Source: an uncultured Bacilli bacterium (GTDB lineage Bacteria; Bacillota_I; Bacilli_A; RF39; UBA660). From it: a stretch of DNA of 64,000 nucleotides. Within the stretch, counting starts at the first letter, position 1; the number at the start of each line of letters is the position of its first letter. Positions 1 to 64,000 of this stretch are shown here, one piece after another. The position numbers and the translations under genes are program-made. The stretch lies in assembly GCA_963931185.1 (NCBI GenBank), contig OZ006981.1, positions 766,859-830,858 on the forward strand, written 5' to 3'. Under the pieces are notes generated by a model. That model had not been told where the DNA came from. It saw only the letters and a program-made list of their open reading frames with translations, and searched no databases.

Positions 1-478
1 GATTTAAAGATTTGTGTTGAGATTTATACCAAGAGTTAAGAGTAGAAGAAACAGCATCAAATAAAAGATTAAGTCTAGAACGTTTTTCTAAAAAAAGAGG
101 CCAAAGAATATCAGAAATAGTAAAAACAAGATGTCTGTGGGTTGAAGAAATTAATTTTGATTCGATAGATAAAGAACGTTGTTTAGAATATTTAATACCA
201 CAAGAGTTACAGAATCTAGATTTGCAAGTATGATAAACAAATTTATAATTACCACAACTAGGACATTTAAAAACAGAAGTACCAAGTTTAGGAGAATTAC
301 AAATCATCGTTCTTTTGACATCCCTAAAAACAACAGGTCTAATATATAAATTTTTATATTCAGCAAATTTAACAAAATTATCCCAATAAGAAATAAAAAC
401 ATCTTTTAGCTTGAAATGTTTATTTTTAGGATATTTAATTCTTAACTCTTTTTCGGTTTTAAAAGTATCTATTATCAT
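1..478 (-). mobile_element. IS91-family (Y2/HUH rolling-circle) transposase, N-terminal about 159 aa; the ORF runs off the window start
   Basis: Manual minus-strand translation from ATG at 478: MIIDTFKTEKELRIKYPKNKHFKLKDVFISYWDNFVKFAEYKNLYIRPVVFRDVKRTMICNSPKLGTSVFKCPSCGNYKFVYHTCKSRFCNSCGIKYSKQRSLSIESKLISSTHRHLVFTISDILWPLFLEKRSRLNLLFDAVSSTLNSWYKSQHKSLN... It has an N-terminal CxxC...C.SR.C.SCG zinc-binding motif followed by an H.HLVFT motif. This arrangement resembles IS91-family transposase N-termini. The ORF is not in the supplied track because it is truncated. Confidence 0.45.
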
Positions 479-549
479 AATAATATTATATTACAAATTA
501 AAACAACCTCAAAGAGGTTGGCGAATGAAATTTATTTCATTCTTTTTTT
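478..549. repeat. Hairpin repeat element, copy 1: AACCTCAAAGAGGTT stem-loop, then GAATGAAATTTATTTCATTC stem-loop, then a T-run. A second copy lies at 35468..35552.
   Basis: Two perfect hairpins plus T7 seen directly. About 70 bp shares roughly 80% identity with 35468..35552. Confidence 0.6.
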
Positions 550-751
550 ATATAATAAAAAAATACTAAACTAGCTTAATATCATTATAAAAAAATCACT
601 AATTACTAAAAACAATATTCAAAATAGTTACTACAACAATGATAGTTAATTTGAAATGTCTTTAATTAATAAATTTAAAATTCATAGCTTATTGATAACG
701 GACCAAGAAATATAATTTGATTTATATAATTTTTTATTTAAAAAAATTTAT

Positions 752-800
752 AAAGTATTGTGAAGAAAATAAAAGTATTGTAAATTTTAAATAATACAAT
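752..800 (+). promoter_or_regulatory. Direct-repeat regulatory module upstream of yabP: AAAGTATTGT at 752-761 and 772-781. The second repeat overlaps a TTGTAA -35-like hexamer.
   Basis: A near-identical 50-bp module recurs at 53382..53436 upstream of the prepilin-like gene. A possible sigma-E-like promoter (ATATT ... CATAAAGT) follows at 819..846. Confidence 0.45.
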
Positions 801-861
801 ATTAAAAATAAAAGTATGTATATTTATTAAGAAAAAACATAAAGTCTACTAGGAGGACTTT

Positions 862-1161
862 ATGGAAAAAACAGATGATACAATTAATAACTATAATCAT
901 GGAATAACATTAGTAGAAAGAAAAAGTTTAATTGTTACAGGCGTAAAGAAAATAGAAAATTTTGATGATGAAGAATTTTTGATGGAAACAAGCATGGGTT
1001 TTTTAGTAGTTAAAGGAGAAGACCTAGAATTAATAAAGTTAGATACAATGAAAGGAAATGTATCAATAAAAGGAACTATTAAAGGACTTACTTATATTGA
1101 AGATATTAAAAATAAAGATAAAAATAAAGAACAAGGTATATTTAATAGATTATTTAAATAA
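862..1161 (+). CDS. yabP: Sporulation protein YabP
   Basis: About 100 aa with a YabP-like pattern (ITLVERKSLIVTGVKKIENFDDEEFLMETSMGFLVVKGEDL...). A GGAGG RBS precedes it, and it is followed by a yabQ-like membrane ORF. Confidence 0.6.
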   Translation: MEKTDDTINNYNHGITLVERKSLIVTGVKKIENFDDEEFLMETSMGFLVVKGEDLELIKLDTMKGNVSIKGTIKGLTYIEDIKNKDKNKEQGIFNRLFK

Positions 1162-1454
1162 TGAATTTAGAGATACAAATACAATCGTTAATATCTTCAT
1201 TTGTATATGGACTATATCTTTCATTAATATACAATATATTTTATAAATATTTATATCACAAAAAAATAATTATAAAAGTAATATCCAATTTCTTATTTAC
1301 TATAATAAATGTATCAGCTTATTTTTTTATATTAATGTTAATAAATAAAGGAAGTATTCATATTTATTTTTTAATTTCTCTTATAGGTGGTTTTTTAGTA
1401 GGTAATAAAACTACAAAAAAAATAAGAACAAAAGTAGTTGACAAAAAAATATAA
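1161..1454 (+). CDS. yabQ: Spore cortex biosynthesis protein YabQ-like small membrane protein
   Basis: 97 aa with 3 predicted TM segments. Its start overlaps the yabP stop, the conserved yabP-yabQ arrangement. Confidence 0.45.
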   Translation: MNLEIQIQSLISSFVYGLYLSLIYNIFYKYLYHKKIIIKVISNFLFTIINVSAYFFILMLINKGSIHIYFLISLIGGFLVGNKTTKKIRTKVVDKKI

Positions 1455-1494
1455 AAAATATATTATTAAATTAATAACTTTGATGAAGAAAAGT

Positions 1495-1745
1495 AATATT
1501 AACAAAGTTAAAGTGAGCTAAGGATAGTGAGAACTTAGTAATAGAGTTAATATGAAAGAACACTTCGGAGTTGTCTATCGAAAGGTTTCAAGTAGGTTAG
1601 ACCGGATTGTAATCCGTTACCATATTACTAGGTTTGTTAGAACTAAAAGTGATCATATAAGTATGATAATTTGGGTGGTACCGCGGATTTTCAGTTATTC
1701 GTCCCATTGTTGGGAAGAATAACTTTTTATTTTATTCTCTCAATT
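1495..1745 (+). promoter_or_regulatory. T-box riboswitch leader of asnB (specifier presumably Asn)
   Basis: Conserved T-box motif AATTTGGGTGGTACCGCGG at 1668-1686. A terminator hairpin AGTTATTC...GAATAACT plus T-run lies at 1702-1741. About 290 nt of untranslated leader precedes an aminoacyl-related biosynthetic gene. Confidence 0.75.
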
Positions 1746-1774
1746 TAACTGAGTAAAGAAAGAGAGGATTTTAT

Positions 1775-3358
1775 ATGTGTGGATTTATGGTATATACAAA
1801 AAAAGATATATCAAAAGAAAAACTAGAAAAGGAATTTAAAAAAATAAAACATCGTGGACCAGATATGACTAAAATAATCGAAAAAGATTCAAATACGTTT
1901 CTTTTTCATAGATTAGCAATAATGGGATTGGATGAAAAAGGAATGCAACCATTTGAAAAAAATAATAAGATAGTTGTATGTAATGGAGAATTATATGGTT
2001 TTCGAAAAGAAAAGAAAAATCTAATGGAAAAAGGATATACATTTGAAAGCGAAAGTGATTGTGAAATTTTAATACCTATGTATGAGACATATGGAATTGA
2101 AATGTTTAATAAACTAGATGCAGAATACGCACTGGTAATGTATGATGAAAAAAGCAAAAAAATAATTGCTGCCAGAGACCCAATTGGAATAAGACCAATG
2201 TTTTATGGATTTTCTAAAATAAGTGGTGAAATAATGTTTGCAAGTGAAGTAAAAGCAATAAATGATTTATGCAATGAAGTTAAGCCATTCCCACCTGGTT
2301 ATTTTTACATAAATGGAGTTTTTACTAAATATTATGATGCTACAGAAGTTCATAAAAGAAATAACGACAATTTGAATACTATTTTTAAAGAAATAAATAA
2401 AAAATTAACAAAAGCAGTTATAAAAAGACTTGACTCAGATGCTCCACTTGGTTTTTTATTAAGTGGGGGACTTGATTCTAGTTTAGTTTGCAGCATTGCA
2501 ACTAAGTATTTAAAAAAGCCTATAAGAACATTTTCCATTGGTATGGATAAAGATGCAATTGATTTAAAATATGCAAAACAAGTTGCAGAGTATATTGGTA
2601 GCAAACACACAGAAGTAATAATAACAAAAGAAGATATAAAAAAAGCCCTTGAAGAAGTTATTTATAAGCTAGAAACATGGGATATAACAACAATAAGAGC
2701 TTCAATTGGAATGTATTTATTATGTAAATGGATTAAGGAAAATACGGACATCAAGGTATTGCTAACAGGAGAAGTTAGTGATGAGTTATTTGGATATAAA
2801 TATACAGATTTTGCCCCAAATGCTAAAGAATTTCAAAAAGAAAGCAAAAAAAGAATACGAGAACTATATATGTATGATGTACTACGTGCTGATAGGTGTA
2901 TATCAGGAGTATCAATTGAAGCAAGAGTACCTTTTGCTGATTTAGAATTTGTTGACTATGTAATGGGAATTGATCCAGAAAAAAAATTAAATAAGTATAA
3001 TATGGGAAAATATTTATTAAGGCAAGCATTCAAAGACAACTATTTACCCGAAAACATTTTATACAGAGAAAAAGCTGCTTTTAGTGATGCAGTAGGACAC
3101 TCTTTAGTAGATGATTTAAAAGACATGGCTAATGAATTGTATAGTGATGATGATTATCAAATAAAGAAGGAAAAATATAAAAAACATATTCCATTTACAA
3201 AAGAGTCATTAATGTATAGAGAAATTTTTGAAAAATATTATACTAATAGAGATGATTTAATAATTGATTATTGGATGCCAAATAAAGAATGGGAAGGATG
3301 TAACGTTAATGATCCTAGTGCTAGAGTATTGTCAAATTATGGAGCAAGCGGAGAATAA
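1775..3358 (+). CDS. asnB: Asparagine synthase (glutamine-hydrolysing)
   Basis: N-terminal MCGF class-II glutamine amidotransferase nucleophile and the SGGLDSS PP-loop motif; 527 aa. Confidence 0.9.
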   Translation: MCGFMVYTKKDISKEKLEKEFKKIKHRGPDMTKIIEKDSNTFLFHRLAIMGLDEKGMQPFEKNNKIVVCNGELYGFRKEKKNLMEKGYTFESESDCEILIPMYETYGIEMFNKLDAEYALVMYDEKSKKIIAARDPIGIRPMFYGFSKISGEIMFASEVKAINDLCNEVKPFPPGYFYINGVFTKYYDATEVHKRNNDNLNTIFKEINKKLTKAVIKRLDSDAPLGFLLSGGLDSSLVCSIATKYLKKPIRTFSIGMDKDAIDLKYAKQVAEYIGSKHTEVIITKEDIKKALEEVIYKLETWDITTIRASIGMYLLCKWIKENTDIKVLLTGEVSDELFGYKYTDFAPNAKEFQKESKKRIRELYMYDVLRADRCISGVSIEARVPFADLEFVDYVMGIDPEKKLNKYNMGKYLLRQAFKDNYLPENILYREKAAFSDAVGHSLVDDLKDMANELYSDDDYQIKKEKYKKHIPFTKESLMYREIFEKYYTNRDDLIIDYWMPNKEWEGCNVNDPSARVLSNYGASGE

Positions 3359-3372
3359 TTAATTAGGTTTTC

Positions 3373-3400
3373 AAAAGAGCAAATATTCTGCTCTTTTAAT
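3373..3400 (+). terminator. Rho-independent terminator after asnB
   Basis: AGAGCA-aatatt-TGCTCT hairpin followed by a T-run. Confidence 0.6.
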
Positions 3401-3447
3401 TTTTTTCTTTTTAGTGTATACTAGTATAGTAATTATGGAGGTATATT

Positions 3448-4416
3448 ATGCAAATTATGGATAAGAAAAAAGCAATTGACAAATTAATAAAAGAAGCAAC
3501 CTCTATATTTATAATGGGGCACAGATATTTAGATTTAGATGCAATTGGAAGTGCAATTGGCATTTATAAATATGTAGAAACACTTAATAAAAAGCCAACG
3601 ATTATTATAAATGATAGAAAGCTAGAACCAGGCGTAAAAAAAATAATTGATAGAATGGGAGATTTGTATTCAATAAATAAAGGAAAAAAAATAAAATTAA
3701 AAATAACAGATAAAAGCCTTTTAATAATAGTAGATACAAATAAAGAACAATTATTGCAGGATAGTGAATTGTTTTCTTGTTTTAATAATGTAATAGTAAT
3801 AGATCATCATGATTTAAATGAAAATTCAATAAAAAAGGGATTAGTAATAATTGACGAAAATTCTTCTAGTACTTGTGAAATGGTAGCAGACTTTATTGAA
3901 GGTAGTAAAACTTATATTGATGAAGATGTTGCTACAGTATTATTATCTGGTATAGTATTAGATACTAATAATTATGTATTAAAAACAACTACTAATACTT
4001 TTAGAGCATCGTATCATTTAACGCAAAAAGGAGCAGATCCGTCATATGTGCAATATTTGTTAAAACAGAACATTAAGGATTATATTGCAAGACAAAAAGT
4101 AATAACTAATGTAAAAATAATAAAAAATATTGCTATCTCTTCAGCAAAGTCAACTATAACATATAGAAGAGAAGATTTAGCAAAAATAGCGGATACACTA
4201 ATATTATTTAATAAAATAGAAGCATCCTTTGTAATTGGCAAGCTAGATAAAAAAACTACTGGAATAAGCGCTAGATCAATTGGAAATATAGATGTTGGAA
4301 AAATACTTGAAAACTTTCAGGGCGGTGGAGATAACCACGAAGCAGGAGCAAGAATTGAAAATACAAGTATAAAAAAGATAGAGAATCAACTAAAAGAATT
4401 GTTAAAAACTATATAA
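3448..4416 (+). CDS. DHH/DHHA1 family phosphoesterase (NrnA/GdpP-like catalytic module)
   Basis: DHH motif (VIVIDHHD), a DHHA1 GGGxxH motif, and a position upstream of rplI-dnaB as in the Bacillus yybT locus. Confidence 0.7.
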
Positions 4417-4429
4417 GAAAGGAGTAAAT

Positions 4430-4870
4430 ATGAAAGTAATATTTTTAAAAGACGTAAAAGGTCAAGGTAAAAAAGGTGAAATTAAAGAGGTAAAAGATGG
4501 CTATGCTCAAAATTATTTGATAAAAAATGGTTATGCCGATAAGCTGACAGAATCTTCATATCAAAAATATTTGAATGACAAAAAAGAAGAACAAGAAGAA
4601 GATATGAAAAATAGAAAAGAAGCAAATGAAACAAAGCTAGCACTAGAAAAAGTTGAATTGATTTTTAAAGTAAAAACCGGAAAAATGGATAAAGTTTTTG
4701 GAAGTGTTAGTTCAAAGCAAATAAAAGAAGACTTAGAAAAATTAGGAATATTTGTTAATAAAAAACAGATTGATATGCAAGAAGGATTATCGACACTTGG
4801 ATATCATAATGTTAATGTTCAATTGTACAAAGATGTTTATGGAGTTGTAAAAGTAAAATTAGAAAAATAG
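4430..4870 (+). CDS. rplI: 50S ribosomal protein L9
   Basis: [31 protein letters not shown] is the canonical L9 N-terminus. Confidence 0.9.
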
Positions 4871-4880
4871 GAGGTAGAAA

Positions 4881-6236
4881 ATGGCATTAAGAGAAATACC
4901 TAATGATATAACAGCTGAACAATCGGTATTAGGATCAATGTTTTTATCAACATACGCCTTACAAAAAGCTTGTGATGCTTTAAACGAAGAATCTTTTTAT
5001 TATAGTAATAATGCAAAAATATTTTCAACAATAAAAGAAATGTTTGATCATAAAATACCAATTGATGCTACAACAGTTACCTCTGAATTAAAAAATAAAG
5101 GAATACTAGGACAAGTTGGTGGTGTTGAATATTTAACAGAAATATTTAATATTGTTCCAACAGCAGCTAATATCGAACATTATATAAGATTAGTTGAAAA
5201 TTCAGCAGTACTAAGAAGACTTATAGAAGTATCTACCGATATAACAACAACCGCCTACGATAAATCATTTGATATTAATAATGTTTTAGATGATGCTGAA
5301 AGAAAAATATTAGGAGTAGTAAAGAATAGAAGATCTACTGAATTTAGAGATATAAAAGAAGTATTAAATAGTACAAAAAACAATTTAGAAAAACTATCAA
5401 TGCAAAAAGGAGAAGTAACAGGACTTTCAACAGGATGGGAACGTTTAGATAAATTAACAGCTGGTCTTCATGAAGGACAACTTATAATAGTAGCAGCACG
5501 TCCTGCCATGGGAAAAAGTGCTTGGGCTTTAAATTTAGCAACAAATGCAGCAATTAATTCTAATAAAACAGTAGCTATATTTAACTTGGAGATGAGTGCT
5601 GAAAGCCTAGCATCAAGAATGATTGCATCTTTAGGGCATATTGAAGGTTATAAACTAGCAACTGGTAATTTAAAAAATGATTGGGATAAAGTAAATGAAG
5701 CTTTAAGTAAACTAGAAAATACTAATATATATATGGATGATACAGCAGGAATAACGATTGGAGAGATAAGAAGTAAATGCCGAAGATTAGCTAATAGTGA
5801 TAAAGGATTGGATTTAATTATTATCGATTATCTTCAGTTAATAACTTCATCAGTTAATTATGGAACAAATAGACAACAAGAAGTATCTGATATATCTCGT
5901 GCTTTAAAACTTATGGCATTAGAGTTAAAAGTTCCAGTAGTAGCACTAGCACAATTATCGCGTTCTGCTGAACAAAGAAAAGAAAATCCTAGACCTATTC
6001 TTAGTGATTTAAGAGAATCTGGTTCTATAGAACAAGATGCTGATATAGTAGCATTTCTTTATAGAGAAGATTATTATAAAAAAGATTTAGAGAAAAAAGA
6101 TCAAGTTAGTGATTGTGAATTTATTGTTGCAAAACATCGTAATGGTGCAACTGGTACAATTCCATTAAGATTTAAAAAAGATATATCTAAATTCTTTTCA
6201 ATATTTGATGAAAATAGTGGTGAAAAAAATGAATAA
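4881..6236 (+). CDS. dnaB: Replicative DNA helicase
   Basis: DnaB N-terminal domain, a Walker A motif (AARPAMGKS) and a RecA-like fold; 451 aa. Confidence 0.9.
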   Translation: MALREIPNDITAEQSVLGSMFLSTYALQKACDALNEESFYYSNNAKIFSTIKEMFDHKIPIDATTVTSELKNKGILGQVGGVEYLTEIFNIVPTAANIEHYIRLVENSAVLRRLIEVSTDITTTAYDKSFDINNVLDDAERKILGVVKNRRSTEFRDIKEVLNSTKNNLEKLSMQKGEVTGLSTGWERLDKLTAGLHEGQLIIVAARPAMGKSAWALNLATNAAINSNKTVAIFNLEMSAESLASRMIASLGHIEGYKLATGNLKNDWDKVNEALSKLENTNIYMDDTAGITIGEIRSKCRRLANSDKGLDLIIIDYLQLITSSVNYGTNRQQEVSDISRALKLMALELKVPVVALAQLSRSAEQRKENPRPILSDLRESGSIEQDADIVAFLYREDYYKKDLEKKDQVSDCEFIVAKHRNGATGTIPLRFKKDISKFFSIFDENSGEKNE

Positions 6237-7695
6237 AAAAACAATTTTTATAACATTTATATGTTTAATACTAAGTTCATTTGTATTCTTTGTTGGTTAT
6301 AAAAAAATGGATAATCCTCAAGAATTATATAGAGTTTATTTAAAAGGAGAGACTATTGGTTATATAGAAAATAAAGAATTATTAGAAAAGTATATTGATG
6401 ATGCACAAATATCTTTAAAGGAAAAATATAATGTTGATAAAGTATATGCACCTAATGAACTAGATGTTATAAAAGAAGTAACTTATAATCAAAAAATTTC
6501 AACAGAAGAAGAAATTTATGAAAAAATAAAAGACAAATCTCCATTTACCATTAATGGTTATAAAATAACTATAAAGGGTATTAAAACTGTTGATGAAGAA
6601 CAAGGAGAAATTACTACAGAAGATATAGTTGTTTATGTTTTAGATAAAGAATTATTTAATGAAGCTGTAAAGAATACAGTAGAAGTTTTTGTTCCAGAAG
6701 AAAATTACAATAATTTTGTAAATAATACTCAAAAAGAAATAACTGATGTTGGAACAATAATAGAAGACATTTACATAAAAAACGAAATAACAATAAAAGA
6801 AGGTAGAATATCCACAGAAGAAACAATATTTACTGATTTAGATGAATTAAATAAATATCTATTATTTGGAACAACAGAAGAACAACAAAAGTATACTGTA
6901 AAAGATGGTGATATAATAAGTGATATTGCATACAATAATAAACTATCAGTAGAAGAGTTTTTAATAGCAAATCCTGAATTTACTAGTGCTAATAATTTAT
7001 TATATGAAGGACAAATTGTTAATTTAGGATTAATAAATCCAATGTTTAATTTAATTGAAGAAGATCACGTAGTAGAAATACAAACGCAAAAATATGATAC
7101 TATAATAGAATATGATTCATCATTATTAGTTGGATATGAAAAAGTAACACAACAAGGCGTAGATGGTACAGTTAAAGTAACCAAAAAAGTTCAGAAATCA
7201 AACGGAGAGATAGAATCAGCTGTAATAACAAATACAGAAGTTGTTAAACCAACAGTATCAAAAATAGTAGTTAAAGGAAGTAAGGTTATTCCTACAGTTG
7301 GTAACGTTGGTGTATGGTATTGGCCTACTAACAAGCCATATATTATTACTAGTACATATGGATGGCGTTGGGGAAAACTTCATGAAGGATTAGATATATC
7401 TGGAACAGGATATGGTTCTCCAATATATGCAGCAAATAATGGAACTATAGAAAAAGCTGGATATACTTCTACAAATGGTAATTATATATATATAAATCAC
7501 AATAATGGTTATTATTCAATATATGCCCATCTTGCATCAATAAACGTAACAGTAGGGCAAGCAGTATCAATGGGAGATAAAATAGGTACAATGGGACAGT
7601 CTGGTTATGCTTTTGGAACACATTTACATTTTGGAATATATAAAGGTTATCCATTTGTTGGTGGATATCCTGTTAATCCTTTAAGTTTTTACTAA
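6229..7695 (+). CDS. LysM-containing M23 family peptidase (membrane-anchored)
   Basis: N-terminal TM segment, a LysM-like segment (YTVKDGDIISDIAYNNKLSVEEFLIANP), and a C-terminal intact M23 motif (GTHLHFGIY). The start is probably ATG 6229 (MNKKTIF). Confidence 0.75.
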   Translation: MNKKTIFITFICLILSSFVFFVGYKKMDNPQELYRVYLKGETIGYIENKELLEKYIDDAQISLKEKYNVDKVYAPNELDVIKEVTYNQKISTEEEIYEKIKDKSPFTINGYKITIKGIKTVDEEQGEITTEDIVVYVLDKELFNEAVKNTVEVFVPEENYNNFVNNTQKEITDVGTIIEDIYIKNEITIKEGRISTEETIFTDLDELNKYLLFGTTEEQQKYTVKDGDIISDIAYNNKLSVEEFLIANPEFTSANNLLYEGQIVNLGLINPMFNLIEEDHVVEIQTQKYDTIIEYDSSLLVGYEKVTQQGVDGTVKVTKKVQKSNGEIESAVITNTEVVKPTVSKIVVKGSKVIPTVGNVGVWYWPTNKPYIITSTYGWRWGKLHEGLDISGTGYGSPIYAANNGTIEKAGYTSTNGNYIYINHNNGYYSIYAHLASINVTVGQAVSMGDKIGTMGQSGYAFGTHLHFGIYKGYPFVGGYPVNPLSFY

Positions 7696-8456
7696 TGAAA
7701 ATACAAGTATTAGCAAGTGGTTCCAAAGGAAATTGTACATATATTGAAACAACAAATACAAAAATATTAATTGATTGTGGAATTAGTTTTTTAAGAATAA
7801 AAAATGAACTAGAGAAAATAAATATTAAACCAGAATCATTAAATGGAATATTAATAAGCCATATTCATAATGATCATATAAGTGGTTTAGCTTCATTGAT
7901 AAAAAAAATAAATATTCCTGTATATATTCATGACGATTTATATTTAGAAATAAAAAAAATAATACCAATTGAAAATATAAAAATAATAAATAGTGACTTT
8001 TTGATAAATAACATTAACATTAAGCTTATAACAGCATCTCATGATGTACCTACATTTGGATTTATAATAGATGATGGAATAAATAGTGCTGTTTATTTAA
8101 CAGATACTGGATATATAAATAGAAAATACTATGAACTAACTAAAAATAAAACAATATACATAATAGAGTCAAATCACGATGAAAAAATGTTAATGGAAGG
8201 AAAATATCCTTATATTTTAAAACAAAGAGTATTAAGTGATAAAGGACATTTATCAAATAGATATACAGGAAGATATTTAAATAAAACAATTGGAAATAAT
8301 ACAAAATACATAATACTTGCACATTTAAGTGAAAATAATAATACACCAGAATTAGCCTTAGAACAGGTAAAAGAACAATTATCAGATATAGAATTTAATT
8401 ATGAAAAAATAATTATAGCAAAACAATATGAAGAAACTGAAATGGTGGAAGTATAA
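7695..8456 (+). CDS. MBL-fold metallo-hydrolase (WalJ/YycJ-like)
   Basis: HxHxDH motif (SHIHNDHISG), about 250 aa, and a position immediately upstream of rlmH as in Bacillus. Confidence 0.7.
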   Translation: MKIQVLASGSKGNCTYIETTNTKILIDCGISFLRIKNELEKINIKPESLNGILISHIHNDHISGLASLIKKINIPVYIHDDLYLEIKKIIPIENIKIINSDFLINNINIKLITASHDVPTFGFIIDDGINSAVYLTDTGYINRKYYELTKNKTIYIIESNHDEKMLMEGKYPYILKQRVLSDKGHLSNRYTGRYLNKTIGNNTKYIILAHLSENNNTPELALEQVKEQLSDIEFNYEKIIIAKQYEETEMVEV

Positions 8457-8911
8457 TGATAAAAATAATATGCGTAGGAAAAATAAAAGAAGATTACTTA
8501 AATAAAGGAATAGATGAGTATAAAAAAAGAATTTCTAAATACCATAATATTGAAATTTATGAATTACAAGATGAAGGGTTACGAGACAAACAAACAACAT
8601 TAAAAAAAGAAAAAGAGAAAATATTAAAAATAATAAATTCAAAAGATTATTTAATAGTATTAGATATAAATGGAAAAGAAATGAACTCAATACAACTAGC
8701 AAAAAAAATAGATGAAATATTTATATCAAATAGTAACATAACATTTATAATTGGTGGATCATATGGTATTGATGACTCAATAAAAGATTTAGCAAATCTA
8801 AAATTATCTTTTTCTAAACTAACTTTTCCGCATCAATTATTCAGAATAATATTGTTAGAACAAATATATAGAGCATTTAAAATTAATAATAATGAAGAAT
8901 ATCATAAGTAA
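8456..8911 (+). CDS. rlmH: 23S rRNA (pseudouridine1915-N3)-methyltransferase RlmH
   Basis: About 150-aa SPOUT protein with an RlmH-like pattern and a conserved genomic position. Confidence 0.75.
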   Translation: MIKIICVGKIKEDYLNKGIDEYKKRISKYHNIEIYELQDEGLRDKQTTLKKEKEKILKIINSKDYLIVLDINGKEMNSIQLAKKIDEIFISNSNITFIIGGSYGIDDSIKDLANLKLSFSKLTFPHQLFRIILLEQIYRAFKINNNEEYHK

Positions 8912-8956
8912 TAAAATTTATATTAATTAAAAGAGCAATTTAGTTGCTCATTTTTT

Positions 8957-10297
8957 ATGGAATTATTGAGAAAAAAAATAAAATCAGTTGCTTTTTTGCA
9001 ATTGACATTTTATTTTGCATATATTGTACTGGTGAAGATTATGTTAATTGAGATAAACAACATAATATGGGTTATAACAACATTTTTAATACTTTATGTT
9101 GGGATTTATTATACAATTTTTTTACGATTTCCTCAATTTAAATTTCTTTCAATTATAAAATCATTAAAGAAAAATAATAATAAAAAAAGTAATACTTTTG
9201 AATTATTATTTTTAACTTTAGCTGGAAAAATAGGTGTAGGATCTATTTCGGGAATAGCATTATGCATCTATTATGGTGGAATTGGATCATTATTTTGGCT
9301 TTGGATATCAGCTATATTATTGGCTTCGCTATCATTTATGGAAACCAAATTAGGTATTAAATATAAAGAAAATTATAAGGGAGAATCTATTGGTGGACCA
9401 TCTGTCTACATTGAAAAAGGGTTAAATATGAAAAAACTTGCTAAAGTTTATTCTATTCTTATAATTATAACTTATATATTTTCTTTTATTTCTATTCAAT
9501 CAAATACTATTATAATTTCATTAAAAAATTTAATTAATATTAATAAATTATTATTAGTTTTAATGTTAATAATATTGACTTATTTTTCAATATATAAAGG
9601 CATTAAAACAATAACTCGTATTACTAGTTTTTTAGTTCCTATTATGGGTATTTTTTATATAATTATAGGAACGATAATAATATTTAACAATTCATCTAGT
9701 GTAATAGAAATATTTAAACAAATATTTATTAATGCTTTTAATGTAAAAGCGCTAAAAATGAGTGTATTAATACCAATAGTTATTGGAATAGAAAGAGGTA
9801 TTTTTTCTAATGAAGCAGGAATGGGTACAACAGCAATGATAGCAAGCCTTTCTAATGATAATAATATTGAAAAACAAGCAAATGTTCAAATAATAGGAAC
9901 TTTTTTTACAAGTCTTATAATATGTACAATTACAGCTTTAATAATATTAACTAGTAATTATCAAAATTTAAATATAGCAAATATTAATGGTATAGAAATA
10001 GTTTCATATGCTTTTTTTGAACATTTTGGATATTTTGGAATAATTATGTTAACAATAATAATTTTTTTGTTTGCATTTTCTACAATTGTAACTTCATATT
10101 ATTATGGAGAAATAAACTTAAAATATTTAACTAAATCAAATAAATATATTAACTTATTAAAAATAATTGTTATAATAATTATTATATATAGTGCATTTAC
10201 CAATCCACAAAAATTATGGTTAATGATTGATATTATAGTAGCTTTAATATCATTAATAAATGTATATGCAATGTATAAATTACGAAAAAAATTATAG
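8957..10297 (+). CDS. Sodium:alanine (AGCS family) symporter
   Basis: Polytopic membrane protein with AGCS-like motifs (GGPSVYIEKGL, MGTTAM). Confidence 0.7.
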   Translation: MELLRKKIKSVAFLQLTFYFAYIVLVKIMLIEINNIIWVITTFLILYVGIYYTIFLRFPQFKFLSIIKSLKKNNNKKSNTFELLFLTLAGKIGVGSISGIALCIYYGGIGSLFWLWISAILLASLSFMETKLGIKYKENYKGESIGGPSVYIEKGLNMKKLAKVYSILIIITYIFSFISIQSNTIIISLKNLININKLLLVLMLIILTYFSIYKGIKTITRITSFLVPIMGIFYIIIGTIIIFNNSSSVIEIFKQIFINAFNVKALKMSVLIPIVIGIERGIFSNEAGMGTTAMIASLSNDNNIEKQANVQIIGTFFTSLIICTITALIILTSNYQNLNIANINGIEIVSYAFFEHFGYFGIIMLTIIIFLFAFSTIVTSYYYGEINLKYLTKSNKYINLLKIIVIIIIIYSAFTNPQKLWLMIDIIVALISLINVYAMYKLRKKL

Positions 10298-10305
10298 AGG
10301 TAAAT

Positions 10306-10974
10306 ATGATAGGTAATAGTTGGGATATTTTATTAAGCGAAGAATATAAAAAGGATTATTTTAAAAATTTAAAAGATTTTGTAATATCAGAGTATAAAAA
10401 TAAAATAGTTTATCCTAAAATATCAGAAATATTTAAAGCTTTTATAGAAACAAGTTATGAAGATGTTAAAGTTGTTATTTTAGGACAAGATCCATATCAT
10501 GGTGAAAATGAAGCTGAAGGACTTTCTTTTTCTGTTAAAATAGGAATAACTAAGCCACCATCATTAATAAACATTTTTACAGAATTAAAAGATGATTTGG
10601 GTTGTAATATACCAAACCATGGTAGTTTAATTTCTTGGGCAAAACAAGGAGTATTATTGTTAAATTCAACATTAACAGTAGTAAAAGACACTCCAAAGTC
10701 ACATAGTAATAAAGGTTGGGAAATATTTACAGATGAAGTTATTAAAATTATAAACCAAAAAAACAAACCAGTAGTATTTATTTTATGGGGAAGTGATGCA
10801 AGAAGTAAAAAACAATTAATAAATAATCCTATACATCATATTATTGAGTCACCCCACCCATCTCCATTATCAGCATATCGCGGTTTCTTTGGAAGTAAAC
10901 CATTTTCTAGAACTAATAATTTTTTAATAAAAAATGGCATTAAACCAATTGATTGGGAAATAAAAGATATTTGA
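10306..10974 (+). CDS. ung: Uracil-DNA glycosylase
   Basis: GQDPYHG and HPSPLS motifs. Confidence 0.9.
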   Translation: MIGNSWDILLSEEYKKDYFKNLKDFVISEYKNKIVYPKISEIFKAFIETSYEDVKVVILGQDPYHGENEAEGLSFSVKIGITKPPSLINIFTELKDDLGCNIPNHGSLISWAKQGVLLLNSTLTVVKDTPKSHSNKGWEIFTDEVIKIINQKNKPVVFILWGSDARSKKQLINNPIHHIIESPHPSPLSAYRGFFGSKPFSRTNNFLIKNGIKPIDWEIKDI

Positions 10975-10975
10975 T

Positions 10976-11515
10976 TTACTGTTTTAGTATTTCAAATATC
11001 TCTTCTTTTTCATTAGAATAAAAATCTTTAAATTTATATTTGCAAATTTTTGCAATAATATTAGATGGAAAACATTTTATAAGATTATTATAAGTAACAA
11101 CATTATCATTGTAATATCTTTCAGAAGCAAGACATTCAGTATTTAAATTATAGAGTTCTTTTATTACTAGCATTTCATCATCATCAAAAATAATATCTTT
11201 ATCATAGTCAGTTATTTCTAAAATTTTTTTATTATATTTGTCTAACTCATTATTAAGTTCAAATGTATTTAATTCTTGTTTCTCAACTTTATCTAAACCT
11301 GAAAATTTGTAATTTTCTTTTTTATCTTCTATAAAATTCTTAATTCTTAACATTAATTCTAATCTTTTTTTTAATAAAATATTTATATTTTCTTCTGCTT
11401 CACTTATTTTTATAATAGCATTTTGAAATTTGTTATAATTAATTGCATATATAGAAAGTAATAATGCTGTAATAACAATAACTATAACAATAACAATAAG
11501 AATATATATAATCAT
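10976..11515 (-). CDS. LemA family protein
   Basis: N-terminal TM segment plus the LemA signature (ERYYNDNVVTYNNLIKCFPSNIIAKI). Confidence 0.7.
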   Translation of the reverse strand: MIIYILIVIVIVIVITALLLSIYAINYNKFQNAIIKISEAEENINILLKKRLELMLRIKNFIEDKKENYKFSGLDKVEKQELNTFELNNELDKYNKKILEITDYDKDIIFDDDEMLVIKELYNLNTECLASERYYNDNVVTYNNLIKCFPSNIIAKICKYKFKDFYSNEKEEIFEILKQ

Positions 11516-11560
11516 AATATCACCTCAAATATTTAGTATATAATAGGAATGTTAATAAGA

Positions 11561-12919
11561 TTATCTTTTTGCATGACTTTTTTCATAAATTTCACCATAT
11601 TCTATAACAAAGTTATTACGTTTAACCATTGCATCATTTAACTTTCTTTGATTTCGTTGCTTTTTTCTTTTTTCAGCATCTAAACGAATAACATCTTCCT
11701 CATCTTTTTTTTCATAGTCATCAGTAATTCTTTTTCTAATTTCTGATTTGCATTTACTAGGATTATTTAAAACATATTGAAATCTTTGTTCAATTCTCAA
11801 AAAACTTTGTTTAGCACTGTTTAAATTTTTTGCTAATTCACAATATTTTTGATCATTTTGTAAAACATCGTCACGAATTTTACAAAAAATTAAGTTAGCA
11901 TCTGTATAATTTTTTTCTATATAACTTCTCATTCGTTGAATTTCTTGTGTTAGTGATTTATGATCATCTTGAGTTAGTTCTCTCATAGCACAATAATATT
12001 TATCAACTAAGTTTCTGTATTGTGCTATATAATGATTGGCTTCTCTTTGCCAACTATTAAAAGCACCTTGTATTTCTGGATATAATATTTCATAGCGGTT
12101 ATCACAATTTATTTGTGCTTGTTGATATTTTTGCCTTTTTTTATAGGCAATCTCTCTAAGCGATGAAATTTTTTCATAATACAATCTATTAATTTTTTCA
12201 TCTTGCATATTATTTAGAAAAACAGTTCTATTATATTGACGCCTTTTTTGAATAGAATTTATAACTTCATTAAATAAATTATCATTATATTGTAAATTAT
12301 CTACTTTTTTTTGCAATCTAGTTAAAATATTCTCATAATCTTCTTTTGAAGATGGAATCCCTCTAAAAATAGCATTAAACTTATTAGAAATAAATTGTAA
12401 TACAAAAGGCAATGCTGCTTCATATTCATCTTCAAAGTCATTAACATCATCATTTTGATATGTCTGTTTGTTTTCTTTATCTGTATTATTTGTATATGAA
12501 GAACTTTTTTTATACTGATTATTACGAGGAGCATTAGCTCTATATGAATCACCTGTTGTGCTGTCATATTTAAACTGACTGCCACTTTTTACTCTTCTCA
12601 ATTCACTTATATTTTGGAATATACCAAGAGTTTTTCCAAAAATTTCCTCTGAGCTTTCTATATTTTCCAATTTTATCTTAAATCTGTCAGGATGGAAAAC
12701 GCCAACAAATCTTTTCTTCATATTTTCAAAATCAAAAGTCGCAAAACTACTGTTATTTTGGATAAGTTCTTCCAATTGAGAAATTTTATCTAATAATTCG
12801 ATAGCTTGATTTTTATAATAAGGATCATATTGTCCATTAAGAATTAATTCTCGATATAATAATAAGTAATTAATTAATTCATTAACATTATATTCCATAG
12901 TATTATAAACTTTTGACAT
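11561..12919 (-). CDS. J-domain-containing coiled-coil protein (hypothetical)
   Basis: An HPD motif in a J-domain-like context (KKRFVGVFHPDRFK) near the N-terminus. The remaining about 350 aa is charged and Q/K/R-rich, with predicted coiled coil. I recognised no other homology. Confidence 0.45.
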   Translation of the reverse strand: MSKVYNTMEYNVNELINYLLLYRELILNGQYDPYYKNQAIELLDKISQLEELIQNNSSFATFDFENMKKRFVGVFHPDRFKIKLENIESSEEIFGKTLGIFQNISELRRVKSGSQFKYDSTTGDSYRANAPRNNQYKKSSSYTNNTDKENKQTYQNDDVNDFEDEYEAALPFVLQFISNKFNAIFRGIPSSKEDYENILTRLQKKVDNLQYNDNLFNEVINSIQKRRQYNRTVFLNNMQDEKINRLYYEKISSLREIAYKKRQKYQQAQINCDNRYEILYPEIQGAFNSWQREANHYIAQYRNLVDKYYCAMRELTQDDHKSLTQEIQRMRSYIEKNYTDANLIFCKIRDDVLQNDQKYCELAKNLNSAKQSFLRIEQRFQYVLNNPSKCKSEIRKRITDDYEKKDEEDVIRLDAEKRKKQRNQRKLNDAMVKRNNFVIEYGEIYEKSHAKR

Positions 12920-13063
12920 GTCGCTCCTCCATATACTATTATTCTATATACTAAAAAGATTATAACATAAAATTTAAATGCAATCTATAAAAAAGTATTA
13001 ATTGTATTTCGTTTACATAAAAATAAAAAAGTGATATAATCAAAAAAGGAAGGAAAGATTATA

Positions 13064-13627
13064 ATGAAAGTATTATTGGGAATATCAAATAGACATGTGC
13101 ATTTAACAGAAGAAGATTATAAGACTTTATTTGGTGACGCATCTCTTGAAAAAGTTAAAGATTTAGTACAACCTGGTGAATTTGCTTCTAACCAAAAAGT
13201 ATCTATAAAAACAGAAAAAAGTACTATAAATAATGTAAGATTATTAGGACCATTAAGAAAATATTCACAAGTTGAAATATCTAAGACTGATAGTTTTGCG
13301 CTAGGAATAAAACCCCCTGTTAGAAATTCAGGAGATTTAGAAGGAGCAGAGAAAATAACAATTGTTGGTCCATGTGGAGAAGTAACAAAAAATTGTTGCA
13401 TAATAGCAACCAGACATTTACATATAAATAAAGAAGATAGAATAAAATATAATCTTGAAGGAGTAGAAAAAGTTAAAGTAAAAATTGAATCAGAAAAATC
13501 AACAGTTTTTGAGGATGTATACGTAAAAGAAAATCCAAATTACGTATTAGAACTTCATTTAGATACTGATGATGGAAATGGTTCATTAGCTAAAACTGGA
13601 GATGAAGTAGAAATAATAAAATATTAG
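13064..13627 (+). CDS. pduL: Phosphate propanoyltransferase PduL-like (phosphotransacylase)
   Basis: Duplicated PduL motifs (GISNRHVHL..., ATRHLHINKED). Confidence 0.7.
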   Translation: MKVLLGISNRHVHLTEEDYKTLFGDASLEKVKDLVQPGEFASNQKVSIKTEKSTINNVRLLGPLRKYSQVEISKTDSFALGIKPPVRNSGDLEGAEKITIVGPCGEVTKNCCIIATRHLHINKEDRIKYNLEGVEKVKVKIESEKSTVFEDVYVKENPNYVLELHLDTDDGNGSLAKTGDEVEIIKY

Positions 13628-13633
13628 AAAATT

Positions 13634-15583
13634 TTATTCACTAATTTCATCAAATACTACTTGTGTTTCATTAGGTTCTGTGCCTTTTAAATAGTACAGA
13701 ACTTTTTTCTTGGCTGAAGAATTATCAGCAGGTAGACCACTTATTGGATCTACTACAACGCCAACAACATTATTAGGCATGCCATACCAAACATTTTCTT
13801 TGTCTTTTAAATAATCTTCCATTGTTTCAGCCCAAATATTTTTAGTATACATATAATCGGAACTAGAAATATTAGAGCTATCATCATAACCAACCCAAAC
13901 AGAAGTAATTACTTGTGGATTGTATCCAACTGTCCAACTATCTGTTGCCGTAGTACCAGATTTTATAGAATACTTTTTGCTTAATTTACTAGCAATACTT
14001 AAAACAGTTGGATAATTATAGTCAATGAAAGTAGTATCATATGTTGAAGTTAATAAATTATTCAAAATATACACTAAGCTAGGATTAAGAATTGATTCTT
14101 TGACATCATCTACCTCATATAAAACATTCCCATTGTTATCTTCTACACGTTCAATTAAATGCGGTGTAATTTTATATCCTTCATTTGCAAATGTAGCATA
14201 AGCACTAGTTAATTCAATAATATTCATTTCACTAGTACCTAAAGCTAAAGATGGAACTTCAGCCATAGAGGAAGTAATACCAAGTCGTTGCGCCATATTG
14301 ACAAGATTATCTTCTCCTAAAAAAATATGTGTTTTAACTGCGTAGATATTATCGGAATAAGCAATGGCAGCAGCCAAACTTATAGGTTTATTTCCATAAA
14401 CTTCATTAGCATTTTTTGGTGAATAATTTTGATTATTAGAGAAAGTAAAAGTAGTTTCTTCACTAGTAAAACAAGTAGAAGAAGTAAAACCATTTTCTAA
14501 AGCCGAATAATAAAGAATAGGTTTCATAACTGAACCAACTTGTCTTTTTGAAGAAAGAGAACGATTATATTGTGACAATGAGTAATCTCTTCCACCAACT
14601 AAAGCAATAATTCCTCCAGTATTAGGATCCATCATAATAGCATTAACTTGAATAGCATTATTATTAGCTAAATTATCTGTTATTTTTTCTTCAAGTATCG
14701 TTTGAGCATCAAGATCTAAAGTTGTGTATATTTTTAATCCGCCTGTTTCTAAAAATGATGTAGGAATATCACTAATATTTTCTAATTCGTTTAATACAGC
14801 ATCTTGATAATACATCAAAGTAGAAAGATTTATATTACTTTTCTTTCCTATAACATTTAGTTCTTCATTGTATGCTTCATTCATTTCTTCTTCACTAATA
14901 TATCCATTTTTAACCATACCAGAAAGTACCATTTTTTGCCTACTTTTGGCAAGATCAAAGTTAACTATTGGTGAATAATTAGACGGAGATTTTGGAATGC
15001 CGACTAAAAGAGAAGCTTCTGCTAGTGTTAAATCACTTGCACTTTTATTAAAATAAAACTGACTTGCATTTTCTATCCCATACATACCATGCCCATAATT
15101 AATAGTATTAAGATATCCTTCAAGTATTTCATCCTTAGAATAATATATTTCAATATTTAGTGTTAACCAAAGTTCATTCCATTTTCTTTCCCAAGTTTTA
15201 TCAAAATCTAAAAATAGATTTTTAACATACTGTTGTGAAATAGTCGAAGCGCCTTGTTTTGTTTTACCATTGGTGATATTGACCCAACCAGCTTTCAAAA
15301 TTCTGAGAAAGTCAAACCCAAAATGATTATAAAAATTTTTATCTTCAGTTGAAATTGTAGCATCAATCAAATACTTAGAAATATCATTAAGATTTATCCA
15401 TTGACTTGTACCATTTCCCATAAAAAATAAATTGTCATTTTTGTCATATAAGGAAATGTTATTAGCATTTTTGATTTCTAATTTTGAAGAAACACGTGAA
15501 TAACCATAAATTGAAAAACCTAAAATAAATAAAATAAGGAAAACAAAAAATAAAAATTTTAATAGCTTTTTAAAAATTTTCAT
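13634..15583 (-). CDS. Class A penicillin-binding protein (transglycosylase/transpeptidase)
   Basis: N-terminal TM segment, GT51 motifs (EDKNFYNHFG), and the transpeptidase motifs SVMKP and KSGT. Confidence 0.85.
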   Translation of the reverse strand: MKIFKKLLKFLFFVFLILFILGFSIYGYSRVSSKLEIKNANNISLYDKNDNLFFMGNGTSQWINLNDISKYLIDATISTEDKNFYNHFGFDFLRILKAGWVNITNGKTKQGASTISQQYVKNLFLDFDKTWERKWNELWLTLNIEIYYSKDEILEGYLNTINYGHGMYGIENASQFYFNKSASDLTLAEASLLVGIPKSPSNYSPIVNFDLAKSRQKMVLSGMVKNGYISEEEMNEAYNEELNVIGKKSNINLSTLMYYQDAVLNELENISDIPTSFLETGGLKIYTTLDLDAQTILEEKITDNLANNNAIQVNAIMMDPNTGGIIALVGGRDYSLSQYNRSLSSKRQVGSVMKPILYYSALENGFTSSTCFTSEETTFTFSNNQNYSPKNANEVYGNKPISLAAAIAYSDNIYAVKTHIFLGEDNLVNMAQRLGITSSMAEVPSLALGTSEMNIIELTSAYATFANEGYKITPHLIERVEDNNGNVLYEVDDVKESILNPSLVYILNNLLTSTYDTTFIDYNYPTVLSIASKLSKKYSIKSGTTATDSWTVGYNPQVITSVWVGYDDSSNISSSDYMYTKNIWAETMEDYLKDKENVWYGMPNNVVGVVVDPISGLPADNSSAKKKVLYYLKGTEPNETQVVFDEISE

Positions 15584-15689
15584 TTAAACACTCCAATCTA
15601 AAATTAGTATGAATAAATAATCAAAAAAATATGTATTAAAAATAAAGTAAATATGTTATAATTCGAGTTGTAAATTTTATGGTGAAATT

Positions 15690-16034
15690 ATGCAAAAAGT
15701 AAAAATAATTTTAAAAATTAAAAATAATGATAGTTCCAATAACTATATAGGAATAGGTTTTTTGAATAAAGATATAATAAGTTATGAAAAAAAAGAAGAA
15801 AAACTAATTTATGATAAAAAAATAAATCGCCTAATAAAAAAAGATAAAGAAAAAGAACTTAGAATAGATTTTAATAAAAAAAATATGACAATAACTACTA
15901 AAAATGAGTTTATTGAATTTGACATAGAAGTAATTGAGTTATATAGTAGTGAAGAAAAAGTAAAAATTAAATATAAAATCGATAGTGATATTATTGAGTT
16001 TTTATTGGAAATTAAGGAGGTTTTTGATGACTAA
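15690..16034 (+). CDS. DUF1934-like (YwiB-like) small protein
   Basis: About 114 aa, located immediately upstream of argS as ywiB is in Bacillus. The call rests on synteny. Confidence 0.4.
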   Translation: MQKVKIILKIKNNDSSNNYIGIGFLNKDIISYEKKEEKLIYDKKINRLIKKDKEKELRIDFNKKNMTITTKNEFIEFDIEVIELYSSEEKVKIKYKIDSDIIEFLLEIKEVFDD

Positions 16035-17769
16035 ATTTCAAGAATTAGAAAAATTAATAAGCAAATTATGTAAAAATATTGGATATGATGACGAAGTAAC
16101 ATTATCATTAACTAATAGACCTGATTTAGGAGAATATCAAATAAATGATGCTATGAAGTTAGCAAAAGTTTATCATAAAAGTCCATTAATAATAGCAAAT
16201 GAAATAAAAGATGTACTAAAACAATACTCTTGTTTTGAAAATGTTAATGTAGCAGGATCTGGTTTTATTAACATAAGTTTGTCTAATCAATTTTTAATAG
16301 AATTTTTAAATGAAATAAAAGATAATATTTTAAAAAATATAAACAAACAAGATAAAAAGAAAATCGTTATTGATTATGGTGGAGCCAATGTTGCAAAAGC
16401 ATTACACGTTGGACATTTAAGAAGCGCTAATATTGGTGAATCTTTAAATAGATTAGCTAAATTAGTAGGGCATGAAACTATAGCTGATGTGCATTTAGGA
16501 GACTCAGGGCTTCAAGCTGGAATTGTCGTTATGGAAATTGAAAATATGTTTCCAGATTTAATATGTTTCAAAAAAGATTATAAAGGAGAAGACTTTGACT
16601 TACCGATAACAAAAGAAGATTTGAAAGTAATATATCCAACTGGTTCAATGAAAACAAATGAAAATGAAAATTTATTAGAGAAAGCAAGACAAATTACATA
16701 CCAAATTCAAAATAATCACATAGGATATAGTAAACTTTGGGATAAAATTACAGAATTATCGATAAGAGATATTAAAGAAACATACGAAAAATTAAACACA
16801 AACTTTGATCTTTGGGAAGGAGAAAGAGACAGTTTCAAATATATTCCAGAAATGTTTGATTTTTTAAACAAAAAAAATTTACTTTATACAAGTGAAGGCG
16901 CTAAAGTAATGGATGTTAAAGAAGAAGATGATGACAAAGAAATACCACCGATAATTTTACAAAAAAGTGATGGAGCCTACCTGTATGCAACTACTGATTT
17001 AGCAACAATTTATGGAAGAATGAAACGTTTTGCACCAGATGAAATATGGTATACTACAGATTTAAGGCAGGAACTTCATTTTGAACAGGTATTTAGAGCA
17101 GCAAAGAAAGCTCAAATTGTTACAAAAACAAAATTGGGATTTTACGGATTTGGAACAATGAATGGAAAAGATGGAAAACCATTTAAAACCAGAAATGGCG
17201 GAGTAATGAGCCTTGAAGAGTTAATAAGTTTGATAACAGATGAGTGTTATAAAAGAATAAATGATAATATTGTTGAAGAAGAAAAGAAAAAAGAAACCGC
17301 TGAAATAATCGCTTTAGCAGCTTTAAAATATGCTGATTTATTGCCTTATCGTGAAACTGACTATATATTTGACCAAACAAAATTTAGCGACTTAGAAGGC
17401 AAAACAGGTCCATATTTACTATATTCGACAATTAGAATAAAATCTCTTTTAAATAAAGCCAAAGAAAAAAATATAAATTTTAATAAATTTAATATAATAA
17501 ATAGTAAAACAGAAAAAGAGTTATTAATTACTTTATTAAATATGCCAACTGTAATAGATAGAGCCTATGATACTAAATCATTAAACGAAATTGCAGAATA
17601 TATATATAAATTGACAAGTATTTATAATAAATTTTATTCTGAAAATAAAATTTTAACTGAAGAAAACAATGATTTAAGAGAGTCTTGGCTTACTTTATCT
17701 AAAGTTGTTTACAATACCAATATGATATTGTTAAATACAATGGGAATTAATTGCCCAGAAAAAATGTAA
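16027..17769 (+). CDS. argS: Arginine--tRNA ligase
   Basis: HVGH (HLGH-class) motif, DALR anticodon-binding C-terminus. The start is probably ATG 16027 (MTKFQELEK). Confidence 0.9.
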   Translation: MTKFQELEKLISKLCKNIGYDDEVTLSLTNRPDLGEYQINDAMKLAKVYHKSPLIIANEIKDVLKQYSCFENVNVAGSGFINISLSNQFLIEFLNEIKDNILKNINKQDKKKIVIDYGGANVAKALHVGHLRSANIGESLNRLAKLVGHETIADVHLGDSGLQAGIVVMEIENMFPDLICFKKDYKGEDFDLPITKEDLKVIYPTGSMKTNENENLLEKARQITYQIQNNHIGYSKLWDKITELSIRDIKETYEKLNTNFDLWEGERDSFKYIPEMFDFLNKKNLLYTSEGAKVMDVKEEDDDKEIPPIILQKSDGAYLYATTDLATIYGRMKRFAPDEIWYTTDLRQELHFEQVFRAAKKAQIVTKTKLGFYGFGTMNGKDGKPFKTRNGGVMSLEELISLITDECYKRINDNIVEEEKKKETAEIIALAALKYADLLPYRETDYIFDQTKFSDLEGKTGPYLLYSTIRIKSLLNKAKEKNINFNKFNIINSKTEKELLITLLNMPTVIDRAYDTKSLNEIAEYIYKLTSIYNKFYSENKILTEENNDLRESWLTLSKVVYNTNMILLNTMGINCPEKM

Positions 17770-17869
17770 TAAATATATTGATTTTAAATATAAATAATGA
17801 TATAAGTTTTATTGAGTATTTTTTACTCACAAAAAAAGATAACAAAAACTACTCTTATGGAGGGATTTT

Positions 17870-18310
17870 ATGAGTATAGAAAATTTAAAAAAAGAAGACT
17901 TAGAATTATTATCATACAAAGATATAACAAATATGTTATTAGAAGAAAAAGGATCAATGAATACAGCAGACTTATTTAAAAAAATTACTAGTTTGTTAGA
18001 ATTACCTGATTCAGTATATCAAAATAAAATAGGTGATTATTATACTACGTTGACAACTGATAAAAGATTTTTGCTTTTAGAGGATGGGAATTGGGATTTG
18101 AGAAGTAGACATACTTCTGATAAAGTAATAATTCCTAATGATCAGGAAGATGAAGAAGAAGATGAAGATTTAGATATTAAAGAAGATCAAGAAGAAGATA
18201 ATAGCGAATATGATGACTCTGTTTCTGATGAAGATGATTTTGATGACAGTGATGATGATTTAAAAGATTTAGTTGTTTTAGATGAAGAAGAACTAGAATT
18301 GGAAGAATAA
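17870..18310 (+). CDS. rpoE: DNA-directed RNA polymerase delta subunit
   Basis: HARE-HTH N-domain followed by a long poly-acidic C-tail. Confidence 0.8.
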   Translation: MSIENLKKEDLELLSYKDITNMLLEEKGSMNTADLFKKITSLLELPDSVYQNKIGDYYTTLTTDKRFLLLEDGNWDLRSRHTSDKVIIPNDQEDEEEDEDLDIKEDQEEDNSEYDDSVSDEDDFDDSDDDLKDLVVLDEEELELEE

Positions 18311-18369
18311 TTTTAGTTTCTTTTTTTTAAAAATAATATATGATATAATATAAATGTGAGGGTGATACC

Positions 18370-19425
18370 ATGATAGAAAGATTAAATATAATTAAAGAAA
18401 AATATGATGAATTAAATAAAGAACTATTAAATCCAGAAATATTAAAAGATATAAAAAAAACAAAAGAACTATCAAAAGAAGTATCAGAATTAGAAGAAAT
18501 TGTTATATGCTATGAAAAATATAAAAAAGTAGAAGAAGATATTGAAGCAGCCAAAGAAATGGTGAAAGACCCAGAAATGGGAGAATTTGCTAAAGAAGAA
18601 TTAGTAAATTTAGAAGAAGAAAAGAATAAGTTAAGTAGTGAATTAGAGATTTTATTGATTCCTAAAGATCCTAATGACGGAAAAAATGTAATAGTGGAAA
18701 TTCGTGGAGCAGCAGGTGGTGATGAAGCAAATATTTTTGCAGGAGATCTTTATCGTATGTATTTAAAGTATGCTGAAAAAGAAGGATGGAAAGTAGAACC
18801 TATTACAGAAGAATATTCTGAGGGTGGAGGGTTTTCTCTTGTTAGTTTTATGATAAAAGGGAAAAACGTTTATTCTAAAATGAAATACGAAAGTGGAGCT
18901 CATAGAGTTCAAAGAGTACCAGTTACAGAAACACAAGGAAGAGTTCATACTTCAACGGCTACAGTTCTTGCTATGCCTGAGGCTGAAGACTTAGATTTTG
19001 AATTAGACATGTCTGAAGTAAGAATTGATATAACAAGATCTAGTGGTTGTGGTGGTCAAGGAGTAAACACAACGGATTCTGCTGTAAGAGCAACTCATAT
19101 ACCAACTGGAATGATAGTATACTGTCAAGTAGGGCGTAGTCAAATTCAAAACAAAGAAATGGCTTTAAAAACTTTAAAGACAAGACTTTACGATTTAAAA
19201 CAAAGGGAAAAAGAAGAAAAAGAAGGTGCAGAAAGAAGAAGTAAAATTGGAACAGGAGATAGATCAGAAAAAATTAGAACTTATAATTATCCACAAAATA
19301 GAGTAACAGATCATCGTATTGGTTTTACTTTAATGCAACTAGATCGTGTTATGGAAGGAGAATTATCTCCAATTATCGAAGCATTAATAACCGAAGATCA
19401 AAAAAGAAAATTAGCTGGAGAATAA
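18370..19425 (+). CDS. prfA: Peptide chain release factor 1
   Basis: GGQ motif (SGCGGQGVNTT) and PxT-like decoding region; 351 aa. Confidence 0.9.
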   Translation: MIERLNIIKEKYDELNKELLNPEILKDIKKTKELSKEVSELEEIVICYEKYKKVEEDIEAAKEMVKDPEMGEFAKEELVNLEEEKNKLSSELEILLIPKDPNDGKNVIVEIRGAAGGDEANIFAGDLYRMYLKYAEKEGWKVEPITEEYSEGGGFSLVSFMIKGKNVYSKMKYESGAHRVQRVPVTETQGRVHTSTATVLAMPEAEDLDFELDMSEVRIDITRSSGCGGQGVNTTDSAVRATHIPTGMIVYCQVGRSQIQNKEMALKTLKTRLYDLKQREKEEKEGAERRSKIGTGDRSEKIRTYNYPQNRVTDHRIGFTLMQLDRVMEGELSPIIEALITEDQKRKLAGE

Positions 19426-19426
19426 A

Positions 19427-20251
19427 ATGACAGTTGAAGAATTAATAATTTATGGGAAAAAGTTTTTACATTCAATTGAAGTTAAAATATTATTAGCTAG
19501 AGTATTAGAATGTGACCCATTAAATTTAATAAATATTCTTAATGAAAAAGTTGAAGAAAACAAAGTAAATTTATTTAAAGATTTAATAAAAGCAAGATTA
19601 GATAATAAACCATTACAGTACATATTAGGAACAACAAATTTTTATGGATTAGAACTAATAGTAAATGAAAATGTATTAATTCCTAGATTTGAAACAGAAG
19701 AACTAGTTGAAAATACTAAAAAAATTATAGAAACAAAATTTAAAGATATTTCAAAGATTAAAATTTTAGATCTTTGTTGTGGAAGTGGTGCAATTGGACT
19801 TGCATTAAAGAATCTTTTTCCAGAAATTGATGTAACAATGTCCGATATAAGTAGGAGTGCTTTAGAAGTTGCAAAACAAAATAGCACTAAACTAAATTTA
19901 AAAGCTAAAATAATAGAAAGTAATTTATTCGAAAACATAAAAGAAAAATATAACGTGATTATTAGTAATCCACCATATATAAAGGTTGGAGAAGAAATAG
20001 AAGATATTGTTAAAAATAATGAGCCAGCAGTAGCTTTATATGCTGGAGAAGATGGTCTTTATTATTATCGCAAAATACTAGAAAATATTAGAAATTATTT
20101 AGAAGATAATTTCTTAATAGCTTTTGAAATTGGATATAAGCAAAAAGAAGAAATTCTAAAGATAATAAAAGAAAATTTAAAAAATATTAATATAATAGCA
20201 AAAAAAGATTTATCAGATAAGGACAGAATGATTTTTATAACTAATATATAA
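19427..20251 (+). CDS. prmC: Release factor glutamine N5-methyltransferase
   Basis: NPPY motif (ISNPPYI) and SAM-binding DLCCGSG; it immediately follows prfA. Confidence 0.9.
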   Translation: MTVEELIIYGKKFLHSIEVKILLARVLECDPLNLINILNEKVEENKVNLFKDLIKARLDNKPLQYILGTTNFYGLELIVNENVLIPRFETEELVENTKKIIETKFKDISKIKILDLCCGSGAIGLALKNLFPEIDVTMSDISRSALEVAKQNSTKLNLKAKIIESNLFENIKEKYNVIISNPPYIKVGEEIEDIVKNNEPAVALYAGEDGLYYYRKILENIRNYLEDNFLIAFEIGYKQKEEILKIIKENLKNINIIAKKDLSDKDRMIFITNI

Positions 20252-20309
20252 AATCTTTTTTTTTGAATAACTTTTAACAACTTATATCATTATTTAAACA
20301 GGTGATAAA

Positions 20310-20840
20310 TTGAAAAAATTAGTAATTGTATTAGCAATAATTATGATAATTATTGTAAATGATTATGATAGTACAACTATAATAATTCCAACAGAAGCGA
20401 TAAGAGTACGAGTTATAGCTAATAGTAATGATAACGAAGATATCAAAGAAAAAGAACTATTAAAAGAAGAAATACAACCTAAAATATATAATTTGCTAAA
20501 AGATGTTACGTCTATTGAAGAAGCTAGAAATATAATTAAAAGTAATCTTTCTAATATTGATGTCGAGGTTAAAAAAAGTTTAAAAAAACAAAACTCTAAT
20601 CAAAAATATGAAATTAATTATGGATTAAATTATTTCCCAGAAAAAAATTTTAAAGGTGTTACATATGAAGAAGGTTATTATGAATCATTAGTAATAACTT
20701 TAGGAGAAGGAAAAGGAGATAATTGGTGGTGTGTTTTATTTCCTCCTTTATGTATGTTAGAATTTGATGAAGTTGAAAGAAGTGATATAGAATATAAGAC
20801 CTTTGTAGGAGAAATATTAGATAGATATATGAATAATTAA
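20310..20840 (+). CDS. spoIIR: Stage II sporulation protein R
   Basis: C-terminal NWWCVLFPPLC motif and IRVRVIANSN; TTG start. Confidence 0.75.
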   Translation: MKKLVIVLAIIMIIIVNDYDSTTIIIPTEAIRVRVIANSNDNEDIKEKELLKEEIQPKIYNLLKDVTSIEEARNIIKSNLSNIDVEVKKSLKKQNSNQKYEINYGLNYFPEKNFKGVTYEEGYYESLVITLGEGKGDNWWCVLFPPLCMLEFDEVERSDIEYKTFVGEILDRYMNN

Positions 20841-20872
20841 AATATTTGACATATGATTACTTAGGAGGTCAT

Positions 20873-21415
20873 ATGTCAAATATTTTTACTTTAATAATAG
20901 TAGCAGTAAGTTTAAGTATGGACACATTTTCTTTGTCAATTGCTTATGGTATGTTTGACTTAAAGAGTAAAGTAATTAAAATAGTTAGTATTTGTGTAGG
21001 AATGTTTCATTTTTTTATGCCAATAATAGGAAATTGTTTAGGAAGTTACTTTTTAGATAAAATTTATTTTAACGCAAATATAATAATAGGAATAGTTTTT
21101 TTATGTTTATCTATTCAAATATTTACTTCACTTTTTAAAAAAGAAAAAATAGAACCATTAAATAATTTACTATCAATATTAGTTTTTTCTTTTACTGTTA
21201 GTTTGGATAGTTTTAGTGTTGGATTGGGTTTAAAAGCTATTACTGAATCGTATTTTTTAGCAGCATTTATTTTTATGATTATAAGTGCAATATTCACTTA
21301 TATAGGACTAAAAATGGGGAAAAAATTAAATAAATTAATAAAGAAAAAAGCACAAGTATTAGGAATTATTTTACTTTTATTATTGTCTATAACTTATATA
21401 TTAAAAGGTTGTTAA
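20873..21415 (+). CDS. mntP: Manganese efflux pump MntP
   Basis: Six-TM duplicated DUF204-like halves with conserved D residues in SMDTFS and SLDSFS. Confidence 0.7.
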   Translation: MSNIFTLIIVAVSLSMDTFSLSIAYGMFDLKSKVIKIVSICVGMFHFFMPIIGNCLGSYFLDKIYFNANIIIGIVFLCLSIQIFTSLFKKEKIEPLNNLLSILVFSFTVSLDSFSVGLGLKAITESYFLAAFIFMIISAIFTYIGLKMGKKLNKLIKKKAQVLGIILLLLLSITYILKGC

Positions 21416-21493
21416 AATCTGTACATATTATTTTGCTTCTCTTGACTCTTGTTAGTAATATGCTACAATTAAATTAAAGGTACGGTGATAATA

Positions 21494-22333
21494 ATGCTAG
21501 TTAATAGCAAACAAATGTTGTTGGAAGCAAAAGAAAAAAAATATGCAATTCCTCAGTTTAACATTAATAACTTAGAATGGACAAAAACAATCTTAGAAAA
21601 ATGTAATGAAATGAATTTACCAGTCATTTTAGGAGTAAGTGAAGGTGCTATCAAATATATGGGAGGGTGTAATACTGTTGTTGGAATGGTTAAAGGTCTA
21701 ATAAAAGACTTAAATATTCAAATACCAGTATGTTTACATGTCGATCATGGACAAAGTTTTGAATTGTGTAAAAAAGCAATTGATGCAGGTTTTACTTCGG
21801 TAATGATAGATGCTTCAAAATATCCTTTAGATGAAAATTTTAGAATTACTAAAGAAGTTGTTGATTATGCTCATACAAAAAATGTAACAGTAGAAGCAGA
21901 AGTAGGACATATTGGTGGAACAGAAGATAATATAACTTCTAATGCTAATAATGCTACATTAGAAGATTGTTTAGAAATTTCTAAAACAGGAATAGACTCT
22001 TTAGCACCAGCTTTAGGAAGTGTCCATGGATTATATAAAGGAGAACCAAATTTAGATTTTAAAACAATGAAAGAAATTAATGATAATTTAGCAATACCTT
22101 TAGTGTTACATGGTGGAACGGGAATACCTAATGATGATATAAAAAAAGCTATAGAATGTGGAATAAGTAAAATAAATATTAATACAGAATTGCAAATTGC
22201 TTGGCATAATGATGTAGTTAAATTTGTTAAAGAATTTGAAAGTGTATATGATCCACGAAAAGTAATTGGTTCTGGAAAAAATGCAATGTTAAAAGCTATT
22301 GAAGATAAAAACATTTTGTTTTTTAGGCTATAG
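21494..22333 (+). CDS. fba: Fructose-bisphosphate aldolase, class II
   Basis: LHVDHG and HGGTGIP motifs. Confidence 0.85.
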   Translation: MLVNSKQMLLEAKEKKYAIPQFNINNLEWTKTILEKCNEMNLPVILGVSEGAIKYMGGCNTVVGMVKGLIKDLNIQIPVCLHVDHGQSFELCKKAIDAGFTSVMIDASKYPLDENFRITKEVVDYAHTKNVTVEAEVGHIGGTEDNITSNANNATLEDCLEISKTGIDSLAPALGSVHGLYKGEPNLDFKTMKEINDNLAIPLVLHGGTGIPNDDIKKAIECGISKININTELQIAWHNDVVKFVKEFESVYDPRKVIGSGKNAMLKAIEDKNILFFRL

Positions 22334-22376
22334 TGTCCAAAATAAATAAAAAAAATAAAATATAACAGGTGAGATT

Positions 22377-23630
22377 ATGAAAGTTATAAAAATTGAAGGA
22401 AACCATGATTTATCGGGAACAATTAAAATAAGTGGAGCAAAAAATAGTTCTGTTGCTTTACTGCCTGCTTCAATATTAGCTGATACTGATGTTACCATTT
22501 GCAATGTTCCAGAAATAACAGATACTGATGTATTATGTGAAATGTTAGAGTTTTTAGGAGCCAATGTAAGAAGAGCAAGTGAGAGTGTCGTTATAACTCC
22601 AACTACAATTGAAAATAAGTTTATTCCTGAAAAATATTCTAAAAAATTACGTGCATCATATTACTTTATGGGAGCATTATTAGGAAAATTTAAACATGTA
22701 GAAATATCACTTCCAGGTGGATGCTCTATAGGAGCAAGACCAATAAATTTACATTTAAAAGGATTTGAGTCATTAGGAGCAACGATAACTACAGAAAATG
22801 ATAAATATATTGTCGATGCCAAAGAATTAAAAGGAGCAAATATTTATCTTGATATTGCATCAGTAGGAGCTACCATTAATATAATGTTGGCTAGTGTTTT
22901 AGCAAAAGGAAAAACAACAATTGAAAACGCCGCTAAAGAACCAGAAATTGTAAATGTAGCAACTTTTTTAAACAACATGGGTGCAAAAATAACAGGTGCT
23001 GGTACTTCACAAATTAGAATAACGGGAGTTGAAAAATTAAATGGATGCTACCATGAAGTGATACCAGATAGAATAGAAGCGGGAACTTATACAATTATTG
23101 GAGCTTTAACAGGAGACCATTTAAAAATATACAATATTATTCCAGAACATATAGAGGCTCTTACTTCAAAATTAGAAGAAATGGGGGCTGATATAGAAAT
23201 AGGTTCAGATTATTTAGTTATTAATAAAAAAAGTGAATACAGACCAGTTAATATAAAAACACTAGTATACCCTGGATTTCCAACTGATTTGCAACAACCA
23301 TTTTCTGTATTATTGTCTAAATGTAATGGAAAATCGACAATCGAAGAAACAATATTCGAAAATAGGTTTATGCATTTACCAGAATTAAAAAAATTAGGTA
23401 TGAAAATATCAAAAGATGGAATGAAAGCAACTTTTAGTGGGCCTAACAAACTTATTGGTACTGAAGTAAATGCAACAGATTTAAGAGCAGGAGCATCTCT
23501 TGTTGCCGCAGCTCTTGCAGCTGAAGGAACAACCACAATAACAAACGCTGAGCATATATTGAGGGGATATGAAGGAATAGTGGAAAAATTAGAAGATGTA
23601 GGTGCTAAAATAACGCTTGAAGAAATATAA
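22377..23630 (+). CDS. murA: UDP-N-acetylglucosamine 1-carboxyvinyltransferase
   Basis: 417-aa EPT fold with active-site Cys (GGCSIGARP). Confidence 0.9.
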   Translation: MKVIKIEGNHDLSGTIKISGAKNSSVALLPASILADTDVTICNVPEITDTDVLCEMLEFLGANVRRASESVVITPTTIENKFIPEKYSKKLRASYYFMGALLGKFKHVEISLPGGCSIGARPINLHLKGFESLGATITTENDKYIVDAKELKGANIYLDIASVGATINIMLASVLAKGKTTIENAAKEPEIVNVATFLNNMGAKITGAGTSQIRITGVEKLNGCYHEVIPDRIEAGTYTIIGALTGDHLKIYNIIPEHIEALTSKLEEMGADIEIGSDYLVINKKSEYRPVNIKTLVYPGFPTDLQQPFSVLLSKCNGKSTIEETIFENRFMHLPELKKLGMKISKDGMKATFSGPNKLIGTEVNATDLRAGASLVAAALAAEGTTTITNAEHILRGYEGIVEKLEDVGAKITLEEI

Positions 23631-23661
23631 TAGAGATGTATAAGGATTGAAAGGAGCAAAT

Positions 23662-24408
23662 ATGAAAAAGCATATAAAATTGATAATCTTTATAGCTTCT
23701 TTATTAATAGTGTTTTTAATATATAAGAGCTTTGAATATAAACAAGGAAAAATATTTTATATTGCTCTAGGAGATTCAGTCGCTGAAGGAATGAATTCTT
23801 ATGGTGCTATTGGATATGGATATGCAGACTATGTCAGTGAATATTTAGATAAAAATGATAGATTAGACTTTTATACTAAAGGCTTTGCTAAATCTGGATA
23901 TACCATAGAAAATGTAAAAAATGATATTGAGAATAATAAAACTATTGAAATTGATGGAAAAAAAGTTAATATTAAAGAAGCTTTAAGAGAATCTGATTTA
24001 GTGACCATATCTATAGGTGCTAACGACTTTATAAAAGGATTAACGATAACTAATGTTTACAGTAAACTTGAAAATCTTAAGCAATCAAAAAAAGAAATTG
24101 ATCAAATTGGAGAAAATTTAAAAGAGCTAATAGAGTTAATAAAAGATTATGCAAGTAATAAAATAATTTTGTTAGGCTATTATAATCCATTACCAAGGTT
24201 AAAAGTAGTTAAAGAAGAAATTGATGAGTTAGTAAAATATTCTAACTATATGTATGAAAAAATTTGTGATGATTATGAAATAACCTATATTGATATTTTT
24301 GATATTTTTGATGGAAATGAAGATTTATTACCAAATTCTTTAGATATACATCCAAATACAAAAGGCTATGAAAAAATAGCGGATAAGATTATAAAAGAGG
24401 TTGATTAA
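23662..24408 (+). CDS. SGNH/GDSL family lipase or acylhydrolase (secreted)
   Basis: Signal/TM N-terminus, GDS motif (ALGDSVAEG), GAND block, and a distal DxxH-like motif (SLDIHP). Confidence 0.7.
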   Translation: MKKHIKLIIFIASLLIVFLIYKSFEYKQGKIFYIALGDSVAEGMNSYGAIGYGYADYVSEYLDKNDRLDFYTKGFAKSGYTIENVKNDIENNKTIEIDGKKVNIKEALRESDLVTISIGANDFIKGLTITNVYSKLENLKQSKKEIDQIGENLKELIELIKDYASNKIILLGYYNPLPRLKVVKEEIDELVKYSNYMYEKICDDYEITYIDIFDIFDGNEDLLPNSLDIHPNTKGYEKIADKIIKEVD

Positions 24409-24474
24409 TAAACATAAGAGTTGACAAAATTGTTAATAAAGTGTATATTATACATGCATGTTTGAGGTGAATTT

Positions 24475-24612
24475 ATGAATAAGAAGGGTTTAGTTACTAT
24501 TGAAATATTAACAATATTGTTTGTACCGGGAATGTTAACATTGTACGTTGTTACTAAATTAGTCAAATTATTAAATAAATTTCATCTTAAAAAAGTAAAA
24601 GAATTGCAATAA
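24475..24612 (+). CDS. Small hydrophobic peptide, 45 aa (hypothetical)
   Basis: TTGACA-N17-TATATTAT promoter at 24421-24450 and a GAGGTG RBS. The peptide MNKKGLVTIEILTILFVPGMLTLYVVTKLVKLLNKFHLKKVKELQ has one TM segment. It is not in the ORF track. Confidence 0.35.
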   Translation: MNKKGLVTIEILTILFVPGMLTLYVVTKLVKLLNKFHLKKVKELQ

Positions 24613-24656
24613 AATTATTACTATGATTAGAGTAATCATGGCGGGAGGAGAATATT

Positions 24657-24872
24657 ATGAAAAAAGGAATACATCCAGAATACAAAAAAGCAACAGTTAT
24701 ATGTGCATGTGGTGAAACTTTTGAAGTAGAATCAACAAAAGATGTTATTAACGTTGAAGTATGTTCTAAATGTCATCCATTCTATACTAATAAACAATCT
24801 AGAAAATCTCATACAGGTAGAGTAGATAAGTTTAATAAAAAGTATGGATTTACAACAGAAGAAGCAAAATAA
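24657..24872 (+). CDS. rpmE: 50S ribosomal protein L31
   Basis: [24 protein letters not shown]...CSKCHPFYT. Confidence 0.9.
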
Positions 24873-24875
24873 TAT

Positions 24876-24900
24876 ACCTATATTTGATAGGTATTTTTTT
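24876..24900 (+). terminator. Rho-independent terminator after rpmE
   Basis: TACCTAT-attt-GATAGGTA hairpin plus T9. Confidence 0.7.
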
Positions 24901-24971
24901 TTGAAAAAATTAGTAGAAATATTGTTCTTTTTTTTAATATGTGCTAATATAAAATAAAGAAGGAGGAAAGT

Positions 24972-25571
24972 ATGAAGAAGTTTAAGGTAAATGAAAATTT
25001 ACTAGCATTATTAATGTTTGCAGCTATGTTTGCAGGATGGCAATATTTAATTATTGTTACAGCATTTATTTGGGTATTTTGTGAGGCAGGAAAAAGCTTA
25101 AAAAATTTAACAATTAAAATTATTGCTTTATATGGAGCATGTGCATTAGTATTGCTTGGATGGGATGTAATTAACCAAGGAATTACAACATTATTTGGAG
25201 GGTTAAGAAAATTCTTCGAAATGTTAGTATCTTGGGGAGTTAGCAAAGATCTAGTTAATGGATATGACGATTATTTCTATATTCCAATTTGCGTAAAAGT
25301 ATTTGAAATATTAGGTGAAGTTGTTACATTCATTATATTAGTAGTTAAATTTAGATTTATTCTTTCTGTAATTTCTAATAAAGAAATGAAGGGTGTATTC
25401 TTCCCAGTTCAAGGATTACTTGATAAAATAGTAACATTTGCTAATAATAATTTCTATGAAGATGATAAAGCTAGTAAAGAAACTTCAAGTAAAGGTAAAT
25501 TTTGTCCGAAATGTGGAGAAAAAATAGAAGAGAATGCTAGTTTCTGTACTTCATGTGGAAATAAATTTTAA
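24972..25571 (+). CDS. Membrane protein with C-terminal zinc-ribbon (hypothetical)
   Basis: Four predicted TM segments and a C-terminal CPKCG...CTSCG ribbon. Confidence 0.5.
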   Translation: MKKFKVNENLLALLMFAAMFAGWQYLIIVTAFIWVFCEAGKSLKNLTIKIIALYGACALVLLGWDVINQGITTLFGGLRKFFEMLVSWGVSKDLVNGYDDYFYIPICVKVFEILGEVVTFIILVVKFRFILSVISNKEMKGVFFPVQGLLDKIVTFANNNFYEDDKASKETSSKGKFCPKCGEKIEENASFCTSCGNKF

Positions 25572-25573
25572 TT

Positions 25574-25600
25574 TCTAAAATAAAACGGCTTAAGCCGTTT
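25574..25600 (+). terminator. Rho-independent terminator
   Basis: AAACGGCTTAAGCCGTTTTTT, a perfect hairpin plus T-run. Confidence 0.8.
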
Positions 25601-26353
25601 TTTATATTTATAAGAAAAGTGCATGGAAATAAAAATAGATAATAGATATATGATGATTAAATATTATATTTATATCTATACTAAAAAGTTATAATGAGAA
25701 ATTTAATCTTGAATTATTTAAATTTAATAATTACAAAGCTTCGATATGTTTTAATTTGTAATTACACATATAATTAGAATGATAAGTAATATTATTTAAT
25801 ATTTTTTGTTGTCAATCATAATGTGAAAAAAAGTTATATATCATATTTTAATTGAAAAAAAAGATAAATTATCATATAATGATTATATAAAATAAAAAGG
25901 AGGAAAATATAAGAAATAAAAAAATAAATGTTTGAGAAACTTAATGGGCTAAAAGTGTATTTCTATTTTATAAATAATAACTATATTGCGATAACAAAAA
26001 CATATAAGCAAAGTAAAAAAATAAAATAAATTTAGAAAACTATCTATATAGCAAAAAGAAGTATTGTATTTTATTTTGAAAAGTTAAGTTAGTATAAGTT
26101 CAAAAATTTTCTTTTTTATAAAAAGATAAATTATTAAAATAGTTTATAAATATTATATTTAATTTTTTTACTAAAGATGTGTTATTAATTAAGTATCTGT
26201 TTTATTTTATTTGATAAATATTTTATTTAATATTAAAATACTTACCAATGCTATATGATTATTTTAATTTATTAATGTATTTACTTTTTGTATGAAAAAT
26301 TAAATTAATTAAAAATAAAGCTATGTTAAAAATCAAAAAATAAAGGAGTTAAT

Positions 26354-26644
26354 ATGGAATTAAAAGAAGAAGAATTAGAAAGAATATTTGCGGGTAATTC
26401 ACAAGATATAAGTGAAAAAATTGCAATCGATAATCCAAATCTATTTAGAAATAGACAAATGGAAGAATTAAAAGAAGAAGAATTAGAAAAAATATTTGCG
26501 GGTAATTCACAAGGTATGAGCGAAAAAATTGCAATCGATAATCCAAATTTATTTAGAGATGAACAAATAGAAGAATTAAGAGAGACAATAGAAAGTTTAT
26601 TTAATGAGGAAAAATCGCATGATGACGCACCAAAGATCAGATAA
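26354..26644 (+). CDS. Small acidic protein with an internal 2x about 36-aa tandem repeat (hypothetical)
   Basis: The repeat unit is (M)EELKEEELE(R/K)IFAGNSQ..SEKIAIDNPNLFR. A GGAG RBS precedes it. It is isolated inside about 2 kb of non-coding AT-rich DNA. Confidence 0.45.
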   Translation: MELKEEELERIFAGNSQDISEKIAIDNPNLFRNRQMEELKEEELEKIFAGNSQGMSEKIAIDNPNLFRDEQIEELRETIESLFNEEKSHDDAPKIR

Positions 26645-27709
26645 TAATTGTTGCAAGTAAAATTAAAAATATACTAAGAACGATAAAATATTAGAATTAA
26701 AATAAATTTGTTTGTGTAGTAGCATCATTTTAGATATATTAATATTTAAGTACATAAAGACGATTAAAAATAGTTATGAAAGTTATAAATAATAAAATAG
26801 TCAATATATTACATGAATCTTTGTGATAGCATTGTATGAAAAGTTTTTGAAATATAAAAGCCTATTAAAGGAAATTATTTAATTTAGTAAATTATTAATA
26901 TTTACAATAAAATTTGTTTCTAACGAGAAAATCAGAAATTTTTAATTAACAAAATAGATTTAATATTAAATAATGAATTTTCAATATTTACATTAGAAAT
27001 ATTGAAAGTATCGAGGTAGTAAGTAAAAGGGAATTAAGATATGATTACATATTATGATTTAGAAAATAAAGAAAAAAAGAAATATGAAAAAGAGTTTAAA
27101 AAGACACCTGTAGGGAAAGAAATAAACCACAGAAAAAATAATAATAGAAGTATTAATGTTATCTATTGATTTATTCTTGCTTTTTTGTGAGTTTTATCTA
27201 AAAATTGAAAATGATTTTTCAGATGTATGGTTATTTACATTTCTTGTTTTTATTATTGATTATATATATTTTGATATAAATTTTACTGCATGGTTAAAGA
27301 ATAAGCATGATATAAAAAGATGGTAAAACAAGAATTTTAATTTATAAACTTAATAAAAATATACACCTGTATTAGTAATAATTTTTATAGTAATAGAATT
27401 TTTAACATATATTTTAATATCTCAACAAAACCGCAATCATTATACTTTTTGGATTTGTATATTTATAAATAATGTGAAATAAAAAATATAAAATTAATTC
27501 AAGATAATTGAGTTAATTTTTTTTATTAGCAATAATTTATTAAATAAATATAAGAATAAAAAATAAAATGACATTCTAAGATTTGTCAACTATTAATTTT
27601 TATGATATATTAATACACGCTAAAAACACACGAAATTTGATATTTTTTAAAAATTATCAAATAATGTGTTATTTGGTATATAATATAAGTGTAGTTAGTG
27701 GTGTAACTA

Positions 27710-28896
27710 TTATTTATCTAATTGCTTACATAAAGCTAGAATTTTGCGTAGAAGCTTTGTAGTACAAGCAATAATGGCTGCGTAATGATGTTTACCTTCA
27801 TTACGCTTTTTTCTGTAATAAATTTCTATATCGTTTTCAATATGACATTTAGGAGATAATCTAACAATATTTAGACAACTAACAAATAATATCTTTCTTA
27901 AATATTTATTACCTGATTTAGATATAGGACCATGAATATCTATACTTCTTCCAGATTGTTTAATAGAAGGATCTAAACCACAATAAGCAGTTAGTTCTTT
28001 AATATTATTAAATCTATTAATATCGCCAAGCTCAGCAATAATGATAGAAGCAGAAAACTCACCAATGCCATAAATAGAGTTAATTATTTCAAAATATTTA
28101 GATTTCTTAGCTAAACAAGTAATTTTATATTTAATAATATCAATTGCTTTTTGATATTCATTAACCAGTCTAGATATTTGAGATAAGTTAGAAACAGTTT
28201 CATCATTCATATCAACTGAAGGATAAGAATTACAAGCTGCTTCTTTAATTTTGATTGGTTTAGACTTCTAGTATTTGCAATAATATCAGCATGTGGATAT
28301 TTCTCTATAAATTCTAAGGCAATGCTTGAATAAATAGTATTATTTTTAAATATTAATTCATATTCAGGAAAACATAAATAAACCAAATTTCTATATCTAT
28401 TTTTCAGATTTACACATAATTCATCTAAAGCAAAATATTGTCTTGATAAAGCATTTAAATCCAAACATAACTGTTCAGGTTTGATATATTCTTTAAATGT
28501 ATTAGTTAGAAATAAATTAACCAAATTAAAGCAATCTTCTTTATCAGTTTTTGTTTTTCTTAAATTTCTTTTATGCATCTTTCCATAAATAGGATTAATA
28601 ACAAATACTTTAAAATTATTTTCTAAGAAAAATCTCTCTACTGGTCTATGATAAATACCAGTAGATTCCATTATTACAGAAATGCTTCCTAATTTCAATT
28701 TATTAATTCTATTAAGTAAATTAGAAAAATCATTAATAGAATGATTAATTTCGTATGGTTCAATTAGAACTTCACCACAAGAACTAATTAAAGTAACCAT
28801 ACTTTTCCCTTTAACTACATCAATGGCTAAACAATTATGCATAAGCACCATCCTTTCATTTACGATTGAACTCTTTGTCCTCATATTCCTCATCAC
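27710..28896 (-). pseudogene. IS110-family transposase, disrupted by a frameshift (two overlapping ORFs 28207..28896 and 27710..28210)
   Basis: The N-terminal ORF looks like a DEDD/RuvC-like domain and the C-terminal ORF (GIGEFSASIIIAELGDINRF) like a transposase_20-like domain. The two frames overlap by 4 nt near 28207-28260. Confidence 0.65.
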
Positions 28897-29026
28897 GCTT
28901 GTTATATAAGATTAAATAAATAATCCTCACATTCTAAAACTAGGATAATAAAAAGAAAAGAGCTAGGCCGTCATTTTAATGGATATGAAAACCCGTGTTA
29001 TAATCTGCCTAAACTCAATCGCGTAA

Positions 29027-29058
29027 TTTTTACTTATTTTTATAAAAATAAGTAAAAA
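29027..29058. repeat. Perfect 32-bp palindrome (TTTTTACTTATTTTTA/TAAAAATAAGTAAAAA) about 130 bp beyond the IS110 transposase 5' end
   Basis: Seen directly: 16-bp arms with no loop. Confidence 0.7.
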
Positions 29059-29145
29059 TATTATACTAATAAATCAATGATTTGCAACTTCATCAATTTA
29101 CTAACTAGTATTATACGTGTTATAATAAAATTATGAGGTGAGATA

Positions 29146-29598
29146 ATGAAATTGTGTATAGCTAGTGATCATCGTGGATATACTTTAAAAGAAAACTTAT
29201 TAAAATATTTAAAAGGAAAATATGATATTACTGATTTAGGAACAAATAATACGGAAATGGTGGATTATACTAAATATGGATTTTTAGTAGGTGAAAAAAT
29301 TAAAAATAATGAATATGATTTAGGTATAGTAATTTGTGGTAGTGGAATAGGAATATCTATAGCATGTAACAAAGTTAAGAAAGTACGCTGTGCTAAAGTA
29401 GACAATAAAGAAGATGCCATGTTAACTAGAAAAGATAATAATGCAAATGTAATTGCGCTATCAGGAAAAAAAGATATAAATGAGGCTATTGATATTGTAG
29501 AAACTTTTATAAATACAGAATTTGGTAATTTAGATAGATATGTAAAAAGAATTAATGACATATATAAATATGAAAATGGTGAGTATATTGACAGGTAA
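29146..29598 (+). CDS. rpiB: Ribose-5-phosphate isomerase B
   Basis: RpiB/LacAB fold with CGSGIG motif (VICGSGIGISIACNK). Confidence 0.85.
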   Translation: MKLCIASDHRGYTLKENLLKYLKGKYDITDLGTNNTEMVDYTKYGFLVGEKIKNNEYDLGIVICGSGIGISIACNKVKKVRCAKVDNKEDAMLTRKDNNANVIALSGKKDINEAIDIVETFINTEFGNLDRYVKRINDIYKYENGEYIDR

Positions 29599-29832
29599 AT
29601 TTTTTTTATATTTATTAATGAGCATAATAGTATTTTGGTCTATGGATTCACTAAATATAAATGGAATGTTTAAAAAAAATAAAATATATCAAGCAAGGTG
29701 TTTTTATTATTTAATAGCATTATCTTTAATTTATTTAACAACTAATTTTGTTTATGATATTTATTTAAATTTTTTATAAAAATAATGTATATAATCACTT
29801 AATTAGAAAAAAATACTAATGAGGTGAATTAT

Positions 29833-30462
29833 ATGAAGAAAAAATTAGTATTAAAACCATTTGTATTGCCGACTTTATATATTTTAATGGTTATTGCATT
29901 AATGACAATGTCTACAACTTTAATATATAAAGAAAAAGAAGAAGATGATGATTTAACATATGTTTCTGATAGTATAATTGATAATGGTATACCAGTAGTA
30001 AATGATAATCAAATAATTATTCTAAAACCATTTACAAGTGAAAGTGTAACAGTAACATCAGGATATTATAATTATCAAGCAGAAGCAACGAATCAAGAAA
30101 CTTCAATCGTAAAATATGAAAACACATATTTACAAAATTCTGGAGTTACATATTCTTCAACAGAGGAATTTGATGTAATCAGTATAATGGATGGTAAAGT
30201 TACAAAAGTATATAGTAATGATCTGTTAGGAAATATTGTTGAAATTACACATGATAAAAATTTTGTCAGTGTATATCAAATGCTAAACGATATTCCTAAA
30301 AATTTACAAGTAGGAACTAAAGTTACACGTGGTGAAATAATTGCCAAAAGTGGAACATCAAAACTAGCACCAGAAAATTACAATTTGCATTTTGAACTTA
30401 TGAAAGAAGGAAGTCTTGTAGATCCTAATAATTATATTGGAAAAGATTTTAAAGAATTATAA
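29833..30462 (+). CDS. SpoIIQ-like membrane protein with a degenerate LytM (M23) domain
   Basis: N-terminal TM segment. In the C-terminal M23 fold the HxH motif reads NLHFE, so the first His is replaced. It lies immediately upstream of spoIIID-mreB, the conserved clostridial spoIIQ position. Confidence 0.5.
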   Translation: MKKKLVLKPFVLPTLYILMVIALMTMSTTLIYKEKEEDDDLTYVSDSIIDNGIPVVNDNQIIILKPFTSESVTVTSGYYNYQAEATNQETSIVKYENTYLQNSGVTYSSTEEFDVISIMDGKVTKVYSNDLLGNIVEITHDKNFVSVYQMLNDIPKNLQVGTKVTRGEIIAKSGTSKLAPENYNLHFELMKEGSLVDPNNYIGKDFKEL

Positions 30463-30548
30463 TATTTAAAATTTATTAGGCTGTTAAACAGTCTTTTTTA
30501 TTCATATAAAAAAAACATATTTATATAATTAACTAGAGGATGATTTAT

Positions 30549-30806
30549 ATGAATAAACACATAATTAATAGAGTTTATAATGAAGCTATTTATATGTTAA
30601 AAACTAAAAAAACAGTCAGAGAGATAGCTAAAAAATTTAATGTTAGTAAGAGTACTGTTCATAAGGATTTACAAGAAAGACTTTATGATATTGATAAAAA
30701 GTTACATTCAGAAATAGTAGAAATATTCAAAAATCACATAGAAATAAGGCACATAAAAGGTGGTGAATCTACTAGAAAAAGATATTTAAAATTAAAAGAG
30801 GGATGA
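30549..30806 (+). CDS. spoIIID: Stage III sporulation protein D
   Basis: KTKKTVREIAKKFNVSKSTVHKDL HTH region and ...IRHIKGGESTRKRY tail, closely resembling Bacillus SpoIIID. Confidence 0.8.
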   Translation: MNKHIINRVYNEAIYMLKTKKTVREIAKKFNVSKSTVHKDLQERLYDIDKKLHSEIVEIFKNHIEIRHIKGGESTRKRYLKLKEG

Positions 30807-30807
30807 T

Positions 30808-31791
30808 ATGAGAGATATAGGAATAGATTTAGGAACAGCAAATGTTCTAATATATGTTAAAGGAGAAGGCGTTGTAGTTAATGAGCCAACCGTAGTGGCA
30901 ATAGATGCTGAATCAAAACAAGTTTTAGCAGTAGGAAAAGAAGCAAACCAAATGTTAGGCAGAACTCCAGGCAAAGTAAAAGCAATAAAGCCATTAAAAG
31001 ATGGTGTTATTGCTGATTTTGAGTATACTGAAGCAATGCTTAATGACTTAATATTAAGAGTAAAAGGAAAAGGATTATTTTCGAAACCTAGAGTATTAAT
31101 ATGTTGCCCATCGAATATAACTTCTGTTGAAAAAAATGCCATAAAAGAAGCTGCTGAAAGAATTGGTGCTAAAAAAGTATTTATTGAAGAGGAACCAAAA
31201 GTAGCGGCAGTAGGAGCTGGAATGGATATTGAAAAACCTAGTGGAAACATGGTTATTGATATTGGTGGTGGAACAACTGACATAGCAATACTATCATTAG
31301 GAGGAATTGTAAATTCGGCATCTATTAAAATCGCAGGTAATTCATTTGATAATGCAATTGTAGAATATGTAAAAAATAAGTACAAGCTTTTAATAGGCGA
31401 AAGGACTGCCGAAGATATAAAATTAAACATTGGAAATGTATATAATGGTGAAAAAAATAAAAAAATTGAAATTAAAGGAAGAGACTTGTCTACAGGACTA
31501 CCATCAATGATTGAAATAAGTGAAAAGGAAGTTGAAGAATCATTAAAACCACTAGCTCATGAGATAATAAAAGTAGTTAAATCAGTATTAGAAAAAACTC
31601 CACCAGAATTATCAGCAGATATAATTGATAAAGGAATAGTTTTGACTGGTGGAGGTGCTCTTATAAAAGGATTTCCAGAATTGTTCGAAGAAGAATTAAA
31701 AGTTCCTATTTTTATAGCTGAAAGTCCATTAACATGTGTTGCTGAAGGTTGTGGAATAATGCTAGAAAACTTAAATTTAATAGATAGATAA
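30808..31791 (+). CDS. mreB: Rod shape-determining protein MreB/Mbl
   Basis: MRDIGIDLGTANVLIYV N-terminus and an actin-like ATPase fold; 327 aa. Confidence 0.9.
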   Translation: MRDIGIDLGTANVLIYVKGEGVVVNEPTVVAIDAESKQVLAVGKEANQMLGRTPGKVKAIKPLKDGVIADFEYTEAMLNDLILRVKGKGLFSKPRVLICCPSNITSVEKNAIKEAAERIGAKKVFIEEEPKVAAVGAGMDIEKPSGNMVIDIGGGTTDIAILSLGGIVNSASIKIAGNSFDNAIVEYVKNKYKLLIGERTAEDIKLNIGNVYNGEKNKKIEIKGRDLSTGLPSMIEISEKEVEESLKPLAHEIIKVVKSVLEKTPPELSADIIDKGIVLTGGGALIKGFPELFEEELKVPIFIAESPLTCVAEGCGIMLENLNLIDR

Positions 31792-31859
31792 TTAATAAAA
31801 GGTAATACCTTTTTTTTTTACTAAAATTTGCTATAATACTAATTAAGTGGTGATAATTT

Positions 31860-32939
31860 ATGTTTAATGATTATTTAGATGAAGTATTTTTAATGGTAAT
31901 AATAACATTTATTTTTACAGCTTTAATTATGCCATTTACTAATAAAATTGCTTATCATATAGGAGCTATAGACATTCCCAAAGACAAAAGGAGAGTTCAT
32001 ACTAAACCAACACCAAAATTAGGCGGATTAGGAATTTTTGCTGGTTTCTTATTCGGTTATATGCTTTTTGGAGTCCATAGTATTCAAATGAATTCTATAT
32101 TAATTGCAAGTTTTATTATAATAATAACAGGACTTATAGATGATATAAAAACTTTAAGAGCAAGAGAAGAACTAATAGGGCAATTACTTGCTACATTAGT
32201 TATAACTTTTTATGGAAAAATACTTCTTACAAATATAACAATATTAGGTGTTAATATTGAATTTGGTATTTTTTCATATATTATTACTATTTTCTTTATT
32301 TTAGGATGTACAAATGTAATAAGACTTATTGATGGACTAGATGGACTTAGTTCTGGAATTTCAGCAATCTTTTTTTTAACAATTGGAATTATTTCATTTT
32401 TTCAAGGAAGAGTGGAAACATTAGAAATAACGCTTACTTTTATAATGTTAGGTTCTTCATTAGGTTTCTTAGTTCATAATTTTAATCCAGCATATCTATT
32501 TGCTGGAGAATCAGGATCATCATTTTTAGGATTTATTATTGCAATAATATCATTACTTGGTTATAAAGGAACATTACTAACATCTTTATTAGTTCCAATA
32601 ATGATATTGGCAATTCCAATTTTAGATACACTATTTGCTATTATAAGAAGACTATTAAAAAGAAAACCAATTTTTGAAGCTGATAAAGAGCATTTGCATC
32701 ATCAATTTTTAATGATGAATTTTTCTCAAAAAGGAACGGTTTTAGTTATATATGTTATAAATATTTTATTTTCACTAGCATCGATATTTTATGCCTTACA
32801 AAATCCTACTCAAGGAATGATCATTTATTTTATATTGTTGATTTTAGTTATTTGGTTTGTTTTACATACAAGTATAATTTCTCAAAAAATGAGTGATAAA
32901 GTTAAGGAATTTGAAAGAAAAAAAATAAAAAAACAATAA
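31860..32939 (+). CDS. Glycosyltransferase family 4 (MraY/WecA/TagO-like) undecaprenyl-phosphate sugar-phosphotransferase
   Basis: Polytopic protein with DDxxD-like (GLIDDI) and (V)IRLIDGLDGL motifs. Confidence 0.7.
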   Translation: MFNDYLDEVFLMVIITFIFTALIMPFTNKIAYHIGAIDIPKDKRRVHTKPTPKLGGLGIFAGFLFGYMLFGVHSIQMNSILIASFIIIITGLIDDIKTLRAREELIGQLLATLVITFYGKILLTNITILGVNIEFGIFSYIITIFFILGCTNVIRLIDGLDGLSSGISAIFFLTIGIISFFQGRVETLEITLTFIMLGSSLGFLVHNFNPAYLFAGESGSSFLGFIIAIISLLGYKGTLLTSLLVPIMILAIPILDTLFAIIRRLLKRKPIFEADKEHLHHQFLMMNFSQKGTVLVIYVINILFSLASIFYALQNPTQGMIIYFILLILVIWFVLHTSIISQKMSDKVKEFERKKIKKQ

Positions 32940-33006
32940 TTATATATATTTAAAAAAATGGAAAAATATGGTAAAATTATTCATTATAAAATAGTAGGTG
33001 AAGGTA

Positions 33007-33738
33007 ATGATTAATTTTATAATTTGTGATGATAATAAAGAATTTTCAGAAAAAATTAGAAAAATAATTAAAAACTACATGATGAACTTTGACATAGTTG
33101 ATAAATTTTATATGTATGAAGACTATAGTGATAAGTTTAAGTCAGAAATAAAAGAAATCGAAGGGTTTAAATTATATATTTTGGATATTGAAACAAAGTG
33201 CAATTCTGGAATAGATGCTGCTAGATATATAAGAGAAGAATTAGATGATTGGAATTCACTAATTATTTTTTTAACGGCACACAATGAATTAAAGTTTGAA
33301 GCATTAAGCAATAGACTTTATTTGTTGGATTTTATAAATAAATTTGATAATTATGAAAACAAGCTCAAAGAAGATTTAGAAAGAGTAAAGAAAAATTATG
33401 ATAACAGAGAAAAGTGCTTAACCTTTGAGTCAAATAGAGTTATAAAAAGAATAGATTTTAAAAATATTGTTATAATTGAAAAAGAAAAAGATAGCAAAAA
33501 GTGTATAGTAAAAGCAACCTACGGAGATTACGTAATTCATAAAACTTTAAACGAAGTATTTAAACTTTTAGATAAAAGATTTATAAAGACAAGTAGAAGT
33601 AGCATTGTTAATGTAGACCAAATAAGTGAATATGATTATTCAGAAAATAAAATATTGTTTAAAAATGGAATTGTAACCTTTGATATTTCGAGAAATAACA
33701 AAAAGAAGGTGTGCAACAGTGTCAAGTCTTATAGGTAA
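33007..33738 (+). CDS. agrA: AgrA-like response regulator (receiver + LytTR DNA-binding domain)
   Basis: Receiver domain (ICDDN..., YILDIET with phospho-acceptor Asp) plus a C-terminal LytTR-like region. It is adjacent to an AgrC-like kinase. The start is probably ATG 33007 after an AGGTGAAGG RBS. Confidence 0.75.
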   Translation: MINFIICDDNKEFSEKIRKIIKNYMMNFDIVDKFYMYEDYSDKFKSEIKEIEGFKLYILDIETKCNSGIDAARYIREELDDWNSLIIFLTAHNELKFEALSNRLYLLDFINKFDNYENKLKEDLERVKKNYDNREKCLTFESNRVIKRIDFKNIVIIEKEKDSKKCIVKATYGDYVIHKTLNEVFKLLDKRFIKTSRSSIVNVDQISEYDYSENKILFKNGIVTFDISRNNKKKVCNSVKSYR

Positions 33739-35020
33739 TGTAATTGGTTCAATAATTCAAAGTTTAACAGTAGTGCTTTGTGCTAAATCAATTTTATTAT
33801 ACAATAACAGAAAAAAAATGTTGACAATAAATGATTTGCTTTTCCTTATTTTTCTGTTTGTGCCTATTTCTTTAATTTATAGTAGTAATTATAATGTAAT
33901 AAGTCCTATTTTGTTTTTTACAGTAATTATATTTTGCTTGTTTTTTATATATAAAATTTCATTTTTAACATCGTTTTTATTTTCAGGAATCTTTATGATA
34001 ATTTTGGTTTTATCAGATTTAATAGTATCTATAATCTTTGTTGGATTCTTAAGTATTCAAACAATAAGAACAGAAAATTTTTACATAATATTAACAAATT
34101 TATTAGTTGGATTAATAGAGGTCGGGATTTTTTATATAAATGGATTTAAAAACAAAATAGTAGATATAATTTTAGAAACTGCAAAACATAAAAGTTTAGA
34201 ATTAATAACATTTATAATTTTACTAATTTTTGCTTTGAGCATTGGCATTTATATTTTGTTTGAAAATTATTATTTGAATAGAACTTTTATAATTGGAATA
34301 TTAGGAATTGTTATATTTTTAATTTTGTCCATTATATTTTTAAAAGAAAAATATGACAAAAATCTTTTAACAATTAAATATGATCAATTGTTTGAATATG
34401 TGCAGACTTTTGAGGAATGGATGGATAATGAAAATGTAAATATTCATGAATCAAAGAATCAATTAGCTGCATTACGTGCTATAATCAAAAATAATAAAGA
34501 AGCTATTCAATATATTGACAATATAATAAAAGATGAAATTGATTTAGAAAGTAAAAATATTCAAAAATTAAGAAACATTCCCAAAGGAGGATTAAAAGGA
34601 CTTTTATATTATAAAATAATATTTTCCGAGAAAAATAACATAGTTTTGTATATAGATATATCAAATAAAGTCGGAGATAAATTAGCCAAGTTAAATATTG
34701 AAGAAAATAAAATGCTTTGCAGATTGGTTGGGATTTTTTTTGATAACGCTATAGAGGCTGCTAAAGAGTCGGAAAAGAGAATGATTTCATGTGAAATTTA
34801 CAGGAATGATAAAGATATTATAATAACCATATCAAATACTTATGCAGGAAAATTAGAGTTAAACAAAGTAAGTGAAAAAGGATATTCAACCAAAGGGAAA
34901 AATAGAGGTAATGGTCTTTATTTAGCAAATAAAATAGCAAAAAAATCTGATATATTTTTTTTGGAAAACAGGATAATTAATGATTTTTATATTCAAAAAA
35001 TAATAATAAAAAAGATATAA
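33719..35020 (+). CDS. agrC: AgrC-like sensor histidine kinase (polytopic sensor + HATPase_c_5)
   Basis: Six to seven N-terminal TM helices and a C-terminal GHKL ATP-lid (NTYAGK...GKNRGNGLYLANKIA). The track ORF starts at TTG 33680. The likelier start is GTG 33719, preceded by a GAAGG RBS. Confidence 0.7.
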   Translation: MSSLIGNVIGSIIQSLTVVLCAKSILLYNNRKKMLTINDLLFLIFLFVPISLIYSSNYNVISPILFFTVIIFCLFFIYKISFLTSFLFSGIFMIILVLSDLIVSIIFVGFLSIQTIRTENFYIILTNLLVGLIEVGIFYINGFKNKIVDIILETAKHKSLELITFIILLIFALSIGIYILFENYYLNRTFIIGILGIVIFLILSIIFLKEKYDKNLLTIKYDQLFEYVQTFEEWMDNENVNIHESKNQLAALRAIIKNNKEAIQYIDNIIKDEIDLESKNIQKLRNIPKGGLKGLLYYKIIFSEKNNIVLYIDISNKVGDKLAKLNIEENKMLCRLVGIFFDNAIEAAKESEKRMISCEIYRNDKDIIITISNTYAGKLELNKVSEKGYSTKGKNRGNGLYLANKIAKKSDIFFLENRIINDFYIQKIIIKKI

Positions 35021-35467
35021 ATTTATATCTTTTTTATTTATAAGAAAATTATGTTTTTTTTGCACAAATTAAAAAATAATAGTTATTAATTTATTACACA
35101 AAGAATAAATTTTCATATTTTGAGAGACTTTAATTGGAAATGACCTATTACTTTAAATAAAAGTAAATAAATATTAGAATTGAAAGATAGATCATATCAA
35201 AAGTATGAAGAATATAAATAAAACTTAAATGAATTATAATTTATATTTCATATTTTTATTAATGTTTAATAGTAATAGAGTTAATATTAAATAAATATTG
35301 TAATTTTATCCTTTTTTAAAAGAGTGTCTAAGTTTTGCCAATAGTAAAAACATTATGTTTATACGTGCATCTAAAAATTTATTTCATGTTTTTAAACATT
35401 TGTTTAATATTAAAGTTAATTTTTCTATTGTTAACTTTGTCTTTAATTTTAATAAAATCTGTATTAT

Positions 35468-35552
35468 TTTTAATACATATAATAATAAATATATTATAAA
35501 TTAAAATAAACCAGCCTCAAAGAGGTTGGCAAATAAAATTGATTTTGTTATT
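35468..35552. repeat. Hairpin repeat element, copy 2 (ACCAGCCTCAAAGAGGTTGGC stem-loop). It acts as a bidirectional terminator between the convergent agrC and agrD.
   Basis: About 80% identical over roughly 70 bp to 478..549. A/T runs flank the hairpin on both sides. Confidence 0.55.
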
Positions 35553-35555
35553 TTT

Positions 35556-35678
35556 CTAGTCTATTAAATTTTTTGGCGCTCTTGGTTCATCTACTAAAAG
35601 TACAATGCATCCCATACTTGCAGCACCACTTGCTAATACAGCAATTGCAGTTAATAAGCTTGCTACTTTTTTCTTCAT
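35556..35678 (-). CDS. agrD: AgrD-like autoinducing-peptide precursor (40 aa). It is absent from the supplied ORF track.
   Basis: Manual minus-strand translation: MKKKVASLLTAIAVLASGAASMGCIVLLVDEPRAPKNLID. It has an amphipathic N-leader, a single Cys in a hydrophobic core, and a charged DEP..PK.L tail resembling the S. aureus DEVEVPKEL recognition motif. A GGAGG RBS sits 8 nt upstream, and the gene is immediately 3' of agrB. Confidence 0.7.
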   Translation of the reverse strand: MKKKVASLLTAIAVLASGAASMGCIVLLVDEPRAPKNLID

Positions 35679-35726
35679 ACTATACCTCCTATAATAATAA
35701 TATATATTAAATATCAAAATTGATAT

Positions 35727-36338
35727 TTAATCAGAATTAATGTAATTTTTATAATTATTATATGGCTGCCTAGTTGCCATATATATAAAAGGATTTACCA
35801 TGATTGATTGAATAACAATTGATAATAATAAAATTGATGAAATTTTATAATCTACATAAGGAATAATAATCGAATAGATAATGGTAACAAGAATAATTAA
35901 ACATTTTCTAATCATTTTTTTCTTTTTATTAATCATAGGTCTTTTTTTTGTATCGCTAGGTGCAAATAATAAAAAATTAAATATACATAAACTTATTAAT
36001 AACCATTTATAATTAAATATTAATAGTTGTTTAGAAATTAAAAACGGTAAAATGAAAAATAAAGTTATGGAAATAACTAAACATTCGGTACTATTTCTAG
36101 CATGATACCCAAATCCAAAAAAACGTAAAAAATTATAAAATAACAATAATAATAAAATTTCATATAATATATTAAAAATAAAACCTAATAGCAAAATGAC
36201 AAATAATTTAGTAACTGTTAAATAAATGCCTTCAATACCATACTTGATTTTATCTAATTCATCTTTAGAAAAAGCAGGGTTGTTTTTTTTAACCACATTC
36301 ATATAGTTATTTAAAAATAAATCTTTCATATACTTCAC
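35727..36338 (-). CDS. agrB: AgrB-like membrane peptidase that processes AgrD
   Basis: About 200 aa with 5-6 TM segments. The conserved His...Cys catalytic pair is present (YHARNSTEC, H to C spacing +7 as in S. aureus HAPSSFWC). Confidence 0.7.
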   Translation of the reverse strand: MKYMKDLFLNNYMNVVKKNNPAFSKDELDKIKYGIEGIYLTVTKLFVILLLGFIFNILYEILLLLLFYNFLRFFGFGYHARNSTECLVISITLFFILPFLISKQLLIFNYKWLLISLCIFNFLLFAPSDTKKRPMINKKKKMIRKCLIILVTIIYSIIIPYVDYKISSILLLSIVIQSIMVNPFIYMATRQPYNNYKNYINSD

Positions 36339-36604
36339 TTCCTAATTTATACATTTAAAAGTATAAAATAAAAAACACAGTGTTAAACAAATTAAACTTC
36401 AAATGTAATAATTAATGCATTTAATACAAAAAAATAATTTAAATATATTTAAAAATTCCAAAAAAGGAAATAAAGTGCCATTTAAAGGAATAAATTATCA
36501 TAATAGAAAATTTGATGTTACTATTAAGATGCGCAAAATTGTAGTAGCCATGGTAGGAAGTGTAATATGTGAAAATAACAAAAGAATGTGAGGTGCCAGT
36601 AGAT

Positions 36605-36823
36605 ATGAGAGGGCGTGTAAAGTGGTTCAATAACGAAAAAGGATATGGATTTATCGATTATAAAGATAATGAAGATATTTTTGTACATTATTCAGCAATA
36701 AATCAAGATGGATATAAAACATTATCTGAAGGACAATATGTTGAATTTAAGTTATTAGAAACAGCAAAAGGTTATCAAGCTTTAGATGTTGTTGTAGTTA
36801 AAGAAGCAACTACCATTAAATAA
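36605..36823 (+). CDS. cspA: Cold-shock protein (CspA family)
   Basis: [12 protein letters not shown] and VHYSAI RNA-binding motifs. The true start is MRGRVKWFN at 36605, because the track ORF is 5'-extended. A long 5' UTR is typical. Confidence 0.85.
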
Positions 36824-36874
36824 GGTAGTTTTTTTTTGCTTTTTGTGTTAATATATATATAGGAGGATGATTTT

Positions 36875-37411
36875 ATGGAAATTATTGTTCGTGGTAAAAA
36901 CATAAAAGTTACAGATGCAATTGAAAACTATATAAAGGAAAAATTAAAAAGAATTGAAAAATATATAGGAAATTCTGAAACAGTTAAAGCTACATCTGTT
37001 ATAAATGTGAAAGGACATAATCAAAAAGTTGAGATAACAATACCACTTAAATCATTTATTATAAGAGCAGAAGAAACACAAGATGATTTATATGCAGCAA
37101 TTGATATAGCAATTGATAAACTAGAAAGACAAATTAGAAAAAATAAAGCAAAGTTGCAATCTAAAAAAGTAAAGGATTTAGTTTCAAAAGAAATAATAAT
37201 AGATGAAATTGAAGATGTAGAAAATAACATCGAAGAAAAAATAGTAAAAAGAAAAACAATAGAAGTAAAACCTATGAGTGAAGAAGAAGCAATACTACAA
37301 ATGGAACTTTTAGGACATCAATTTTATATATTTAAAGATTCTGAAACTTTAAAGCCAACAGTAGTATATAAAAGAAAAGAAGGAAACTACGGAGTAATTG
37401 AAACAGAATGA
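36875..37411 (+). CDS. hpf: Ribosome hibernation promoting factor (long form)
   Basis: MEIIVRGKNIKVTDAIENYIKEKLKRIEKY N-terminus plus a C-terminal dimerisation extension. Confidence 0.85.
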   Translation: MEIIVRGKNIKVTDAIENYIKEKLKRIEKYIGNSETVKATSVINVKGHNQKVEITIPLKSFIIRAEETQDDLYAAIDIAIDKLERQIRKNKAKLQSKKVKDLVSKEIIIDEIEDVENNIEEKIVKRKTIEVKPMSEEEAILQMELLGHQFYIFKDSETLKPTVVYKRKEGNYGVIETE

Positions 37412-37436
37412 AAAAGCCAAAAAAGGCTTTTTTATT
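37412..37436 (+). terminator. Rho-independent terminator after hpf
   Basis: AAAGCC-aaaaaa-GGCTTT hairpin plus a T-run. Confidence 0.7.
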
Positions 37437-37501
37437 TAGTTTATAAAAAAACTTTAAAAAAAAGTTAACATTTGATACAATAACATTATGGAGATGATAC
37501 A

Positions 37502-39994
37502 ATGAATATTTTTAAAAGATTATTCGATCATGAATACAAAGAATTAAAGAGATTTTCAATTTTGGCAGATAAAGTAGAAGCATTAGACGAGGAATATCAA
37601 AAACTATCTGATTATGAATTACAAGCTAAAACTGATGAATTTAAAAATAGATTAAAAGATGGAGAAACTCTAGAAGATATTTTACCTGAAGCATTTGCTA
37701 CTGTTAGAGAAGCCGCATATAGAGTAATTGGTTTAAAACCATTTTATGTACAAATTTTAGGAGCAATAGCATTACATTTCGGGAATATAGCAGAAATGAA
37801 AACTGGTGAAGGTAAAACTTTAGTTGCTACAATGCCAGCATATTTAAATGCACTAACTGGTAATGGAGTACATATAATAACTGTTAATGAATATTTGGCA
37901 GAACGTGATAGCAATTGGATGGGAAGTATTCATCGCTTTTTAGGGTTAACTGTAGGCACAAATTTAAGAAGTCTTACACCAAAAGAAAAAAAAGAACAAT
38001 ATGCGTGTGATATTTTATATTCAACAAATAATGAGCTAGGTTTTGATTATTTAAGAGATAACATGGTAGTAAAAAAAGAAAACAGAGTACAACGAGGTCT
38101 TAATTTTGTAATAATAGATGAAGCAGACTCTGTTTTGATAGATGAAGCTAGAACTCCCCTTATAATATCTGGTGGTGAATTAAAAAGTGCTTCATTATAT
38201 ACGGATGCTGATTTATTTGTTAAATCATTGAAAAAAGAAAAAGATTATTTATATGATGAGAAAACTAAAGGCGTTACATTAACTGAAGAAGGAGTAAAAA
38301 AAGCTGAAAAAAACTTTAAAGTAGATAATCTTTATGATATTGAACAAACGGCTACTGTTCATTATATAAATCAAGCTCTAAAAGCAAACTATGGAATGAG
38401 ACGTGATGTTGATTATGTAGTACAAGACGGAGAAATAATAATTGTCGATCAGTTTACTGGGCGCCTTATGAAAGGACGTGCATTTAGTGATGGACTACAT
38501 CAAGCAATAGAAGCTAAAGAGGGAGTAAAAATACAGCAAGAAACAAAGACTTTAGCAACAATTACATTTCAAAATTTATTTAGAATGTACAAAAAAATAT
38601 CTGGTATGACAGGAACTGCGAAGACAGAAGAAGAAGAATTTAGAAATATATATAATATGTATGTAATATGTATTCCTACTAATAAAGAAATCATAAGAGT
38701 AGACGCATCTGATTTAATATACTCAACTCAGGCTGGTAAATATAAAGCATTGATTGAAGAAATAGAAGAAAGACATAAAAAAGGACAACCAGTTTTAGTA
38801 GGAACAATAGCAATAGAGACAAACGAATTAATAAGTTCTCTACTTAAAAAAAGAAAAATACCACATGAGGTATTAAATGCTAAAAACCATGCTCGTGAAG
38901 CTGAAATTATTGCAAAAGCTGGTGAAAAAGGAGCGGTTACTATAGCTACTAATATGGCAGGACGTGGAACTGATATCAAGTTAAGCGAAGAAACAAAAGT
39001 TTTAGGAGGACTTTGCGTTTTAGGAACTGAAAGACATGAATCACGACGTATTGATAATCAATTGCGTGGAAGATCTGGTAGACAAGGAGATCCTGGATTT
39101 ACTCAATTTTATGTTTCTATGGAAGATGAATTAATGGTACGCTTTGGAAGCGATAGAATAAAAAGAATGATGCAAACACTTGGATTACGTGAAGATCAAC
39201 CAATACAAAGTAAAACCTTTTCTAAAGCAATATCAACAGCACAAACACGTGTCGAAGGTAATAACTTTGATATAAGAAAACAATTATTACAATATGATGA
39301 TGTAATGAATAATCAAAGAGAAATAATGTATCAAAAAAGAAATGAGATTTTAGACAATGATTCAATTCATGATTCAATATTAGAATCAATAAAAAATAAT
39401 ATTACAGATTTAGTTAAGTCTCACATTTATCCAGAAGGATACTTGACTAAGGAAGATATAAAAGATATTGTTAAAAATGTTAATGAAAATTTATTACAAA
39501 ATGATATTAATGCTAACGATTTATTAGATAAAAAGGAAGAAGAAATAATAGAATGTATATATGAAAAGATAGTTAATGAATATGAAAAGAAAATTGCAAT
39601 AGTACCAAAAGAAATAAGTGATGAATTTGAAAAAGTTATAATGTTAAACGTAATTGATAAGTATTGGACTGAACATATAAACACAATGTCACATTTACGC
39701 GAAGGAATTCACTTGAGAAGTTATGGACAAACAGATCCTTTGAGAGCTTATACAGTAGAAGGTTTTGAATTGTTTGATACAATGATGCAAAAAATTGATA
39801 AAGAAGTTACAATGTTTTTAATACGTTCAGAAATAAAACAAAATATTGAAAGAAAAGAAACTAATAAAAATAAAATTGCAAATGATGGAAAAGAGCATGC
39901 AAAACAAGAACCAAAAAAATCACAAAAAATTGGAAGAAATGATCCTTGTCCATGTGGCTCAGGGAAGAAATATAAACAATGTTGTGGTAAATAG
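37502..39994 (+). CDS. secA: Preprotein translocase ATPase SecA
   Basis: 830 aa with a Walker A motif (MKTGEGKT), DEAD-like motor, and a C-terminal zinc finger ([15 protein letters not shown]). Confidence 0.95.
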
Positions 39995-40133
39995 CGGTGA
40001 GTATTGGGTTTAAGAGGATTTTGTCCACGTAAAAAACTCCAAAAAAAGGCTATTTGTCCACATTTTGTTTCCAAAATTGAGAAAAATGAAACCAAAATAG
40101 TGTAAAAATCTTTTGAAAACAAAAAAGTTAGCA
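39953..40133 (+). repeat. Direct repeat, copy A: the last 43 bp of secA plus a downstream 70-bp terminator-containing segment
   Basis: Identical 43-mer TGTGGCTCAGGGAAGAAATATAAACAATGTTGTGGTAAATAGC at 39953-39995 and 41455-41497. A 70-bp segment at 40064-40133 is about 93% identical to 41555-41623. Confidence 0.8.
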
Positions 40134-40319
40134 TTCATTTGCTAGCTTTTTGTTAAATATAACTACGTTAACATAAAGTAAGACATTGTGTAACGATGAA
40201 AGTAAATACAGTAAAAATGTAAGAATGAGTATATTGCAAACTATGATAATATTAACCATTATACAAAAAAAGCTATTGATGAAAATGGACATGATATTAT
40301 TAGGCCTATTTTATGGGAT

Positions 40320-40826
40320 ATGATTTTAGAAAAGGCAGTATCTGTTTTACATTCTAAAAATAATATAATTCAATTTTCTCGTGGTAAAGATGAATTATAT
40401 GAACATGAGTTTGGTAAGAATGTTTATAAAAGAAGTATTGATTCTATACTTGATTATTTACCACTTAAAGACAAAACTGTTATAGTTAATTTGATATCAC
40501 CATTAACTGTTAGAAAAGAGAGAAATGCTAAAAGATATGAAAATGGCGGACATTTTGTTTCTGAAGATACAATGGATAATGTTTATGACAAAGATTATTT
40601 TGCTTACATTGAAACAGCTGGCAGTATAGGGTATATAGAAGTAAAAAAGCAAAAGTATCCTGTGATTACAATTTGTAATGACAAAACCCTTAGCCCAGTT
40701 GAACTTAATTCATTTTTGTATTATAATTTAGAAAGAGTAGTAAATTACTATAATGAATTTAATAGGGAGGTAGAATATGAATTTAAAACAAATTCAAAAA
40801 GAAGTTTGGCAAAACAAATTAAATAA
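40320..40826 (+). pseudogene. Zeta-toxin/AAA_33-like kinase fragment lacking the N-terminal Walker A region
   Basis: C-terminal region with RYENGGHFV, similar to the zeta/PezT GGHxV motif. No upstream frame supplies a P-loop. Confidence 0.3.
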
Positions 40827-41076
40827 AGGATTTAATACTACAAATGTAGAAAAAGAGTTTTGCTTTTTATATGGGGAAGTAGCAGAAGCCTTTGATGCTT
40901 ACAGAAAGAAAAAAGATGATCTAAATGAAGAATTAGCTGACATTGCAATTTATTTGCTTGGTTTATCTGAAATGTTAGGCTTTGATTTAGAAGATGAAAT
41001 CATGAAAAAAGTTTCTAAAAACGAGAAACGTGTATATAAAAATGTTGATGGTACAAATATTAGAGTAAGTGATTGA
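40777..41076 (+). CDS. MazG-like nucleotide pyrophosphohydrolase domain protein
   Basis: EVAE...EELADIAIYLLGL...E(D)E four-helix EExxE pattern; a GGGAGG RBS precedes it. Confidence 0.6.
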   Translation: MNLKQIQKEVWQNKLNKGFNTTNVEKEFCFLYGEVAEAFDAYRKKKDDLNEELADIAIYLLGLSEMLGFDLEDEIMKKVSKNEKRVYKNVDGTNIRVSD

Positions 41077-41454
41077 GAAGAATATTAGTTCTTCTTTTTT
41101 TAATAACTTTTTAATAAAAAAGAATATTGCTAATATACATGGTATACCAAATATATTTTTATGTAATACAAATATAAATGTTGAAAACGTAGTAAAATAT
41201 TTATGTGATGTTTTTTCAACTAACAATTATAAGAAAATTAAATATGAAGTGATTTTAAATAAAAATGTGCTATAATAGATTACGTAAACGGATGCACACA
41301 ATGTTTTCATTTTGTTTCCAAATTACAAGAAATAAATAGTAATCATAGTACTATAAATACCACAAATATTTTTATTACCTGTGCCACAAAGCCTTGAAAT
41401 ACCAGTAATTACGTAAATAACATAAATACTATAAATACTTGGATTTCTTGAACT

Positions 41455-41623
41455 TGTGGCTCAGGGAAGAAATATAAACAATGTTGTGGTAAATAGCATA
41501 TAAAATAAATAATTATGAGAAATTAAAAAATCAAAAAATGTGTAAATTAGTCAATTTTGTTTCAAAAATAGGAAGAATGAAACCAAAATAGTGTAAAAAT
41601 CTTTTGAAAACAAAAAATTAGCA
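41455..41623 (+). repeat. Direct repeat, copy B (partial secA 3' end of 14 codons plus stop, then the terminator region)
   Basis: See copy A. An upstream in-frame stop shows this copy is not part of a gene. Confidence 0.8.
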
Positions 41624-41857
41624 AATTAATGCTAATTTTTTTAATACAAGAACTTTTCCGTAAAGTAGTAAATAGCTCAAAAAACAGATTTATTAAAATA
41701 AATAAAATAATAAATAGGATAAGTTAAATATTATAATTTATATGATATATTAAATATAATCAATTTATAATACTGAAGGTACGCAAATGATTGACATAGG
41801 AAAAATATTAAGTTAAAATTAAGTTAATAAAATATAGTTGGTAAAGGTGATTTTTAT

Positions 41858-43795
41858 ATGTACGATAACGAGGATGAAATTAAAAGAAAAAGAAGAATAT
41901 TGTTTATTACAATAGCAGTAATAATTACATTAATTATAATATTATTAATATTCCTATTTATTAGAAGTAAAAATAATGAAAATGTTACTGAACCTAAAGA
42001 ACTAACTTGTGAGTTAAAAGCAACTGGTACATTAAATGAAAATAATGTTTATACTTCAGAAGTTATTATTGAATTTAAAAATATGCAAATGGAAGAGCTT
42101 GGAATATATAATTATGGTATAAGTGATAGTAATACGCCGATATATAATAAAAAAACGAAATATGTTATAAATACAAATGGAAATCACGTAGTATATGGTT
42201 ATGTTGAGGATGCTAACGGCAATACTGGAAATTGTAAAATTGAAGTAGAAACTAGCCTTACACAGCCAACATGTGAATTGGAAGTTATAAGTGGAACTGT
42301 TGGGGAAAATGATTGGTACACATCAGATGTTGTTGTTGGGTTTAAAAGCAAAAATTCAAATAATGAAAATGTGACAATAGAAAAGTATTATATTGAAAAG
42401 AAAATATCCGATTTGAATAATGAAGATGTTATAAAAGGAGAAGTACCAGATGAAAATATAGATAAATATACAATTAAAGATAATCAAACTACTCAATTGA
42501 ATGGATATGTAATTGATTCAAATGGTACGAAAGGAATGTGTAGTATAACTATAAAGAAAGATGCAGATACTCCAACATGTAGTTTGAAAGTAATTAGCGG
42601 AACACAAAATAGTTCAGGAATTTATACTAGTGAAGTAACAGTAGGATTTAATACAAAAGACGATAAAACTTCAGAAGTAACTGAGTTTGGTATTGGAACA
42701 GCAGAAAATTATACTGAAGAGACAGCAGTAGTAACAGCTTCAGGAACAACTACAATCTATGGATATGTAAAAGATAGTGCTGGAAATAAAGGAAATTGTA
42801 GTATACAAATAAAACGACCTACTGCGCCACCAGATCCACCAGAAAAACCGCAATCATATCCGTCTTGCACGCTAGAAGTTGTAGGATCGCTAAGTGGTAA
42901 TACCTATTTAGGTAATACAACTGTTAGATTCAAAAGTAAAGGGTCAACAAATGGAGCATCGATTACATCATATGGTATTGGTACTTCAGCACAATTAAAC
43001 GGACAAGATAGTTACACAATAACAACAGCAGGGAATTTTAATATTTATGGAATGGTAAAAGATTCTAACGGAAAAACAGCAACATGTGGACCTGTAAATC
43101 TTAACGTACAAATTCCAACGTTATTGTCATCAAATGTTAAAGTAGGAGATTATGTAGCTTATGACGCAGGAACATGGGGAAGCAGTGCAGCAATTCCAAC
43201 AACAAATAAAAATTTTGGAGGTTATGAGTCAGGTAAAAGCAAAAATTCAAGCGTTAAATGTAGAAATGAAGATACCTCTACTGCTAGTGGATGGAGAGTG
43301 TTGTCCGTAAATGGAAGTACAGTAACAATTATTCATGCAGGAATATCAGAATGTTATTATCATGATGTTACTAGTGCCGATGAAGCGATTAGTACGCTTA
43401 ATAATAGGGCAAGAACAACATATATGAATAGTTTTGCATCTGATGCTAGAATGATGACTCTAAATGACTATAATAGTAATACAACTTTTCAAAATATAGG
43501 TTCACATTACTATATGGCAACAAGAAAAGATAACACAACCTTGTATTATGTTTCGTATACAGGAAGGTTAAGTGGAGGAAGTGCAAGAGCAAATGGCGTA
43601 AGACCTATAGTAGTATTGAAAAGCAATGTAACGACTACAGGTAAGAATTCAAATGGAGCTTGGGTTTTAATACTTGACGGAAATATAAGCAAAGATTTTG
43701 ATACAAATATTACTTATCCAAAATCATATATTGAACTATTTAATAACACAATCGAAAAAGTTGAAGAAATAATTAATAGAATAGTAAAAAACTAA
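41858..43795 (+). CDS. Large surface protein: signal-anchor, four about 90-aa Cys-bracketed Ig-like repeats, and a C-terminal domain with a VRPIVVL motif
   Basis: Repeats of TCEL.., (V)YTSEV.V.F, and GYV.D.NGN.GNC.I; a PPDPPEKP linker. The C-terminal segment ...ANGVRPIVVLKSNV is shared with the 58010..59071 protein (VNYVRPVITVNKDS). Confidence 0.6.
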   Translation: MYDNEDEIKRKRRILFITIAVIITLIIILLIFLFIRSKNNENVTEPKELTCELKATGTLNENNVYTSEVIIEFKNMQMEELGIYNYGISDSNTPIYNKKTKYVINTNGNHVVYGYVEDANGNTGNCKIEVETSLTQPTCELEVISGTVGENDWYTSDVVVGFKSKNSNNENVTIEKYYIEKKISDLNNEDVIKGEVPDENIDKYTIKDNQTTQLNGYVIDSNGTKGMCSITIKKDADTPTCSLKVISGTQNSSGIYTSEVTVGFNTKDDKTSEVTEFGIGTAENYTEETAVVTASGTTTIYGYVKDSAGNKGNCSIQIKRPTAPPDPPEKPQSYPSCTLEVVGSLSGNTYLGNTTVRFKSKGSTNGASITSYGIGTSAQLNGQDSYTITTAGNFNIYGMVKDSNGKTATCGPVNLNVQIPTLLSSNVKVGDYVAYDAGTWGSSAAIPTTNKNFGGYESGKSKNSSVKCRNEDTSTASGWRVLSVNGSTVTIIHAGISECYYHDVTSADEAISTLNNRARTTYMNSFASDARMMTLNDYNSNTTFQNIGSHYYMATRKDNTTLYYVSYTGRLSGGSARANGVRPIVVLKSNVTTTGKNSNGAWVLILDGNISKDFDTNITYPKSYIELFNNTIEKVEEIINRIVKN

Positions 43796-43796
43796 A

Positions 43797-43830
43797 AAAA
43801 CTATGATTTGCACAAATCATAGTTTTATTA
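43797..43830 (+). terminator. Rho-independent terminator
   Basis: ACTATGATTTG-caca-AATCATAGT hairpin plus a T-run. Confidence 0.75.
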
Positions 43831-43943
43831 ATTAAAAAAAATCTAAAAAATAAAAATTTATTGATGCTTTTTTATTAAACAAAAATATGATATAATTCCA
43901 TTATGCATCGAAAATAATATAATATTATATGAAGAGGTGAAAA

Positions 43944-45338
43944 ATGAAATTATATAATACATTAACAAAACAATTAGAAACATTTACGCCTAACGAGAAA
44001 AATACAGTTAGAATGTATACTTGTGGTCCAACTGTTTATCATTATGCGCATATAGGAAATCTAAGGACATATATTTTTGAAGATATTCTTGAAAAAGGTC
44101 TAGAATACCTAGGTTATAATGTATTAAGAGTGATGAATGTTACGGATGTAGGACATTTAACAAATGATTCAGATACAGGTGAAGATAAAATGCAAAAAAG
44201 TGCTATTCGTGAACAAAAAAGTGTTTATGAAATAGCTGACTTTTACGAGAATGCGTTTTTTTTAGATTGTAATAAACTAAATATACGAAAGCCTAATGTT
44301 GTTGAAAGAGCTACTAAACATATAGATACATATATATTGATGATAAAAAAATTATTAGATGAAGGTTATGCATATCAATCCAATGGTAATATATATTTTG
44401 ATGTGTCAAAAGCTAATAATTATTATCAACTATCTGGTAAAAATCCAAAAGATTTATTTGTTGGTGTTCGTGAAACAGTAGAAGAAGATAAAAACAAGAG
44501 AAATCCTTATGATTTCGGATTGTGGTTTACAGTATCAAAATTTTCTAATCAAGAAATGAAATGGGATTCACCTTGGGGAGTAGGATACCCAGGATGGCAT
44601 ATAGAATGTTCTGGAATTTCATATAAATTTCTAGGAGAATATTTAGACATACACTGTGGTGGAGTAGATAATATATTTCCACATCACACAAACGAGATAG
44701 CACAAAGTGAAGCATTTTTAGGGCATAAATGGTGTAACTATTGGATTCATGGTGAACATCTTAATGATTCTCAAGGGAAAATGAGTAAATCTAAAGGGGA
44801 ATTTTTAACAATTTCATTGCTAGAAGAAAAAGGATATAATCCGTTAGCATATAGATTCTTTTGCTTAAATAGTCATTATAGAAATCAATTAGTTTTTTCT
44901 TATGAATCTTTAAACAGTGCACAAAATGCTTATAATAAATTAAAAAACAAAATAAAAAAGCTTGATAGAACTCCAAATTTACATGACAAAAAAATAGACT
45001 ATTACAAAGATAAATTTAAAACAGCAATAGAGAATGATTTAAACACATCTTTAATGATTACAATTATATATGATATATTAAAAGATAGCGAATTAACTGA
45101 CTTTACAAAATTATATTTAATTGCTGATTTTGATAAAGTTTTATCATTGGGATTAATAGAAGAAGATAAAACTGTTGATGAAGAAATAGAATTAATGATA
45201 ATGAACAAAATTAAAGAAAGAGACCTTGCCAAAAAAGAAAAAAATTATGAAAAGGCCGATCAAATACGTAATGAATTATTTGCTCGTGGAATTAAAATAA
45301 TTGATGGTAAAGAGAAAACTACATATGAGATAATATAA
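43944..45338 (+). CDS. cysS: Cysteine--tRNA ligase
   Basis: HIGN and KMSKS motifs plus zinc-binding Cys residues. Confidence 0.9.
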   Translation: MKLYNTLTKQLETFTPNEKNTVRMYTCGPTVYHYAHIGNLRTYIFEDILEKGLEYLGYNVLRVMNVTDVGHLTNDSDTGEDKMQKSAIREQKSVYEIADFYENAFFLDCNKLNIRKPNVVERATKHIDTYILMIKKLLDEGYAYQSNGNIYFDVSKANNYYQLSGKNPKDLFVGVRETVEEDKNKRNPYDFGLWFTVSKFSNQEMKWDSPWGVGYPGWHIECSGISYKFLGEYLDIHCGGVDNIFPHHTNEIAQSEAFLGHKWCNYWIHGEHLNDSQGKMSKSKGEFLTISLLEEKGYNPLAYRFFCLNSHYRNQLVFSYESLNSAQNAYNKLKNKIKKLDRTPNLHDKKIDYYKDKFKTAIENDLNTSLMITIIYDILKDSELTDFTKLYLIADFDKVLSLGLIEEDKTVDEEIELMIMNKIKERDLAKKEKNYEKADQIRNELFARGIKIIDGKEKTTYEII

Positions 45339-45346
45339 GGAGGAAT

Positions 45347-46021
45347 ATGGATATACTATTATTATTATTAGCAGTTATTATTACATTTTCAGCACAAATA
45401 TATGTATCCACAACTTACAATAAAAATAAAAACATAAAAGCAGAGAAAAATATAACTGGATTTGAAGTTGCTAGAACAATCCTTGATAGTTATGGATTAA
45501 ACAATATTTATATAACAGAAACAAATGGCTTTTTATCAGACCATTATGATCCTACAAGAAAAGTAATAAGATTGTCCAAGGAAGTTTTTCATGGCAATAG
45601 CATTGCAAGTTTTTCTGTAGCAGCTCATGAAGTTGGTCATGCTATACAAGATAAAACTGGATATCAATTTATGAAATTTAGAAGCCTAATTTTTCCGCTA
45701 GTCAATTTTGCATCATATTCCGGTTATTTCGCAATATTAATTGGTATTTTGTTGAATTCGATTAATTTTATATGGTTGGGAATATCGTTAGAAATTATTA
45801 TACTGCTATTTCAAATGGTTACATTGCCAGTAGAATTTGATGCTTCAAATAGAGCGTTAAAAGAATTAAAAAAACATAAAATATTAACAAAAAAAGAATT
45901 GATAAAAAGTAAGACAATGTTAACTGCAGCAGCGTTAACATATATTGCCAGTGTATTGAACACAATTTTGCAAATTTTAAGATTGATAATAATTTTTGGA
46001 AATAGTAATACTGAGAAATAA
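45347..46021 (+). CDS. Membrane zinc metallopeptidase (Zn_peptidase_2/YugP-like)
   Basis: HEVGHAIQ motif and TM segments. Confidence 0.65.
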   Translation: MDILLLLLAVIITFSAQIYVSTTYNKNKNIKAEKNITGFEVARTILDSYGLNNIYITETNGFLSDHYDPTRKVIRLSKEVFHGNSIASFSVAAHEVGHAIQDKTGYQFMKFRSLIFPLVNFASYSGYFAILIGILLNSINFIWLGISLEIIILLFQMVTLPVEFDASNRALKELKKHKILTKKELIKSKTMLTAAALTYIASVLNTILQILRLIIIFGNSNTEK

Positions 46022-46025
46022 TAAA

Positions 46026-47267
46026 TTGAAAAAAACAATTGAGAATAATTTTGATTCAATCTTAAAATATTTTATAATAAGTCAGCCATTTTTAGATGCA
46101 ATAAATGCATTTCTTATAAATATATGTGGGATTAATACTACTATTGGTATAGTTATTCGTGGCCTTTTTTTACTTTTTGTAGTTTTATCAGTTGCATTGA
46201 TATATAAAAAAAAGTATGCTATGTATTATTATTTTATAATTTTTATATATGGTTTACTATATATTATAGGAAACAGTATTTATAAAGTGCAAAATAATAA
46301 CATTTTGGAAATAAAAGAAATGATAAAAACATTTTATTTCCCTGTATTATTAATATCTTTGTATTCTATTAGAGACAAAATTAATATAAAAGCTAATTAT
46401 TTATTATATACAATTGGCATCTACCTAATTTTTCTTTTTATTCCAATAATTTTTAATACTGGATTTGAAAGCTATGAAATAACAAAAACAGGAACCATAG
46501 GAATATTTTATTCGGCAAATGAAATAAGTGCTATTTTATCTATCTTATTTCCTTTTATTTTTTTATTAATTAATAATAATAAAATTTTTTCGTTTTTGAT
46601 TATGGTCGTTGGTTATATAATAGTTATATTAAACATTGGAACTAAAACGCCAATAATTTCATTGATAATAACTTGCTTGATAGTATTAGCAATGATTATA
46701 ATAAAAAATATTAAAGAAAAAAAATATAAAAAAATATACTATATCGTAATAATAATATTAATATCTGCTGCTTCAATTACATTGTTTTTGCCTAAAACAG
46801 CTTTTTATAGGAATCTAAAGGTTCATTTAGAATTCTTACAAATAGAAAATATAGCCGATGTATTTAAAAAGAAAAAAATGATAGATCATTTTATTTTTAG
46901 CGAACGACTATCATTCCTCGATGATAAAAATATTATATATGAGCAAAAAAACTGTTATCAAAAATTATTTGGAATTGGTTATTATGATGAAGGCAAAGCA
47001 ATGAAGTTAATTGAAATGGATTATTTTGATGTATATTATAATCACGGAATAATAGGATATATTTTATATTTTTCAGTATATATTTATATATTAATAAAAA
47101 TAATTAAAAATATGATAATAGAAAATAATTTTATCACAGTTAAGGTAATTAGTATAATTTTAATATTGTTATTAACTCTATTTACTGGTCACATAATTGT
47201 AGCACCAGCAGTAAGTTTTCTTTCGATATGTATTATATTGTGTAAAATAGAAAAAAGTCACATTTAA
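46026..47267 (+). CDS. Polytopic membrane protein, possibly O-antigen ligase/Wzy-like
   Basis: About 10 TM helices with a larger loop. No catalytic motif was recognised. The start is uncertain: the track ORF begins at 45996 and overlaps the upstream gene, and TTG 46026 is an alternative. Confidence 0.3.
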   Translation: MKKTIENNFDSILKYFIISQPFLDAINAFLINICGINTTIGIVIRGLFLLFVVLSVALIYKKKYAMYYYFIIFIYGLLYIIGNSIYKVQNNNILEIKEMIKTFYFPVLLISLYSIRDKINIKANYLLYTIGIYLIFLFIPIIFNTGFESYEITKTGTIGIFYSANEISAILSILFPFIFLLINNNKIFSFLIMVVGYIIVILNIGTKTPIISLIITCLIVLAMIIIKNIKEKKYKKIYYIVIIILISAASITLFLPKTAFYRNLKVHLEFLQIENIADVFKKKKMIDHFIFSERLSFLDDKNIIYEQKNCYQKLFGIGYYDEGKAMKLIEMDYFDVYYNHGIIGYILYFSVYIYILIKIIKNMIIENNFITVKVISIILILLLTLFTGHIIVAPAVSFLSICIILCKIEKSHI

Positions 47268-47343
47268 ACATGTGATTTTTTTGTAAAAAAAGATATTTTT
47301 ATGATATTATAATTAATGAAAAAGGCAAAATAGCGGAGTATTT

Positions 47344-47892
47344 ATGAAAAATAAAAAGATAGGGAAAAAATATATAATACATAGTTACAAACACAATGGA
47401 AAAATACATAGAGCATGGGATGAAGCCGTATTGTTAGAAGAGACAAAAGAATATCTAGTATTTGGTAATAATTGCACAAAAGTAACTGAAGCAGATGGAA
47501 GAAGCTGGAAAACCAAAGAACCGGCAATAATGTATTTCTTTTTCAATAGATGGTTTAATATTATTGGCCAACTAAAAAAGGATGGAATATATTATTATTG
47601 TAATATGGCATCGCCTTTTTTAATTGAAGATAATGCAATAAAATATATTGACTATGATTTAGATTTAAGAGTTTTTTCAAATGGAAATATAAAAATTTTA
47701 GATAAAGGTGAATATAAATACCACAAAATAAAAATGAATTATAATGAAAGTATTGATATAATATTGAAAAAAGAATTAGATTCATTGATTGATATGGTAA
47801 AAAAGAAAGAAATAGCATTTAATGAAGAAAATATAAAAAAATACTATGAAAAATATAAAAAAATAAAAAATAATGAAAAAAAAGCAATATAG
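47344..47892 (+). CDS. DUF402 family protein (YgaC-like)
   Basis: Pattern (HSYKHNG...RAWDEA...IDYDLDL) similar to DUF402 proteins. Confidence 0.45.
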   Translation: MKNKKIGKKYIIHSYKHNGKIHRAWDEAVLLEETKEYLVFGNNCTKVTEADGRSWKTKEPAIMYFFFNRWFNIIGQLKKDGIYYYCNMASPFLIEDNAIKYIDYDLDLRVFSNGNIKILDKGEYKYHKIKMNYNESIDIILKKELDSLIDMVKKKEIAFNEENIKKYYEKYKKIKNNEKKAI

Positions 47893-47895
47893 ATA

Positions 47896-48160
47896 TTGAC
47901 AAAAAAGTAACGATTTGATAAATTAAGAGCACAGCTTTGAAATTGGCTGTATATAACACAAAAAAAGCAAAAAAAATGTTGACTCAATAAAAAATGTGTG
48001 TTATATTATAAACCGTTGTCAGTTTAAAAAAAAAGCGTTGACAATTTAAATAATATTTGTTATATTACTAAATGTTGTTTGCTTTTACAGACGACGAAAA
48101 AAAATATATCAAAAAAAGTTAAAAAAATATTGACTAATAAGAAAAGTTTTGGTATATTAC
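47896..48160 (+). promoter_or_regulatory. Four tandem sigma-A-type rRNA promoters
   Basis: TTGACA-17-TAAATT (47896), TTGACT-17-TATATT (47979), TTGACA-17-TATATT (48038), and TTGACT-17-TATATT (48130), all upstream of the 16S. Confidence 0.65.
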
Positions 48161-48252
48161 ATATGCACATCAAAAAAGTGCAAATGATCTTTGAAAACTG
48201 AGCAAAACGTCAATTACATTAAGTCAGGAAAAAAATAAAATAAATCAAACTT

Positions 48253-49822
<1,570 letters not shown>

Positions 49823-50051
49823 AAGGAGTAAAATTCCTGTATCTGACTTAATAAACGTTTTGCTTGGTTTTGAGAGATCATTTGATTTCTCAAATAGTTC
49901 TTTGAAAACTAGATAATGTGTGTTATTTGCTTTACAACGAGCAAAGTAAATAACAATATAATTGTATTTATTAAGTGTACAATTATTAAGATCTCATCAA
50001 ATTAGGATATATAAATATCAAACAAATGGTGGTTAAATTGCTAAGGGCGCA

Positions 50052-52950
<2,899 letters not shown>

Positions 52951-53017
52951 TTTGTTTTTTTGATTAGATCATGCACATTATCTAAGTTTTCAGAGAACTA
53001 TTGTTAATTGTTATGTT

Positions 53018-53122
53018 TATTGGTGACAATAGCTAAGAGGATACACCTGTTCCCATCCCGAACACAGAAGTTAAGCTCTTAAACGCCGACGATAGTGTAT
53101 GCGAAAATAGGTAGTTGCCAAT
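53018..53122 (+). rRNA. rrf: 5S ribosomal RNA (short, about 104 nt)
   Basis: ...GGTGACAATAGCTAAGAGGATACACCTGTTCCCATCCCGAACACAGAAGTTAAGCTCTTAAACGCCGA... The 3' end is approximate. Confidence 0.8.
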
Positions 53123-53381
53123 ATTTTTTTTTGCAAAAAAATTCATTAATATATGAATTTTTTTTATTTATAAGGAAGTGCGTTTGAGCATACAAATAAA
53201 AAAATGTGATAGAAGTTAAATTATCACGCAATAAATAAACCTACTTATTATGAGAGGTTTTAATTGGAAATGATAGGCCATCACAATAAGGGCATTTTAT
53301 CTCAAAAGACTTTTTAGCATTAATAAATTTTAAAAAAACAAGACGTTCTTAAAAATTAGTAGATAATAAAAACATTTTATA

Positions 53382-53436
53382 AAAGTATTGTGAAAAAAAT
53401 AAAAGTATTGTAAACTTTAAATATAAATAATAATAC
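53382..53436 (+). promoter_or_regulatory. Direct-repeat regulatory module plus a sigma-A-like promoter upstream of the prepilin-like gene
   Basis: AAAGTATTGT at 53382-53391 and 53402-53411. TTGTAA-17-TAATAC at 53408-53436. It is near-identical to 752..800. Confidence 0.5.
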
Positions 53437-53450
53437 TAGGAGTGAATTAT

Positions 53451-55286
53451 ATGAAGAATAAAAAAGGATTTACTTTAATAGAATTATTAGCAGTAATAAT
53501 AATATTAGGAATATTAATGATAATAGCAATACCAGCAGTAACAGAGTATATATCATCATCAAGAAAGAATGCCTATATAACAACAGCATCAAGATATATA
53601 GATGGAGTAAGAAACAAGATAAATGCAGCAGAAATACCGGTCTATGATAAAGAAGCAACTTATTATATACCAGGAAGTTGTGTATCAATGGAAAAAGGTG
53701 GAAATAGTCCATATGGAGACTGGAAAGAGTATTATGTAGTAGTAACATATGATGGAACAGGATATGACTATTATTGGACAAGTAGAGATGAAACAAACAC
53801 AGGAATATATTTAACATATCAAGATTTATTAGATGTTGATAGAATAGAGAATAATGTAACAAGTATCTCTACAAATATTGGTGTAGGAGATAGAGAAAAG
53901 ATATTATTATTAAAGGACAGTTGTAGTATAAATGATGCCGAAGAATTAATAGCAACAAGTAATATTCCAGAAAAAGGAACAAGTGATGGAAGTGAAACAG
54001 AAGAACCAGGTAATATAACATATAAAGAAGAAATATTAAATGGAACAGATCCAAAGTTAGAAGATTCATTAATAGCAGTAACAATAGAAGATGATGGAAC
54101 AGTAAAGAAAGCAGATACAACTACTAAGTGGTATAGTTATGAAGAAAAAAGATGGGCAAATGCCGTAATATTAAAAGATGAAAGTAAGAGTTATAATAAT
54201 GGAGAAGTAATACCAGAAGAAGAAATAGAGAGTTATTTTGTATGGATACCGAAGTATAGTTATAAGTTATGGGATTTAGGAAATTATACAGATGATACAG
54301 CAGTAGATACAAGTAAAGTACATTCAATAGATATAAGATTTGGAACAACCAATACAAGTGATAGTGTAGAAGGAGAATGTACAACACCGAAAGTATCAGG
54401 AGAAAGTGGAAACTGTGAAGTAGGAGATTATATGACCCATCCAGCATTCTTAGCCTTTAATACGACAGGAATGTGGGTAGGAAAGTTTGAAACAGGATAT
54501 GATGGTGCAACAAGTGAAAGGGAAGCGAAAAAAGATACAACAGAAGTAGATAAAATAATAGTAAAACCAAATGTCTACAGTTGGAGATATATTCAATTAG
54601 TCAATTCATTTACAATAAGTTATAATTACCAAAGAGAATTAGATTCTCATATGATGAAGAATACAGAATGGGGAGCAGTAGCCTATTTATCACATTCTAT
54701 TTATGGAATAAATAGTGAAATGAGGATTAATAACTATTCTGAACTAAAAACAGGATATGCAGCAACAACAGAAGAGGGAAGTAGTAGTACAACAGAAGTC
54801 GCAATGTGGAATACTCCTACAGGATATTTAGCAAGTACAACAGGAAATATAACAGGAATATATGATATGTCAGGAGGAGCAGAAGAATATGTAATGGGAG
54901 TAATGAAAGATGCAAATGGCAATTTAATGTCAGGTTGGGATTCTACTTGGAATTCAGGATTTAATGGGACATTAATGGATGGGAGTAGTTTTACAAATGG
55001 AATAGATTTTCCAGAGTCAAAATATTATGATGTTTATAATTATAGTACAAGTGATACTGATTATTCACGAAGAATATTAGGAGATGCAACAGGAGAGATG
55101 GGACCATTTCAAAGTGATATATCGTCATGGTATAGTAATGGTGCACGTTTTCTTAAACCTGACATCCCTTGGTTCTTACGTGGTGGCCACTATTTCAGTA
55201 ATCTTAGATCTGGAGAGTTCTATTTCTACAGCAACCATGGGCATGTTTTCGATATCATTTCCTTCCGTTTGGTCTTGAGTGTATAG
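53451..55286 (+). CDS. Prepilin-type N-terminal cleavage/methylation domain protein with a large extracellular region and an FGE/SUMF1-like C-terminal domain
   Basis: Class III signal MKNKKG|FTLIELLAVIIILGILMIIAIPAV, the type IV pilin motif. The C-terminus carries GIYDMSGGAEEYV and WFLRGGHYFSN, which resemble the FGE-sulfatase-family GxYDMxGNVWEW and RGGSW motifs. Confidence 0.6.
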   Translation: MKNKKGFTLIELLAVIIILGILMIIAIPAVTEYISSSRKNAYITTASRYIDGVRNKINAAEIPVYDKEATYYIPGSCVSMEKGGNSPYGDWKEYYVVVTYDGTGYDYYWTSRDETNTGIYLTYQDLLDVDRIENNVTSISTNIGVGDREKILLLKDSCSINDAEELIATSNIPEKGTSDGSETEEPGNITYKEEILNGTDPKLEDSLIAVTIEDDGTVKKADTTTKWYSYEEKRWANAVILKDESKSYNNGEVIPEEEIESYFVWIPKYSYKLWDLGNYTDDTAVDTSKVHSIDIRFGTTNTSDSVEGECTTPKVSGESGNCEVGDYMTHPAFLAFNTTGMWVGKFETGYDGATSEREAKKDTTEVDKIIVKPNVYSWRYIQLVNSFTISYNYQRELDSHMMKNTEWGAVAYLSHSIYGINSEMRINNYSELKTGYAATTEEGSSSTTEVAMWNTPTGYLASTTGNITGIYDMSGGAEEYVMGVMKDANGNLMSGWDSTWNSGFNGTLMDGSSFTNGIDFPESKYYDVYNYSTSDTDYSRRILGDATGEMGPFQSDISSWYSNGARFLKPDIPWFLRGGHYFSNLRSGEFYFYSNHGHVFDIISFRLVLSV

Positions 55287-55487
55287 TCGTAATACTTAAC
55301 CATGATATTTGTTGTTTGATACATGAACAAAGTATTAATAAATACAAATTTTATATTAAGAAATATTTTAATTATGTCAATTGCAAAAAAGCAAATGACA
55401 TTTTTTTTGCAGTAAATTTTATGTAATATTTTAATAAATAGTTGAATTAAACAATTTATATTTGCTATAATATTTTTGGTGATAAGG

Positions 55488-55940
55488 ATGGAATATAAAA
55501 TAACTACTAGAGATGAAAGAGAAACTATTCAAATTGCTCAAAATATTGAATCTGAAAAGTTTGAAAATATGATTATATGTTTAGATGGAGATTTGGGAAG
55601 TGGAAAAACAGTTTTTACTAAAGGTTTTGCTCAAGCACTTGGTATTGATGAAAATATAACTTCTCCAACATTTAGTATAATAAAAGAATATAATTCCGGA
55701 GAAATACCACTATACCATATGGATGTATACCGTTTAGATGGAAAGATAGATGGCGTTGGGATTGAGGATTATTTTAATAAAAATGGAGTTGTTATTATTG
55801 AATGGGCAGATACAATAAAAAATTATTTACCAGCAGAACGATTAGACATAAAAATAAAAGTAATTGATGAAGATACAAGATTATTTGTTTTCACACCACA
55901 TGGTAAAGCTTATGAAGATGTTTGTGATGCGGTATTATGA
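55488..55940 (+). CDS. tsaE: tRNA t6A37 biosynthesis ATPase TsaE
   Basis: GDLGSGKT P-loop; about 150 aa. Confidence 0.85.
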   Translation: MEYKITTRDERETIQIAQNIESEKFENMIICLDGDLGSGKTVFTKGFAQALGIDENITSPTFSIIKEYNSGEIPLYHMDVYRLDGKIDGVGIEDYFNKNGVVIIEWADTIKNYLPAERLDIKIKVIDEDTRLFVFTPHGKAYEDVCDAVL

Positions 55941-56575
55941 AAACATTTTATTTAGATACTTCATCTAATTTTTTATATACTGCTATTTTGGAAGACGAAG
56001 TAATAATTGATGAAATAAAAGAAAAACTAGAAAAAGATTTATCTAAGCGTACATTACCAAAAATTAAAGAAATGTTATTAAAAAATAATATTTCTTTTGA
56101 TGATATAAAAAAAATAATTGCTGTAAATGGACCGGGTTCATTTACAGGAATTAGAATTGGTCTAACTATAGCTAAAACACTAGCCTGGGCAAAGAACATT
56201 CCAATTATTCAAATATCTAGCTTAGAAGCAATGGCATTATCAAATAATATAGAAAATATAGATTATATTGTTCCAATAATCGATGCTAGACGTAATTTTG
56301 TATTTTCAACAATTTATGATAATAATAACAAGCAGTTTATACTTAAAGAACAATATATAAACTTAAATACATTATATGCAGTATTAGATAGCATTACTGG
56401 AAATATTTTGTTTGTAACAAATGATAACATTGAAACAAAATATAATAAGATAAATTATGAACCAAACATTTCTAGAATTGTTAAAGTAACAAAAAATAGA
56501 TTAGAGATTAATCCACATAAAATTGATGCTAATTATTTAAAATTAACGGAAGCTGAAGAAAAATATGATAATTGA
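55937..56575 (+). CDS. tsaB: tRNA t6A37 biosynthesis protein TsaB
   Basis: Inactive Kae1-like N-domain (NGPGSFTGIRIG). Confidence 0.8.
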   Translation: MKTFYLDTSSNFLYTAILEDEVIIDEIKEKLEKDLSKRTLPKIKEMLLKNNISFDDIKKIIAVNGPGSFTGIRIGLTIAKTLAWAKNIPIIQISSLEAMALSNNIENIDYIVPIIDARRNFVFSTIYDNNNKQFILKEQYINLNTLYAVLDSITGNILFVTNDNIETKYNKINYEPNISRIVKVTKNRLEINPHKIDANYLKLTEAEEKYDN

Positions 56576-56996
56576 TTTGACAATAAGTAATGTTGATTTA
56601 ATAAATAGATTAGAAAAACAATTTCCTTATTTTTTTTTATCTAATAATGAAATAATTAAAGATTTAAATAATAATGTATTTAGTAAATACTTTATTTATG
56701 TTGAAGAAAGTAATATAATAGGATTTGTAAATTATTTTGACATATATGACAGATATGAAATTGTTAATATATTTGTAACTGAAACATATCGAAATAAGAA
56801 AATTGGTTCTAAAATGCTTGAACATTTAATAAAATTAGGGGAAAAACAAAATATAAAAAATATCACACTTGAAGTAAAAAAAGATAATATAGTAGCTATT
56901 AATTTATATAAAAAGTATAATTTTGAAATAGTAGCAATAAGAAAACTTTATTATCAAGGAATAGACGGATTATTAATGGAAAGAAAGATGATGTAA
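56565..56996 (+). CDS. rimI: Ribosomal-protein-alanine N-acetyltransferase (GNAT)
   Basis: GNAT motif (R.KKIGSKML) and a position between tsaB and tsaD. Confidence 0.75.
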   Translation: MIIDLTISNVDLINRLEKQFPYFFLSNNEIIKDLNNNVFSKYFIYVEESNIIGFVNYFDIYDRYEIVNIFVTETYRNKKIGSKMLEHLIKLGEKQNIKNITLEVKKDNIVAINLYKKYNFEIVAIRKLYYQGIDGLLMERKMM

Positions 56997-57998
56997 ATGA
57001 AAGATACTTACATATTAGCTATTGAAAGCAGTTGCGATGAAACCAGTTGCGCTATAGTAAAAAATGGTCAAGAAGATATTGCAACTGTTATACTGTCTCA
57101 AATTGATATACATACAAACTTTGGAGGTGTAGTGCCAGAAATTGCAAGTCGGCAACATATAAAAAATATAACGATAGTAATTGAAGATTGTTTGAAAAAA
57201 GCTAATATGAAAATTGAAGATATTGATGCGATTGCCGTTACATATGGACCTGGTTTAGTTGGATCATTACTAGTAGGACTAGAAGCGGCTAAAACTTTAT
57301 CATTAATTTATAATAAACCTTTAATTCCAGTAAATCATATAATTGGTCATATATATGCTAATAATATAGAGAAAAAAATGGAATATCCATTAATTGCATT
57401 AGTAATTAGTGGTGGACATACTGAATTGATTCTTATGAAAGATGAATATGAATTTGAAAAAATTGGTGGAACTCTAGATGATGCAGTTGGTGAAACCTAT
57501 GATAAAGTAGCAAGGGTAATTGATGTTGGATATCCAGGTGGACCAGTAATAGATAAGCTTTCAGCAAAAGGAAGCCATGAATATGATTTACCAATACCTT
57601 TAAATGATAACAGTTATAACTTTAGCTTTAGCGGCTTAAAAAGTGCTGTAATTAATTTAGCACATAAAATGGAACAAAGAAATGAAAAACTAAACAAAGA
57701 AAACTTAGCTAAATCATTTCAAGATGTCATAGTAGAATCTATTACAAAAAAGACAATTAAAGCATTAAAGGATAAAAATGTAAAAAGATTAATTTTAGCT
57801 GGTGGAGTAGCTGCTAATCAAGGTATTAGAAATAAACTAGAAGAAATTTGTAAAAAAGAAAATATTGAGTATAATTTCCCTAATATTAAATATTGTACAG
57901 ATAATGCTACAATGATTGGAGCAGCAGCATACTATGCATATAAGAAAGGAATAACAGCGACAATAGATTTAAATGCAGTTTCAAACGAAGAATTATAG
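56997..57998 (+). CDS. tsaD: tRNA N6-adenosine threonylcarbamoyltransferase TsaD
   Basis: Kae1/TsaD family with metal-binding His residues (NHIIGHIY); 333 aa. Confidence 0.9.
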   Translation: MKDTYILAIESSCDETSCAIVKNGQEDIATVILSQIDIHTNFGGVVPEIASRQHIKNITIVIEDCLKKANMKIEDIDAIAVTYGPGLVGSLLVGLEAAKTLSLIYNKPLIPVNHIIGHIYANNIEKKMEYPLIALVISGGHTELILMKDEYEFEKIGGTLDDAVGETYDKVARVIDVGYPGGPVIDKLSAKGSHEYDLPIPLNDNSYNFSFSGLKSAVINLAHKMEQRNEKLNKENLAKSFQDVIVESITKKTIKALKDKNVKRLILAGGVAANQGIRNKLEEICKKENIEYNFPNIKYCTDNATMIGAAAYYAYKKGITATIDLNAVSNEEL

Positions 57999-58009
57999 GA
58001 GGAATTTTT

Positions 58010-59071
58010 ATGAGTGAAAAGGAAAATTTAAAAAAAAGAATTAACATAAAAAATAAAAAAGATGCGATAAAAAAATTATCTCAGACTACTAAAAAAACAA
58101 AACAAAGTAAAAAAACACTTTCCAATAAAAAAGTAATCACTCATGAAAATAAAAAAACAAGTTCTAAAAGTATAAAAGACAAAAAAGAAAATATCATTTT
58201 ACATAATACGGAAATTGATAAAAAAAATACTAATAAAGAAAAAACAAATTCTAAAAAAACAACTAAAAATAAAAAAGTAGAAAATTCAAAAAATAATATA
58301 AAGACAATTGTTAAAAAAGAAAACAATGAAAATATAAAACAAAATAAAATAAAAAGAATTTCCAATAATTTAGGAAATAAATTAAAAGATAAAATTTTTG
58401 AAGAACTAAAAGATGAAGATTTAAAAAAATCAACAAAAGATAATAAGAAAACAACAAAAAAGTCAAAGCTAATAATATTTTTATTTATCTGCATAGTAAT
58501 TATTGGCATTGTTATATTTGTTAAAAAAAATAATATAATTGATGAAGAATTAAAAAAATACAAAGAATTTTCAATTGGTGAAAAAGTAATACTTTCTGAT
58601 AATTCTATTTGGTACGTAATAGAAAACAGTAGCAGTAATACAAAGACTGTAAAACTTTTAAAAGAAAATCAAATAGATATAAATAACGATGGCAAATTTG
58701 ATAATAATGACAAGATGAAATTCTATAATAAAAATGAGTATTTATTTGATTCAAGTGATAAAGCAAGTATAGCTTATTATCTTAATAATGAATATAAAAA
58801 GTCTATTAGTGAAAAAATTGATGGTATTGAAGCAATTCATCTATTAACATCAAAAGAATATGTAAATATACGAGAAAAGATGGGATATGATTATGAATGG
58901 ACAACAGGAAATTGGTTGGCTAACGAGTCACTAGGCACTTGGTGGTTAGATTCATCTCAAAATGGAAAAATATATGTTGTAAATATAATAGGAAGCTATA
59001 AACTTTCTAATGCAACAGAAGTAAATTATGTAAGACCAGTTATTACTGTTAATAAAGATAGTTTAGAATAA
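58010..59071 (+). CDS. Membrane-anchored protein with an about 150-aa poly-Lys/Asn-rich cytoplasmic N-region, one TM segment, and an extracellular VRPV-motif domain
   Basis: Low-complexity lysine-rich N-terminal region, TM segment LIIFLFICIVIIGIVIFV, and a C-terminal domain ending ...VNYVRPVITVNKDS, similar to the C-terminus of the 41858..43795 protein. Confidence 0.5.
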   Translation: MSEKENLKKRINIKNKKDAIKKLSQTTKKTKQSKKTLSNKKVITHENKKTSSKSIKDKKENIILHNTEIDKKNTNKEKTNSKKTTKNKKVENSKNNIKTIVKKENNENIKQNKIKRISNNLGNKLKDKIFEELKDEDLKKSTKDNKKTTKKSKLIIFLFICIVIIGIVIFVKKNNIIDEELKKYKEFSIGEKVILSDNSIWYVIENSSSNTKTVKLLKENQIDINNDGKFDNNDKMKFYNKNEYLFDSSDKASIAYYLNNEYKKSISEKIDGIEAIHLLTSKEYVNIREKMGYDYEWTTGNWLANESLGTWWLDSSQNGKIYVVNIIGSYKLSNATEVNYVRPVITVNKDSLE

Positions 59072-59100
59072 AAGAGCTTTAATAATTTAAAGCTCTTTTA
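59072..59100. terminator. Bidirectional terminator between convergent genes
   Basis: AAAGAGCTTTA-ataatt-TAAAGCTCTTT with A/T runs on both sides. Confidence 0.7.
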
Positions 59101-60069
59101 AAATCTAAATTTTGGTTTTTTATTTTTTATTTTCCAGTTTAAACCTGTGGAATAAGATAAATTAAATTTAGATATGTCTATTTGTTTATTCTTTTCAAAA
59201 TATAAAAAAACATCATAAATTAAATTGCAACATTTTTCTATTGCAACATTATATAATTCATCAAAAGAAAAATTATATTTTTTATTAGTATCGTATGGAT
59301 ATAGCCAACTTTTCTTAGAATTATTTAAATAATAATCAGGATTTTTATAACTGTAAGAATATGATAAAAATTTAGAATTTAATATTGTTTTAGGACTTAA
59401 AACATCAAAAAATTTGTAACATAATATTTTATAACCATATGGATCATGTCTTAAATATTTAAATGAAAGTTTCATATCATAAATACTTTTTAAATAGTCT
59501 TTTGTAAAATTTTTATAATTAAAAACCTCTAAAAAAGTTTTATCCATAACTACTTGTAATTGATTTGAAAAATTTCTGATTTTAAAAACTTCGCTGTAAA
59601 CCTTATATTTTTTGTTATTAAATCCCTTTTTATTTAACATATAAATATCTAAAAAAGTTTCCATTTCATGATGCTTTGCATTATACTTAAAAGTTTCTTT
59701 TCTTTTTTTGTTAAATATCCCACAATTATATTCAACATATGGATGAATAGTAGAATCTAAGATATAATGTGTAATTAATCCATATACAAAAGTCATAACA
59801 ATAATATTTTTTTCTAGACCATAATCTTTAATATTTTTTAATAAAACATCGAAAAACATATCACATTTATTATGATGAAAAAATCCGGCAAAATCACGTT
59901 TATTTTTGCTTTTTTTTGTTATTGGAAAATAAATATTAAAAAAGTTAAAAGGATCCATACTCTGTGCAAATATAGCCAAATAATTACTATCAAAACTAAT
60001 ATTTTTTTCTTTTTTCAATTTATTCATAACATCGTTAGCAAAGAAAAAATGCGTAACAGTTCCTGCCAT
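59098..60069 (-). CDS. Hypothetical protein, possibly of the zinc-dependent phospholipase C-like family
   Basis: 323 aa with His-rich motifs (MAGTVTHFFFA..., HYILDSTIHP). Weak recognition only. Confidence 0.3.
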   Translation of the reverse strand: MAGTVTHFFFANDVMNKLKKEKNISFDSNYLAIFAQSMDPFNFFNIYFPITKKSKNKRDFAGFFHHNKCDMFFDVLLKNIKDYGLEKNIIVMTFVYGLITHYILDSTIHPYVEYNCGIFNKKRKETFKYNAKHHEMETFLDIYMLNKKGFNNKKYKVYSEVFKIRNFSNQLQVVMDKTFLEVFNYKNFTKDYLKSIYDMKLSFKYLRHDPYGYKILCYKFFDVLSPKTILNSKFLSYSYSYKNPDYYLNNSKKSWLYPYDTNKKYNFSFDELYNVAIEKCCNLIYDVFLYFEKNKQIDISKFNLSYSTGLNWKIKNKKPKFRF

Positions 60070-60163
60070 ATTTACACCTCTTTCACAAAATTATATCATA
60101 CTTTTCACTAGATTTTCATGTAATTATATTAATATATATGATATACTTATTTATGGTGATACT

Positions 60164-61102
60164 ATGAAAGATAAACAGTTCAAGAATTTAGATGAACAAG
60201 TAGAAATATTTAAGTATAAGGGGTTAATAATAAATGATGAAAAATATGCTAAAGAAGTATTATTAAGAGAAAATTATTTTTTCTTGAGTGGTTATAGACA
60301 TTTATTTATGAATCCTGAAAATCCTAAATTTTATTTAGAAGGTACAACTTTTGAAGAACTTTATAGTCTGTTCCTTTTTGATAGGCAGTTTAGGAATATT
60401 ATATTTAAAAATTTATTAATTGTTGAAAATAATGCAAAATCTATTTTTTCTTATCAACTTTCTAAAAAATATGGTTATAAAGAGCATGATTATTTAAAAC
60501 CAAGCAATTTTGATATGTCACCAGATAAAAGTAGGCAAGTTAATGATTTAATAAAAAAGATGAAAAGGCAAGTTAGAGTAAATGGTTCACAACATACAGC
60601 TACAGCGCATTATATAAGTAATTATGGATATATTCCACTATGGGTATTAGTAAAAGTTTTATCTTTTGGTATTATTAGTGAGTTTTATTCCATATTAAAA
60701 ATGGATGATAGAGTTTCTATTGCCAAAATATATAATATAAATGTTGAAGACTTAACAAATTATTTATCGTTACTTGCAAATTATAGAAATGTATGTGCAC
60801 ATGAAGATATTCTTTTCGAAAATAAAACTCAAAGAGAAATTAATAATACTGTTTATCACGCGCTATTGGGGATAAAAAAAGTAGATAATGAATATGTTCA
60901 AGGTAAAAATGATTTATTTGCTTTATTAATAATATTAAGACAACTACTTAGAAATGAGGATGTAAAAAATTTAATATTAGAAATTGATAGAGCACTAGAA
61001 AATTTAAAGTTTAATTTACACACTATTACTATAGAAAAGGTATTAGACAGAATGGGATTTCCTCATAATTGGGAGGAAATTGCCAATATAGAAAAGAGGT
61101 AA
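60164..61102 (+). CDS. Abi family (AbiD/AbiF, Abi_2) abortive-infection protein
   Basis: N-terminal LIINDEKYAKEVLLRENYFFLSGYRHLF resembles the Abi_2 signature (IL.RENYY.IINGYK.LF); about 310 aa. Confidence 0.65.
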   Translation: MKDKQFKNLDEQVEIFKYKGLIINDEKYAKEVLLRENYFFLSGYRHLFMNPENPKFYLEGTTFEELYSLFLFDRQFRNIIFKNLLIVENNAKSIFSYQLSKKYGYKEHDYLKPSNFDMSPDKSRQVNDLIKKMKRQVRVNGSQHTATAHYISNYGYIPLWVLVKVLSFGIISEFYSILKMDDRVSIAKIYNINVEDLTNYLSLLANYRNVCAHEDILFENKTQREINNTVYHALLGIKKVDNEYVQGKNDLFALLIILRQLLRNEDVKNLILEIDRALENLKFNLHTITIEKVLDRMGFPHNWEEIANIEKR

Positions 61103-61108
61103 TATTAT

Positions 61109-62224
61109 TTGAAAAATAAAATATTAATTTTTATAATTGTTTTTGTAGCATTTATATCTGGTGGTGGAATGATGTATCTTTTTGTAGGAGATCCTTTTAC
61201 TACTAGTGATACTAATTCATTAAATTCTACAAATTACAATAGCTGTAGTAACTGTATGAGTGGAACAATGGTTGTTAACAATGGTGGAATCACACAATCT
61301 GTTAATAAAATTTATGATGCAGTTGTAATGGTAAAGAATTATCAAAAGAATACTTTAGCAGGTTCTGGTAGTGGATTTATCTATAAAAAAGATGATAAAT
61401 ATGGATACATAATGACTAACCAACACGTTGTAGAAGATGCTACGACAGTAAAAGTAACTTTAGCTAGCGGTGAAACAATTGATGCAGATTTACTAGGTGG
61501 AGATGAGTACTTAGATATAGCGATTGTAAGAATTCCAGTTTCTAAAGTTATATCTGTAGCAACTATCGGAACAACAGAAAATTTAAGTTTAGGAGATACT
61601 GTATTTACAATTGGTACTCCTGTTGGAGAGAACTATTTTAATTCTGTAACTGGCGGATATATATCAGGATTAGACAGAAAAGTAACTGTTAGTGTTCAAG
61701 CAAATTCTGATTGGGTACAAGAAGTAATTCAAATTGATGCAGCAATAAATCCTGGAAATAGTGGAGGACCACTTGTTAATTTTAACGGAGAAGTAATTGG
61801 AGTAACATCACTTAAATTAGTAGATTCGACAATTGAAGGTATGGGATTTGCTATTAAAATTGAAGATGCAATGAAGCATGTAGAAGATTTAGAAAATGGT
61901 AAAAAGATTGAAAGACCATTATTAGGCATAACTCACATAAATGCTACTGAAACATATACATTAAGACAATATGGAATATCACTTGCTTCTGATATAACAT
62001 CTGGAGTAGTTGTATTATCTGTCGAAGAAGGCTCAGCTGCTGATAAAGCTGGATTGAAGAAAGGAGATGTAGTAATTGGTTTAAATAATGATGAAGTAAC
62101 TAATACAGCATATCTAAAGTATTTATTATATAAATATAGTGTTGGTGATGAAATTAAAATTACTTATATAAGAGATAATGAAACAAAAACAGCAACCGTG
62201 ACATTGACAGACGCAGCAGATTAG
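61109..62224 (+). CDS. htrA: HtrA/DegP-family serine protease with PDZ domain
   Basis: TM anchor, trypsin-like His, GNSGGPL Ser motif, and a C-terminal PDZ domain. TTG start after an AGAGG RBS. Confidence 0.85.
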   Translation: MKNKILIFIIVFVAFISGGGMMYLFVGDPFTTSDTNSLNSTNYNSCSNCMSGTMVVNNGGITQSVNKIYDAVVMVKNYQKNTLAGSGSGFIYKKDDKYGYIMTNQHVVEDATTVKVTLASGETIDADLLGGDEYLDIAIVRIPVSKVISVATIGTTENLSLGDTVFTIGTPVGENYFNSVTGGYISGLDRKVTVSVQANSDWVQEVIQIDAAINPGNSGGPLVNFNGEVIGVTSLKLVDSTIEGMGFAIKIEDAMKHVEDLENGKKIERPLLGITHINATETYTLRQYGISLASDITSGVVVLSVEEGSAADKAGLKKGDVVIGLNNDEVTNTAYLKYLLYKYSVGDEIKITYIRDNETKTATVTLTDAAD

Positions 62225-62266
62225 TTATATTATATAGTTAAACTTCAATAGAAAAGATGTGAACAT

Positions 62267-63910
62267 ATGAAACTTAAAAAGAATTCATTTATCCAAGGAG
62301 CATTTATTGCAACACTTGGAATAGTTATTAGTAAAATATTAGGAATTATTTATGTAATTCCTTTTTATGCTATTATAGGTGATCAAGGTGGAGCGTTATA
62401 TGGTTATGCTTATAATATTTATTCAATATTTTTAGGAATATCACAAGCAGGATTACCACTTGCTATGAGTAAGTTAATAAGTGAATATAATACTTTAGGT
62501 TATTATGAGACTAAAGAAAAAATATATAAAGTTGGGAAAACTTTTTTAAACATTTTAGGTGTAATATGTTTTCTAATATTATTTATATTTGCACCACAAA
62601 TTGCAGATTTGATAATTGGCGGCGTTACTGATGGAAACTCACCAGAAGATATTATTTTTGTTATAAGGATAATTTCAACAGCAATATTAGTTGTACCAAT
62701 TTTAAGCGTTTCGAGGGGATATTTACAAGGGCATAAATTTATAACGCCTACTCCAGTAAGTCAAATAATTGAACAAATAGTAAGAGTATTAATAATAGTA
62801 ATAGGTAGCTATTTAATGTTAAGAGTTTTTAATTTTCCACTTAGAACAGCAGTTGGATGTGCTGTATTTGCAGCTACTGTTGGAGCAATATGTTCATATC
62901 TATATATATATGTAAAAATTAAGAAAAATAAAGAACAATTTAATGTAAAAAGTATAAAAAAAGAACCAAATTTAAGTACAAAAAAAATATTAAAAATGTT
63001 AATAATCTATGCTATTCCTTTTGTAATGATTGACTTATTTCGTTCTATTTATAATTCAGTTGACGTTATAACTCTTGTAAAATCATTAGTAAATAATTTT
63101 GGGTATCTTACAAAAGATGCAGAAACAGTAATGAGTGTTATTTCAACATGGGGATTAAAATTAAATATGATAATAATATCAGTTGTATCAGGTATAATGA
63201 CAAGTTTGATTCCAAATCTTACGAGTAGTTTTGTAAGTGGAGACATGAAAGATGTTAATAAAAAAATAAACCAAACTTTACAGATAATTCTTTGTATATC
63301 ACTACCTATGACAATTGGACTAAGTTTTATCACAACTCCAGTATGGAATGTATTTTATGGAATGTCAACCTATGGTGAAATAACGTATAGATATCTTGTT
63401 TTTGTTGCATTTGCTACTACTTTATTTACAGCAACCACTACAACAATGCAATTATTAAAAGAATATAAAATGGTATTTTTTACTCTTATAGTAGGGCTTC
63501 TTATAAAAAGCACTTTAAATATTCCGTTGATGTATTTATTTAATAATCTAGGAATTTACCCATTTTATGGTGCAATAACAGCAACAATATTGGGATTTGT
63601 GACTTCAGCAATAATATCTACAATACATATAAAAAGAAAATTTAATATAAATTATAAAACAACTATATCAGAAGCTAAAAATATAATAATTGCTGTAACT
63701 TTAATGTTAGCAGTAATGTTTGCAACAACATACATAATTCCATTAAAAGTAGAAGGAAGACTATTATCATTTGTCATTGCCATAATATATGCCTTAATAG
63801 GTGGTACAGTATATCTTATATATACATATAAAACTAAAACTTTAGAAAATGTTTTTGGAAAGAAGTTTTTAAATAAAATTACTAATAAATTGAAAATAGT
63901 AAAACAATAA
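62267..63910 (+). CDS. MOP-superfamily polysaccharide/lipid-II flippase (SpoVB-like)
   Basis: 14-TM protein with an N-terminal pattern like SpoVB/polysaccharide biosynthesis proteins (GAFIATLGIVISKILG..YVIP...GD.GGALYGYAYN.YSIFL). Confidence 0.65.
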   Translation: MKLKKNSFIQGAFIATLGIVISKILGIIYVIPFYAIIGDQGGALYGYAYNIYSIFLGISQAGLPLAMSKLISEYNTLGYYETKEKIYKVGKTFLNILGVICFLILFIFAPQIADLIIGGVTDGNSPEDIIFVIRIISTAILVVPILSVSRGYLQGHKFITPTPVSQIIEQIVRVLIIVIGSYLMLRVFNFPLRTAVGCAVFAATVGAICSYLYIYVKIKKNKEQFNVKSIKKEPNLSTKKILKMLIIYAIPFVMIDLFRSIYNSVDVITLVKSLVNNFGYLTKDAETVMSVISTWGLKLNMIIISVVSGIMTSLIPNLTSSFVSGDMKDVNKKINQTLQIILCISLPMTIGLSFITTPVWNVFYGMSTYGEITYRYLVFVAFATTLFTATTTTMQLLKEYKMVFFTLIVGLLIKSTLNIPLMYLFNNLGIYPFYGAITATILGFVTSAIISTIHIKRKFNINYKTTISEAKNIIIAVTLMLAVMFATTYIIPLKVEGRLLSFVIAIIYALIGGTVYLIYTYKTKTLENVFGKKFLNKITNKLKIVKQ

Positions 63911-63922
63911 GGAGAGCAAAAT

Positions 63923-64000
63923 ATGAATTTTAAGGTAATTACTGAAAACGAATTTAGAGAATTTTCAAATAAACATAAATATGAAAGTTTTATGCAAACA
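63923..64000 (+). CDS. FemXAB-family peptidoglycan bridge aminoacyltransferase, 5' end only (runs off the window)
   Basis: MNFKVITENEFREFSNKHKYESFMQT resembles FemA/FemX N-termini (...EF..F.....SF.QT). Confidence 0.4.
   Translation, partial: MNFKVITENEFREFSNKHKYESFMQT

Follow-up and report, generated by a model that had tools for sequence, protein, structure and literature searches.

A convergent agr-type peptide signalling locus with an IS91-family remnant between its two units in an uncultured gut member of the Bacilli

The window, as we call the whole 64-kb stretch of DNA that was analysed, belongs to an uncultured gut bacterium of the Bacilli with a low G+C content and appears, from its sequence, to contain an intact agr-type peptide signalling locus. 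All four agr components (agrA, agrC, agrD and agrB) are present and intact, with agrA-agrC on the + strand converging on agrB-agrD on the - strand. The original prediction had named these four components, and this was borne out by the domain matches, by the catalytic residues, by synteny and by a conserved LytTR repeat upstream of agrB; its end coordinates were those of the longest open reading frames and were revised here from homologue lengths and independent gene calls.

The response regulator gene agrA (33007-33738, + strand) encodes a 243-aa protein with a receiver and a LytTR domain, its start being chosen from gene calls and from homologues of 242-244 aa. The LytTR domain expected of this protein was found well above the PF04397 cut-off (1.9e-12, 47.6 bits against 22.6), the receiver scores slightly below the Pfam cut-off for Response_reg (27.2 against 30.2 bits), and the NCBIfam AgrA model aligns end to end (protein residues 7-236, model positions 3-237 of 238). 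In the alignment, the receiver Asp (ILDIE), Thr (LTAH) and Lys (DFINK) match those of canonical receivers. Searching solved structures by sequence gave no significant match to AgrA, and the weak ones did not include the LytTR domain of S. aureus AgrA. The sensor kinase gene agrC (33719-35020, + strand) has a GTG start that overlaps the end of agrA by 20 nt, and encodes a polytopic histidine kinase of 433 aa with about six hydrophobic segments within residues 1-210. Its predicted GHKL nature was confirmed by PF14501 (HATPase_c_5, 1.8e-11) and by a full-length match to NCBIfam AgrC (2.7e-19, model positions 20-414). The best PDB matches of the kinase core are the S. aureus AgrC structures 4BXI and 6E52 (~2e-14), and the alignment takes in the H-box His, the N-box and the G-box. 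Relative to the sister lineage L001, the nucleotide identity of agrC is 60% in the sensor and 75% in the kinase half, against ~90% for agrA and the flanking genes. Such hypervariability centred on agrC between close lineages is a trait shared with S. aureus agr, and is of the kind typical of agr specificity divergence.

On the opposite strand, agrB (35727-36329, - strand) encodes a membrane cysteine peptidase/cyclase of 200 aa, a length shared by its homologues. The membership in PF04647 that had been proposed for it was clear (2.3e-30, 105.8 bits against a cut-off of 23), and NCBIfam PRK01100 matched as well (1.6e-28). All of 30 homologues keep residues H76 and C83, which have the same 7-residue spacing as H77 and C84 of S. 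aureus AgrB, reported as its catalytic residues (Qiu et al. 2005). Directly downstream lies agrD (35556-35678, - strand), which starts 48 nt after the agrB stop codon, has a GGAGG ribosome-binding site 7 nt upstream of its start, and encodes the 40-aa precursor MKKKVASLLTAIAVLASGAASMGCIVLLVDEPRAPKNLID; a 40-aa gene was called at this position in independent assemblies as well. The precursor scores 16.5 bits against TIGR04223 (E 0.007), under the cut-off of 19, and its assignment as AgrD therefore rests on context, motif and family-level matches. Among 35 AgrD homologues of the clade, 26 match TIGR04223 at E <= 1 (best 1.3e-5). The Pfam AgrD model (PF05931, a staphylococcal model), which the original prediction had named as a check, gave no match for the window peptide and matched 1 of the 35 homologues. 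In the alignment of the clade AgrDs, the leader is conserved and is followed by an almost invariant G-C, by five positions that are hypervariable and by [DE]-E-P; in the window, a signal-peptide-like and lipobox-like leader ends in G-C, giving the core CIVLLV, and is followed by the tail DEPRAPKNLID.

Pairs of HATPase_c_5 and LytTR proteins are also used in Blp, Com and Fsr-like systems, and this, together with the sub-threshold AgrD score, could be taken to mean that a Blp/Com-type or other LytTR two-component system happens to lie beside a membrane protein that has nothing to do with it and a small ORF that arose by chance. We consider this extremely improbable and contradicted by the AgrB score and its conserved catalytic His and Cys, and by the small ORF, which every relative with a contig spanning the site retains with its position, length and motif conserved. 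Among NCBIfam models and PDB entries alike, the kinase matches AgrC best. Moreover, the small ORF lacks a double-glycine leader, and neither an ABC exporter nor a gene for peptidase C39 adjoins it.

Practically all of the related genomes that were examined carry this convergent module, and carry it at the same chromosomal site, amounting to 80 species-level loci of uncultured gut Bacilli with AgrB identities down to ~40%, and the four-gene module is found in more distant genomes too. The convergent arrangement is invariant and ancestral in a large clade of uncultured gut Bacilli. The layout had been described as non-canonical; the convergence itself was confirmed but it is not peculiar to this genome, being shared at a syntenic site across the clade. 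The units are convergent and do not form a single agrBDCA operon of the staphylococcal type, and no Rfam match to RNAIII was detected in the window or in the interval between the units. Split agrBD and agrCA units have already been described in clostridia, and a single agrBDCA operon with a divergent RNAIII is not required outside staphylococci (PMC12312760).

The stop codons of agrC and agrD are separated by 535 bp (35021-35555). This interval had been noted as a non-coding gap of about 530 bp, and while the length was accurate, the gap is not an anonymous spacer. Its similarities indicate that it is not part of the agr system and is a dead element of the IS91 family. The decayed, internally deleted element (35041-35555, - strand, 515 bp) aligns in three collinear blocks to a full-length element of a metagenome locus, L096: window 35566-35370 to L096 862-1060 (78%, E 1e-43), 35381-35156 to 1265-1501 (70%, E 9e-19) and 35143-34996 to 2326-2476 (72%, E 1e-17). 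The three blocks match locus L092 as well. The L096 element comprises hairpins, a 394-aa Y2/Zn_Tnp_IS91 transposase (PF04986, 3.3e-33; PF14319, 5.4e-22), a 79-aa Zn-ribbon ORF and a 3' end, so that both ends of the gap copy match an element encoding a Zn_Tnp_IS91 and Y2_Tnp transposase. Unlike IS91-family elements, with their Y2 transposase and rolling-circle transposition, the gap copy lacks any such ORF, having lost ~1 kb that held most of the transposase and the 79-aa ORF. Since the gap contains neither a transposase ORF nor protein-level (tblastn) similarity to the transposase, we classify it only as a decayed remnant. It has no Rfam match; the - strand has no ORF of at least 20 aa, and those on the + strand are AT-rich only, with no GGAGG-type ribosome-binding site before them (read for the ATG at 35355). 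Five related loci (L001, L003, L008, L051 and L010) show the empty site, and in sister lineages the gap measures only 20-70 bp.

Two hairpins ~470 bp apart, rather than one that is shared, are present in the window. The first (35005-35038) overlaps the agrC stop codon and is AT-rich, with a perfect 15-bp stem and an A-run and a T-run on its flanks. It folds at -12 kcal/mol on either strand (z -4.3 and -4.6), and 0 of 200 shuffles were as good. In the same five loci with an empty site, nothing but an equivalent hairpin stands between the stop codons of agrC and agrD, and we take this hairpin as the ancestral bidirectional terminator, which in the window now adjoins agrC only. The insertion point lies between the T-run of this terminator and the agrD stop codon. 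The second hairpin (35511-35529, - strand), 26 nt past the agrD stop codon, is G+C-rich and reads CCAGCCUC-AAA-GAGGUUGG, followed by UUUAUUUUAAUUU on the - strand. Its core 16-mer, CCTCAAAGAGGTTGGC, has two copies in the window where 0 are expected by chance. The other copy (507-522) precedes an IS91-family transposase gene, whose start (478) is ~30 nt away, and the G+C-rich hairpin also precedes the transposase in L092, L094 and L096. The G+C-rich hairpin beside agrD thus belongs to the 5' end of the IS element, and the shared hairpin terminator of the original prediction, true in the relatives, is for that reason wrong in the window, where the remnant parts agrD from the ancestral hairpin. 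The IS hairpin is probably the present-day terminator of agrBD.

Other traces of the same IS family were observed. A second copy with an intact 5' part occupies window positions 2-545 (transposase gene 2-478), and a solo 3' end of the element follows the 5S rRNA gene. In 3 of 3 cases, namely agrC, 5S rRNA and tuf (the last in L096), the 3' end of the element abuts the A-run of the terminator hairpin of a convergent gene.

An insertion of 515 bp between convergent units, with the ancestral shared terminator now 517 bp from the agrD stop codon, might be thought to have inactivated the locus, by uncoupling agrBD from its terminator or by causing antisense read-through, so that the system is silent or decaying. 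We regard this as very unlikely, because the four ORFs are intact, the insertion is strictly intergenic, and the IS 5' hairpin with its U-run can substitute as a terminator for agrBD. The locus, remnant included, is 100% identical with all ORFs intact across many independent metagenome assemblies, among them other samples of the same species, and the identical AgrC protein is present in 49 blocks of a public assembly collection. This agr allele is therefore widespread and stable. Furthermore, the degenerate state of the IS itself suggests that the insertion is old and that the agr genes have remained intact since. Taken jointly, a genuine agr-type locus and an IS91-family origin of the gap are very strongly favoured by these sequences. 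With a layout that is normal for the whole lineage and a gap that is a dead IS fragment, the locus is an ordinary member or minor variant of the known agr systems and not a new kind.

The divergent intergenic region between agrB and csp contains a LytTR-type direct repeat, the predicted AgrA box (36455-36490, - strand), which consists of TTCCTTTAAATGGCA, 6 nt and TTCCTTTTTTGGAAT, with a period of 21 bp. It is the top-scoring paired site of the whole window, although its score within the window (19.8) is not beyond that of the best shuffle (20.7). Of 81 non-redundant loci, 73 have their best motif match between 140 and 170 nt upstream of the agrB ATG, with the repeat lying at about 145-165 nt; in 45 of these 73 the second half-site scores best at +21 or +22, and sites of at least 12 bits occur in 56/81 agrB upstream regions against 0/63 agrA upstream regions; the motif matrix was trained on the same agrB upstream regions, so that the support offered by these counts lies in the conserved position. 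No LytTR-type repeat was found upstream of agrA, either in the window or in 63 relatives, and it is therefore predicted that only signal production (agrBD) is auto-induced. A consensus scan places a promoter-like site upstream of agrA at 32949-32977 (+ strand; TTTAAA, 17 nt, TG-extended TAAAAT), and the 67-bp intergenic region there is 97% identical in L001. With a putative promoter of its own that lacks the repeat, agrAC is probably expressed independently.

We propose that these genes form a functional agr-type autoinducing-peptide quorum-sensing system in two convergent units, which we think likely. In this proposal, the signal-peptide-like leader of AgrD would be cleaved directly before Cys24, after the conserved S-x-G, and AgrB would cut off the C-terminal tail and link Val29 to Cys24. 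The product would be a six-residue macrocycle without an N-terminal tail, at first a thiolactone, which would probably rearrange to a head-to-tail cyclic hexapeptide because the Cys amine is free; there is precedent for such an S-to-N rearrangement in tail-less six-residue AIPs (PMC12312760; PMC8251862). AgrC would sense the peptide and phosphorylate AgrA, which in turn would bind the repeat upstream of agrB and raise agrBD transcription in a positive feedback. For cyclic CIVLLV the calculated monoisotopic mass is 640.398 ([M+H]+ 641.405). The ring size of six depends on an AgrB cleavage site placed by alignment with S. aureus and clostridial precursors, and we put the chance that the exact structure is as proposed at about even. 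As for the novelty of the peptide, which had been suggested before, CIVLLV is a distinct allele, but the precursor family is already catalogued and tail-less AIPs of six residues are known, as CVLVTL in C. acetobutylicum and CWFWSY in R. cellulolyticum (PMC12312760, PMC8251862).

The AgrD leader may also be read as that of a lipoprotein. According to this reading it is an SPII leader that LspA removes, with Lgt adding a diacylglyceryl group to Cys24, so that the signal would be a membrane-anchored or vesicle-borne lipopeptide instead of a freely diffusible thiolactone, while AgrB might cyclise through a free N-terminal amine or only trim. The classical lipid-attachment pattern, namely a K/R-rich N-region, a hydrophobic core and small-x-G-C at 23-25, is indeed matched by the window AgrD and by 30 of 35 clade homologues, and AgrD has weak matches to lipoprotein signal models. 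However, the residue at -3 is Ser, where Leu, Val or Ile is usual, and the small residues that signal peptidase I calls for at -3 and -1 are supplied just as well by the S-x-G ahead of the Cys. The single Cys is also the only nucleophile of the precursor for an AgrB-type thiolactone, and two clade members with ordinary amphipathic leaders retain the C(or T)+5 / DEP core. A crude motif scan recognised no lgt or lspA in the 64-kb window, which says nothing about the rest of the genome. We hold lipidation to be unlikely and the thiolactone to be the better account of Cys24. The question has been met before, in cluster I of the "predicted AIP-lipoproteins" (bioRxiv 10.1101/2025.10.31.685832, Suppl. 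Table 7; PNAS 2026, PMC13056109), which were drawn from a survey of human-microbiome RiPPs (PMC11953309). Cluster I is the same precursor family as the window AgrD: the AgrDs of loci L051 and L067 are among the sequences listed there (MKKAFTYVLT(AI)AILATGAASMGCAIALTDEPKAPKSMMD and MKKLLAMILSGVGVLAAGAATTACVIVLIDEPSMPNKMIEK), and for members with a single Cys its authors leave undecided whether they are lipidated or whether the thiolactone blocks the site. A substring search of the cluster I table did not find the exact window peptide with the core CIVLLV. As far as text searches of that work go, it lists peptides only, and what is added here is the gene layout, the synteny, the predicted AgrA box and the IS insertion.

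Compared with S. aureus agr, the same four protein families are found, and a LytTR direct repeat of 21-bp periodicity likewise lies upstream of agrB, but the repeat sequence here (TTCCnTnAAnTGTnA) is unlike the S. aureus consensus ACAGTTAAG. The D-E...P-K-x-L of the AgrD tail aligns with DEVEVPKEL of S. aureus AgrD. In contrast to S. aureus, the predicted ring has six residues and not five and is without an exocyclic tail, and agrAC apparently stands outside the autoinduction loop. As in C. acetobutylicum and in Agr1 of R. cellulolyticum, signal production and sensing with regulation are each encoded by a transcription unit of their own (PMC12312760), and rearrangement of the tail-less product to a homodetic cyclopeptide is to be expected (PMC12312760; PMC8251862). 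The predicted core, which has no N-terminal tail, likewise consists of Cys and five further residues, and x-E-P...P/K...L follows in the tail of the precursor. The present locus differs from them in that its units converge on one, ancestrally shared, terminator with agrA before agrC, in that the LytTR repeat is on agrBD only, and in its host, an uncultured Bacilli lineage and not Clostridium. Its AgrD leader is short and signal-peptide or lipobox-like, whereas clostridial AgrD leaders are longer and differently built.

By every testable criterion, this locus is an agr-type system. Four ORFs with proposed agr identities lie within 32998-36338. In profile searches the 246-aa ORF matched LytTR (PF04397, 1.9e-12), with its receiver domain scoring slightly under the cut-off, and is spanned entirely by the AgrA model of NCBIfam; the 446-aa ORF matched the GHKL domain HATPase_c_5 (1.8e-11) and is covered end to end by the NCBIfam AgrC model (2.7e-19); and the 203-aa ORF is a strong AgrB match (PF04647, 105.8 bits). 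The agrA-like, agrC-like and agrB components of the original prediction are thereby borne out. For AgrD, the small ORF had no match to Pfam AgrD and reached 15.9-16.5 bits against TIGR04223, under the cut-off of 19. Homologue lengths, together with independent gene calls on identical metagenome contigs, reset the gene boundaries to 33007-33738 for agrA (+ strand, 243 aa), 33719-35020 for agrC (+ strand, 433 aa, with a GTG start and a 20-nt overlap with agrA), 35556-35678 for agrD (- strand, 40 aa, with a GGAGG ribosome-binding site) and 35727-36329 for agrB (- strand). An exact-sequence look-up with the longest-ORF AgrB (203 aa) found no match because the real AgrB has 200 aa.

The closest solved structures to the kinase are those of S. 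aureus AgrC (4BXI and 6E52, about 2e-14), with the H-box histidine, N-box and G-box all in register, and the first 210 residues hold about six hydrophobic segments. In the AgrA receiver the phospho-acceptor Asp (ILDIE) is retained, as are Thr and Lys at their conserved positions; a phmmer search of AgrA against the PDB gave no significant match, and up to E 10 returned nothing but generic receiver domains. H76 and C83 of AgrB are invariant in an alignment of 30 homologues and have the spacing of the S. aureus AgrB catalytic pair, H77/C84 (Qiu et al. 2005, cited in PMC13056109).

Among 75 AgrD homologues from the retrieved loci, a leader of the form MKK(K/R)xxxxLxAxAxLA(S/T)GAASxG precedes a Cys that is almost invariant; after it come exactly five residues, hypervariable and hydrophobic, and then the tail [DE]-E-P-x-A-x-K-x-x-x-D. 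The AgrD studied here reads MKKKVASLLTAIAVLASGAASMG-C-IVLLV-DEPRAPKNLID. Its DE...PK.L tail aligns with DEVEVPKEL of S. aureus AgrD, and on this alignment AgrB would cut before Asp30, yielding a predicted six-residue macrocycle, CIVLLV. The small residues at -3/-1 (S-x-G) suggest that the leader may be cleaved directly at the Cys, which would leave a peptide without a tail. A six-residue ring with no tail has precedent in the C. acetobutylicum signal, [CVLVTL] (PMC12312760), and in R. cellulolyticum CWFWSY, where the thiolactone, lacking a tail, converts spontaneously into a homodetic cyclopeptide (PMC8251862).

The main rival to this reading is that the AgrD Cys goes to lipidation, making AgrD a lipoprotein-type precursor. 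The classical lipoprotein lipid-attachment pattern is matched by 30 of 35 clade AgrD leaders, including the one studied here. This exact family is cluster I of the "predicted AIP-lipoproteins" in a published supplement (bioRxiv 10.1101/2025.10.31.685832), where the AgrDs of two of our comparison loci, L051 and L067, are listed. The core CIVLLV was not found by substring search of the supplement table. Of the novel autoinducing peptide once proposed, what holds is that this core is a distinct allele; its precursor family is already catalogued. For single-Cys members, it is unclear to the authors of PMC13056109 whether they are lipidated or the site is blocked by thiolactone formation. A crude motif scan of the 64-kb window found no lgt, lspA, signal peptidase I or CAAX-protease genes. 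We regard it as rather improbable that, clade-wide, the leader is a true lipoprotein signal with the single Cys as lipobox Cys, in which case the signal could be a lipid-anchored macrocycle instead of a diffusible AIP. A single Cys would then be the target of both AgrB and the Lgt/LspA pathway, either in competition or in cooperation. Were this true, a contact- or vesicle-dependent lipid-anchored agr signal would constitute a new chemical class, and the split layout with agrBD-only auto-induction would be part of the same adaptation. The residual upside of the locus lies in this question, and the clade offers a clean test bed for whether single-cysteine AIP precursors with lipoprotein-type signals are lipidated or cyclised, a question open in 2026.

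With a cyclised, tail-less six-residue peptide as its predicted signal, the locus is nearest in logic to the clostridial split systems with signals of this kind; the staphylococcal operon form and RNAIII do not occur in it. The agrB-agrD and agrA-agrC units converge, with their stop codons 535 bp apart. The surrounding DNA has a G+C content of about 25% and carries spoIIID, mreB, secA and an rRNA operon. A scan using one genome per species yielded 425 AgrB relatives, the best 80 of which all come from uncultured gut MAGs labelled Bacilli, "Tenericutes", "Mycoplasma sp. CAG:877", Ca. Onthousia, Scybalousia or Faecimonas. When the four proteins were searched by tblastn, agrB then agrD converged on agrC and agrA in every locus long enough to judge, with M23 peptidase-spoIIID-mreB-glycosyltransferase as neighbours at one end and csp-hpf-secA at the opposite end. 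The layout is still present at 41% AgrB identity, where there are two tandem agrC genes. The convergent form is therefore both ancestral and standard in a large clade, not a local oddity: the convergence that had been called non-canonical is real, but it is not peculiar to this locus. Separate agrBD and agrCA units have already been described in clostridia (PMC12312760); our literature searches for the convergent layout found no paper that spells it out, and for C. difficile agr2 the literature text goes no further than a reversed gene order. A single agr system, conserved and chromosomally fixed, is thus common to a large group of uncultured gut Bacilli with small genomes, which public records often list as "Tenericutes" or "Mycoplasma sp. 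CAG". Its distinctive traits, namely convergent units on a shared terminator, a signal-peptide/lipobox leader and the predicted agrBD-only autoinduction, are clade-wide. In several comparison loci (L011, L023, L063, L067, L080, L098/L099) a single agrBD is accompanied by a second agrC in tandem or by a duplicate agrC-agrA pair; the extra genes could mean that one locus has two receptors, or that specificity diverged recently.

What sets the present locus apart is its gap. Relatives usually have only a few tens of bp between the agrD and agrC stop codons, up to about 75 by a tblastn-based estimate, and this space is taken up by a single AT-rich palindromic hairpin flanked by A- and T-runs, a putative shared bidirectional terminator. 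Here the corresponding hairpin lies at 35005-35038, overlapping the agrC stop (both strands, -12 kcal/mol each, z about -4.4), and 515 extra bases separate it from the agrD stop codon. A second, G+C-richer hairpin (35511-35529, - strand), the one meant in the original prediction, lies 26 nt past the agrD stop. Its 16-nt core has one further copy in the window, at 507-522, about 30 nt upstream of the start (478) of an IS91-type transposase gene that runs off the left edge and encodes a Zn-binding transposase domain (PF14319, 5.4e-20). This is the 5' part of an IS91-family element (2-545, - strand), with 159 aa of the transposase N-terminus visible and a double hairpin at ~499-545 before the gene.

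Full-length elements were retrieved by a metagenome scan with the hairpin sequence. In two of them, L096 and L092, the order is hairpins, transposase (388-394 aa), zinc-ribbon ORF (79 aa) and conserved 3' end. The transposase of L096 hits both Y2_Tnp (3.3e-33) and Zn_Tnp_IS91 (5.4e-22). The gap aligns to L096 in three collinear blocks, all oriented as agrBD: the element 5' end (35566-35370 against L096 862-1060, 78% identity), a transposase-derived interior (35381-35156 against 1265-1501, 70%) and the 3' end (35143-34996 against 2326-2476, 72%). Compared with the full-length element it lacks about 1 kb. The gap retains no ORF, and tblastn found no protein-level similarity to the transposase there, which disposes of a degraded N-terminus still visible as protein; the case for a remnant is one of nucleotide-level collinearity with the full-length elements. 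The segment is missing in the sister lineage L001, whose housekeeping genes are about 90-92% identical, and is 100% identical in all available copies, which come from other same-species assemblies, one of them a 1-Mb contig. Given the collinear blocks, the absence from L001 and the lost ORF, the gap is, on sequence evidence, what is left of an old IS91-family insertion, now decayed, that lies precisely between the T-run of the terminator and the stop codon of agrD.

Since the IS 5' hairpin is followed on the - strand by UUUAUUUUAAUUU, it probably now terminates agrBD. The original prediction of a shared hairpin terminator fits the relatives and fails here, where two hairpins occur and the remnant lies between the ancestral one and agrD. 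The ~530-bp gap it described is real, at 535 bp, but is IS debris and not regulatory architecture; the practical value of this stretch is thus corrective, its most unusual-looking feature being mobile-element debris. Rfam searches (the whole window at gathering level, 34950-35600 at permissive E-values) turned up neither RNAIII nor any RNA family within the gap, from which an AgrA-type repeat is likewise absent. A small RNA or small protein in the gap was considered and set aside. The gap has no - strand ORF of at least 20 aa; those on the + strand are rich in A+T, and a GGAGG-type ribosome-binding site is lacking before the one for which the preceding bases were read. Elsewhere, a solo 3'-end fragment of the same IS family (53137-53356, 81% identical to L096 2242-2464) directly adjoins the terminator hairpin of a 5S rRNA gene. 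In three of three cases (agrC, 5S rRNA, and tuf in L096) the element 3' end (…CTTATAAAT) borders a convergent terminator at its A-run, which suggests that this IS family inserts at terminators.

On the regulatory side, a motif seen upstream of agrB in several loci seeded a position-weight matrix, whose refinement drew on 81 non-redundant loci. In 73 of the 81 its best match fell 140-170 nt ahead of the agrB start, and in 45 of these 73 the best second half-site lay exactly 21 or 22 nt downstream. The repeated consensus, TTCCnTnAAnTGTnA, differs from that of S. aureus and has the 21-bp period of AgrA/LytTR sites, in which 9-bp repeats are separated by 12-bp spacers. The predicted AgrA box, at 36455-36490 on the agrB strand (-), is the top paired match in all 64 kb; shuffled sequence can score similarly and the matrix is partly circular, and the case for the box thus lies in its conserved position and spacing. 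Sites of at least 12 bits occur in 56/81 agrB upstream regions versus 0/63 agrA upstream regions, and the matrix scan found no box upstream of this agrA or inside the gap. For its part, agrA has a TG-extended promoter-like site at 32949-32977 (+ strand). Taken together, a predicted box at agrB, none at agrA and a separate promoter-like site for agrA lead us to infer a circuit in which sensor and regulator would be expressed independently of the loop and positive feedback would act on signal production (agrBD) alone. As the predicted box sits in the divergent agrB-csp intergenic region, it is possible that it also affects the cold-shock gene csp. Many relatives (e.g. L013, L014, L017, L025, L049, L070) have another conserved repeat, TTCGACAAAWTTCGAC (11-bp period), immediately downstream of the LytTR-type box. 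This repeat, which neither the window nor its closest relatives have, may be the -35 region or a further operator.

Comparison with L001 locates the variation. Nucleotide identity is 90-92% in the flanking genes and agrA and 87-89% in agrB, and falls to 75% in the kinase half and 60% in the sensor half of agrC; at the protein level AgrA is 95% identical and AgrC 57%, and the AgrD core changes from IVLLV to MIILV in L001. This pattern is, as far as sequence comparison can tell, of the agr "specificity group" type, centred on the receptor. Receptor and signal thus diversify at strain or species level in this clade, and these gut organisms therefore probably engage in peptide cross-talk regularly. 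Dozens of natural AgrD/AgrC pairs usable for synthetic testing are present in the clade. One relative, L006 (CASEVQ010000032.1), is a mosaic with respect to our locus: identity is 99-100% across csp, agrB and the intergenic region between them, 87% in agrD (core VIILM) and about 90% in hpf and secA. Either recombination swapped the agrB-csp segment between lineages or the metagenome assembly is chimeric.

Two further features of the window lie away from the agr locus. An identical direct-repeat pair, AAAGTATTGTGAA and AAAGTATTGTAAA, with a 20-bp period, occurs at 752-784, upstream of a yabP-like gene (862), and at 53382-53414, upstream of a 614-aa type IV pilin-like gene (53442). Both copies lie in 77-nt blocks that are 84% identical to each other, and the pair is possibly a shared regulator site or promoter. 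A T-box leader at 1471-1709 (Rfam RF00230, 130 bits) precedes a 527-aa ORF (1775-3358), whose N-terminus, MCGF…, presumably points to a class-II amidotransferase or asparagine-synthetase-like enzyme.

Follow-up and report, generated by a model that had tools for sequence, protein, structure and literature searches.

A small gene downstream of agrB in an uncultured gut Bacilli bacterium is predicted to encode an AgrD-type signal peptide precursor of the six-membered-ring subclass

The main finding of this work was the recognition of a small open reading frame (ORF), located directly after agrB in the genome of an uncultured gut Bacilli bacterium, as a real gene that is predicted to encode an AgrD protein, from which a cyclic peptide for quorum sensing would be made. 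The DNA analyzed is a single stretch of 64,000 nucleotides, hereafter the window, and positions are counted from its first letter. The ORF, designated agrD, occupies positions 35556-35678 of the minus strand, with the ATG at 35678-35676 and the TAG at 35558-35556; it consists of 40 codons and a stop, and its translation is exactly MKKKVASLLTAIAVLASGAASMGCIVLLVDEPRAPKNLID. A Shine-Dalgarno sequence GGAGG (35685-35689, minus strand) is found 6 nt upstream of the ATG, and the stop codon of agrB, on the same strand, ends at 35727, which leaves a gap of 48 nt between the two genes. Coordinates and translation reproduce those of a first-pass annotation of the window, in which a 40-aa ORF with a GGAGG ribosome-binding site had been placed 3' of agrB on the minus strand. 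The ORF had been described there as unannotated, a description that holds for the ORF track supplied with the window but not for the public gene sets, where the exact 40-aa peptide is the product of a called, nameless gene on 59 contigs, the longest of 1.32 Mb (NCBI, ENA and Logan assemblies). The gene is documented by direct reading, by public gene sets and by orthologous ORFs in related genomes; in the ORF listing, its frame is also given as an ORF of 53 aa starting from an upstream TTG. At 26 nt 3' of the agrD stop codon, a terminator-like hairpin is found on the minus strand at 35502-35530 (stem-loop at 35510-35530, then UUUAUUUU). Its RNA fold of -9.1 kcal/mol has a z-score of just -1.23, making it weakly terminator-like, and a strict scan for an intrinsic terminator after agrD called none.

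The first-pass annotation had identified the peptide as an AgrD propeptide, and this identity is strengthened by synteny, by conservation throughout a family, by HMM and profile matches and by the presence of a cognate kinase/regulator pair in convergent orientation. The adjacent agrB gene (35727-36329, minus strand) is predicted to encode a membrane peptidase/cyclase of 200 aa with several hydrophobic stretches, and its product matches the Pfam family AgrB (PF04647) with an E-value of 2.2e-30 and 105.8 bits, the cut-off being 23. Residues His76 and Cys83 of this protein are invariant among 21 diverse homologues, with identity down to 31%, and judging by their spacing we take them to be the counterparts of His77 and Cys84 of S. 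aureus AgrB, which Qiu and colleagues are said to have found catalytic in 2005. On the plus strand, and convergent with agrBD, lies a gene for an AgrC-like histidine kinase of 433 aa (33719-35020), composed of a polytopic N-terminal sensor of ~210 aa and a GHKL domain (Pfam HATPase_c_5, 1.8e-11; NCBIfam AgrC, 2.7e-19, under the equivalog cut-off). The start of the kinase gene is overlapped by a gene on the same strand for an AgrA-like LytTR response regulator of 243 aa (33007-33738), which matches Pfam LytTR (1.9e-12) and NCBIfam AgrA (1.4e-11, under the cut-off) and has a sub-threshold receiver domain. Convergent placement is kept among related loci for the kinase in 71 and for the regulator in 67, and the two predicted proteins would complete the agr system. 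One flank of the locus carries csp, hpf and secA, and the opposite flank a glycosyltransferase-4 family gene with mreB and spoIIID; these flanks are housekeeping genes, and the agr locus is chromosomal, not mobile. A search of the PDB found no relative of AgrB or of the agrD peptide family.

Regarding the regulation of these genes, no LytTR-type direct repeats were found upstream of agrB at 36300-36600, and therefore an autoinduction loop is an assumption. An alignment of five agrB promoters likewise gave no clear conserved box, and a search of ~75 agrB promoters for 10-mer repeats at a spacing of 15-29 nt returned a handful of matches, none of them in the window. Other features of the window were also observed. 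The SpoIIID-family gene beside mreB lies at about 30500-30810 (corresponding to L001:10873-11130) in what is apparently a genome-reduced RF39-like organism; to our knowledge, the RF39-like lineage is not known for sporulation. The window further contains a complete 16S-23S-5S rRNA operon (48252-53123) and a T-box leader (1471-1709).

Conservation in related genomes, the check proposed in the first-pass annotation, was assessed by scanning one genome per species for relatives of AgrB, which yielded 80 loci, all from uncultured gut MAGs named 'Bacilli', 'Tenericutes' or 'Mycoplasma sp. CAG', with human, rabbit, chicken, mouse and ruminant hosts. Five of these loci stop within 129 nt after agrB and were left out. 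A small co-oriented ORF is present 3' of agrB in each of the 75 informative loci, at AgrB identities as low as 36%, and no case of loss beside agrB was seen. The start codons are ATG in 64 loci, TTG in seven and GTG in four, and the position of the start is fixed, mostly 23 residues ahead of the cysteine, even where TTG or GTG is used; an SD-like motif precedes the orthologous start in 72 of 76 loci. The encoded peptides share one pattern, consisting of a conserved leader, the motif A-S-x-G-C, five hypervariable hydrophobic residues and [DE]-E-P. Counted over 76 loci, Ala at -4, Ser at -3 and Gly at -1 each occur in 68, position -2 is variable, and the Cys occurs in 75; next, the segment after the core begins with Asp or Glu in 72 and continues with Glu and Pro in all 76. 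Over core positions +1 to +5 the entropy is 1.75-2.85 bits, whereas it stays at 0-1 bit for -4, -3, -1, the Cys and the first three residues after the core (F1-F3). The 76 loci contain 73 distinct cores, with almost purely hydrophobic residues, among which Trp is the commonest at +2 (47/76). Some members carry additional cysteines, either a second one in the core (10/76, e.g., CVWFCA) or one near the C terminus (18/76, ..SLCD). In a single MAG (L060, about 4650-4765), Thr takes the place of the ring Cys (..STF-TWWLLA-DEPECPKSLLK), which would imply a lactone through this Thr, or a nearby Ser, if it is not a sequencing or assembly error.

Profile comparisons lead to the same assignment at the level of the family. 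The window peptide alone gave no match to the Pfam AgrD model (PF05931) and reached an E-value of 0.0069 and 16.5 bits with TIGR04223, whose curated cut-off is 19 bits. Among 71 family members, TIGR04223 matched 51 (best E-value 8.3e-9) and PF05931 matched seven (best 2.1e-6). Comparison of the family profile with a profile of characterized AgrDs by hhalign gave a probability of 95.8% and an E-value of 6.9e-9, with the C-terminal segments anchoring the alignment; the set of known AgrDs that was aligned includes precursor sequences of staphylococci, Listeria, C. perfringens and C. difficile. In a large protein collection, a profile search retrieved 1,464 clusters (90% identity), and the 120 among the matches listed are all nameless. 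A search of full-text literature for the leader and follower motifs of the family found nothing. Taken by its sequence, the window peptide is a further member of the AgrD family, predicted to fall within the already known subclass with six-membered rings.

The predicted core extends from Cys24 to Val29 (CIVLLV; 35592-35609, minus strand) and contains the ring-forming cysteine and five hypervariable hydrophobic residues, the boundary of the ring being set by analogy. The remaining segment, DEPRAPKNLID with the stop codon (35556-35591, minus strand), is the predicted follower, where AgrB would recognize and cleave the precursor. The first-pass annotation had considered the single ring cysteine and the acidic, proline-containing DEP..PK tail as AgrD-like, and indeed the tail can be aligned to the DEV/DEP/YEP..P.EL followers that known AgrDs carry. 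In characterized AgrDs, the end of the ring abuts the follower (S. aureus CDFIM/DEV and CSSLF/DEP, Listeria CFMFV/YEP, where the slash marks the end of the ring). In the present family, the distance from Cys to [DE]EP is constant at five residues, and never four, in all 76 loci, and the spacing C-x5-[DE]EP recurs in 122 of 124 further short family peptides; in the hhalign alignment the followers are in register and the family Cys stands one position earlier than that of S. aureus. The one characterized precursor with the spacing C-x5-[Y/D/E]EP is the AgrD of C. acetobutylicum (GKCVLVTL/YEPKMPEEL). In C. acetobutylicum the AIP forms a six-membered macrocycle that lacks any N-terminal extension; it was detected by HRMS and proved to be a lactam (PMC8251862; PMC10301443; PMC12312760, Table 1), and the synthetic R6T0 peptide is active (PMC10301443; PMC8251862). 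The earlier annotation had left both a five- and a six-residue ring open. Because the constant spacing of the family matches that of CVLVTL/YEP, CIVLLV is favored over CIVLL, and the same preference follows from core position +5, which is hydrophobic and, with 2.85 bits over 76 loci, varies as much as the rest of the ring does. Therefore, by analogy, a core ring of the six residues CIVLLV is quite likely.

A cut by AgrB one residue earlier would leave Val29 in the follower of an otherwise typical AgrD and give the five-membered ring CIVLL, the other option of the first-pass annotation. Rings of this size are by far the commonest among the characterized AIPs, whose sequences are compiled in Table 1 of PMC12312760. 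Nevertheless, this outcome is unlikely: known rings end right before the follower motif [DYH][EQ][PV], whereas here five residues always separate Cys from [DE]EP, the characterized precursor with equal spacing makes a six-membered ring, and position +5 is hypervariable as in a ring, unlike the conserved follower.

The leader (residues 1-23; 35610-35678, minus strand) opens with MKKK as its n-region, continues as a hydrophobic stretch free of charges and ends, directly before Cys, in the conserved motif A(-4) S(-3) x(-2) G(-1). It had been called amphipathic, a description that does not fit, since its hydrophobic moment is 0.27, as compared with 0.49 for the S. aureus leader, and MKKK is followed by 18 uncharged residues in the manner of a signal peptide. 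The leader looks like a secretion signal with a lipobox-like end. The A-S-x-G-C end agrees with a loose PROSITE-type lipobox rule in 69 of 76 loci, including the window peptide, and with the strict Gram-positive lipobox (G+LPPv2) in two of 76, the latter being rare because position -3 is a conserved Ser instead of Leu; small residues at -3 and -1, as at a signal peptidase I site, occur in 72 of 76. For these counts, the PROSITE-type and G+LPPv2 patterns and the -3/-1 rule were used in their usual form. Since the leader is signal-peptide-like and its end lipobox-like, a cleavage directly before Cys24 is plausible, by analogy, and the resulting tail-less peptide would be able to become a lactam. 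For the exocyclic tail of 2-4 residues suggested in the first-pass annotation, nothing specific was found, and a tail-less product or one with an MG tail is likelier. The clostridial AIPs examined in PMC8251862 were all tail-less and all rearranged to lactams, and by this analogy the most likely product is a tail-less CIVLLV that would rearrange to cyclo(CIVLLV), with [M+H]+ 641.4055, the alternative being MG-CIVLLV (829.4674).

As the loose lipobox rule applies, another fate of Cys24 is conceivable, in which the leader is a true signal for signal peptidase II (SPII): Lgt would modify Cys24 with diacylglyceryl, Lsp would cut before it, and a short membrane-anchored lipopeptide would be formed instead of, or alongside, a diffusible AIP. 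Besides the agreement of the window peptide and most of its relatives with the PROSITE-type rule, several relatives weakly match the lipoprotein-signal models LP_plasma, spiralin_LP and LPAM_1, and predicted SPII signals have been described for some AIP precursors in a study that does not settle what becomes of those with a single Cys (PMC13056109). However, we consider this fate very improbable. The strict lipobox is nearly absent, with Ser at -3; the sole Cys is needed for the thiolactone; agrB and a cognate kinase invariably accompany the ORF; and A-S-x-G/C fits signal peptidase I equally well (72/76). Moreover, the sequence from Cys24 to Asp40 (about 16 residues, 11 of them follower) corresponds to an AgrD core plus follower and contains no protein domain. 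A small lipoprotein was rejected on account of the lack of a mature protein moiety after Cys24, the strict lipobox count of 2/76 and the coupling to agrB and kinase. A related idea gives Cys24 both roles, as the lipobox Cys of a functional SPII signal and as the ring Cys for AgrB, with a diffusible six-ring cyclopeptide and a cell-bound lipopeptide made by Lgt/Lsp as competing fates. Such a dual role is a long shot; if true, it would hold across more than 1,400 peptide clusters of uncultured genome-reduced gut Bacilli and would be the single-Cys case left unresolved in PMC13056109.

The 40-codon frame is by itself weak evidence for a gene, because base composition alone gives a probability of ~0.017 for an open frame of this length at this site, but a short frame open by chance in the 3' region of agrB, or an untranslated portion of the agrB mRNA, is effectively refuted by the comparative data (equivalents in 75 of 75 informative relatives down to 36% AgrB identity, a fixed start with SD, mostly synonymous leader substitutions and AgrD homology at profile level) and has practically no probability left.

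We return to the reading of the ORF as agrD, the precursor of an agr-type AIP whose six-residue ring is made by AgrB, whose leader is cut off and which is sensed by the convergent kinase; taken as a whole, this scheme is likely to be correct. The sequences themselves show the ORF with its conservation, its place in the AgrD family, the constant spacing, the neighboring genes and the divergence of the alleles; from these we infer the cleavage sites, both by analogy, as well as cyclization, rearrangement, signaling and autoinduction. In this scheme, agrB and agrD would be co-transcribed, and the signal-peptide-like leader (MKKK and 18 uncharged residues) would set AgrD in the membrane. AgrB, through His76/Cys83, would recognize the DEP..PK follower, cut between Val29 and Asp30, and link the carbonyl of Val29 to the thiol of Cys24, giving the six-residue thiolactone CIVLLV. 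The leader would then be removed, the likeliest cut being right before Cys24 at S-x-G/C, in keeping with the -3/-1 rule for signal peptidase I, and the tail-less peptide would undergo a spontaneous S-to-N acyl shift to the homodetic cyclo(CIVLLV), [M+H]+ 641.4055. A leader cut after A-A-S could alternatively give MG-CIVLLV. The peptide would finally be sensed by the AgrC-like kinase (33719-35020) and the signal passed to the LytTR regulator (33007-33738).

Characterized agr systems provide parallels for most parts of this locus. The closest spacing is that of C. acetobutylicum AgrD (CA_C0079; AIP CVLVTL, R6T0), in which Cys-x5-[Y/D/E]-E-P-x-x-P is identical and agrBD and the kinase/regulator genes are likewise separate transcription units; its macrocycle, detected by MS, is six-membered and tail-less, as is predicted for the one proposed here. 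Unlike the signal-peptide-like leader of the window agrD, that of C. acetobutylicum is a long one with a high charge content (10 charged residues), and the follower starts with YEP there and with DEP here. In the window the two units converge, with the regulator gene placed ahead of the kinase gene. A LanM-like gene (homologue of CA_C0082) follows the clostridial six-ring agr cluster, a reported association and not a requirement (PMC10301443), whereas no such gene is present among the neighbors of the window locus. With respect to the leader, the nearest likeness is to C. perfringens AgrD, which is signal-peptide-like as well and whose AIP, CLWFT, lacks an exocyclic tail; it differs by a five-membered ring, an HQP follower and the absence of adjacent agrCA, only agrBD being present (PMC12312760). 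At the level of the product, which is the only level compared, Rc-AIP1 of Ruminiclostridium cellulolyticum, cyclo(CWFWSY), is six-residue, Cys-first, tail-less and hydrophobic like the product predicted here, although it comes from another organism and another precursor; it is Trp-rich, as compared with Trp at +2 in 47 of 76 members here, its thiolactone rearranges to a lactam, and sporulation is under its control (PMC8251862). S. aureus groups I-IV share the DEP..P..EL follower (AgrD-II, ..CSSLF/DEPKVPAEL) and the His/Cys spacing of AgrB, and they differ by a five-membered ring with exocyclic tail, an amphipathic leader and a single agrBDCA operon with RNAIII. Returning to the leader of C. 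perfringens AgrD, the precursor begins with MKK and a hydrophobic stretch and has small residues right before Cys (..ATSA/C).

Within the species, a hypervariable agr cassette (33700-36490) was recognized, which contains the agrB promoter, agrB, agrD and the whole kinase gene, with DNA of ~100% identity on both sides. When the window was compared with a second contig of the same species (L083), csp, hpf and secA were 100% identical at the DNA level, and the regulator, the GT4-family gene and mreB about 94-100%, mostly 98-100%. Sliding identity dropped abruptly between about 36,490 and 33,700, where agrB promoter, agrB and agrD are 77-89% identical and the kinase gene 52-82%. Protein identities were 82% for AgrB, 37% for the kinase sensor, 70% for the kinase domain and 98% for the regulator, and the core after Cys is IVLLV in the window and MIFLI in L083. 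Between alleles of one species, leader changes are mostly synonymous, and four of the five core codons alter the amino acid. A third sequence (L089) is 99.4% identical to the window over 4.4 kb of DNA, agrB included (99% aa), and this identity is lost precisely from base three of the Cys24 codon onwards (codon at 35607-35609; L089:5433-5435), where the core is VIILM. Such a break is suggestive of a recombination junction between leader and core. Downstream of the agrD with this VIILM allele, a transposase-like ORF (L089:5715-6338, minus strand) occupies the place where the kinase is expected, and several metagenomic contigs (L085-L088) stop no more than about 250 nt from agrD, as a repeat or heterogeneity between strains at this point could explain. 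The stop codons of agrD and kinase are separated in the window by an allele-specific spacer of 535 nt (35021-35555) with 15.7% GC, whose counterpart in L083 has just 22 nt and which L004 also lacks; the spacer gave no Rfam match and no meaningful repeats elsewhere. As read from these sequences, the divergence is that of the staphylococcal agr specificity groups, for which PMC8919982 and PMC12312760 describe a hypervariable agrB-agrD-agrC segment in a conserved background, with the difference that in the present species the variable segment takes in the complete agrB gene with its promoter as well as the entire kinase gene. Since agrB, agrD and kinase thus make up a hypervariable cassette that exists in different alleles, pherotypes with mutual specificity are probably determined by it within the species.

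The host belongs to the uncultured, low-GC (27%) gut Bacilli, and its nearest named relatives are MAGs of the order RF39. Among the relatives that bear a Candidatus genus name are Ca. Faecimonas and Ca. Faecenecus, whose AgrB is about 40% identical; both are assigned to RF39 / CAG-611 (PMC8035907). In the literature searched, no paper on cell-cell signaling in the RF39-like lineage was found, and none of the matches listed concerned RF39 with agr. The lineage is new ground; AIP families of the gut microbiome, however, have already been mined in bulk (PMC11953309).

An agrD beside agrB is to be expected, and what this work adds is a uniform six-ring family, a lipobox-like leader and a pherotype cassette within a species. 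A concrete signal, CIVLLV as thiolactone or cyclopeptide ([M+H]+ 641.4055), is predicted for an uncultured, genome-reduced gut lineage, and the large family to which it belongs would, judged by its spacing, belong throughout to the six-ring type, which is the rarer one. The window peptide escapes the curated AgrD models (16.5 against 19 bits), and the family profile built here could give the family a name. The same family supplies many natural single-Cys cases that bear on the handling of lipobox-like AgrD leaders by signal peptidase I as opposed to signal peptidase II. Finally, the pherotype cassettes within one species suggest strain-level signal interference among gut commensals.

Follow-up and report, generated by a model that had tools for sequence, protein, structure and literature searches.

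Why does the 3′ end of secA occur twice, 1.5 kb apart, in the genome of an uncultured gut Bacilli bacterium? The original prediction, made from this 64-kb stretch of DNA (here called the window), was that the two copies are the attL and attR sites left by site-specific integration into the 3′ end of a gene. We compared the locus with conspecific and related contigs (L numbers are our labels) and conclude that it very probably is a decayed island without an integrase, flanked by attL and attR and lodged in the 3′ end of secA.

The duplicated secA tail and the genes between its copies

The attachment site lies in the last codons of secA, which specify 15 residues of the SEC-C zinc finger (Table 1). 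A 43-nt sequence at this position, TGTGGCTCAGGGAAGAAATATAAACAATGTTGTGGTAAATAGC, is present in exactly two copies in the window, both on the same strand; none of 100 shuffled sequences contained a match, even when three mismatches were allowed. The predicted exact direct repeat therefore stands, with the correction that it holds 13 secA codons rather than 14, followed by the TAG stop and one further base. The second copy is preceded by a TGA one codon upstream and has no start codon, and is thus an orphan, as the description of it as a displaced gene tail had implied. Reading this TGA as tryptophan was considered and dropped because the long open reading frames (ORFs) of the window read cleanly in table 11.

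Table 1. Features of the secA locus, in window coordinates
Feature	Position	Strand	Remarks
secA, 830 aa	37502..39994	+	ORF; Pfam SecA domains and SEC-C on the identical protein
Probable crossover region at attL	39950..39957	+	CCATGTGG, Pro-Cys-Gly codons; suggested by tail comparisons
Repeat copy 1, secA tail now joined to secA (attL side)	39953..39995	+	
Left arm (P′), mosaic	39996..40160	+	TTTGTCCAC at 40020 and 40053; TTTTGTTTCC at 40063; 42-nt block; hairpin 40118-40154
Deletion scar, island left end joined to codon ~337 of the kinase gene	40224..40227	.	~5.1 kb missing (L008 2340-7447)
3′ remnant of PfkB + P-loop kinase fusion gene	40224..40826	+	ORF 40320-40826, 168 aa; without PfkB domain and P-loop
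MazG-like NTP pyrophosphohydrolase gene (predicted), 99 aa	40777..41076	+	Sole intact cargo gene
68-aa ORF, probably not a gene	41069..41275	+	No family match; uncalled in L001, L005 and L015
Right arm (P)	41255..41454	+	TATAAT..GTAAACGGATG, then 7-mer pair, ending ..CTTGAACT
Repeat copy 2, displaced orphan secA tail (attR side)	41455..41497	+	Continuous with the empty-site sequence of L002
Native secA downstream region	41498..41650	+	42-nt block 41576-41617 and hairpin 41612-41641; inside the L002 match
645-aa membrane-anchored protein, native right-hand neighbor, outside the element	41858..43795	+	Directly after secA in L002 and L004

A second repeated segment of 66 nt (40061-40126 versus 41552-41617, 88% identity) corresponds to the terminator-containing repeat of about 70 bp that had been predicted. 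It encloses an exact 42-nt block (40085-40126 and 41576-41617) found nowhere else in the window, while the spacer between the 43-nt and 66-nt segments has diverged between the copies (65 versus 54 nt). Direct folding supports a hairpin with a U-run in each copy (copy 1, −15.4 kcal/mol, z = −4.25; copy 2, −10.6 kcal/mol, z = −4.4). A consensus terminator scan reported 0 sites and so neither hairpin, in our reading because the stems consist mostly of A-T pairs. The repeated 3′ untranslated block has no Rfam match at an E value of ≤1. A third partial copy, absent from the original prediction, is the 15-mer CATTTTGTTTCCAAA, which is exact at 40061 and again at 41308.

Between the repeats, the 168-aa ORF is identical at 166 of 168 positions to residues 369-536 of a 536-aa L008 protein that carries a PfkB domain at residues 177-252 and a weak AAA_18 match at residues 271-343; by tblastn, homology of the window to this kinase fusion begins at residue 337. 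The fragment is thus truncated, as had been proposed, and is the end of this fusion rather than of a zeta-toxin-like gene. The MazG-like assignment holds (Pfam, 3.7e-09, above cutoff; PHROG pyrophosphatase, 1.4e-15). An identical MazG-like protein recurs in 231 blocks of the collection, and the gene is retained in several independent deletion derivatives. The 68-aa ORF matches no family in Pfam, PHROGs, or PADLOC, and no cassette gene matches a PADLOC defense system. The cassette was said to lack an integrase; no homologue of the secA-site integrase family is present anywhere in the 64-kb window.

Empty and alternatively occupied sites in one species

We examined 22 conspecific contigs that encode an identical SecA protein and whose flanks are approximately 99% identical. 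The site holds the cassette in 10 and is precisely empty in 10; in the remaining 2 it is occupied by another island, whose integrase has decayed, so that both the empty sites and the larger islands anticipated by the original prediction exist. In the empty contigs (L002, L004, and eight similar ones), secA continues into the window's copy-2 sequence and then the gene for the 645-aa protein, which in L002 and L004 starts 362 nt past the secA stop; this is the window minus 1,502 bp. Flank identity between empty contigs and the window is 99.1 to 99.3% over 10.6 and 8 kb, and the right-flank match of L002 (99.1 to 99.4%) starts at 41447. As with a tyrosine-integrase element at a gene 3′ end, close relatives have an unoccupied attB and the target ORF is preserved: the same 830-aa SecA is encoded in the empty, cassette, and L003 states. 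The empty site may not be a pristine attB, because its downstream region is homologous to element left arms. No circular (attP) junction was found.

The alternative occupant, represented by L003, is 5.5 kb long and carries thrS and a split integrase. The tail on its secA is element-borne and synonymous with the native one; the two differ at 7 positions, the first of them immediately following CATGTGG. The native tail sits at the opposite end of the island (10587-10628).

The cassette is a remnant of something larger. Window positions 40132-40227 correspond to L012 2243-2339, and positions 40224-41493 correspond to L008 7448-8718 at 98.7% identity; the cassette demonstrably arose from a 6.6-kb island by loss of 5.1 kb, which supports its description as a decayed integrative element without a recombinase. 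The parent island carries a nucleotide-metabolism cluster, has no integrase, relaxase, or transfer gene, and is 97 to 99% identical across species. The cassette itself is 98.7% identical to L008 and 97.6% identical to L012, hosts whose secA genes are 69 to 71% identical to that of the window. In L010, an integrase-bearing element directly adjoins a MazG remnant. In L006, sequence switches from right arm to left arm at the shared 15-mer, which points to a homology-driven deletion.

Element arms, integrases, and the secA site across the clade

In all elements, the attR side is invariant through (A/T)TGTGG and host specific beyond it; the element end ..CTTGAAC(A/T)TGTGG is shared by five hosts, each with a different tail after it. 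Judged from these tails, crossing over probably takes place in the short (C)ATGTGG with which the 43-mer begins, which leaves the rest of the 43-nt identity in need of another explanation.

The right arm can be aligned with the arms that follow the integrases of L010, L100, L003, L102, and L103. It contains the 7-mers TGTTTTC (41302-41308) and TGTTTCC (41313-41319), 11 nt apart and 153 nt before the crossover; of 14 elements, 13 have such a pair 152 to 156 nt from TGTGG. The 7-mer sequence varies with element lineage (TGTCCAC, TGTGTGC, and TGTTTCC in right arms; TGTGCAC and TGTTCGC in left arms), and this layout and co-variation mark the 7-mers as putative integrase-binding sites. We found no integrase beside a TGTTTCC-type arm; a metagenome scan returned one contig, a PfkB-MazG copy without an integrase. 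The left arm, absent from the empty site L002 along with its TGTCCAC/TGTTTCC motifs, is a mosaic of three sequence types: positions 39996-40065 match arms located behind the integrases of L099 and L102, and the terminator matches L008 and L011.

Integrases with a matching att arm, which the original prediction suggested looking for elsewhere, are found in relatives. All nine Xis-Int pairs (L010 and L098-L105) are followed, 281 to 310 nt later, by an orphan secA tail. The modules consist of an HTH_17 Xis and a tyrosine integrase with arm-binding (Arm-DNA-bind_4), SAM-like, and catalytic domains. The elements that end in them are large and either ICE-like or defense carrying, with relaxase/ArdC or BREX/OLD cargo.

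We surveyed 80 species-level loci of the clade, scanning for orphan tails with protein motifs. Every one of the 24 orphan tails is found downstream of secA and on the same strand as the gene, with none on the minus strand; the single upstream tail match comes from an additional full-length secA in L042. Homologues of the integrase occur downstream of secA in 12 loci and upstream in none. A tail or integrase is present in 20 of the 42 loci that have at least 3 kb of downstream sequence, and 30 of the 80 contigs are interrupted no more than 700 nt from the secA stop. Some tails lie close to secA (L067, +730; L093, +889; L040, +1021; L089, +1144; L023, +1235), and L025 has three (+3261, +4720, and +5796). 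That integration alters SecA C termini was considered and rejected; nine loci missed by the motif search have a CHGK zinc-finger variant.

A single essential gene, secA, is thus at the center of horizontal gene flow in a widespread uncultured lineage of human and animal gut Bacilli, with islands or scars in about half of the related species examined. Cargo includes BREX, OLD nucleases, restriction systems, toxin-antitoxin genes, extra aminoacyl-tRNA synthetases, and the nucleotide-metabolism cluster. The site explains assembly gaps in genome bins and serves as a landmark for mobile cargo.

Competing explanations and known systems

The reading we prefer is that a family of tyrosine-integrase elements recombines with the Pro-Cys-Gly codons of secA (..CCATGTGG..) in this uncultured gut lineage. 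Each element would itself supply the 13 codons still needed, together with a stop and a terminator. Because the element carries this tail, integration would restore a complete secA and displace the former tail to the opposite end of the element, leaving it there as an orphan; repeated use of the site would produce arrays of orphan tails. The 1.5-kb unit in the window has kept both arms and the intact MazG-like gene but has lost approximately 5.1 kb internally. Having no recombinase, it may be mobile only with an integrase supplied in trans or in a composite with an incoming element (cis-mobilization). Several observations go against this reading. If a foreign element had integrated in one step, secA should now bear a donor-type tail, as in L003, but the two tails of the window are identical over 43 nt; together with the mosaic left arm, this means that extra recombination or gene conversion must be assumed. 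In addition, no family integrase is found in the window, in the 6.6-kb parent, or by way of the TGTTTCC-type arm. The failure to find an attP junction and the resemblance of the empty site's downstream region to element left arms also count against it.

The identical tails could be accommodated if the att-like structure is real but this strain did not gain it through an integrase, and the occupied allele was spread or lost within the species by homologous recombination through flanking secA and downstream DNA, the 43-nt and 42-nt patches being gene-conversion tracts between direct repeats. Consistent with this are the 99% flank identity of occupied and empty strains, the two patches of the left arm that are identical to the native copy (a native block that in L004 differs at 6 of 42 positions), and the arm switch of L006. 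Such exchange leaves unexplained the island in species with a 71%-identical secA and the abutment of (A/T)TGTGG in every host; it covers only the last step and is compatible with integration at secA, and as an account of the locus we regard it as unlikely, if still worth weighing. Less probable again is an integron-like platform on which small units without an integrase (a tail, an arm, one or a few genes, and an arm) are the normal mobile form, shuffled in trans by secA-resident integrases, and are not decay products. The spacing of only 0.7 to 2 kb that separates tails from secA or from the tail before in many species, the integrase-less 6.6-kb island at 97 to 99% identity across species, and an intact MazG in several different reduced units would all suit it. 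The unit in the window, however, is demonstrably a deletion product with a truncated gene, its repeats are full lambda-style arms with a gene tail rather than attC hairpins, and no resident integrase sits beside secA in the window.

That the secA 3′ region was ancestrally duplicated in tandem around native genes, or that repeats produced an assembly artifact, has almost nothing to commend it beyond the direct orientation and the similarity of the two terminator regions. The duplication is excluded because the enclosed DNA is 98 to 99% identical in distant hosts whose secA is only ~71% identical, and the artifact because the same arrangement recurs on a 1.0-Mb contig and nine further contigs. 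Conspecific empty sites and the homology of the right arm to integrase-adjacent arms count against both.

Structures of this kind are well understood. In Streptococcus thermophilus, cis-mobilizable elements (CIMEs) and tandem accretion of ICESt1/ICESt3-related elements occur at the 3′ end of fda, and in Bacillota ICEs and IMEs more generally, tyrosine integrases target the 3′ ends of protein genes (rpsI, rplL, guaA, lysS, and others). Related secA elements resemble the latter in having Xis and a tyrosine integrase at one end, a replacement gene 3′ end, and defense, relaxase, and toxin-antitoxin cargo. They differ in their target: secA has no occurrences in five ICE/IME surveys (PMC5704250, PMC5357655, PMC4701971, PMC7563491, and PMC5812530), and we could not find it described as a target in the literature searched. 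A cognate integrase and excisionase stand beside the att end in all nine relatives and not in the window, so that the window unit is a nonautonomous derivative and not itself a tyrosine-integrase element.

The unit instead fits a CIME-like remnant at a secA 3′ attachment site, by the definition and three-step accretion model outlined in PMC5704250 (citing Pavlovic 2004 and Bellanger 2011). It is flanked by the attL and attR of an integrative family, as indicated by the repeats, right-arm homology, 7-mer spacing, and left-arm motifs. Integration, excision, and transfer genes are lost, and only the kinase fragment, the MazG-like gene, and the unsupported 68-aa ORF lie between the repeats. As to origin from an ICE or IME, the 5.1-kb deletion and a P arm related to the arms of relaxase-bearing elements are in favor, but the 6.6-kb parent has no integrase, relaxase, or transfer gene. 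Compared with the S. thermophilus CIMEs, the target is secA, the host is an uncultured Bacilli lineage, the parent is not recognizably an ICE, and cis-mobilization is here a proposal, with the L010 element that adjoins a MazG remnant and the near identity of the island across species as circumstantial support only.

Other systems share single features. Like a lambda-type attP, in which arm-type integrase sites flank a core, secA elements have paired 7-mer direct repeats at a fixed 152 to 156 nt from the crossover and Arm-DNA-bind_4 integrases, although arm binding is here suggested by layout and co-variation only. As in integrons, short gene units are arrayed at one chromosomal site and a repeated recombination sequence bounds each of them; unlike in integrons, no intI-type integrase or attC-type sites were detected, the units have ~350-nt arms with a gene tail, and at least the window unit is a decay product. 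The direct repeats here are of a gene tail and long arms, no integrase of the family tested lies near secA in the window, and the locus does not qualify as an integron. Dehalococcoides ssrA islands, as described in PMC3146451, likewise occupy a specific site at the end of an essential gene present in a single copy, although that target is an RNA gene in a different phylum. A prophage or phage satellite (PICI/SaPI-like) was rejected: PHROGs matches were limited to pyrophosphatase families for MazG, none of the 42-nt tail, the 42-nt block, and the arm motif was detected in IMG/VR by exact matching, and a BLAST search of the cassette against 50,697 phage records gave no match. Against plasmids, the cassette matched only a distant MazG-like gene on an Enterococcus megaplasmid.

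In one integrase subfamily, an A_AAA_AAA frameshift site (A8) is conserved. A more far-reaching proposal, which we regard as possible and hold only tentatively, is that the secA 3′ end is an active cassette-accretion platform whose nonautonomous units are moved across species in trans, and that this subfamily services it, being made only via conserved −1 frameshifting or transcriptional slippage at A_AAA_AAA/A8 to give a short arm- and core-binding protein and a rare full-length integrase. The literature searched held nothing relevant on recoded tyrosine integrases, and we could not find there a description of IS1/IS3-like, transposase-style control for this enzyme class. The short conserved attB in zinc-finger codons and the lineage-specific arm repeats offer a compact natural series of integrase/att pairs, and the frameshift site in the one subfamily is a candidate for recoding control of integration.

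Repeated secA tail and three states of the site

The 43-mer TGTGGCTCAGGGAAGAAATATAAACAATGTTGTGGTAAATAGC flanks the cassette as an exact pair, as the original prediction held, although it contains 13 secA codons plus the stop rather than 14. A whole-window search allowing up to three mismatches found no third match, and there were none in 100 shuffles. A second repeated segment, separated from the 43-mer by a diverged spacer (65 nt versus 54 nt), includes a 42-nt exact block. Folding places a hairpin and then a U-run at the end of both copies (copy 1, -15.4 kcal/mol, z -4.25; copy 2, -10.6 kcal/mol, z -4.4), in agreement with the predicted duplication of a terminator-containing segment; a consensus terminator scan detected neither hairpin, which we attribute to stems made mostly of A-T pairs. 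With a TGA one codon 5' and no start codon, copy 2 is indeed a displaced (orphan) gene tail. In addition, CATTTTGTTTCCAAA at 40061 recurs at 41308 as a partial third copy.

We compared 22 contigs encoding the identical 830-aa SecA, collected by identity look-up. Ten share the arrangement of the window (L001 and nine similar contigs), ten have secA followed 362 nt on by a 645-aa gene (L002 and six others; L004 and two others), and two carry a different island at the site (L003 and one other). Both empty sites and other islands, which the original prediction had proposed looking for, are therefore present in relatives. In L002, the flanks match those of the window at 99.3% identity (upstream, 10.6 kb) and 99.1% (downstream, 8 kb), and precisely the 1502 bp are absent. 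The L002 DNA 3' of the secA stop corresponds to copy 2, not copy 1; therefore, copy 2 and the DNA following it are native, and 39996-41454 is inserted. The 645-aa native neighbor combines a membrane anchor at its N terminus with repeats inside the protein, and matches nothing in Pfam, PHROG, PADLOC, or NCBIfam. Just 5' of csp-hpf-secA lies an agr-like quorum-sensing set, with domain calls taken from the identical locus L001.

In L003, the SecA protein is unaltered; the secA tail after ..CCATGTGG is TTCGGGTAAAAAATATAAACAATGCTGTGGAAAGTAG, synonymous with the native tail at 7 differences, and the native tail lies 5.5 kb downstream, directly 3' of element sequence ..CCCACTACATGTGG. From these two tails we infer recombination within (C)ATGTGG, by which an element would bring a new secA 3' end and push the old one away. 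This island encodes a split integrase, whose two parts are 41-56% identical to the intact 426-aa enzyme of locus L010, and a thrS paralogue (TIGR00418, 485 bits versus a cutoff of 383.65). The window readings (attL, CCATGTGG; attR, AACTTGTGG), the L004 attB (CCTTGTGG), and the island in other hosts (AACATGTGG) fit a crossover just 5' of (A/T)TGTGG, a detail that is no more than suggestive, as one SNP would also explain these readings.

Coordinates of features in the window and in comparison loci
Feature	Location	Coordinates	Strand
43-mer, exact repeat	window	39953-39995 and 41455-41497	
Second repeated segment, 66 nt, 88%	window	40061-40126 and 41552-41617	
42-nt exact block in second segment	window	40085-40126 and 41576-41617	
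645-aa native neighbor	window	41858-43795	
agr-like set: LytTR response regulator, HATPase_c_5 kinase, 40-aa ORF, AgrB	window	32998-36338	minus
Parent island: NT5C-like; MiaB-like radical-SAM; Amdase/Asp-Glu-racemase-like; HhH-GPD glycosylase; dNK/dTMP-kinase-like; 536-aa PfkB plus P-loop kinase; MazG	L008	2493-8300	
Displaced native secA tail	L003	10587-10628	
Interrupted integrase	L003	7425-8680	
Interrupted integrase	L095	12561-13831	
Interrupted integrase	L099	18415-19688	
Interrupted integrase	L101	7388-8643	
thrS paralogue	L003	5732-7261	
Aminoacyl-tRNA synthetase gene	L006	6524-7516	
Aminoacyl-tRNA synthetase gene	L100	12267-13541	
Aminoacyl-tRNA synthetase gene	L103	14952-16190	
BREX (PglZ, BrxL, MmeI-type methylase)	L098 and L100	1-7378	
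OLD-family nuclease	L098	1-7378 (range shared with BREX)	
OLD-family nuclease	L100	1-7378 (range shared with BREX)	
OLD-family nuclease	L101	120-2051	
Type I restriction genes and SieB	L010	343-2970	
Type I restriction genes	L099	13932-16788	
Left-arm repeats of TGTGCAC	L021	about 11290-11490	
Left-arm repeats of TGTTCGC	L038	about 11293-11490	

A reduced island of foreign origin

Window positions 40224-41493 share 98.7% identity with L008 7448-8718 and 97.6% with that interval in L012, contigs whose secA is only 69-71% identical to that of the window; the cassette is foreign and reduced. A 6.6-kb island closed by the MazG-like gene directly follows secA in L008, L011, and L012, and its gene set is compact and nucleotide-related. 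Between L008 and L012 the island is 97% identical, and between L008 and L011 identity is 89% over contigs that include secA. The window joins the left end of the island (40132-40227, equivalent to L012 2243-2339) to kinase codon ~337, a deletion of about 5.1 kb. The 168-aa ORF left behind corresponds to kinase residues 369-536 (166/168 identical) and therefore has neither the PfkB domain nor the P-loop; the original prediction correctly called it truncated, and its zeta-toxin-like label is corrected here to a remnant of a PfkB plus P-loop kinase. The predicted MazG-like gene is intact (Pfam MazG-like, 3.7e-09; PHROG pyrophosphatase, 1.4e-15), and an identical protein occurs in 231 blocks of the collection. 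Retention of MazG in other, independently reduced units (L010, L006, and L014) suggests that it is selected cargo. Five hosts share the conserved right end of the island, ..GGATTTCTTGAAC(A/T)TGTGG, each with a different tail after it.

Several features do not fit one clean integration. Judging from L003, secA should carry a donor-type tail, whereas the secA tail of the window equals the orphan tail over 43 nt. The left arm reads as a mosaic: 39996-40065 matches TGTCCAC-type arms (named after their paired 7-mer) downstream of the integrases of L099 and L102, 40085-40126 is the same as the native block (which differs at 6 positions in L004), and the terminator is of the L008/L011 type. In L006, right-arm sequence gives way to left-arm sequence at a shared 15-mer. 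The unit must therefore have been reshaped by recombination or gene conversion between adjacent arms.

Integrases, arms, and use of the secA site

The 64-kb window contains no integrase homologue, in line with the predicted absence from the cassette. An HTH_17 excisionase-like gene precedes the L010 integrase (Arm-DNA-bind_4, SAM_3, and Phage_integrase domains). At E <= 1e-20 this integrase has 1608 homologues, and two of these on long contigs mark the right end of large elements. In all nine loci with such an excisionase-integrase pair (L010 and L098-L105), an orphan secA tail lies +281 to +310 nt after the integrase stop, so that integrases with a matching att arm, anticipated elsewhere, do exist. 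Up to ..ACATGTGG or ..AACTTGTGG, the element sequence does not vary among these loci; the tails beyond it do. Cargo includes relaxase PF03432, ArdC, HU, and sortase in L102-L105, and BREX genes, an OLD-type nuclease, a sigma factor, and PemK toxin in L098, L100, and L101; L010 carries SieB besides type I restriction genes.

Window positions 41255-41454 align with integrase-adjacent arms, with TATAAT..GT(A/G)AACGGATG followed by two 7-mers 11 nt apart. The first 7-mer precedes TGTGG by 152-156 nt in 13 of 14 elements; the window value is 153 nt. By lineage, the right-arm 7-mer is TGTCCAC, TGTGTGC, or TGTTTCC; with the two left-arm 7-mers (TGTGCAC and TGTTCGC), these make a TGTnnnC series that shifts with element lineage. 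The pattern is that expected of arm-type integrase sites, which the enzymes would presumably bind. We found no integrase beside a TGTTTCC-type arm and no attP junction.

Islands at the site repeatedly carry extra aminoacyl-tRNA synthetase genes, of class I tRNA-synt_1b (Trp/Tyr type) and class II tRNA-synt_2b besides thrS. Mobile copies of such genes are often resistance determinants against natural synthetase inhibitors.

A scan with the SecA C-terminal 430 aa returned 80 species-level genomes (L018-L097; best, 89% identical), labeled "Bacilli bacterium," Clostridium sp. CAG:710, Candidatus Scybalousia (now Ca. Alloscybalousia, Bacilli incertae sedis, at NCBI), and similar. Each of the 24 orphan SEC-C tails is located downstream of secA and reads in the same direction; the opposite strand has none. 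The sole upstream tail match is the second long SEC-C-tailed ORF of L042 (the two, at about 10919 and 19593, are ~8.7 kb apart on the same strand), which may represent another full-length secA, a copy carried by an island, or a misassembly. Twelve loci have an integrase homologue downstream, and no locus has one upstream (381 kb scanned downstream and 598 kb upstream). Downstream sequence reaches at least 3 kb in 42 loci, of which 18 have an orphan tail, 9 an integrase, and 20 at least one of the two; the site is heavily used in this lineage, as the suggestion of a hotspot implied. It is also a systematic assembly breakpoint: the contig ends <700 nt past the secA stop in 30/80 loci, and that of L046 stops at ..GRNDP, just before the crossover codons. 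Some contigs (L046 and L086) end inside the tail codons. At sites that appear unoccupied, prfB is close behind secA (191 nt in L061); elsewhere, it is 3.6-8.4 kb away.

Together, the empty site, the L003 donor tail, the 5.1-kb deletion, and the integrase-linked arms support a decayed, non-autonomous island at a secA 3' attachment site, the first of the predicted interpretations. Neither the satellite alternative nor an integron or prophage identity was borne out. The orphan-tail arrays match the accretion model given together with the definition of cis-mobilizable elements (CIMEs) (PMC5704250); the unit itself is CIME-like, with descent from an ICE or IME and mobilization in cis both possible. 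In the ICE/IME surveys searched, secA is absent, and further literature searches returned nothing on it as an integration target. The value of the finding lies mainly in the breadth of the secA hotspot and in the putative integrase frameshift of related loci.

Integrases interrupted at an A-run

In one subfamily of the secA-targeting tyrosine integrases, the enzyme is always broken at the same residue, as seen in eight loci from different species (L003, L025, L036, L066, L084, L095, L099, and L101). Identity among these copies is only 58-97%. The junction consensus is GAA TTA AAA AAA ACG ATG TAG, with minor substitutions between loci: an A_AAA_AAA / A8 run has its A_AAA_AAA in the zero frame, a stop follows two codons on, and the -1 frame is open through the catalytic domain, where ..SFELKKNDVGHIYT.. 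is colinear with ..FDKKREDVKHLYT.. of the intact L010 enzyme. Programmed frameshifting or slippage during transcription is a candidate mechanism. We found no precedent for a recoded tyrosine integrase in the literature searched; many recoding candidates in genes of mobile elements appear in large-scale surveys of disrupted ORFs, so an earlier description is possible.

A database search with the 170-aa N-terminal product returned 620 homologues. Of these, all the top 120 clusters (identity 78-100%; some contain hundreds of members) measure 164-199 aa, except for one of 280 aa, and include no full-length in-frame version. The pattern suggests conserved recoding (-1 frameshifting or slippage during transcription) or, alternatively, an integrase made of two polypeptides. 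The C terminus is ..KKT[IM] in about 90 of the top 120 clusters, whereas ~15-20 have the ending expected from an A7 variant.

Follow-up and report, generated by a model that had tools for sequence, protein, structure and literature searches.

Why should two unrelated genes, the sporulation operon yabPQ and a gene for a large pilin-like protein, be preceded by almost the same block of sequence when they lie more than 50 kb apart in the 64,000-nt stretch of DNA analysed here (the window)? The initial annotation had read the sharing as the exact reuse of a promoter module, which suggested to it co-regulation or, failing that, recent promoter transplantation. The features on which our analysis bears are as follows (DR, direct repeat).

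2-478, minus strand: N-terminal part of an IS91-family transposase (NCBIfam NF033538, E 2.4e-28), which runs off the window.
708-793, plus strand: putative solo cassette 5' end upstream of yabP, made up of a 5' flank, DR1 (752-764, with TTGTGA at 758-763), DR2 (772-784) and the -10-like TAAATT (781-786).
778-815, plus strand: junction and "tail" TTGTAAATTTTAAATAATACAATATTAAAAATAAAAGT, of which 778-793 overlaps the block.
818-846, plus strand: predicted native sigmaE-type promoter of yabPQ (GTATATTT at 818-825, 11 nt, ACATAAAGTC at 837-846).
862-1454, plus strand: yabP (862-1161) and yabQ (1161-1454), matching Pfam YabP and Spore_YabQ; a T-box leader and then asnB lie downstream.
25850-25930, plus strand: decayed relic of a cassette 5' end (...ATAATGATTATATAAAATAAAAAGGAGGAAAATATAAGAAATAAAAAA), with promoter, Shine-Dalgarno sequence and mutated start.
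48252-53123: rRNA operon.
53382-53394, plus strand: DR1 of the cassette promoter block, AAAGTATTGTGAA, with the -35-like TTGTGA at 53388-53393, the TTG being invariant in 7/7 copies.
53402-53416, plus strand: DR2, AAAGTATTGTAAA (53402-53414), and the -10-like TAAACT (53411-53416), 17 nt after TTGTGA.
53417-53450, plus strand: conserved leader, 92-100% identical among cassette copies, with the Shine-Dalgarno sequence AGGAG at 53438-53442.
53451-55286, plus strand: gene for a 611-aa protein with a type IV prepilin N-terminus (MKNKKG/FTLIELL; Pfam N_methyl); tsaE-tsaB-rimI-tsaD come after it.
55287-55409, plus strand: cassette 3' UTR and terminator-like hairpin as read from the sequence (ATGTCAATTGC-loop-GCAAATGACAT at about 55374-55401, then a T run).

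The resemblance between the two upstream regions is real, but it is a near-identity and not the exact reuse first proposed. Positions 752-793 and 53382-53423 form an ungapped 42-nt match with 40/42 identities (95%), and inclusion of the 5' TTTAT, which requires a 1-nt indel (TTTATAAAGT versus TTTATAAAAGT), extends the block to 47 nt. When the two regions were aligned, as the initial annotation had proposed, gapped blastn matched 740-837 to 53369-53462 with 77 bits and 80.8% identity across 99 aligned columns, whereas the best non-self match in 30 dinucleotide-preserving shuffles of the window reached at most 44.6 bits. A chance match in AT-rich (26.8% G+C) intergenic DNA, which the many 40- to 50-nt matches of 70-78% identity in the window would favour, is already refuted by this score and by the presence of the same block at homologous cassettes of other genomes. 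There are just four exact copies of the 13-mer AAAGTATTGTRAA in the 64 kb, two per block, with starts at 752/772 and 53382/53402, that is, 20 bp from start to start in both; no other pair of TATTGT cores at 19-21 bp spacing, and no other plus-strand pair of 13-mers (up to 3 mismatches, 19-21 bp spacing), was found within the window. The same ribosome-binding context had also been claimed for the two genes. Its sequence TACTAGGAG is indeed present in the window only at 847-855 and 53434-53442, but this sharing is only marginally beyond chance (expectation 0.23; two matches reached in 2/100 shuffles) and, since block-less yabP orthologues already have ACTAGGAGG or ATTAGGAGG, it is a weak coincidence of ribosome-binding sites that needs no block to explain it.

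The product of the gene at 53451-55286 carries a G/FTLxE prepilin motif, matches Pfam N_methyl with an E value of 2.4e-8 and scores above the cut-off of TIGR02532. Its matches to pilins are confined to the N-terminus (residues 1-57 for PDB pilins; residues 1-60 only for PDB and NCBIfam together), with no Pfam or PDB sequence match past residue 60, and the AlphaFold model of the 611-aa protein, built on a 37-sequence alignment, had a mean pLDDT of 37.9 and was unusable for the fold. We found the exact window product encoded on a 1.0-Mb contig together with two paralogues of 89% and 85% identity, so that the same genome holds at least three cassettes. One of the three follows the rrn operon, one is flanked by rpoC and rpsL and one by sigE and murG; all have the leader and, about 70 nt before the ATG, the block. 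Cassettes with the block were also found at three loci from related genomes, L007, L019 (a 471-aa variant) and L045 (71% protein identity), and altogether six loci, belonging to at least four species, show the same fixed spacing between block and cassette ATG.

Comparison of these copies indicates where the cassette begins. Identity to the window copy is 54-62% at positions -130 to -71, 74-97% over DR1-DR2, 92-100% across the leader and 96-98% over the gene's first 90 nt, homology among the copies starting just upstream of DR1. Every copy is placed after the terminator of the preceding core gene, and each would therefore need a promoter of its own within about 100 nt; given this placement and the start of homology at DR1, the block lies where the promoter of the cassette must be. 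The 3' UTR and terminator of the window cassette are homologous to those of the other copies. On sequence comparison, the cassette thus appears to consist of promoter block, leader, gene for a pilin-like variable protein of a diversity-generating retroelement (DGR), 3' UTR and terminator, and the block shared with yabP appears to be the promoter end of this multi-copy, hypervariable gene cassette. Cassettes linked to dcuC (L004, L018 and L044) have a different promoter with just one ATATTGTA unit.

The insertion sites seen were rrn, rpoC, sigE and dcuC, with one cassette per site, and strain-level variants at the same site encoded proteins of either 610-615 or 471-493 aa. The gene after the dcuC-linked cassette is yabP in L017/L018 and a clp ATPase gene in L044, which is from another species, suggesting genome rearrangement through recombination between cassette paralogues. 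A flank sequence may also travel with the cassettes: the non-coding stretch 35008-35350, after a gene ending at 35020, is 72% identical over 142 nt to 53136-53273, in the interval between the 5S rRNA gene and the pilin block, and further on it is 71% identical over 207 nt to L019 974-1179, upstream of the L019 cassette, so that sequence of this type appears to be cassette-associated. All that a metagenome scan with the pilin-like protein found were distant homologues of 33-55% identity, whose upstream regions were unrelated.

The variable region of the family lies at the 3' end. The L005 gene has its final 142 nt copied 353 nt downstream with 13 mismatches, 12 of the 13 at template adenines, and the template copy is followed by genes for bAvd and a reverse transcriptase (RVT_1). 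Measured against this template, 17/33 adenine sites were changed in L004 and 13/33 in L018 (non-adenine sites, 5/109), the differences in these homologues thus falling almost only at template adenines, as in a DGR target. The pilin-like gene of the window would therefore be a member of a DGR variable-protein family, with the last 140 nt or so of 53451-55286 as its variable region. Pilin-type and pilus-adhesin targets of DGRs have already been reported (PMC11661182; bioRxiv 10.1101/2024.11.15.621889). Like DGR genes with several targets per genome, the L005 homologue has a TR/VR pair, bAvd and a reverse transcriptase. The window copy differs from such systems in two ways: its adenine bias is weaker, with changes at 16/33 adenine sites and as many as 29/109 non-adenine sites (5/109 in L004), and it lacks the short 3' hairpin tttttccacNNgtggaaaaac, which every other copy has after the stop codon (55287-55330 compared with L002 4837-4880). 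In addition, no template-repeat copy of its variable region was found in the window or at loci L001-L003, and neither reverse transcriptase nor Avd is in the gene tables of L001-L003 or was seen among the annotated part of the window's ORFs. The window copy may be an inactive DGR target that is no longer diversified. The original description of a pilin gene coupled to a sporulation operon is thus right as to the prepilin N-terminus and yabPQ, but the gene belongs to a variable-protein cassette and is not a simple pilin.

To our knowledge, nothing is known of the promoters of such DGR targets. Within a cassette, this block would most likely serve as a sigmaA-type (housekeeping) promoter, with the -35 element TTGTGA in DR1, the -10 element TAAACT at the 3' edge of DR2 and a 17-nt spacer. 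Among seven aligned copies, the TTG of DR1, a T-A-x-A-x-T pattern at the edge of DR2 (TAAACT, TAGACT or TAAATT) and the 17-nt spacing are all invariant, and L003, which has lost most of DR1, nevertheless has a better -35 element, TTGATA. The pair TTGTGA-17-TAAACT agrees with the consensus at 8/12 positions, including A2 and T6, and so falls below the 9/12 threshold of the promoter scan. Transcription would start at about 53423, some 27 nt before the ATG, and the conserved Shine-Dalgarno sequence AGGAG would therefore lie inside the mRNA.

The initial annotation had instead assigned the -35 and -10 elements as TTGTAA-17-TAATAC. Both hexamers exist (53408-53413 and 53431-53436), but with this spacing only in the pilin copy; at yabP, TAATAC comes only 8 nt after TTGTAA, and the G of this -35 or the spacing is altered in L002, L007 and L019. 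As a promoter, the pair would match only 7/12 consensus positions, lack the final T of the -10 element and start transcription at about 53443, after the conserved AGGAG, and we do not retain it. That the active promoter is nevertheless another one, either TTGTAA-17-TAATAC, perhaps in the form of a forespore promoter GTAAA-17-AATACTA, or a minus-strand TTTACA-16-CACAAT giving antisense or divergent transcription, is unlikely, although both versions have something to recommend them: AATACTA fits 6/7 positions of the sigmaG -10 consensus CAWAMTA (PMC3416734), and the minus-strand pair was reported by the promoter scan in both copies (53414-53387 and 784-757) with 9/12 consensus positions. The minus-strand pair, however, loses the A at -11 of its -10 element in L003 and key bases of its -35 element in L002, L019 and L045, and upstream of it there is no conserved product, the gap between block and terminator being 25-75 nt in L007, L003 and L002. 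It may be added that this pair outscores every plus-strand pair and that the direct repeat supplies both of its hexamers.

Sporulation sigma factors were considered for the block and rejected. For sigmaF or sigmaG, the -10-like AATACTA is present but the -35-like GTATT is 22 nt away, and GTAAA-17-AATACTA would again start the mRNA after the Shine-Dalgarno sequence; for sigmaE or sigmaK, the CATA motif is absent, none being found between 53340 and 53451. No Rfam match at E<=1 was found in 53120-53470 or 540-880, and the predicted RNA fold of 86 nt was no better than those of shuffled sequences (z = -0.74). A simple sigmaA promoter does not require a perfect 13-nt direct repeat; the repeat could have arisen when 20 bp were duplicated locally to give the promoter as it now stands, or it could be an operator for a protein.

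At yabP, the block stands beside a promoter of another kind. In B. subtilis, yabP and yabQ are sigmaE-dependent mother-cell genes (PMC3533761), and the B. subtilis sigmaE consensus, TYATATTT / KCATANANTN (PMC3416734), is matched by window 818-846 at 7/8 and 6/7 of the specified positions. This element, which resembles the B. subtilis yabPQ promoter in both consensus and position, is separate from the block and lies 25 nt downstream of it. It is found at the same position and with the same spacing in L013, L017 and L021, despite unrelated sequence further upstream, suggesting that yabPQ keeps a separate, conserved sigmaE-type promoter, adjoining its ribosome-binding site, in all the orthologous loci compared.

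The region upstream of this promoter differs among lineages. In L013-16 (YabP 94% identical to that of the window) and L021-24 (86%), the genes are in the usual order ksgA-yabG-veg-spoVG-yabP and the block is absent. In L017/L018 (91%), a cassette lies directly upstream of yabP, and TTTGTAAATTTTAAATAATGTAATATTAAAAATAAAAGTATGTATATTT, following the cassette terminator, corresponds to window 777-826; in L019, a strain with an identical YabP protein, the cassette directly upstream of yabP is one with the DR block. Block-less L013 is therefore closer to the window in YabP than cassette-bearing L017 is. L043 (95%) equals L018 minus positions 960-2905: what remains of the cassette, namely the promoter, the leader and about 10 codons, runs directly into the post-terminator sequence before yabP, and the solo promoter left there is of the other (non-DR) type. 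L042, which is from the window's species (99%), has veg-spoVG and a terminator and then a 99.3% match to window 543-2583, with 211 extra nt between spoVG and yabP that include a block identical to the window's; L013 has 37 nt where the window's species has these 211 nt (window 560-770). Since L042 retains veg-spoVG next to this 99.3% match, the IS91-like gene at 2-478 would mark a strain-specific rearrangement in which other sequence took the place of spoVG ahead of the yabP intergenic region. The 5' region of this IS91-like gene (470-559), including the hairpin AACCTCAAAGAGGTTGG, has a 79% identical copy at 35479-35568 with no transposase ORF beside it.

The sequence upstream of yabP in the window is a chimera of two parts of a cassette locus. 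On its 5' side, 708-823 matches the 5' flank of the L002 cassette and 716-802 that of L019 with 78-80% identity (728-802 aligning to L019 1273-1350). On its 3' side, 778-864 matches the sequence after the cassette terminator, with 92% identity in L019 and 84% in L043, this tail being found after the terminator and upstream of yabP in L017-L020 and L043. The 5'-flank match (708-802) and the post-terminator match (778-864) overlap in the 16-mer TTGTAAATTTTAAATA, at the variable position of which the solo and post-terminator copies have T, and the cassette copies have C or a further-diverged 16-mer. The chimeric junction, the intact state in L019 and the independent deletion in L043 together point to the yabP copy being a solo relic. 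The post-terminator sequence of the window cassette itself resembles the tail upstream of yabP only weakly (68% over 75 nt) and was not used as evidence.

We therefore consider that the sharing probably reflects genome history, a cassette having lost its body beside yabP and left its promoter as a solo scar. Specifically, yabP would once have had a cassette immediately before it, an arrangement that sister lineages retain; the cassette body would have been lost, most simply by recombination between TTGTAAAYTTTAAATA in the promoter block and the same 16-mer after the terminator; and the outcome would be a solo promoter block fused to the sequence preceding yabP's own sigmaE promoter. From the homology, chimeric structure, allelic states and conservation observed, we infer the direction of this event. 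Of the possibilities raised at the outset, recent promoter transplantation is thus broadly borne out, the two genes being neighbours in relatives and the block belonging to the cassette, with the qualification that the block at yabP would derive from the cassette, left there as the scar of a deletion. Both 13-mers of the solo copy are still perfect; this lack of decay could mean that the copy is recent or that selection has kept it. A second relic of this kind lies at 25850-25930, where it has decayed, and relics of this cassette would therefore be common. The close relative L007, whose positions 1-754 share 99% identity with window 24855-25609, carries in the equivalent intergenic region a complete cassette, block included, downstream of a gene for a 199-aa protein, and the site therefore looks like a recurrent hot spot for cassettes.

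The transfer could have run the other way, with a block that was old at yabP being captured by a neighbouring cassette and then spread. The chimera is symmetric in this respect, insertion of a cassette body into an existing block giving the same picture as deletion, and the different promoter of the dcuC-linked cassettes L004, L018 and L044, with its one ATATTGTA unit, means that the block type could be secondary within the family. However, the lineages with the ancestral spoVG-yabP order have no block, and the 211-nt segment that holds it in the window's species counts as an insertion when set against L013. Any similarity between the block and the ancestral upstream region was sought in L013 and did not rise above composition: window 816-861 is 81% identical to L013, whereas 771-815 has only 26/45 identities, a value reached by 1163/20000 shuffles (p about 0.06). 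The fixed distance of the block from the ATG at the six cassette loci in at least four species also argues for a cassette origin, and we regard the reverse transfer as improbable.

Under the preferred reading, a deletion scar, co-regulation need not enter into the explanation, and as the reason for the sharing it was not supported: two yabP lineages are block-less, a separate sigmaE-type promoter is present in all orthologues, and none of the window's other genes has the double repeat. Any co-regulation would be no more than a by-product, in that the relic could add read-through transcription to yabPQ. We scanned one genome per species for 185,579 species for the exact double 13-mer with a 6- to 8-nt gap; of the seven matches, one was relevant, being another cassette (L007), and six were in unrelated AT-rich taxa. 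The same scan of viral contigs gave only simple tandem repeats in giant-virus bins.

A stronger form of the co-regulation argument would take the 13-mers, 20 bp apart and thus on the same face of the helix, as sites for a dedicated transcription factor of the pilin-like paralogues, with yabPQ co-opted. The repeat is perfect in both window copies, the ATTGT core keeps its 20-bp period even in the 71% identical L045 cassette, the solo copy is undecayed and identical in the second strain L042, and, of 56 gene starts, the one that ranks second in its match to the pilin upstream region belongs to another sporulation gene, spoIIQ. Against such a factor, the double repeat is absent at yabP in L013-16 and L021-24, with a terminator there instead in L017/18; it occurs at no other gene of the window, and the species-wide scan added just the one cassette. 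Moreover, DR1 of L003 is degenerate save for the TTG of the -35 element, parallel changes in the two repeats are absent, the repeat overlaps the proposed -35 and -10 elements in place of lying upstream of them, and no candidate regulator was found. We consider a dedicated factor doubtful, and slightly more doubtful still the specific version in which the repeat is an operator coordinating all DGR pilin-like paralogues (for example, with only some of them on) and its yabPQ copy has been co-opted; if true, spore-envelope genes would be tied to the same signal as the pilin-like paralogues.

The match upstream of the spoIIQ-like gene (29833-30462) lies at 29760-29845 and scores 38, compared with 40 for yabP and a median of 19 (sd 5.7) over the 56 gene starts. 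It has in common AATACTA..GTGAATTATATGAAGAA across the start codon and contains a sigmaF-like GTATA-14-GAAAAAAATA; a further cassette relic or a widespread translation-start context could account for it.

The binding sites of LytTR regulators (AgrA, ComE, VirR) are 9-bp direct repeats of [TA][AC][CA]GTTN[AG][TG] with a 12- to 13-nt spacer, upstream of a weak -35 element. The block resembles them in having two direct repeats about two helical turns apart near a promoter, but differs in its period (20 bp versus 21-22), in its core (GTA, in AGTATTG, versus GTT) and in its position, the proximal repeat ending 36 nt before the ATG and therefore overlapping the promoter, unlike the upstream LytTR sites. 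A LytTR-type operator was accordingly rejected on period, core and position, and Spo0A-box, ComK-box and CodY/CcpA motifs did not fit the block.

The case may be compared with the putative mobile promoters described in a survey of promoter reuse in prokaryotes (Matus-Garcia, Nijveen and van Passel 2012; commentary PMC3575422), which are pairs of stretches, 50 nt or more in length and 80% or more identical, that stand before unrelated coding sequences. With 80.8% identity over 99 columns, and with YabP and the pilin-like protein unrelated, the pair in the window falls within that definition, although part of the match is nearer the ATG than the survey's window of -150 to -50. That survey left the origin of such pairs unexplained, whereas here a route would be traceable through a duplicating cassette: a cassette with its own promoter lands by a gene and is deleted between short repeats, and the promoter stays. 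Unrelated genes may in this way come to share a promoter without selection for co-regulation; since cassette deletion would suffice to leave a promoter behind, shared upstream blocks should be read as regulons with caution. The more notable result is the cassette family itself. Its members encode type-IV-pilin-like surface proteins diversified by a DGR, and its host is an uncultured gut Firmicute that has a small genome and forms spores. Each genome has several copies, which are apparently gained and lost at hot spots between core genes.

Two further repeats were noted in the window. Positions 39945-40133 and 41447-41623 form a 190-nt duplication of 78% identity, comprising a C-terminus with a SEC-C-type zinc motif and the sequence downstream of it. 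In addition, 26357-26572 is a tandem duplication of a 108-nt unit, 92% identical, inside an ORF of 96 aa (26354-26644).

Follow-up and report, generated by a model that had tools for sequence, protein, structure and literature searches.

A pilin-fused lectin-fold protein of an uncultured Bacilli bacterium as a probable fixed variant of a DGR-diversified adhesin family

The question raised by this locus is how a protein that begins as a type IV pilin and ends in a domain resembling the formylglycine-generating enzyme (FGE/SUMF1) came to be encoded on its own beside a ribosomal RNA operon, and what such a protein might do. The gene lies within a 64-kb stretch of DNA, referred to here as the window. 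The first-pass annotation had placed it between the rRNA operon and tsaE, and this holds: 16S, 23S and 5S genes occupy positions 48252-53123 on one side, while tsaE, tsaB, rimI and tsaD lie on the other. The open reading frame is also real, and the length of 614 aa originally assigned to it had to be corrected. That length belongs to the listed frame at 53442..55286 (+), which takes GTG as its start, and is inconsistent with the coordinates that the annotation gave alongside it. The ATG at 53451 is preceded 8 nt upstream by AGGAG and the N-termini of all homologues begin MKNKKGFTLIELL, so the product is a protein of 611 aa. An exact match to this product was found on the contig ena:ERZ21563600:tig00005504 and on a 1,322,312-bp NCBI contig, and no paralogue of the gene was found elsewhere in the window. 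The features of the gene and its flanks are given in Table 1.

Table 1. Positions of the gene, its protein regions and its flanking elements in the window, with the basis for each assignment. The slash marks the prepilin cleavage site.
Feature	Coordinates	Strand	Basis
Upstream block (promoter-like, 5' UTR) with two copies of TAAAAGTATTGT and the AGGAG RBS at 53438-53442	53375..53450	+	blastn
Pilin-fused paralogue of DGR variable proteins (protein P0255)	53451..55286	+	611 codons and TAG stop
Class III (prepilin) signal MKNKKG/FTLIELL and hydrophobic N-terminal helix, residues 1-27	53451..53531	+	Pfam, NCBIfam and PDB matches
Pilin-like head region, residues 28-175	53532..53975	+	BLASTP to a relative's ORF; low-confidence model
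Ser/Thr/Glu-rich linker, residues 176-192	53976..54026	+	S+T+E = 47%
Beta-rich N-terminal subdomain of the conserved 420-aa module, residues 193-325	54027..54425	+	AlphaFold m5fa5c1829f80, pLDDT >=80, mostly 90-98
FGE-subtype C-type-lectin domain, residues 326-611	54426..55283	+	Foldseek, family profile
VR-like region, 142 nt homologous to DGR VR and TR	55142..55283	+	TR comparison, cluster alignment
Palindrome site, 8 nt TCGTAATA instead of the 20-nt palindrome TTTTTCCACNTGTGGAAAAA	55287..55294	+	Downstream sequences of 73 paralogues
Conserved 3' flank (CTTAACC.TGAT...), common to paralogues	55295..55409	+	blastn, 75-80% identity to paralogue flanks

The N-terminus of the protein was examined against domain and structure databases. 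The prepilin signal recognised in the first reading was confirmed, with glycine at −1, phenylalanine at +1 and glutamate at +5, and was scored above the cut-offs by both Pfam N_methyl (PF07963; E 2.4e-8, 33.7 bits, cut-off 21.2) and NCBIfam TIGR02532 (29.3 bits, cut-off 16.3). It was the only part of the window protein that Pfam and NCBIfam recognised. The hydrophobic α1-N helix that follows the cleavage site is FTLIELLAVIIILGILMIIAIPAV; a search of PDB sequences gave matches confined to the N-terminal helices of pilins, and a full-length AlphaFold model contained a helix at residues 9-40. This model, built from 65 close homologues, had a pLDDT of 46.8 and was unusable, with values of approximately 30-60 over the pilin head at residues 41-175. 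A relative has a stand-alone pilin-like ORF of 189 aa to which residues 1-59 are 44% identical by BLASTP, and the similarity of the window protein to pilins stops by approximately residue 60. The remainder had been described as rich in Thr, Ser and Glu. This applies mildly to the protein overall (S 9.7%, T 9.2%, E 7.7%), but the enrichment is concentrated in the 17-aa linker, and in paralogues without the pilin part the homology to the window protein starts directly after that linker.

The reported lack of pilus machinery within the window was upheld by motif search and tblastn. Neither a T2SSE-type Walker A motif nor an A24 GGGDxK motif was found in the window, a relative's PilC and PilD gave no tblastn match there, and the 64 kb contained no second class III signal. 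The motif search for the T2SSE Walker A of a PilB-type ATPase was likewise negative in all of the fetched loci. A same-genus MAG, CALVZC01 (locus L016), which represents a sister species and not the genome of the window, contains adjacent genes for PilC (T2SSF, 5e-45) and a prepilin peptidase (A24_N, 1.4e-33) approximately 13 kb upstream of its own diversity-generating retroelement (DGR).

The motifs GIYDMSGGAEEYV and RGGHYFSN, from which an FGE-like fold had been proposed, are both found in the protein, and the fold itself was borne out by structure prediction. An AlphaFold model of residues 190-611, calculated with 113 more diverse sequences, was obtained with a pLDDT of 92.9 and a pTM of 0.94 and revealed an FGE-subtype C-type-lectin (CLec) fold. 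When this model was compared with the PDB using Foldseek the closest structural match was the DGR variable protein TaqVP (5vf4, E 9e-10), followed by PvdO, Mtd, EgtB, ToxD and TvpA, with OvoA also among the matches; the TM-scores were modest (0.40-0.46) though the E-values were strong. Structural matches in BFVD included tail-fibre proteins of gut phages and SUMF-like proteins. A family profile searched against PDB sequences gave 5vf4 as its sole match (E 7.2e-4). Residues 193-325 contain invariant W/Y/P columns in the family alignment A3. Across the family the C-terminus is hypervariable with fixed framework positions, and the hypervariable segment is the one equivalent to the active site of FGE.

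The protein had been regarded as an isolated, unusual architecture, a view that was overturned by the family searches: the gene has many paralogues, and the presumed founding member of this large family, in the same genome, is a DGR target. The 420-aa C-terminal module has no Pfam model and forms 3,636 clusters at 50% identity. At least 25 copies are present in one related MAG and at least six are dispersed in the genome of the window, and the copy number of the family differs between species. The contig tig00005504 carries the window protein, P0002, P0006, P0272/P0273 and the DGR cassette, and one paralogue in this genome is split into pieces of 273 aa and 324 aa. In some paralogues the module follows a plain hydrophobic sequence, either signal or anchor, or is combined with a LamG domain, which supports an extracellular role for it. 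The N-termini of the non-pilin paralogues were not recognised by NCBIfam; a possible resemblance to TasA/SipW-type signals (..GYGAFNAE..) is noted and not claimed. Synteny with tsaE was found at none of the 79 loci of the genome scan.

A complete DGR was located in the genome of the window, approximately 675 kb from the gene (L095, tig00005504:863569-875925). It consists, in order, of a pilin-fused target with its variable region (VR; L095:4932-5073), the template repeat (TR), a MutS-like gene, Avd and the reverse transcriptase (RT). The Avd was identified by NCBIfam DivGenRetAVD (4.5e-19) and the RT contains IGNYTSQ and YMDD motifs. The cis VR differs from the TR at 16 A-sites and two non-A positions, and the cis VRs of five strains vary at TR-A sites. 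The DGRs of relatives gave 15 A-site and no non-A mismatches between TR and VR (L006), or 13 and none (L040), with Pfam matches to RVT_1 (1.2e-15), bAvd (1.4e-17) and MutS_I (3e-9). Between genomes that share approximately 91% identity in housekeeping DNA, the TR is conserved at 98.6% identity. The window contains no RT, Avd or TR, so the gene is linked to the DGR by paralogy and a shared genome only. A search of the window for a TR-like repeat of the 3' end of the gene returned chance matches only, and no such repeat was found in approximately 60 kb fetched from the same genome (L082-L084, L091 and L095). No unmutated TR turned up when JGI metagenome contigs, a collection that probably does not include this organism, were scanned for exact matches.

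The last 47 residues of the window protein, which bear the motif, are homologous to the DGR VR. When the corresponding 142 nt were compared with the genome's own TR (L095:5285-5426), mismatches were counted at 16 of the 33 A-sites and at 29 of the 109 non-A positions. The enrichment at A-sites (48% vs 27%, Fisher p 0.03) fits an old DGR origin. The non-A mismatches span the whole region, with 19 in the central tract, and a change at a non-A position is required for 27 of the 47 codons, with AAA and TTA codons present that adenine mutagenesis cannot reach from AAC. Five differences from the TR were counted by hand in the last 28 nt. Among the paralogues of one MAG, at least 25 in number, non-A mismatches to the TR are graded from 0 to 71. 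In the 90% cluster of the window protein the last 57 residues are identical in all eight members (a small sample, compared at the protein level), which otherwise have 19-23 residue differences from the window protein outside the VR. The eight identical VRs are unlikely to represent one clone, as at the protein level the sequences differ from one another at scattered positions.

The DNA on either side of the gene was compared with that of its paralogues. The upstream block has 89-96% identity by blastn to the upstream regions of the paralogues L001, L003, L005 and L007 and is also found ahead of L082, L083 and L091 in the genome of the window; a consensus promoter scan of this region gave nothing above chance. 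The 20-nt palindrome missing from the window copy directly follows the stop codon in the active target and in most paralogues. When the DNA after the stop was folded, z was −4.95 at the cis target in this genome and +0.84 at the window gene, where no hairpin forms. At the end of the 3' flank an AT-rich hairpin resembling a terminator (55374-55401) precedes a run of T8 and has an RNA folding energy of −10.5 kcal/mol; this hairpin was not called by a consensus terminator scan that needs three G-C pairs. Of the properties of an active target, the window copy shares a genome with RT, Avd and TR, and it lacks A-only differences between VR and TR, the 3' recognition elements (an IMH-like VR end followed by a stem-loop or cruciform) and variation between strains. 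The many non-A differences from the TR, the missing palindrome and the invariance of the VR among strains together suggest that the window copy has become fixed and is no longer being rewritten by the retroelement.

Several other readings of the gene were weighed against this one, two of which concern the nature of the protein. It is extremely improbable that it is an exported FGE/SUMF1-like enzyme, either formylglycine-generating or a related oxidase, borne on the surface by its pilin signal. The fold subtype, the appearance of PvdO, EgtB, OvoA and ToxD among the Foldseek matches and the sub-threshold scores of relatives against PF03781 (14-19 bits, cut-off 23.3) are in keeping with such an enzyme, but the catalytic cysteine pair is absent, the only cysteines of the window protein being at 77, 158, 310 and 322 with none in residues 323-611, and PF03781 gave nothing for this protein at E<=1. 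In addition the best match by both structure and sequence is a non-enzymatic DGR variable protein, the region equivalent to the active site is hypervariable across the family, and the authors of the TaqVP study considered FGE activity unlikely for the class (PMC6328139). The enzymatic reading that the first-pass annotation had allowed was rejected on the missing catalytic cysteines, the absence of which indicates that the domain is a binding scaffold and not an enzyme. An ordinary structural pilin or competence pseudopilin, with a large C-terminal part that has no binding role, is also very unlikely. Such a protein would share the canonical prepilin signal and the N-terminal likeness to ComGC, GspG and PilA, but at 611 aa the window protein is three to five times the size of a major pilin, its similarity to pilins covers only the first 30-60 residues or so, the same C-terminal module is found behind non-pilin anchors, and a com or pil operon context is absent; the competence pseudopilin was rejected on the lack of a comG context and the shortness of that similarity. 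An adhesin-like binding role, as was also proposed at first, is the most reasonable reading, and the protein is predicted to belong to the DGR variable-protein class, to be exported and to bind a ligand. The most likely ligands are glycans or proteins on the surfaces of the host, food particles or other gut microbes.

The other two readings concern the state of the gene. It is unlikely that a DGR still acts on the window copy as a remote (trans) target, using either the known TR, through short-tract homing, or a second TR. Cellular DGR targets more than 100 kb from their RT have been documented (PMC5758913), dispersed paralogues in the sister MAG have few non-A mismatches (two in L008, five in L021 and eight in L011, one of them central) at saturated A-sites, and the excess of A-site mismatches in the window VR points in the same direction. 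This is opposed by the spread of non-A mismatches over all 142 nt with 19 of them central, by the AAA and TTA codons, by the missing stop-codon hairpin and the identity of the VR in eight strains, and by the negative search for a TR-like repeat in the window and the 60 kb or so fetched from the same genome. A decaying relic, formerly a DGR target and now functionless but intact by chance, has a similarly low probability. The lost hairpin and divergence from the TR would be expected of a relic, and another paralogue of the same genome is indeed split and the copy number is unequal between species. However, the ORF of the window gene is an intact 611 codons, flanked by a strong RBS and a conserved block on the upstream side and by a terminator-like hairpin on the other, all eight strains have it at full length, and every residue invariant in alignment A3 is kept, where invariance was scored with the window sequence included. 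The VR is moreover strictly conserved while other parts vary, suggesting purifying selection on the binding face.

The gene is probably one variant, now fixed and archived, from an adhesin family that is diversified by a DGR and displayed on pili. The family would have arisen by duplication of a DGR-diversified gene, so that a separate VR variant was preserved in every copy. A prepilin peptidase would cleave the protein and leave an N-terminal helix that either anchors the protein in the membrane or enters a type IV filament, probably, given the size of the protein, as a low-abundance or tip subunit. The lectin-like binding face would thereby be presented beyond the cell wall, and we infer a minor pilin or tip adhesin role for the window protein. 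A broader scheme, that the lineage diversifies, then duplicates and freezes, with the DGR making variants, gene units being copied and hairpin loss fixing a growing repertoire, is put forward tentatively and is rather less than probable. Under such a scheme a single chromosomal DGR beside a type IV pilin-fused adhesin would keep generating binding variants. The leader of the DGR-adjacent adhesin contains a poly-G tract that differs in length between strains, and poly-G tracts of varying length are a hallmark of phase variation. Units running from promoter to terminator would be copied into intergenic sites (rRNA/tsaE, rpoC/rpsL and sigE-like/murG), where loss of the recognition hairpin would shield each copy from rewriting. 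The copies would then pile up as a heritable repertoire of fixed specificities, amounting to at least 25 genes or an estimated 3-4% of a 1.0-1.3 Mb genome, and the window gene would be one archived specificity on a type IV filament.

To our knowledge DGRs are the only prokaryotic systems of targeted protein hypermutation, and they are densest in the gut. The cellular display platforms known to us are lipoproteins and the type V pilus tips of Bacteroides, so a type IV pilin front end would be a third DGR display platform, found in a Gram-positive-type lineage. As the copies range from perfectly TR-templated to fully decayed, genomes of this kind may show the fate of variants through fixation, archiving or loss. 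These results allow the 420-aa module to be annotated as a lectin-fold binding module of the DGR type, most members of which would be missed by DGR finders that need A-only mismatches or an adjacent RT.

The window protein was finally compared with known systems. With SUMF1/PF03781 it shares the fold subtype and the motif remnants GxYDMxG..E(W/Y)V, RGG and FR.V, but it has neither the catalytic cysteine pair nor a PF03781 match and its active-site segment belongs to a hypervariable part of the family. Type IV minor pilins and pseudopilins, such as ComGC-GG, GspH-K and large tip-associated subunits, have the same class III signal (G-1/F+1/E+5) and α1-N helix, whereas the window protein is far larger, has no operon context, carries a DGR-type lectin-fold cargo and has a putative pilin head. 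The BPP-1 Mtd and the tail-fibre targets of phage DGRs also combine a CLec fold with a C-terminal VR (1yu0-1yu3; gut-phage tail fibres). In BPP-1 a stem-loop or cruciform that directly follows the VR serves the DGR as a target-recognition element, and the active paralogues described here likewise have a stem-loop immediately after the VR. Mtd is however a trimeric phage receptor-binding protein, while the window copy is cellular and its hairpin is missing.

The closest relative in structure is TaqVP of Thermus aquaticus, which has an FGE-subtype CLec fold with a C-terminal variable region preceded by a wrapping N-terminal region (PMC6328139). In addition to being the best structural match (5VF4), TaqVP shares the motifs HPAF..G.W.G.F, H.M.N.EW.AVA.L and G..D..G..WE.V with the window protein. 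It differs in being a single-domain protein of 381 aa without a pilin N-terminus and encoded beside its own DGR, whereas the window protein, at approximately 13-15% identity, is fused to a pilin, lies 675 kb from the DGR and has lost its fit to the TR. TvpA (2y3c), also a Foldseek match, is an FGE-type CLec variable protein from a system in which one DGR has multiple dispersed paralogues, but it is a lipoprotein rather than a pilin fusion. In Treponema denticola no more than seven non-adjacent targets, all with A-only differences, have reportedly been described, compared with at least 25 paralogues in one MAG here that carry 0 to 71 non-A differences, the window copy standing at the decayed end. 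The Treponema denticola arrangement, a single cellular DGR with several paralogous targets scattered on the chromosome (PMC5758913), is otherwise similar. The only precedent found for the pilin fusion is a brief reference to DGR targets with 'GspG-type pilin' domains (PMC11661182). The nearest parallel in display is provided by BfrT, BthT and BunT of Bacteroides, which are DGR-diversified type V pilus tip adhesins (bioRxiv 10.1101/2024.11.15.621889) and thus also place a diversified binding domain on a pilus subunit of a gut bacterium. One difference is that the Bacteroides proteins are type V pilins, strand-exchange lipoproteins of Gram-negative cells encoded on ICEs, while the family of the window protein has a type IV pilin front end and belongs to small-genome, sporulation-gene-bearing Bacilli, in which it is chromosomal and present in many copies.

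The open reading frame reported by the first-pass annotation was recovered, but its length of 614 aa was corrected to 611 aa, since the ATG at 53451 follows an AGGAG (53438-53442) by 8 nt and opens the MKNKKGFTLIELL with which all homologues start. The prepilin signal MKNKKG/FTLIE noted there is canonical class III, with Pfam N_methyl (E 2.4e-8) and NCBIfam TIGR02532 both over their cut-offs, and matches of the protein to PDB sequences were confined to the N-terminal helix of pilins. The gene lies, as had been described, between the rRNA operon (16S-23S-5S at 48252-53123) and tsaE (tsaE-tsaB-rimI-tsaD), and the earlier statement that the window contains no pilus machinery held: a motif search gave no T2SSE or A24 motif, and tblastn with the PilC and PilD of a relative gave no match. 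The window has neither another class III signal nor a paralogue of the gene. No Pfam match was obtained for a 353-aa protein at 58010-59071 (+), whose N-terminal half is very rich in Lys and whose C-terminal domain is rich in Trp and Tyr; it contains a single hydrophobic segment. Positions 1-551 of the window are 99.8% identical to L043:9627-10177 of a sister MAG, the housekeeping DNA around being ~90-92% identical.

The gene is a member of a large family that occurs in many copies and has a hypervariable tail. In an initial homology search the window protein gave 7,825 matches, many of them proteins of ~460 aa that align solely to residues 190-611 and carry a plain hydrophobic N-terminus in place of the pilin part; in others there are extra domains at the N-terminus or a LamG insertion. 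When residues 190-611 were searched exhaustively with HMMER (E<=1e-3), 3,636 clusters at 50% identity were obtained; some of the proteins are giants with 5-7 tandem copies of the 420-aa module (P0464, 3713 aa; P0519, 4516 aa; P0563, 4340 aa). At L064:9743-11941 and L077:6540-8615 a LamG/concanavalin-A-like domain is inserted in the N-terminal subdomain of the module (scan of L064: PF13385, E 2e-13). A single same-genus MAG, CALVZC01 (uncultured Bacilli BRZ_FK__bin67), contains at least 25 family loci in a collection with one genome per species; at least six are pilin-fused and many lie at contig ends. Throughout the family the last ~50 residues have a fixed framework, ..FV.SS.PWF.RGG.Y..GSGAGAF.F....G.A.S..SFRLVL.., and the positions between are occupied by N, Y, S, G, H, D, F and similar residues.

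The FGE-like fold proposed for the C-terminal part was borne out by structure prediction. Pfam gave no match to PF03781 in the window protein and sub-threshold matches in three distant family members (E 0.0012-0.035), and a full-length AlphaFold model built from close homologues had a pLDDT of 46.8. A second homologue set was collected around a 33%-identical Clostridium-type member and, with redundancy removed, gave an alignment of 113 sequences. The AlphaFold model of residues 190-611 had a pLDDT of 92.9 and a pTM of 0.94, and its top Foldseek match in the PDB was TaqVP, the variable protein of a Thermus aquaticus diversity-generating retroelement (DGR; 5vf4, E 9e-10, probability 1.00), with further matches to PvdO, Bordetella phage Mtd variants, EgtB, ToxD, TvpA, OvoA and CarF. 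When the profile of the 113-sequence alignment was compared with all PDB sequences, 5vf4 was the sole match (E 7.2e-4), the aligned region spanning the motifs HPAF..G.W.G.F, H.M.N.EW.AVA.L and G..D..G..WE.V that TaqVP has in common with the family. Matches in BFVD were gut-phage tail-fibre proteins and 'sulfatase-modifying factor enzyme-like' proteins. The predicted structure places the C-terminal part among C-type-lectin folds of the FGE subtype, of the kind seen in DGR variable proteins. An enzyme of the FGE family was ruled out: the only cysteines of the protein are residues 77, 158, 310 and 322, so that the catalytic pair characteristic of FGE is missing.

The hypervariable tail is caused by a DGR. 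In two loci of relatives, L006 (CALVZC01) and L040, a paralogue is followed directly by an RT-like ORF, and the last 142-150 nt of the paralogue are repeated 352-360 nt downstream with 89-91% identity; at every mismatch (15/15 in L006, 13/13 in L040) the downstream copy has an adenine. The genes next in order encode a MutS_I-like protein of 128 aa, bAvd (PF22296, 1.4e-17) and an RVT_1 reverse transcriptase (1.2e-15). MutS-like 'MSL' accessory genes, always found with avd, mark a known minority type of DGR (PMC5758913).

The window's own genome carries the same DGR. The window protein (P0255) was located at ~190.6-192.4 kb of ena:ERZ21563600:tig00005504 (1,015,965 bp) and also on a 1,322,312-bp NCBI contig, and cluster members of the DGR cassette proteins lie on that same 1.32-Mb contig. 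The cassette, L095 (tig00005504:863569-875925), was found through an Avd cluster member and has the order RecD2, 51-aa ORF, pilin-fused target, template repeat (TR), MSL, Avd, RT and two-component system. The variable region (VR) of this cis target differs from its TR at 16 adenines (A-sites) and 2 other bases, and comparison of the cis VRs from five strains shows variation among them at TR-A sites. Between genomes the TR differs at 2/142 positions, and housekeeping DNA is ~90-92% identical.

Features of the window and of DGR-related loci in its own genome
Feature	Location	Strand	Details
Long ORF	53442..55286	+	614 aa if counted from GTG (ORF list)
T-box leader	1471-1709	+	130 bits
O-antigen-ligase-like membrane protein	45996-47267	+	PF13425, 2.4e-55
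Zinc-dependent phospholipase C-like protein	59098-60069	-	PF00882, 5.5e-11
Pilin-fused DGR cis target	L095		654 aa
TR	L095:5285-5426		
MSL gene	L095		127 aa
Avd	L095		NCBIfam DivGenRetAVD, 4.5e-19
RT	L095		342 aa; IGNYTSQ and YMDD present
Solo paralogue P0002	between rpoC and rpsL		
Solo paralogue P0006	between sigE-like gene and murG		
Split paralogue	L091:9020-10975, between Hpt-response-regulator gene and dacF-like gene		pilin-fused, 273 + 324 aa ORFs
Paralogue locus L082	tig00005504:324909-346744		
Paralogue locus L083	tig00005504:756250-778070		
Paralogue locus L091	tig00005504:627524-648498		

In pilin-fused targets next to a DGR the leader is a different one, MNN.NTNKYSS(G)nHFTK.KG/FTLIE, with a poly-G tract inside the coding sequence (L095:3112-3175 in the cis target of the window's own genome; also L002, L006/L094, L085/L086, L096 and L097). 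The tract is in frame as G5, G6, G8 and G11 and out of frame as G10 in L096, where the gene was called from a later start that excludes the pilin signal. This pattern suggests slipped-strand phase variation superimposed on DGR diversification; the tract is missing from the window copy.

The VR-like region of the window copy (55142-55283) differs from the TR of its own genome at 16/33 A-sites and 29/109 non-A positions, with mismatches distributed over the whole length, and 27/47 codons cannot be derived from the TR by adenine changes alone, among them AAA and TTA codons that stand opposite AAC in the TR. The sister paralogues have 21 (P0002), 30 (P0006) and 21 (split copy) non-A mismatches. 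A 20-nt palindrome starting at the stop codon, TTTTTCCACNTGTGGAAAAA, is present in the active target and most paralogues; the window has TCGTAATA at this site, followed by the common 3' flank. DNA folding gave a 10-bp stem for the cis target of the same genome (z -4.95) and no stem at the window site (z +0.84). Within the 90%-identity cluster of the window protein the last 57 residues are identical at the protein level in 8/8 strains, the other seven strains having 19-23 differences from the window protein outside them; in the sister cluster the few tail differences fall on A-derived positions. Judged by these comparisons, the window copy is not currently behaving as a substrate of the DGR.

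The mismatch rate of the window copy is nevertheless higher at A-sites (48% vs 27%, p 0.03), the pattern expected if the copy is an old product of DGR diversification that later drifted. The paralogues of CALVZC01 form a series of 0, 2, 5, 8, 9 and so on to 71 non-A mismatches, and their A-site mismatches stay at 14-22 throughout, so that A-sites are saturated in every copy whatever its age. The window gene is a static member of a DGR-linked family.

Most of the seven other strains share a block of substitutions relative to the window allele at residues 204-305 (about 54060-54365), comprising E204S, D205G and S206A, in six strains also A209P, V210I, D214N and T224N, and a second group at residues 281-305. 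Outside this block the alleles are nearly identical, a pattern that suggests gene conversion from another paralogue. The paralogues of L082, L083 and L091 are solo genes between core operons, each with the same ~75-nt upstream and ~120-nt downstream blocks, and the unit copied within the family therefore seems to run from promoter to terminator. The split paralogue carries a frameshift or stop and may be a pseudogene. In L092 (ena:ERZ21549445 NODE_847) the split paralogue immediately follows rpoC, and the dacF-like neighbourhood comes after it; the two loci are ~300 kb apart on tig00005504, and the join is either recombination between paralogues or misassembly across the repeat. At L020:9620-11466 of a sister species a 460-aa anchor-type paralogue, with its own upstream region containing a decayed poly-G pilin leader, lies between orthologues of genes that adjoin in the window (8912-8956). 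Copy number and insertion sites thus differ between close species.

An A24 peptidase is needed to process a prepilin signal. A gene for such a peptidase lies next to a T2SSF (PilC-like) gene in CALVZC01, ~13 kb upstream of the DGR on the same contig, and a motif search of the fetched sequences gave no PilB-type ATPase. Short pilin-like ORFs with this GFTLIELL signal also stand alone in relatives (L017:9971-10636 and ~10720-11065; L023:11413; L043:10379); they are candidates for the major subunit of the filament. Over residues 1-59 the window protein is similar to a stand-alone pilin-like ORF of a relative. The favoured role for the window protein is that of a subunit present at low abundance or at the tip, or of a stalk anchored in the membrane, which would display the lectin-like face, because it is very large for a pilin, carries a binding domain as cargo and has a module also found behind other membrane or secretion signals.

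DGR variable proteins of the C-type-lectin fold are established, as are remote targets and accessory genes of the MSL type (PMC5758913; PMC6328139), and a large metagenome survey states that remote targets were not visible to it (PMC8144416). DGR-diversified pilus subunits are known for the type V pili of Bacteroides (bioRxiv 10.1101/2024.11.15.621889), whereas the window protein has a type IV pilin front end. A search of a paper library combining DGR with 'type IV pilin' or 'prepilin' found no paper. The type IV pilin fusion of a DGR family, a paralogue family of such size in a genome of ~1-1.3 Mb and a visible series from templated to fossil VRs each appear not to have been described before.
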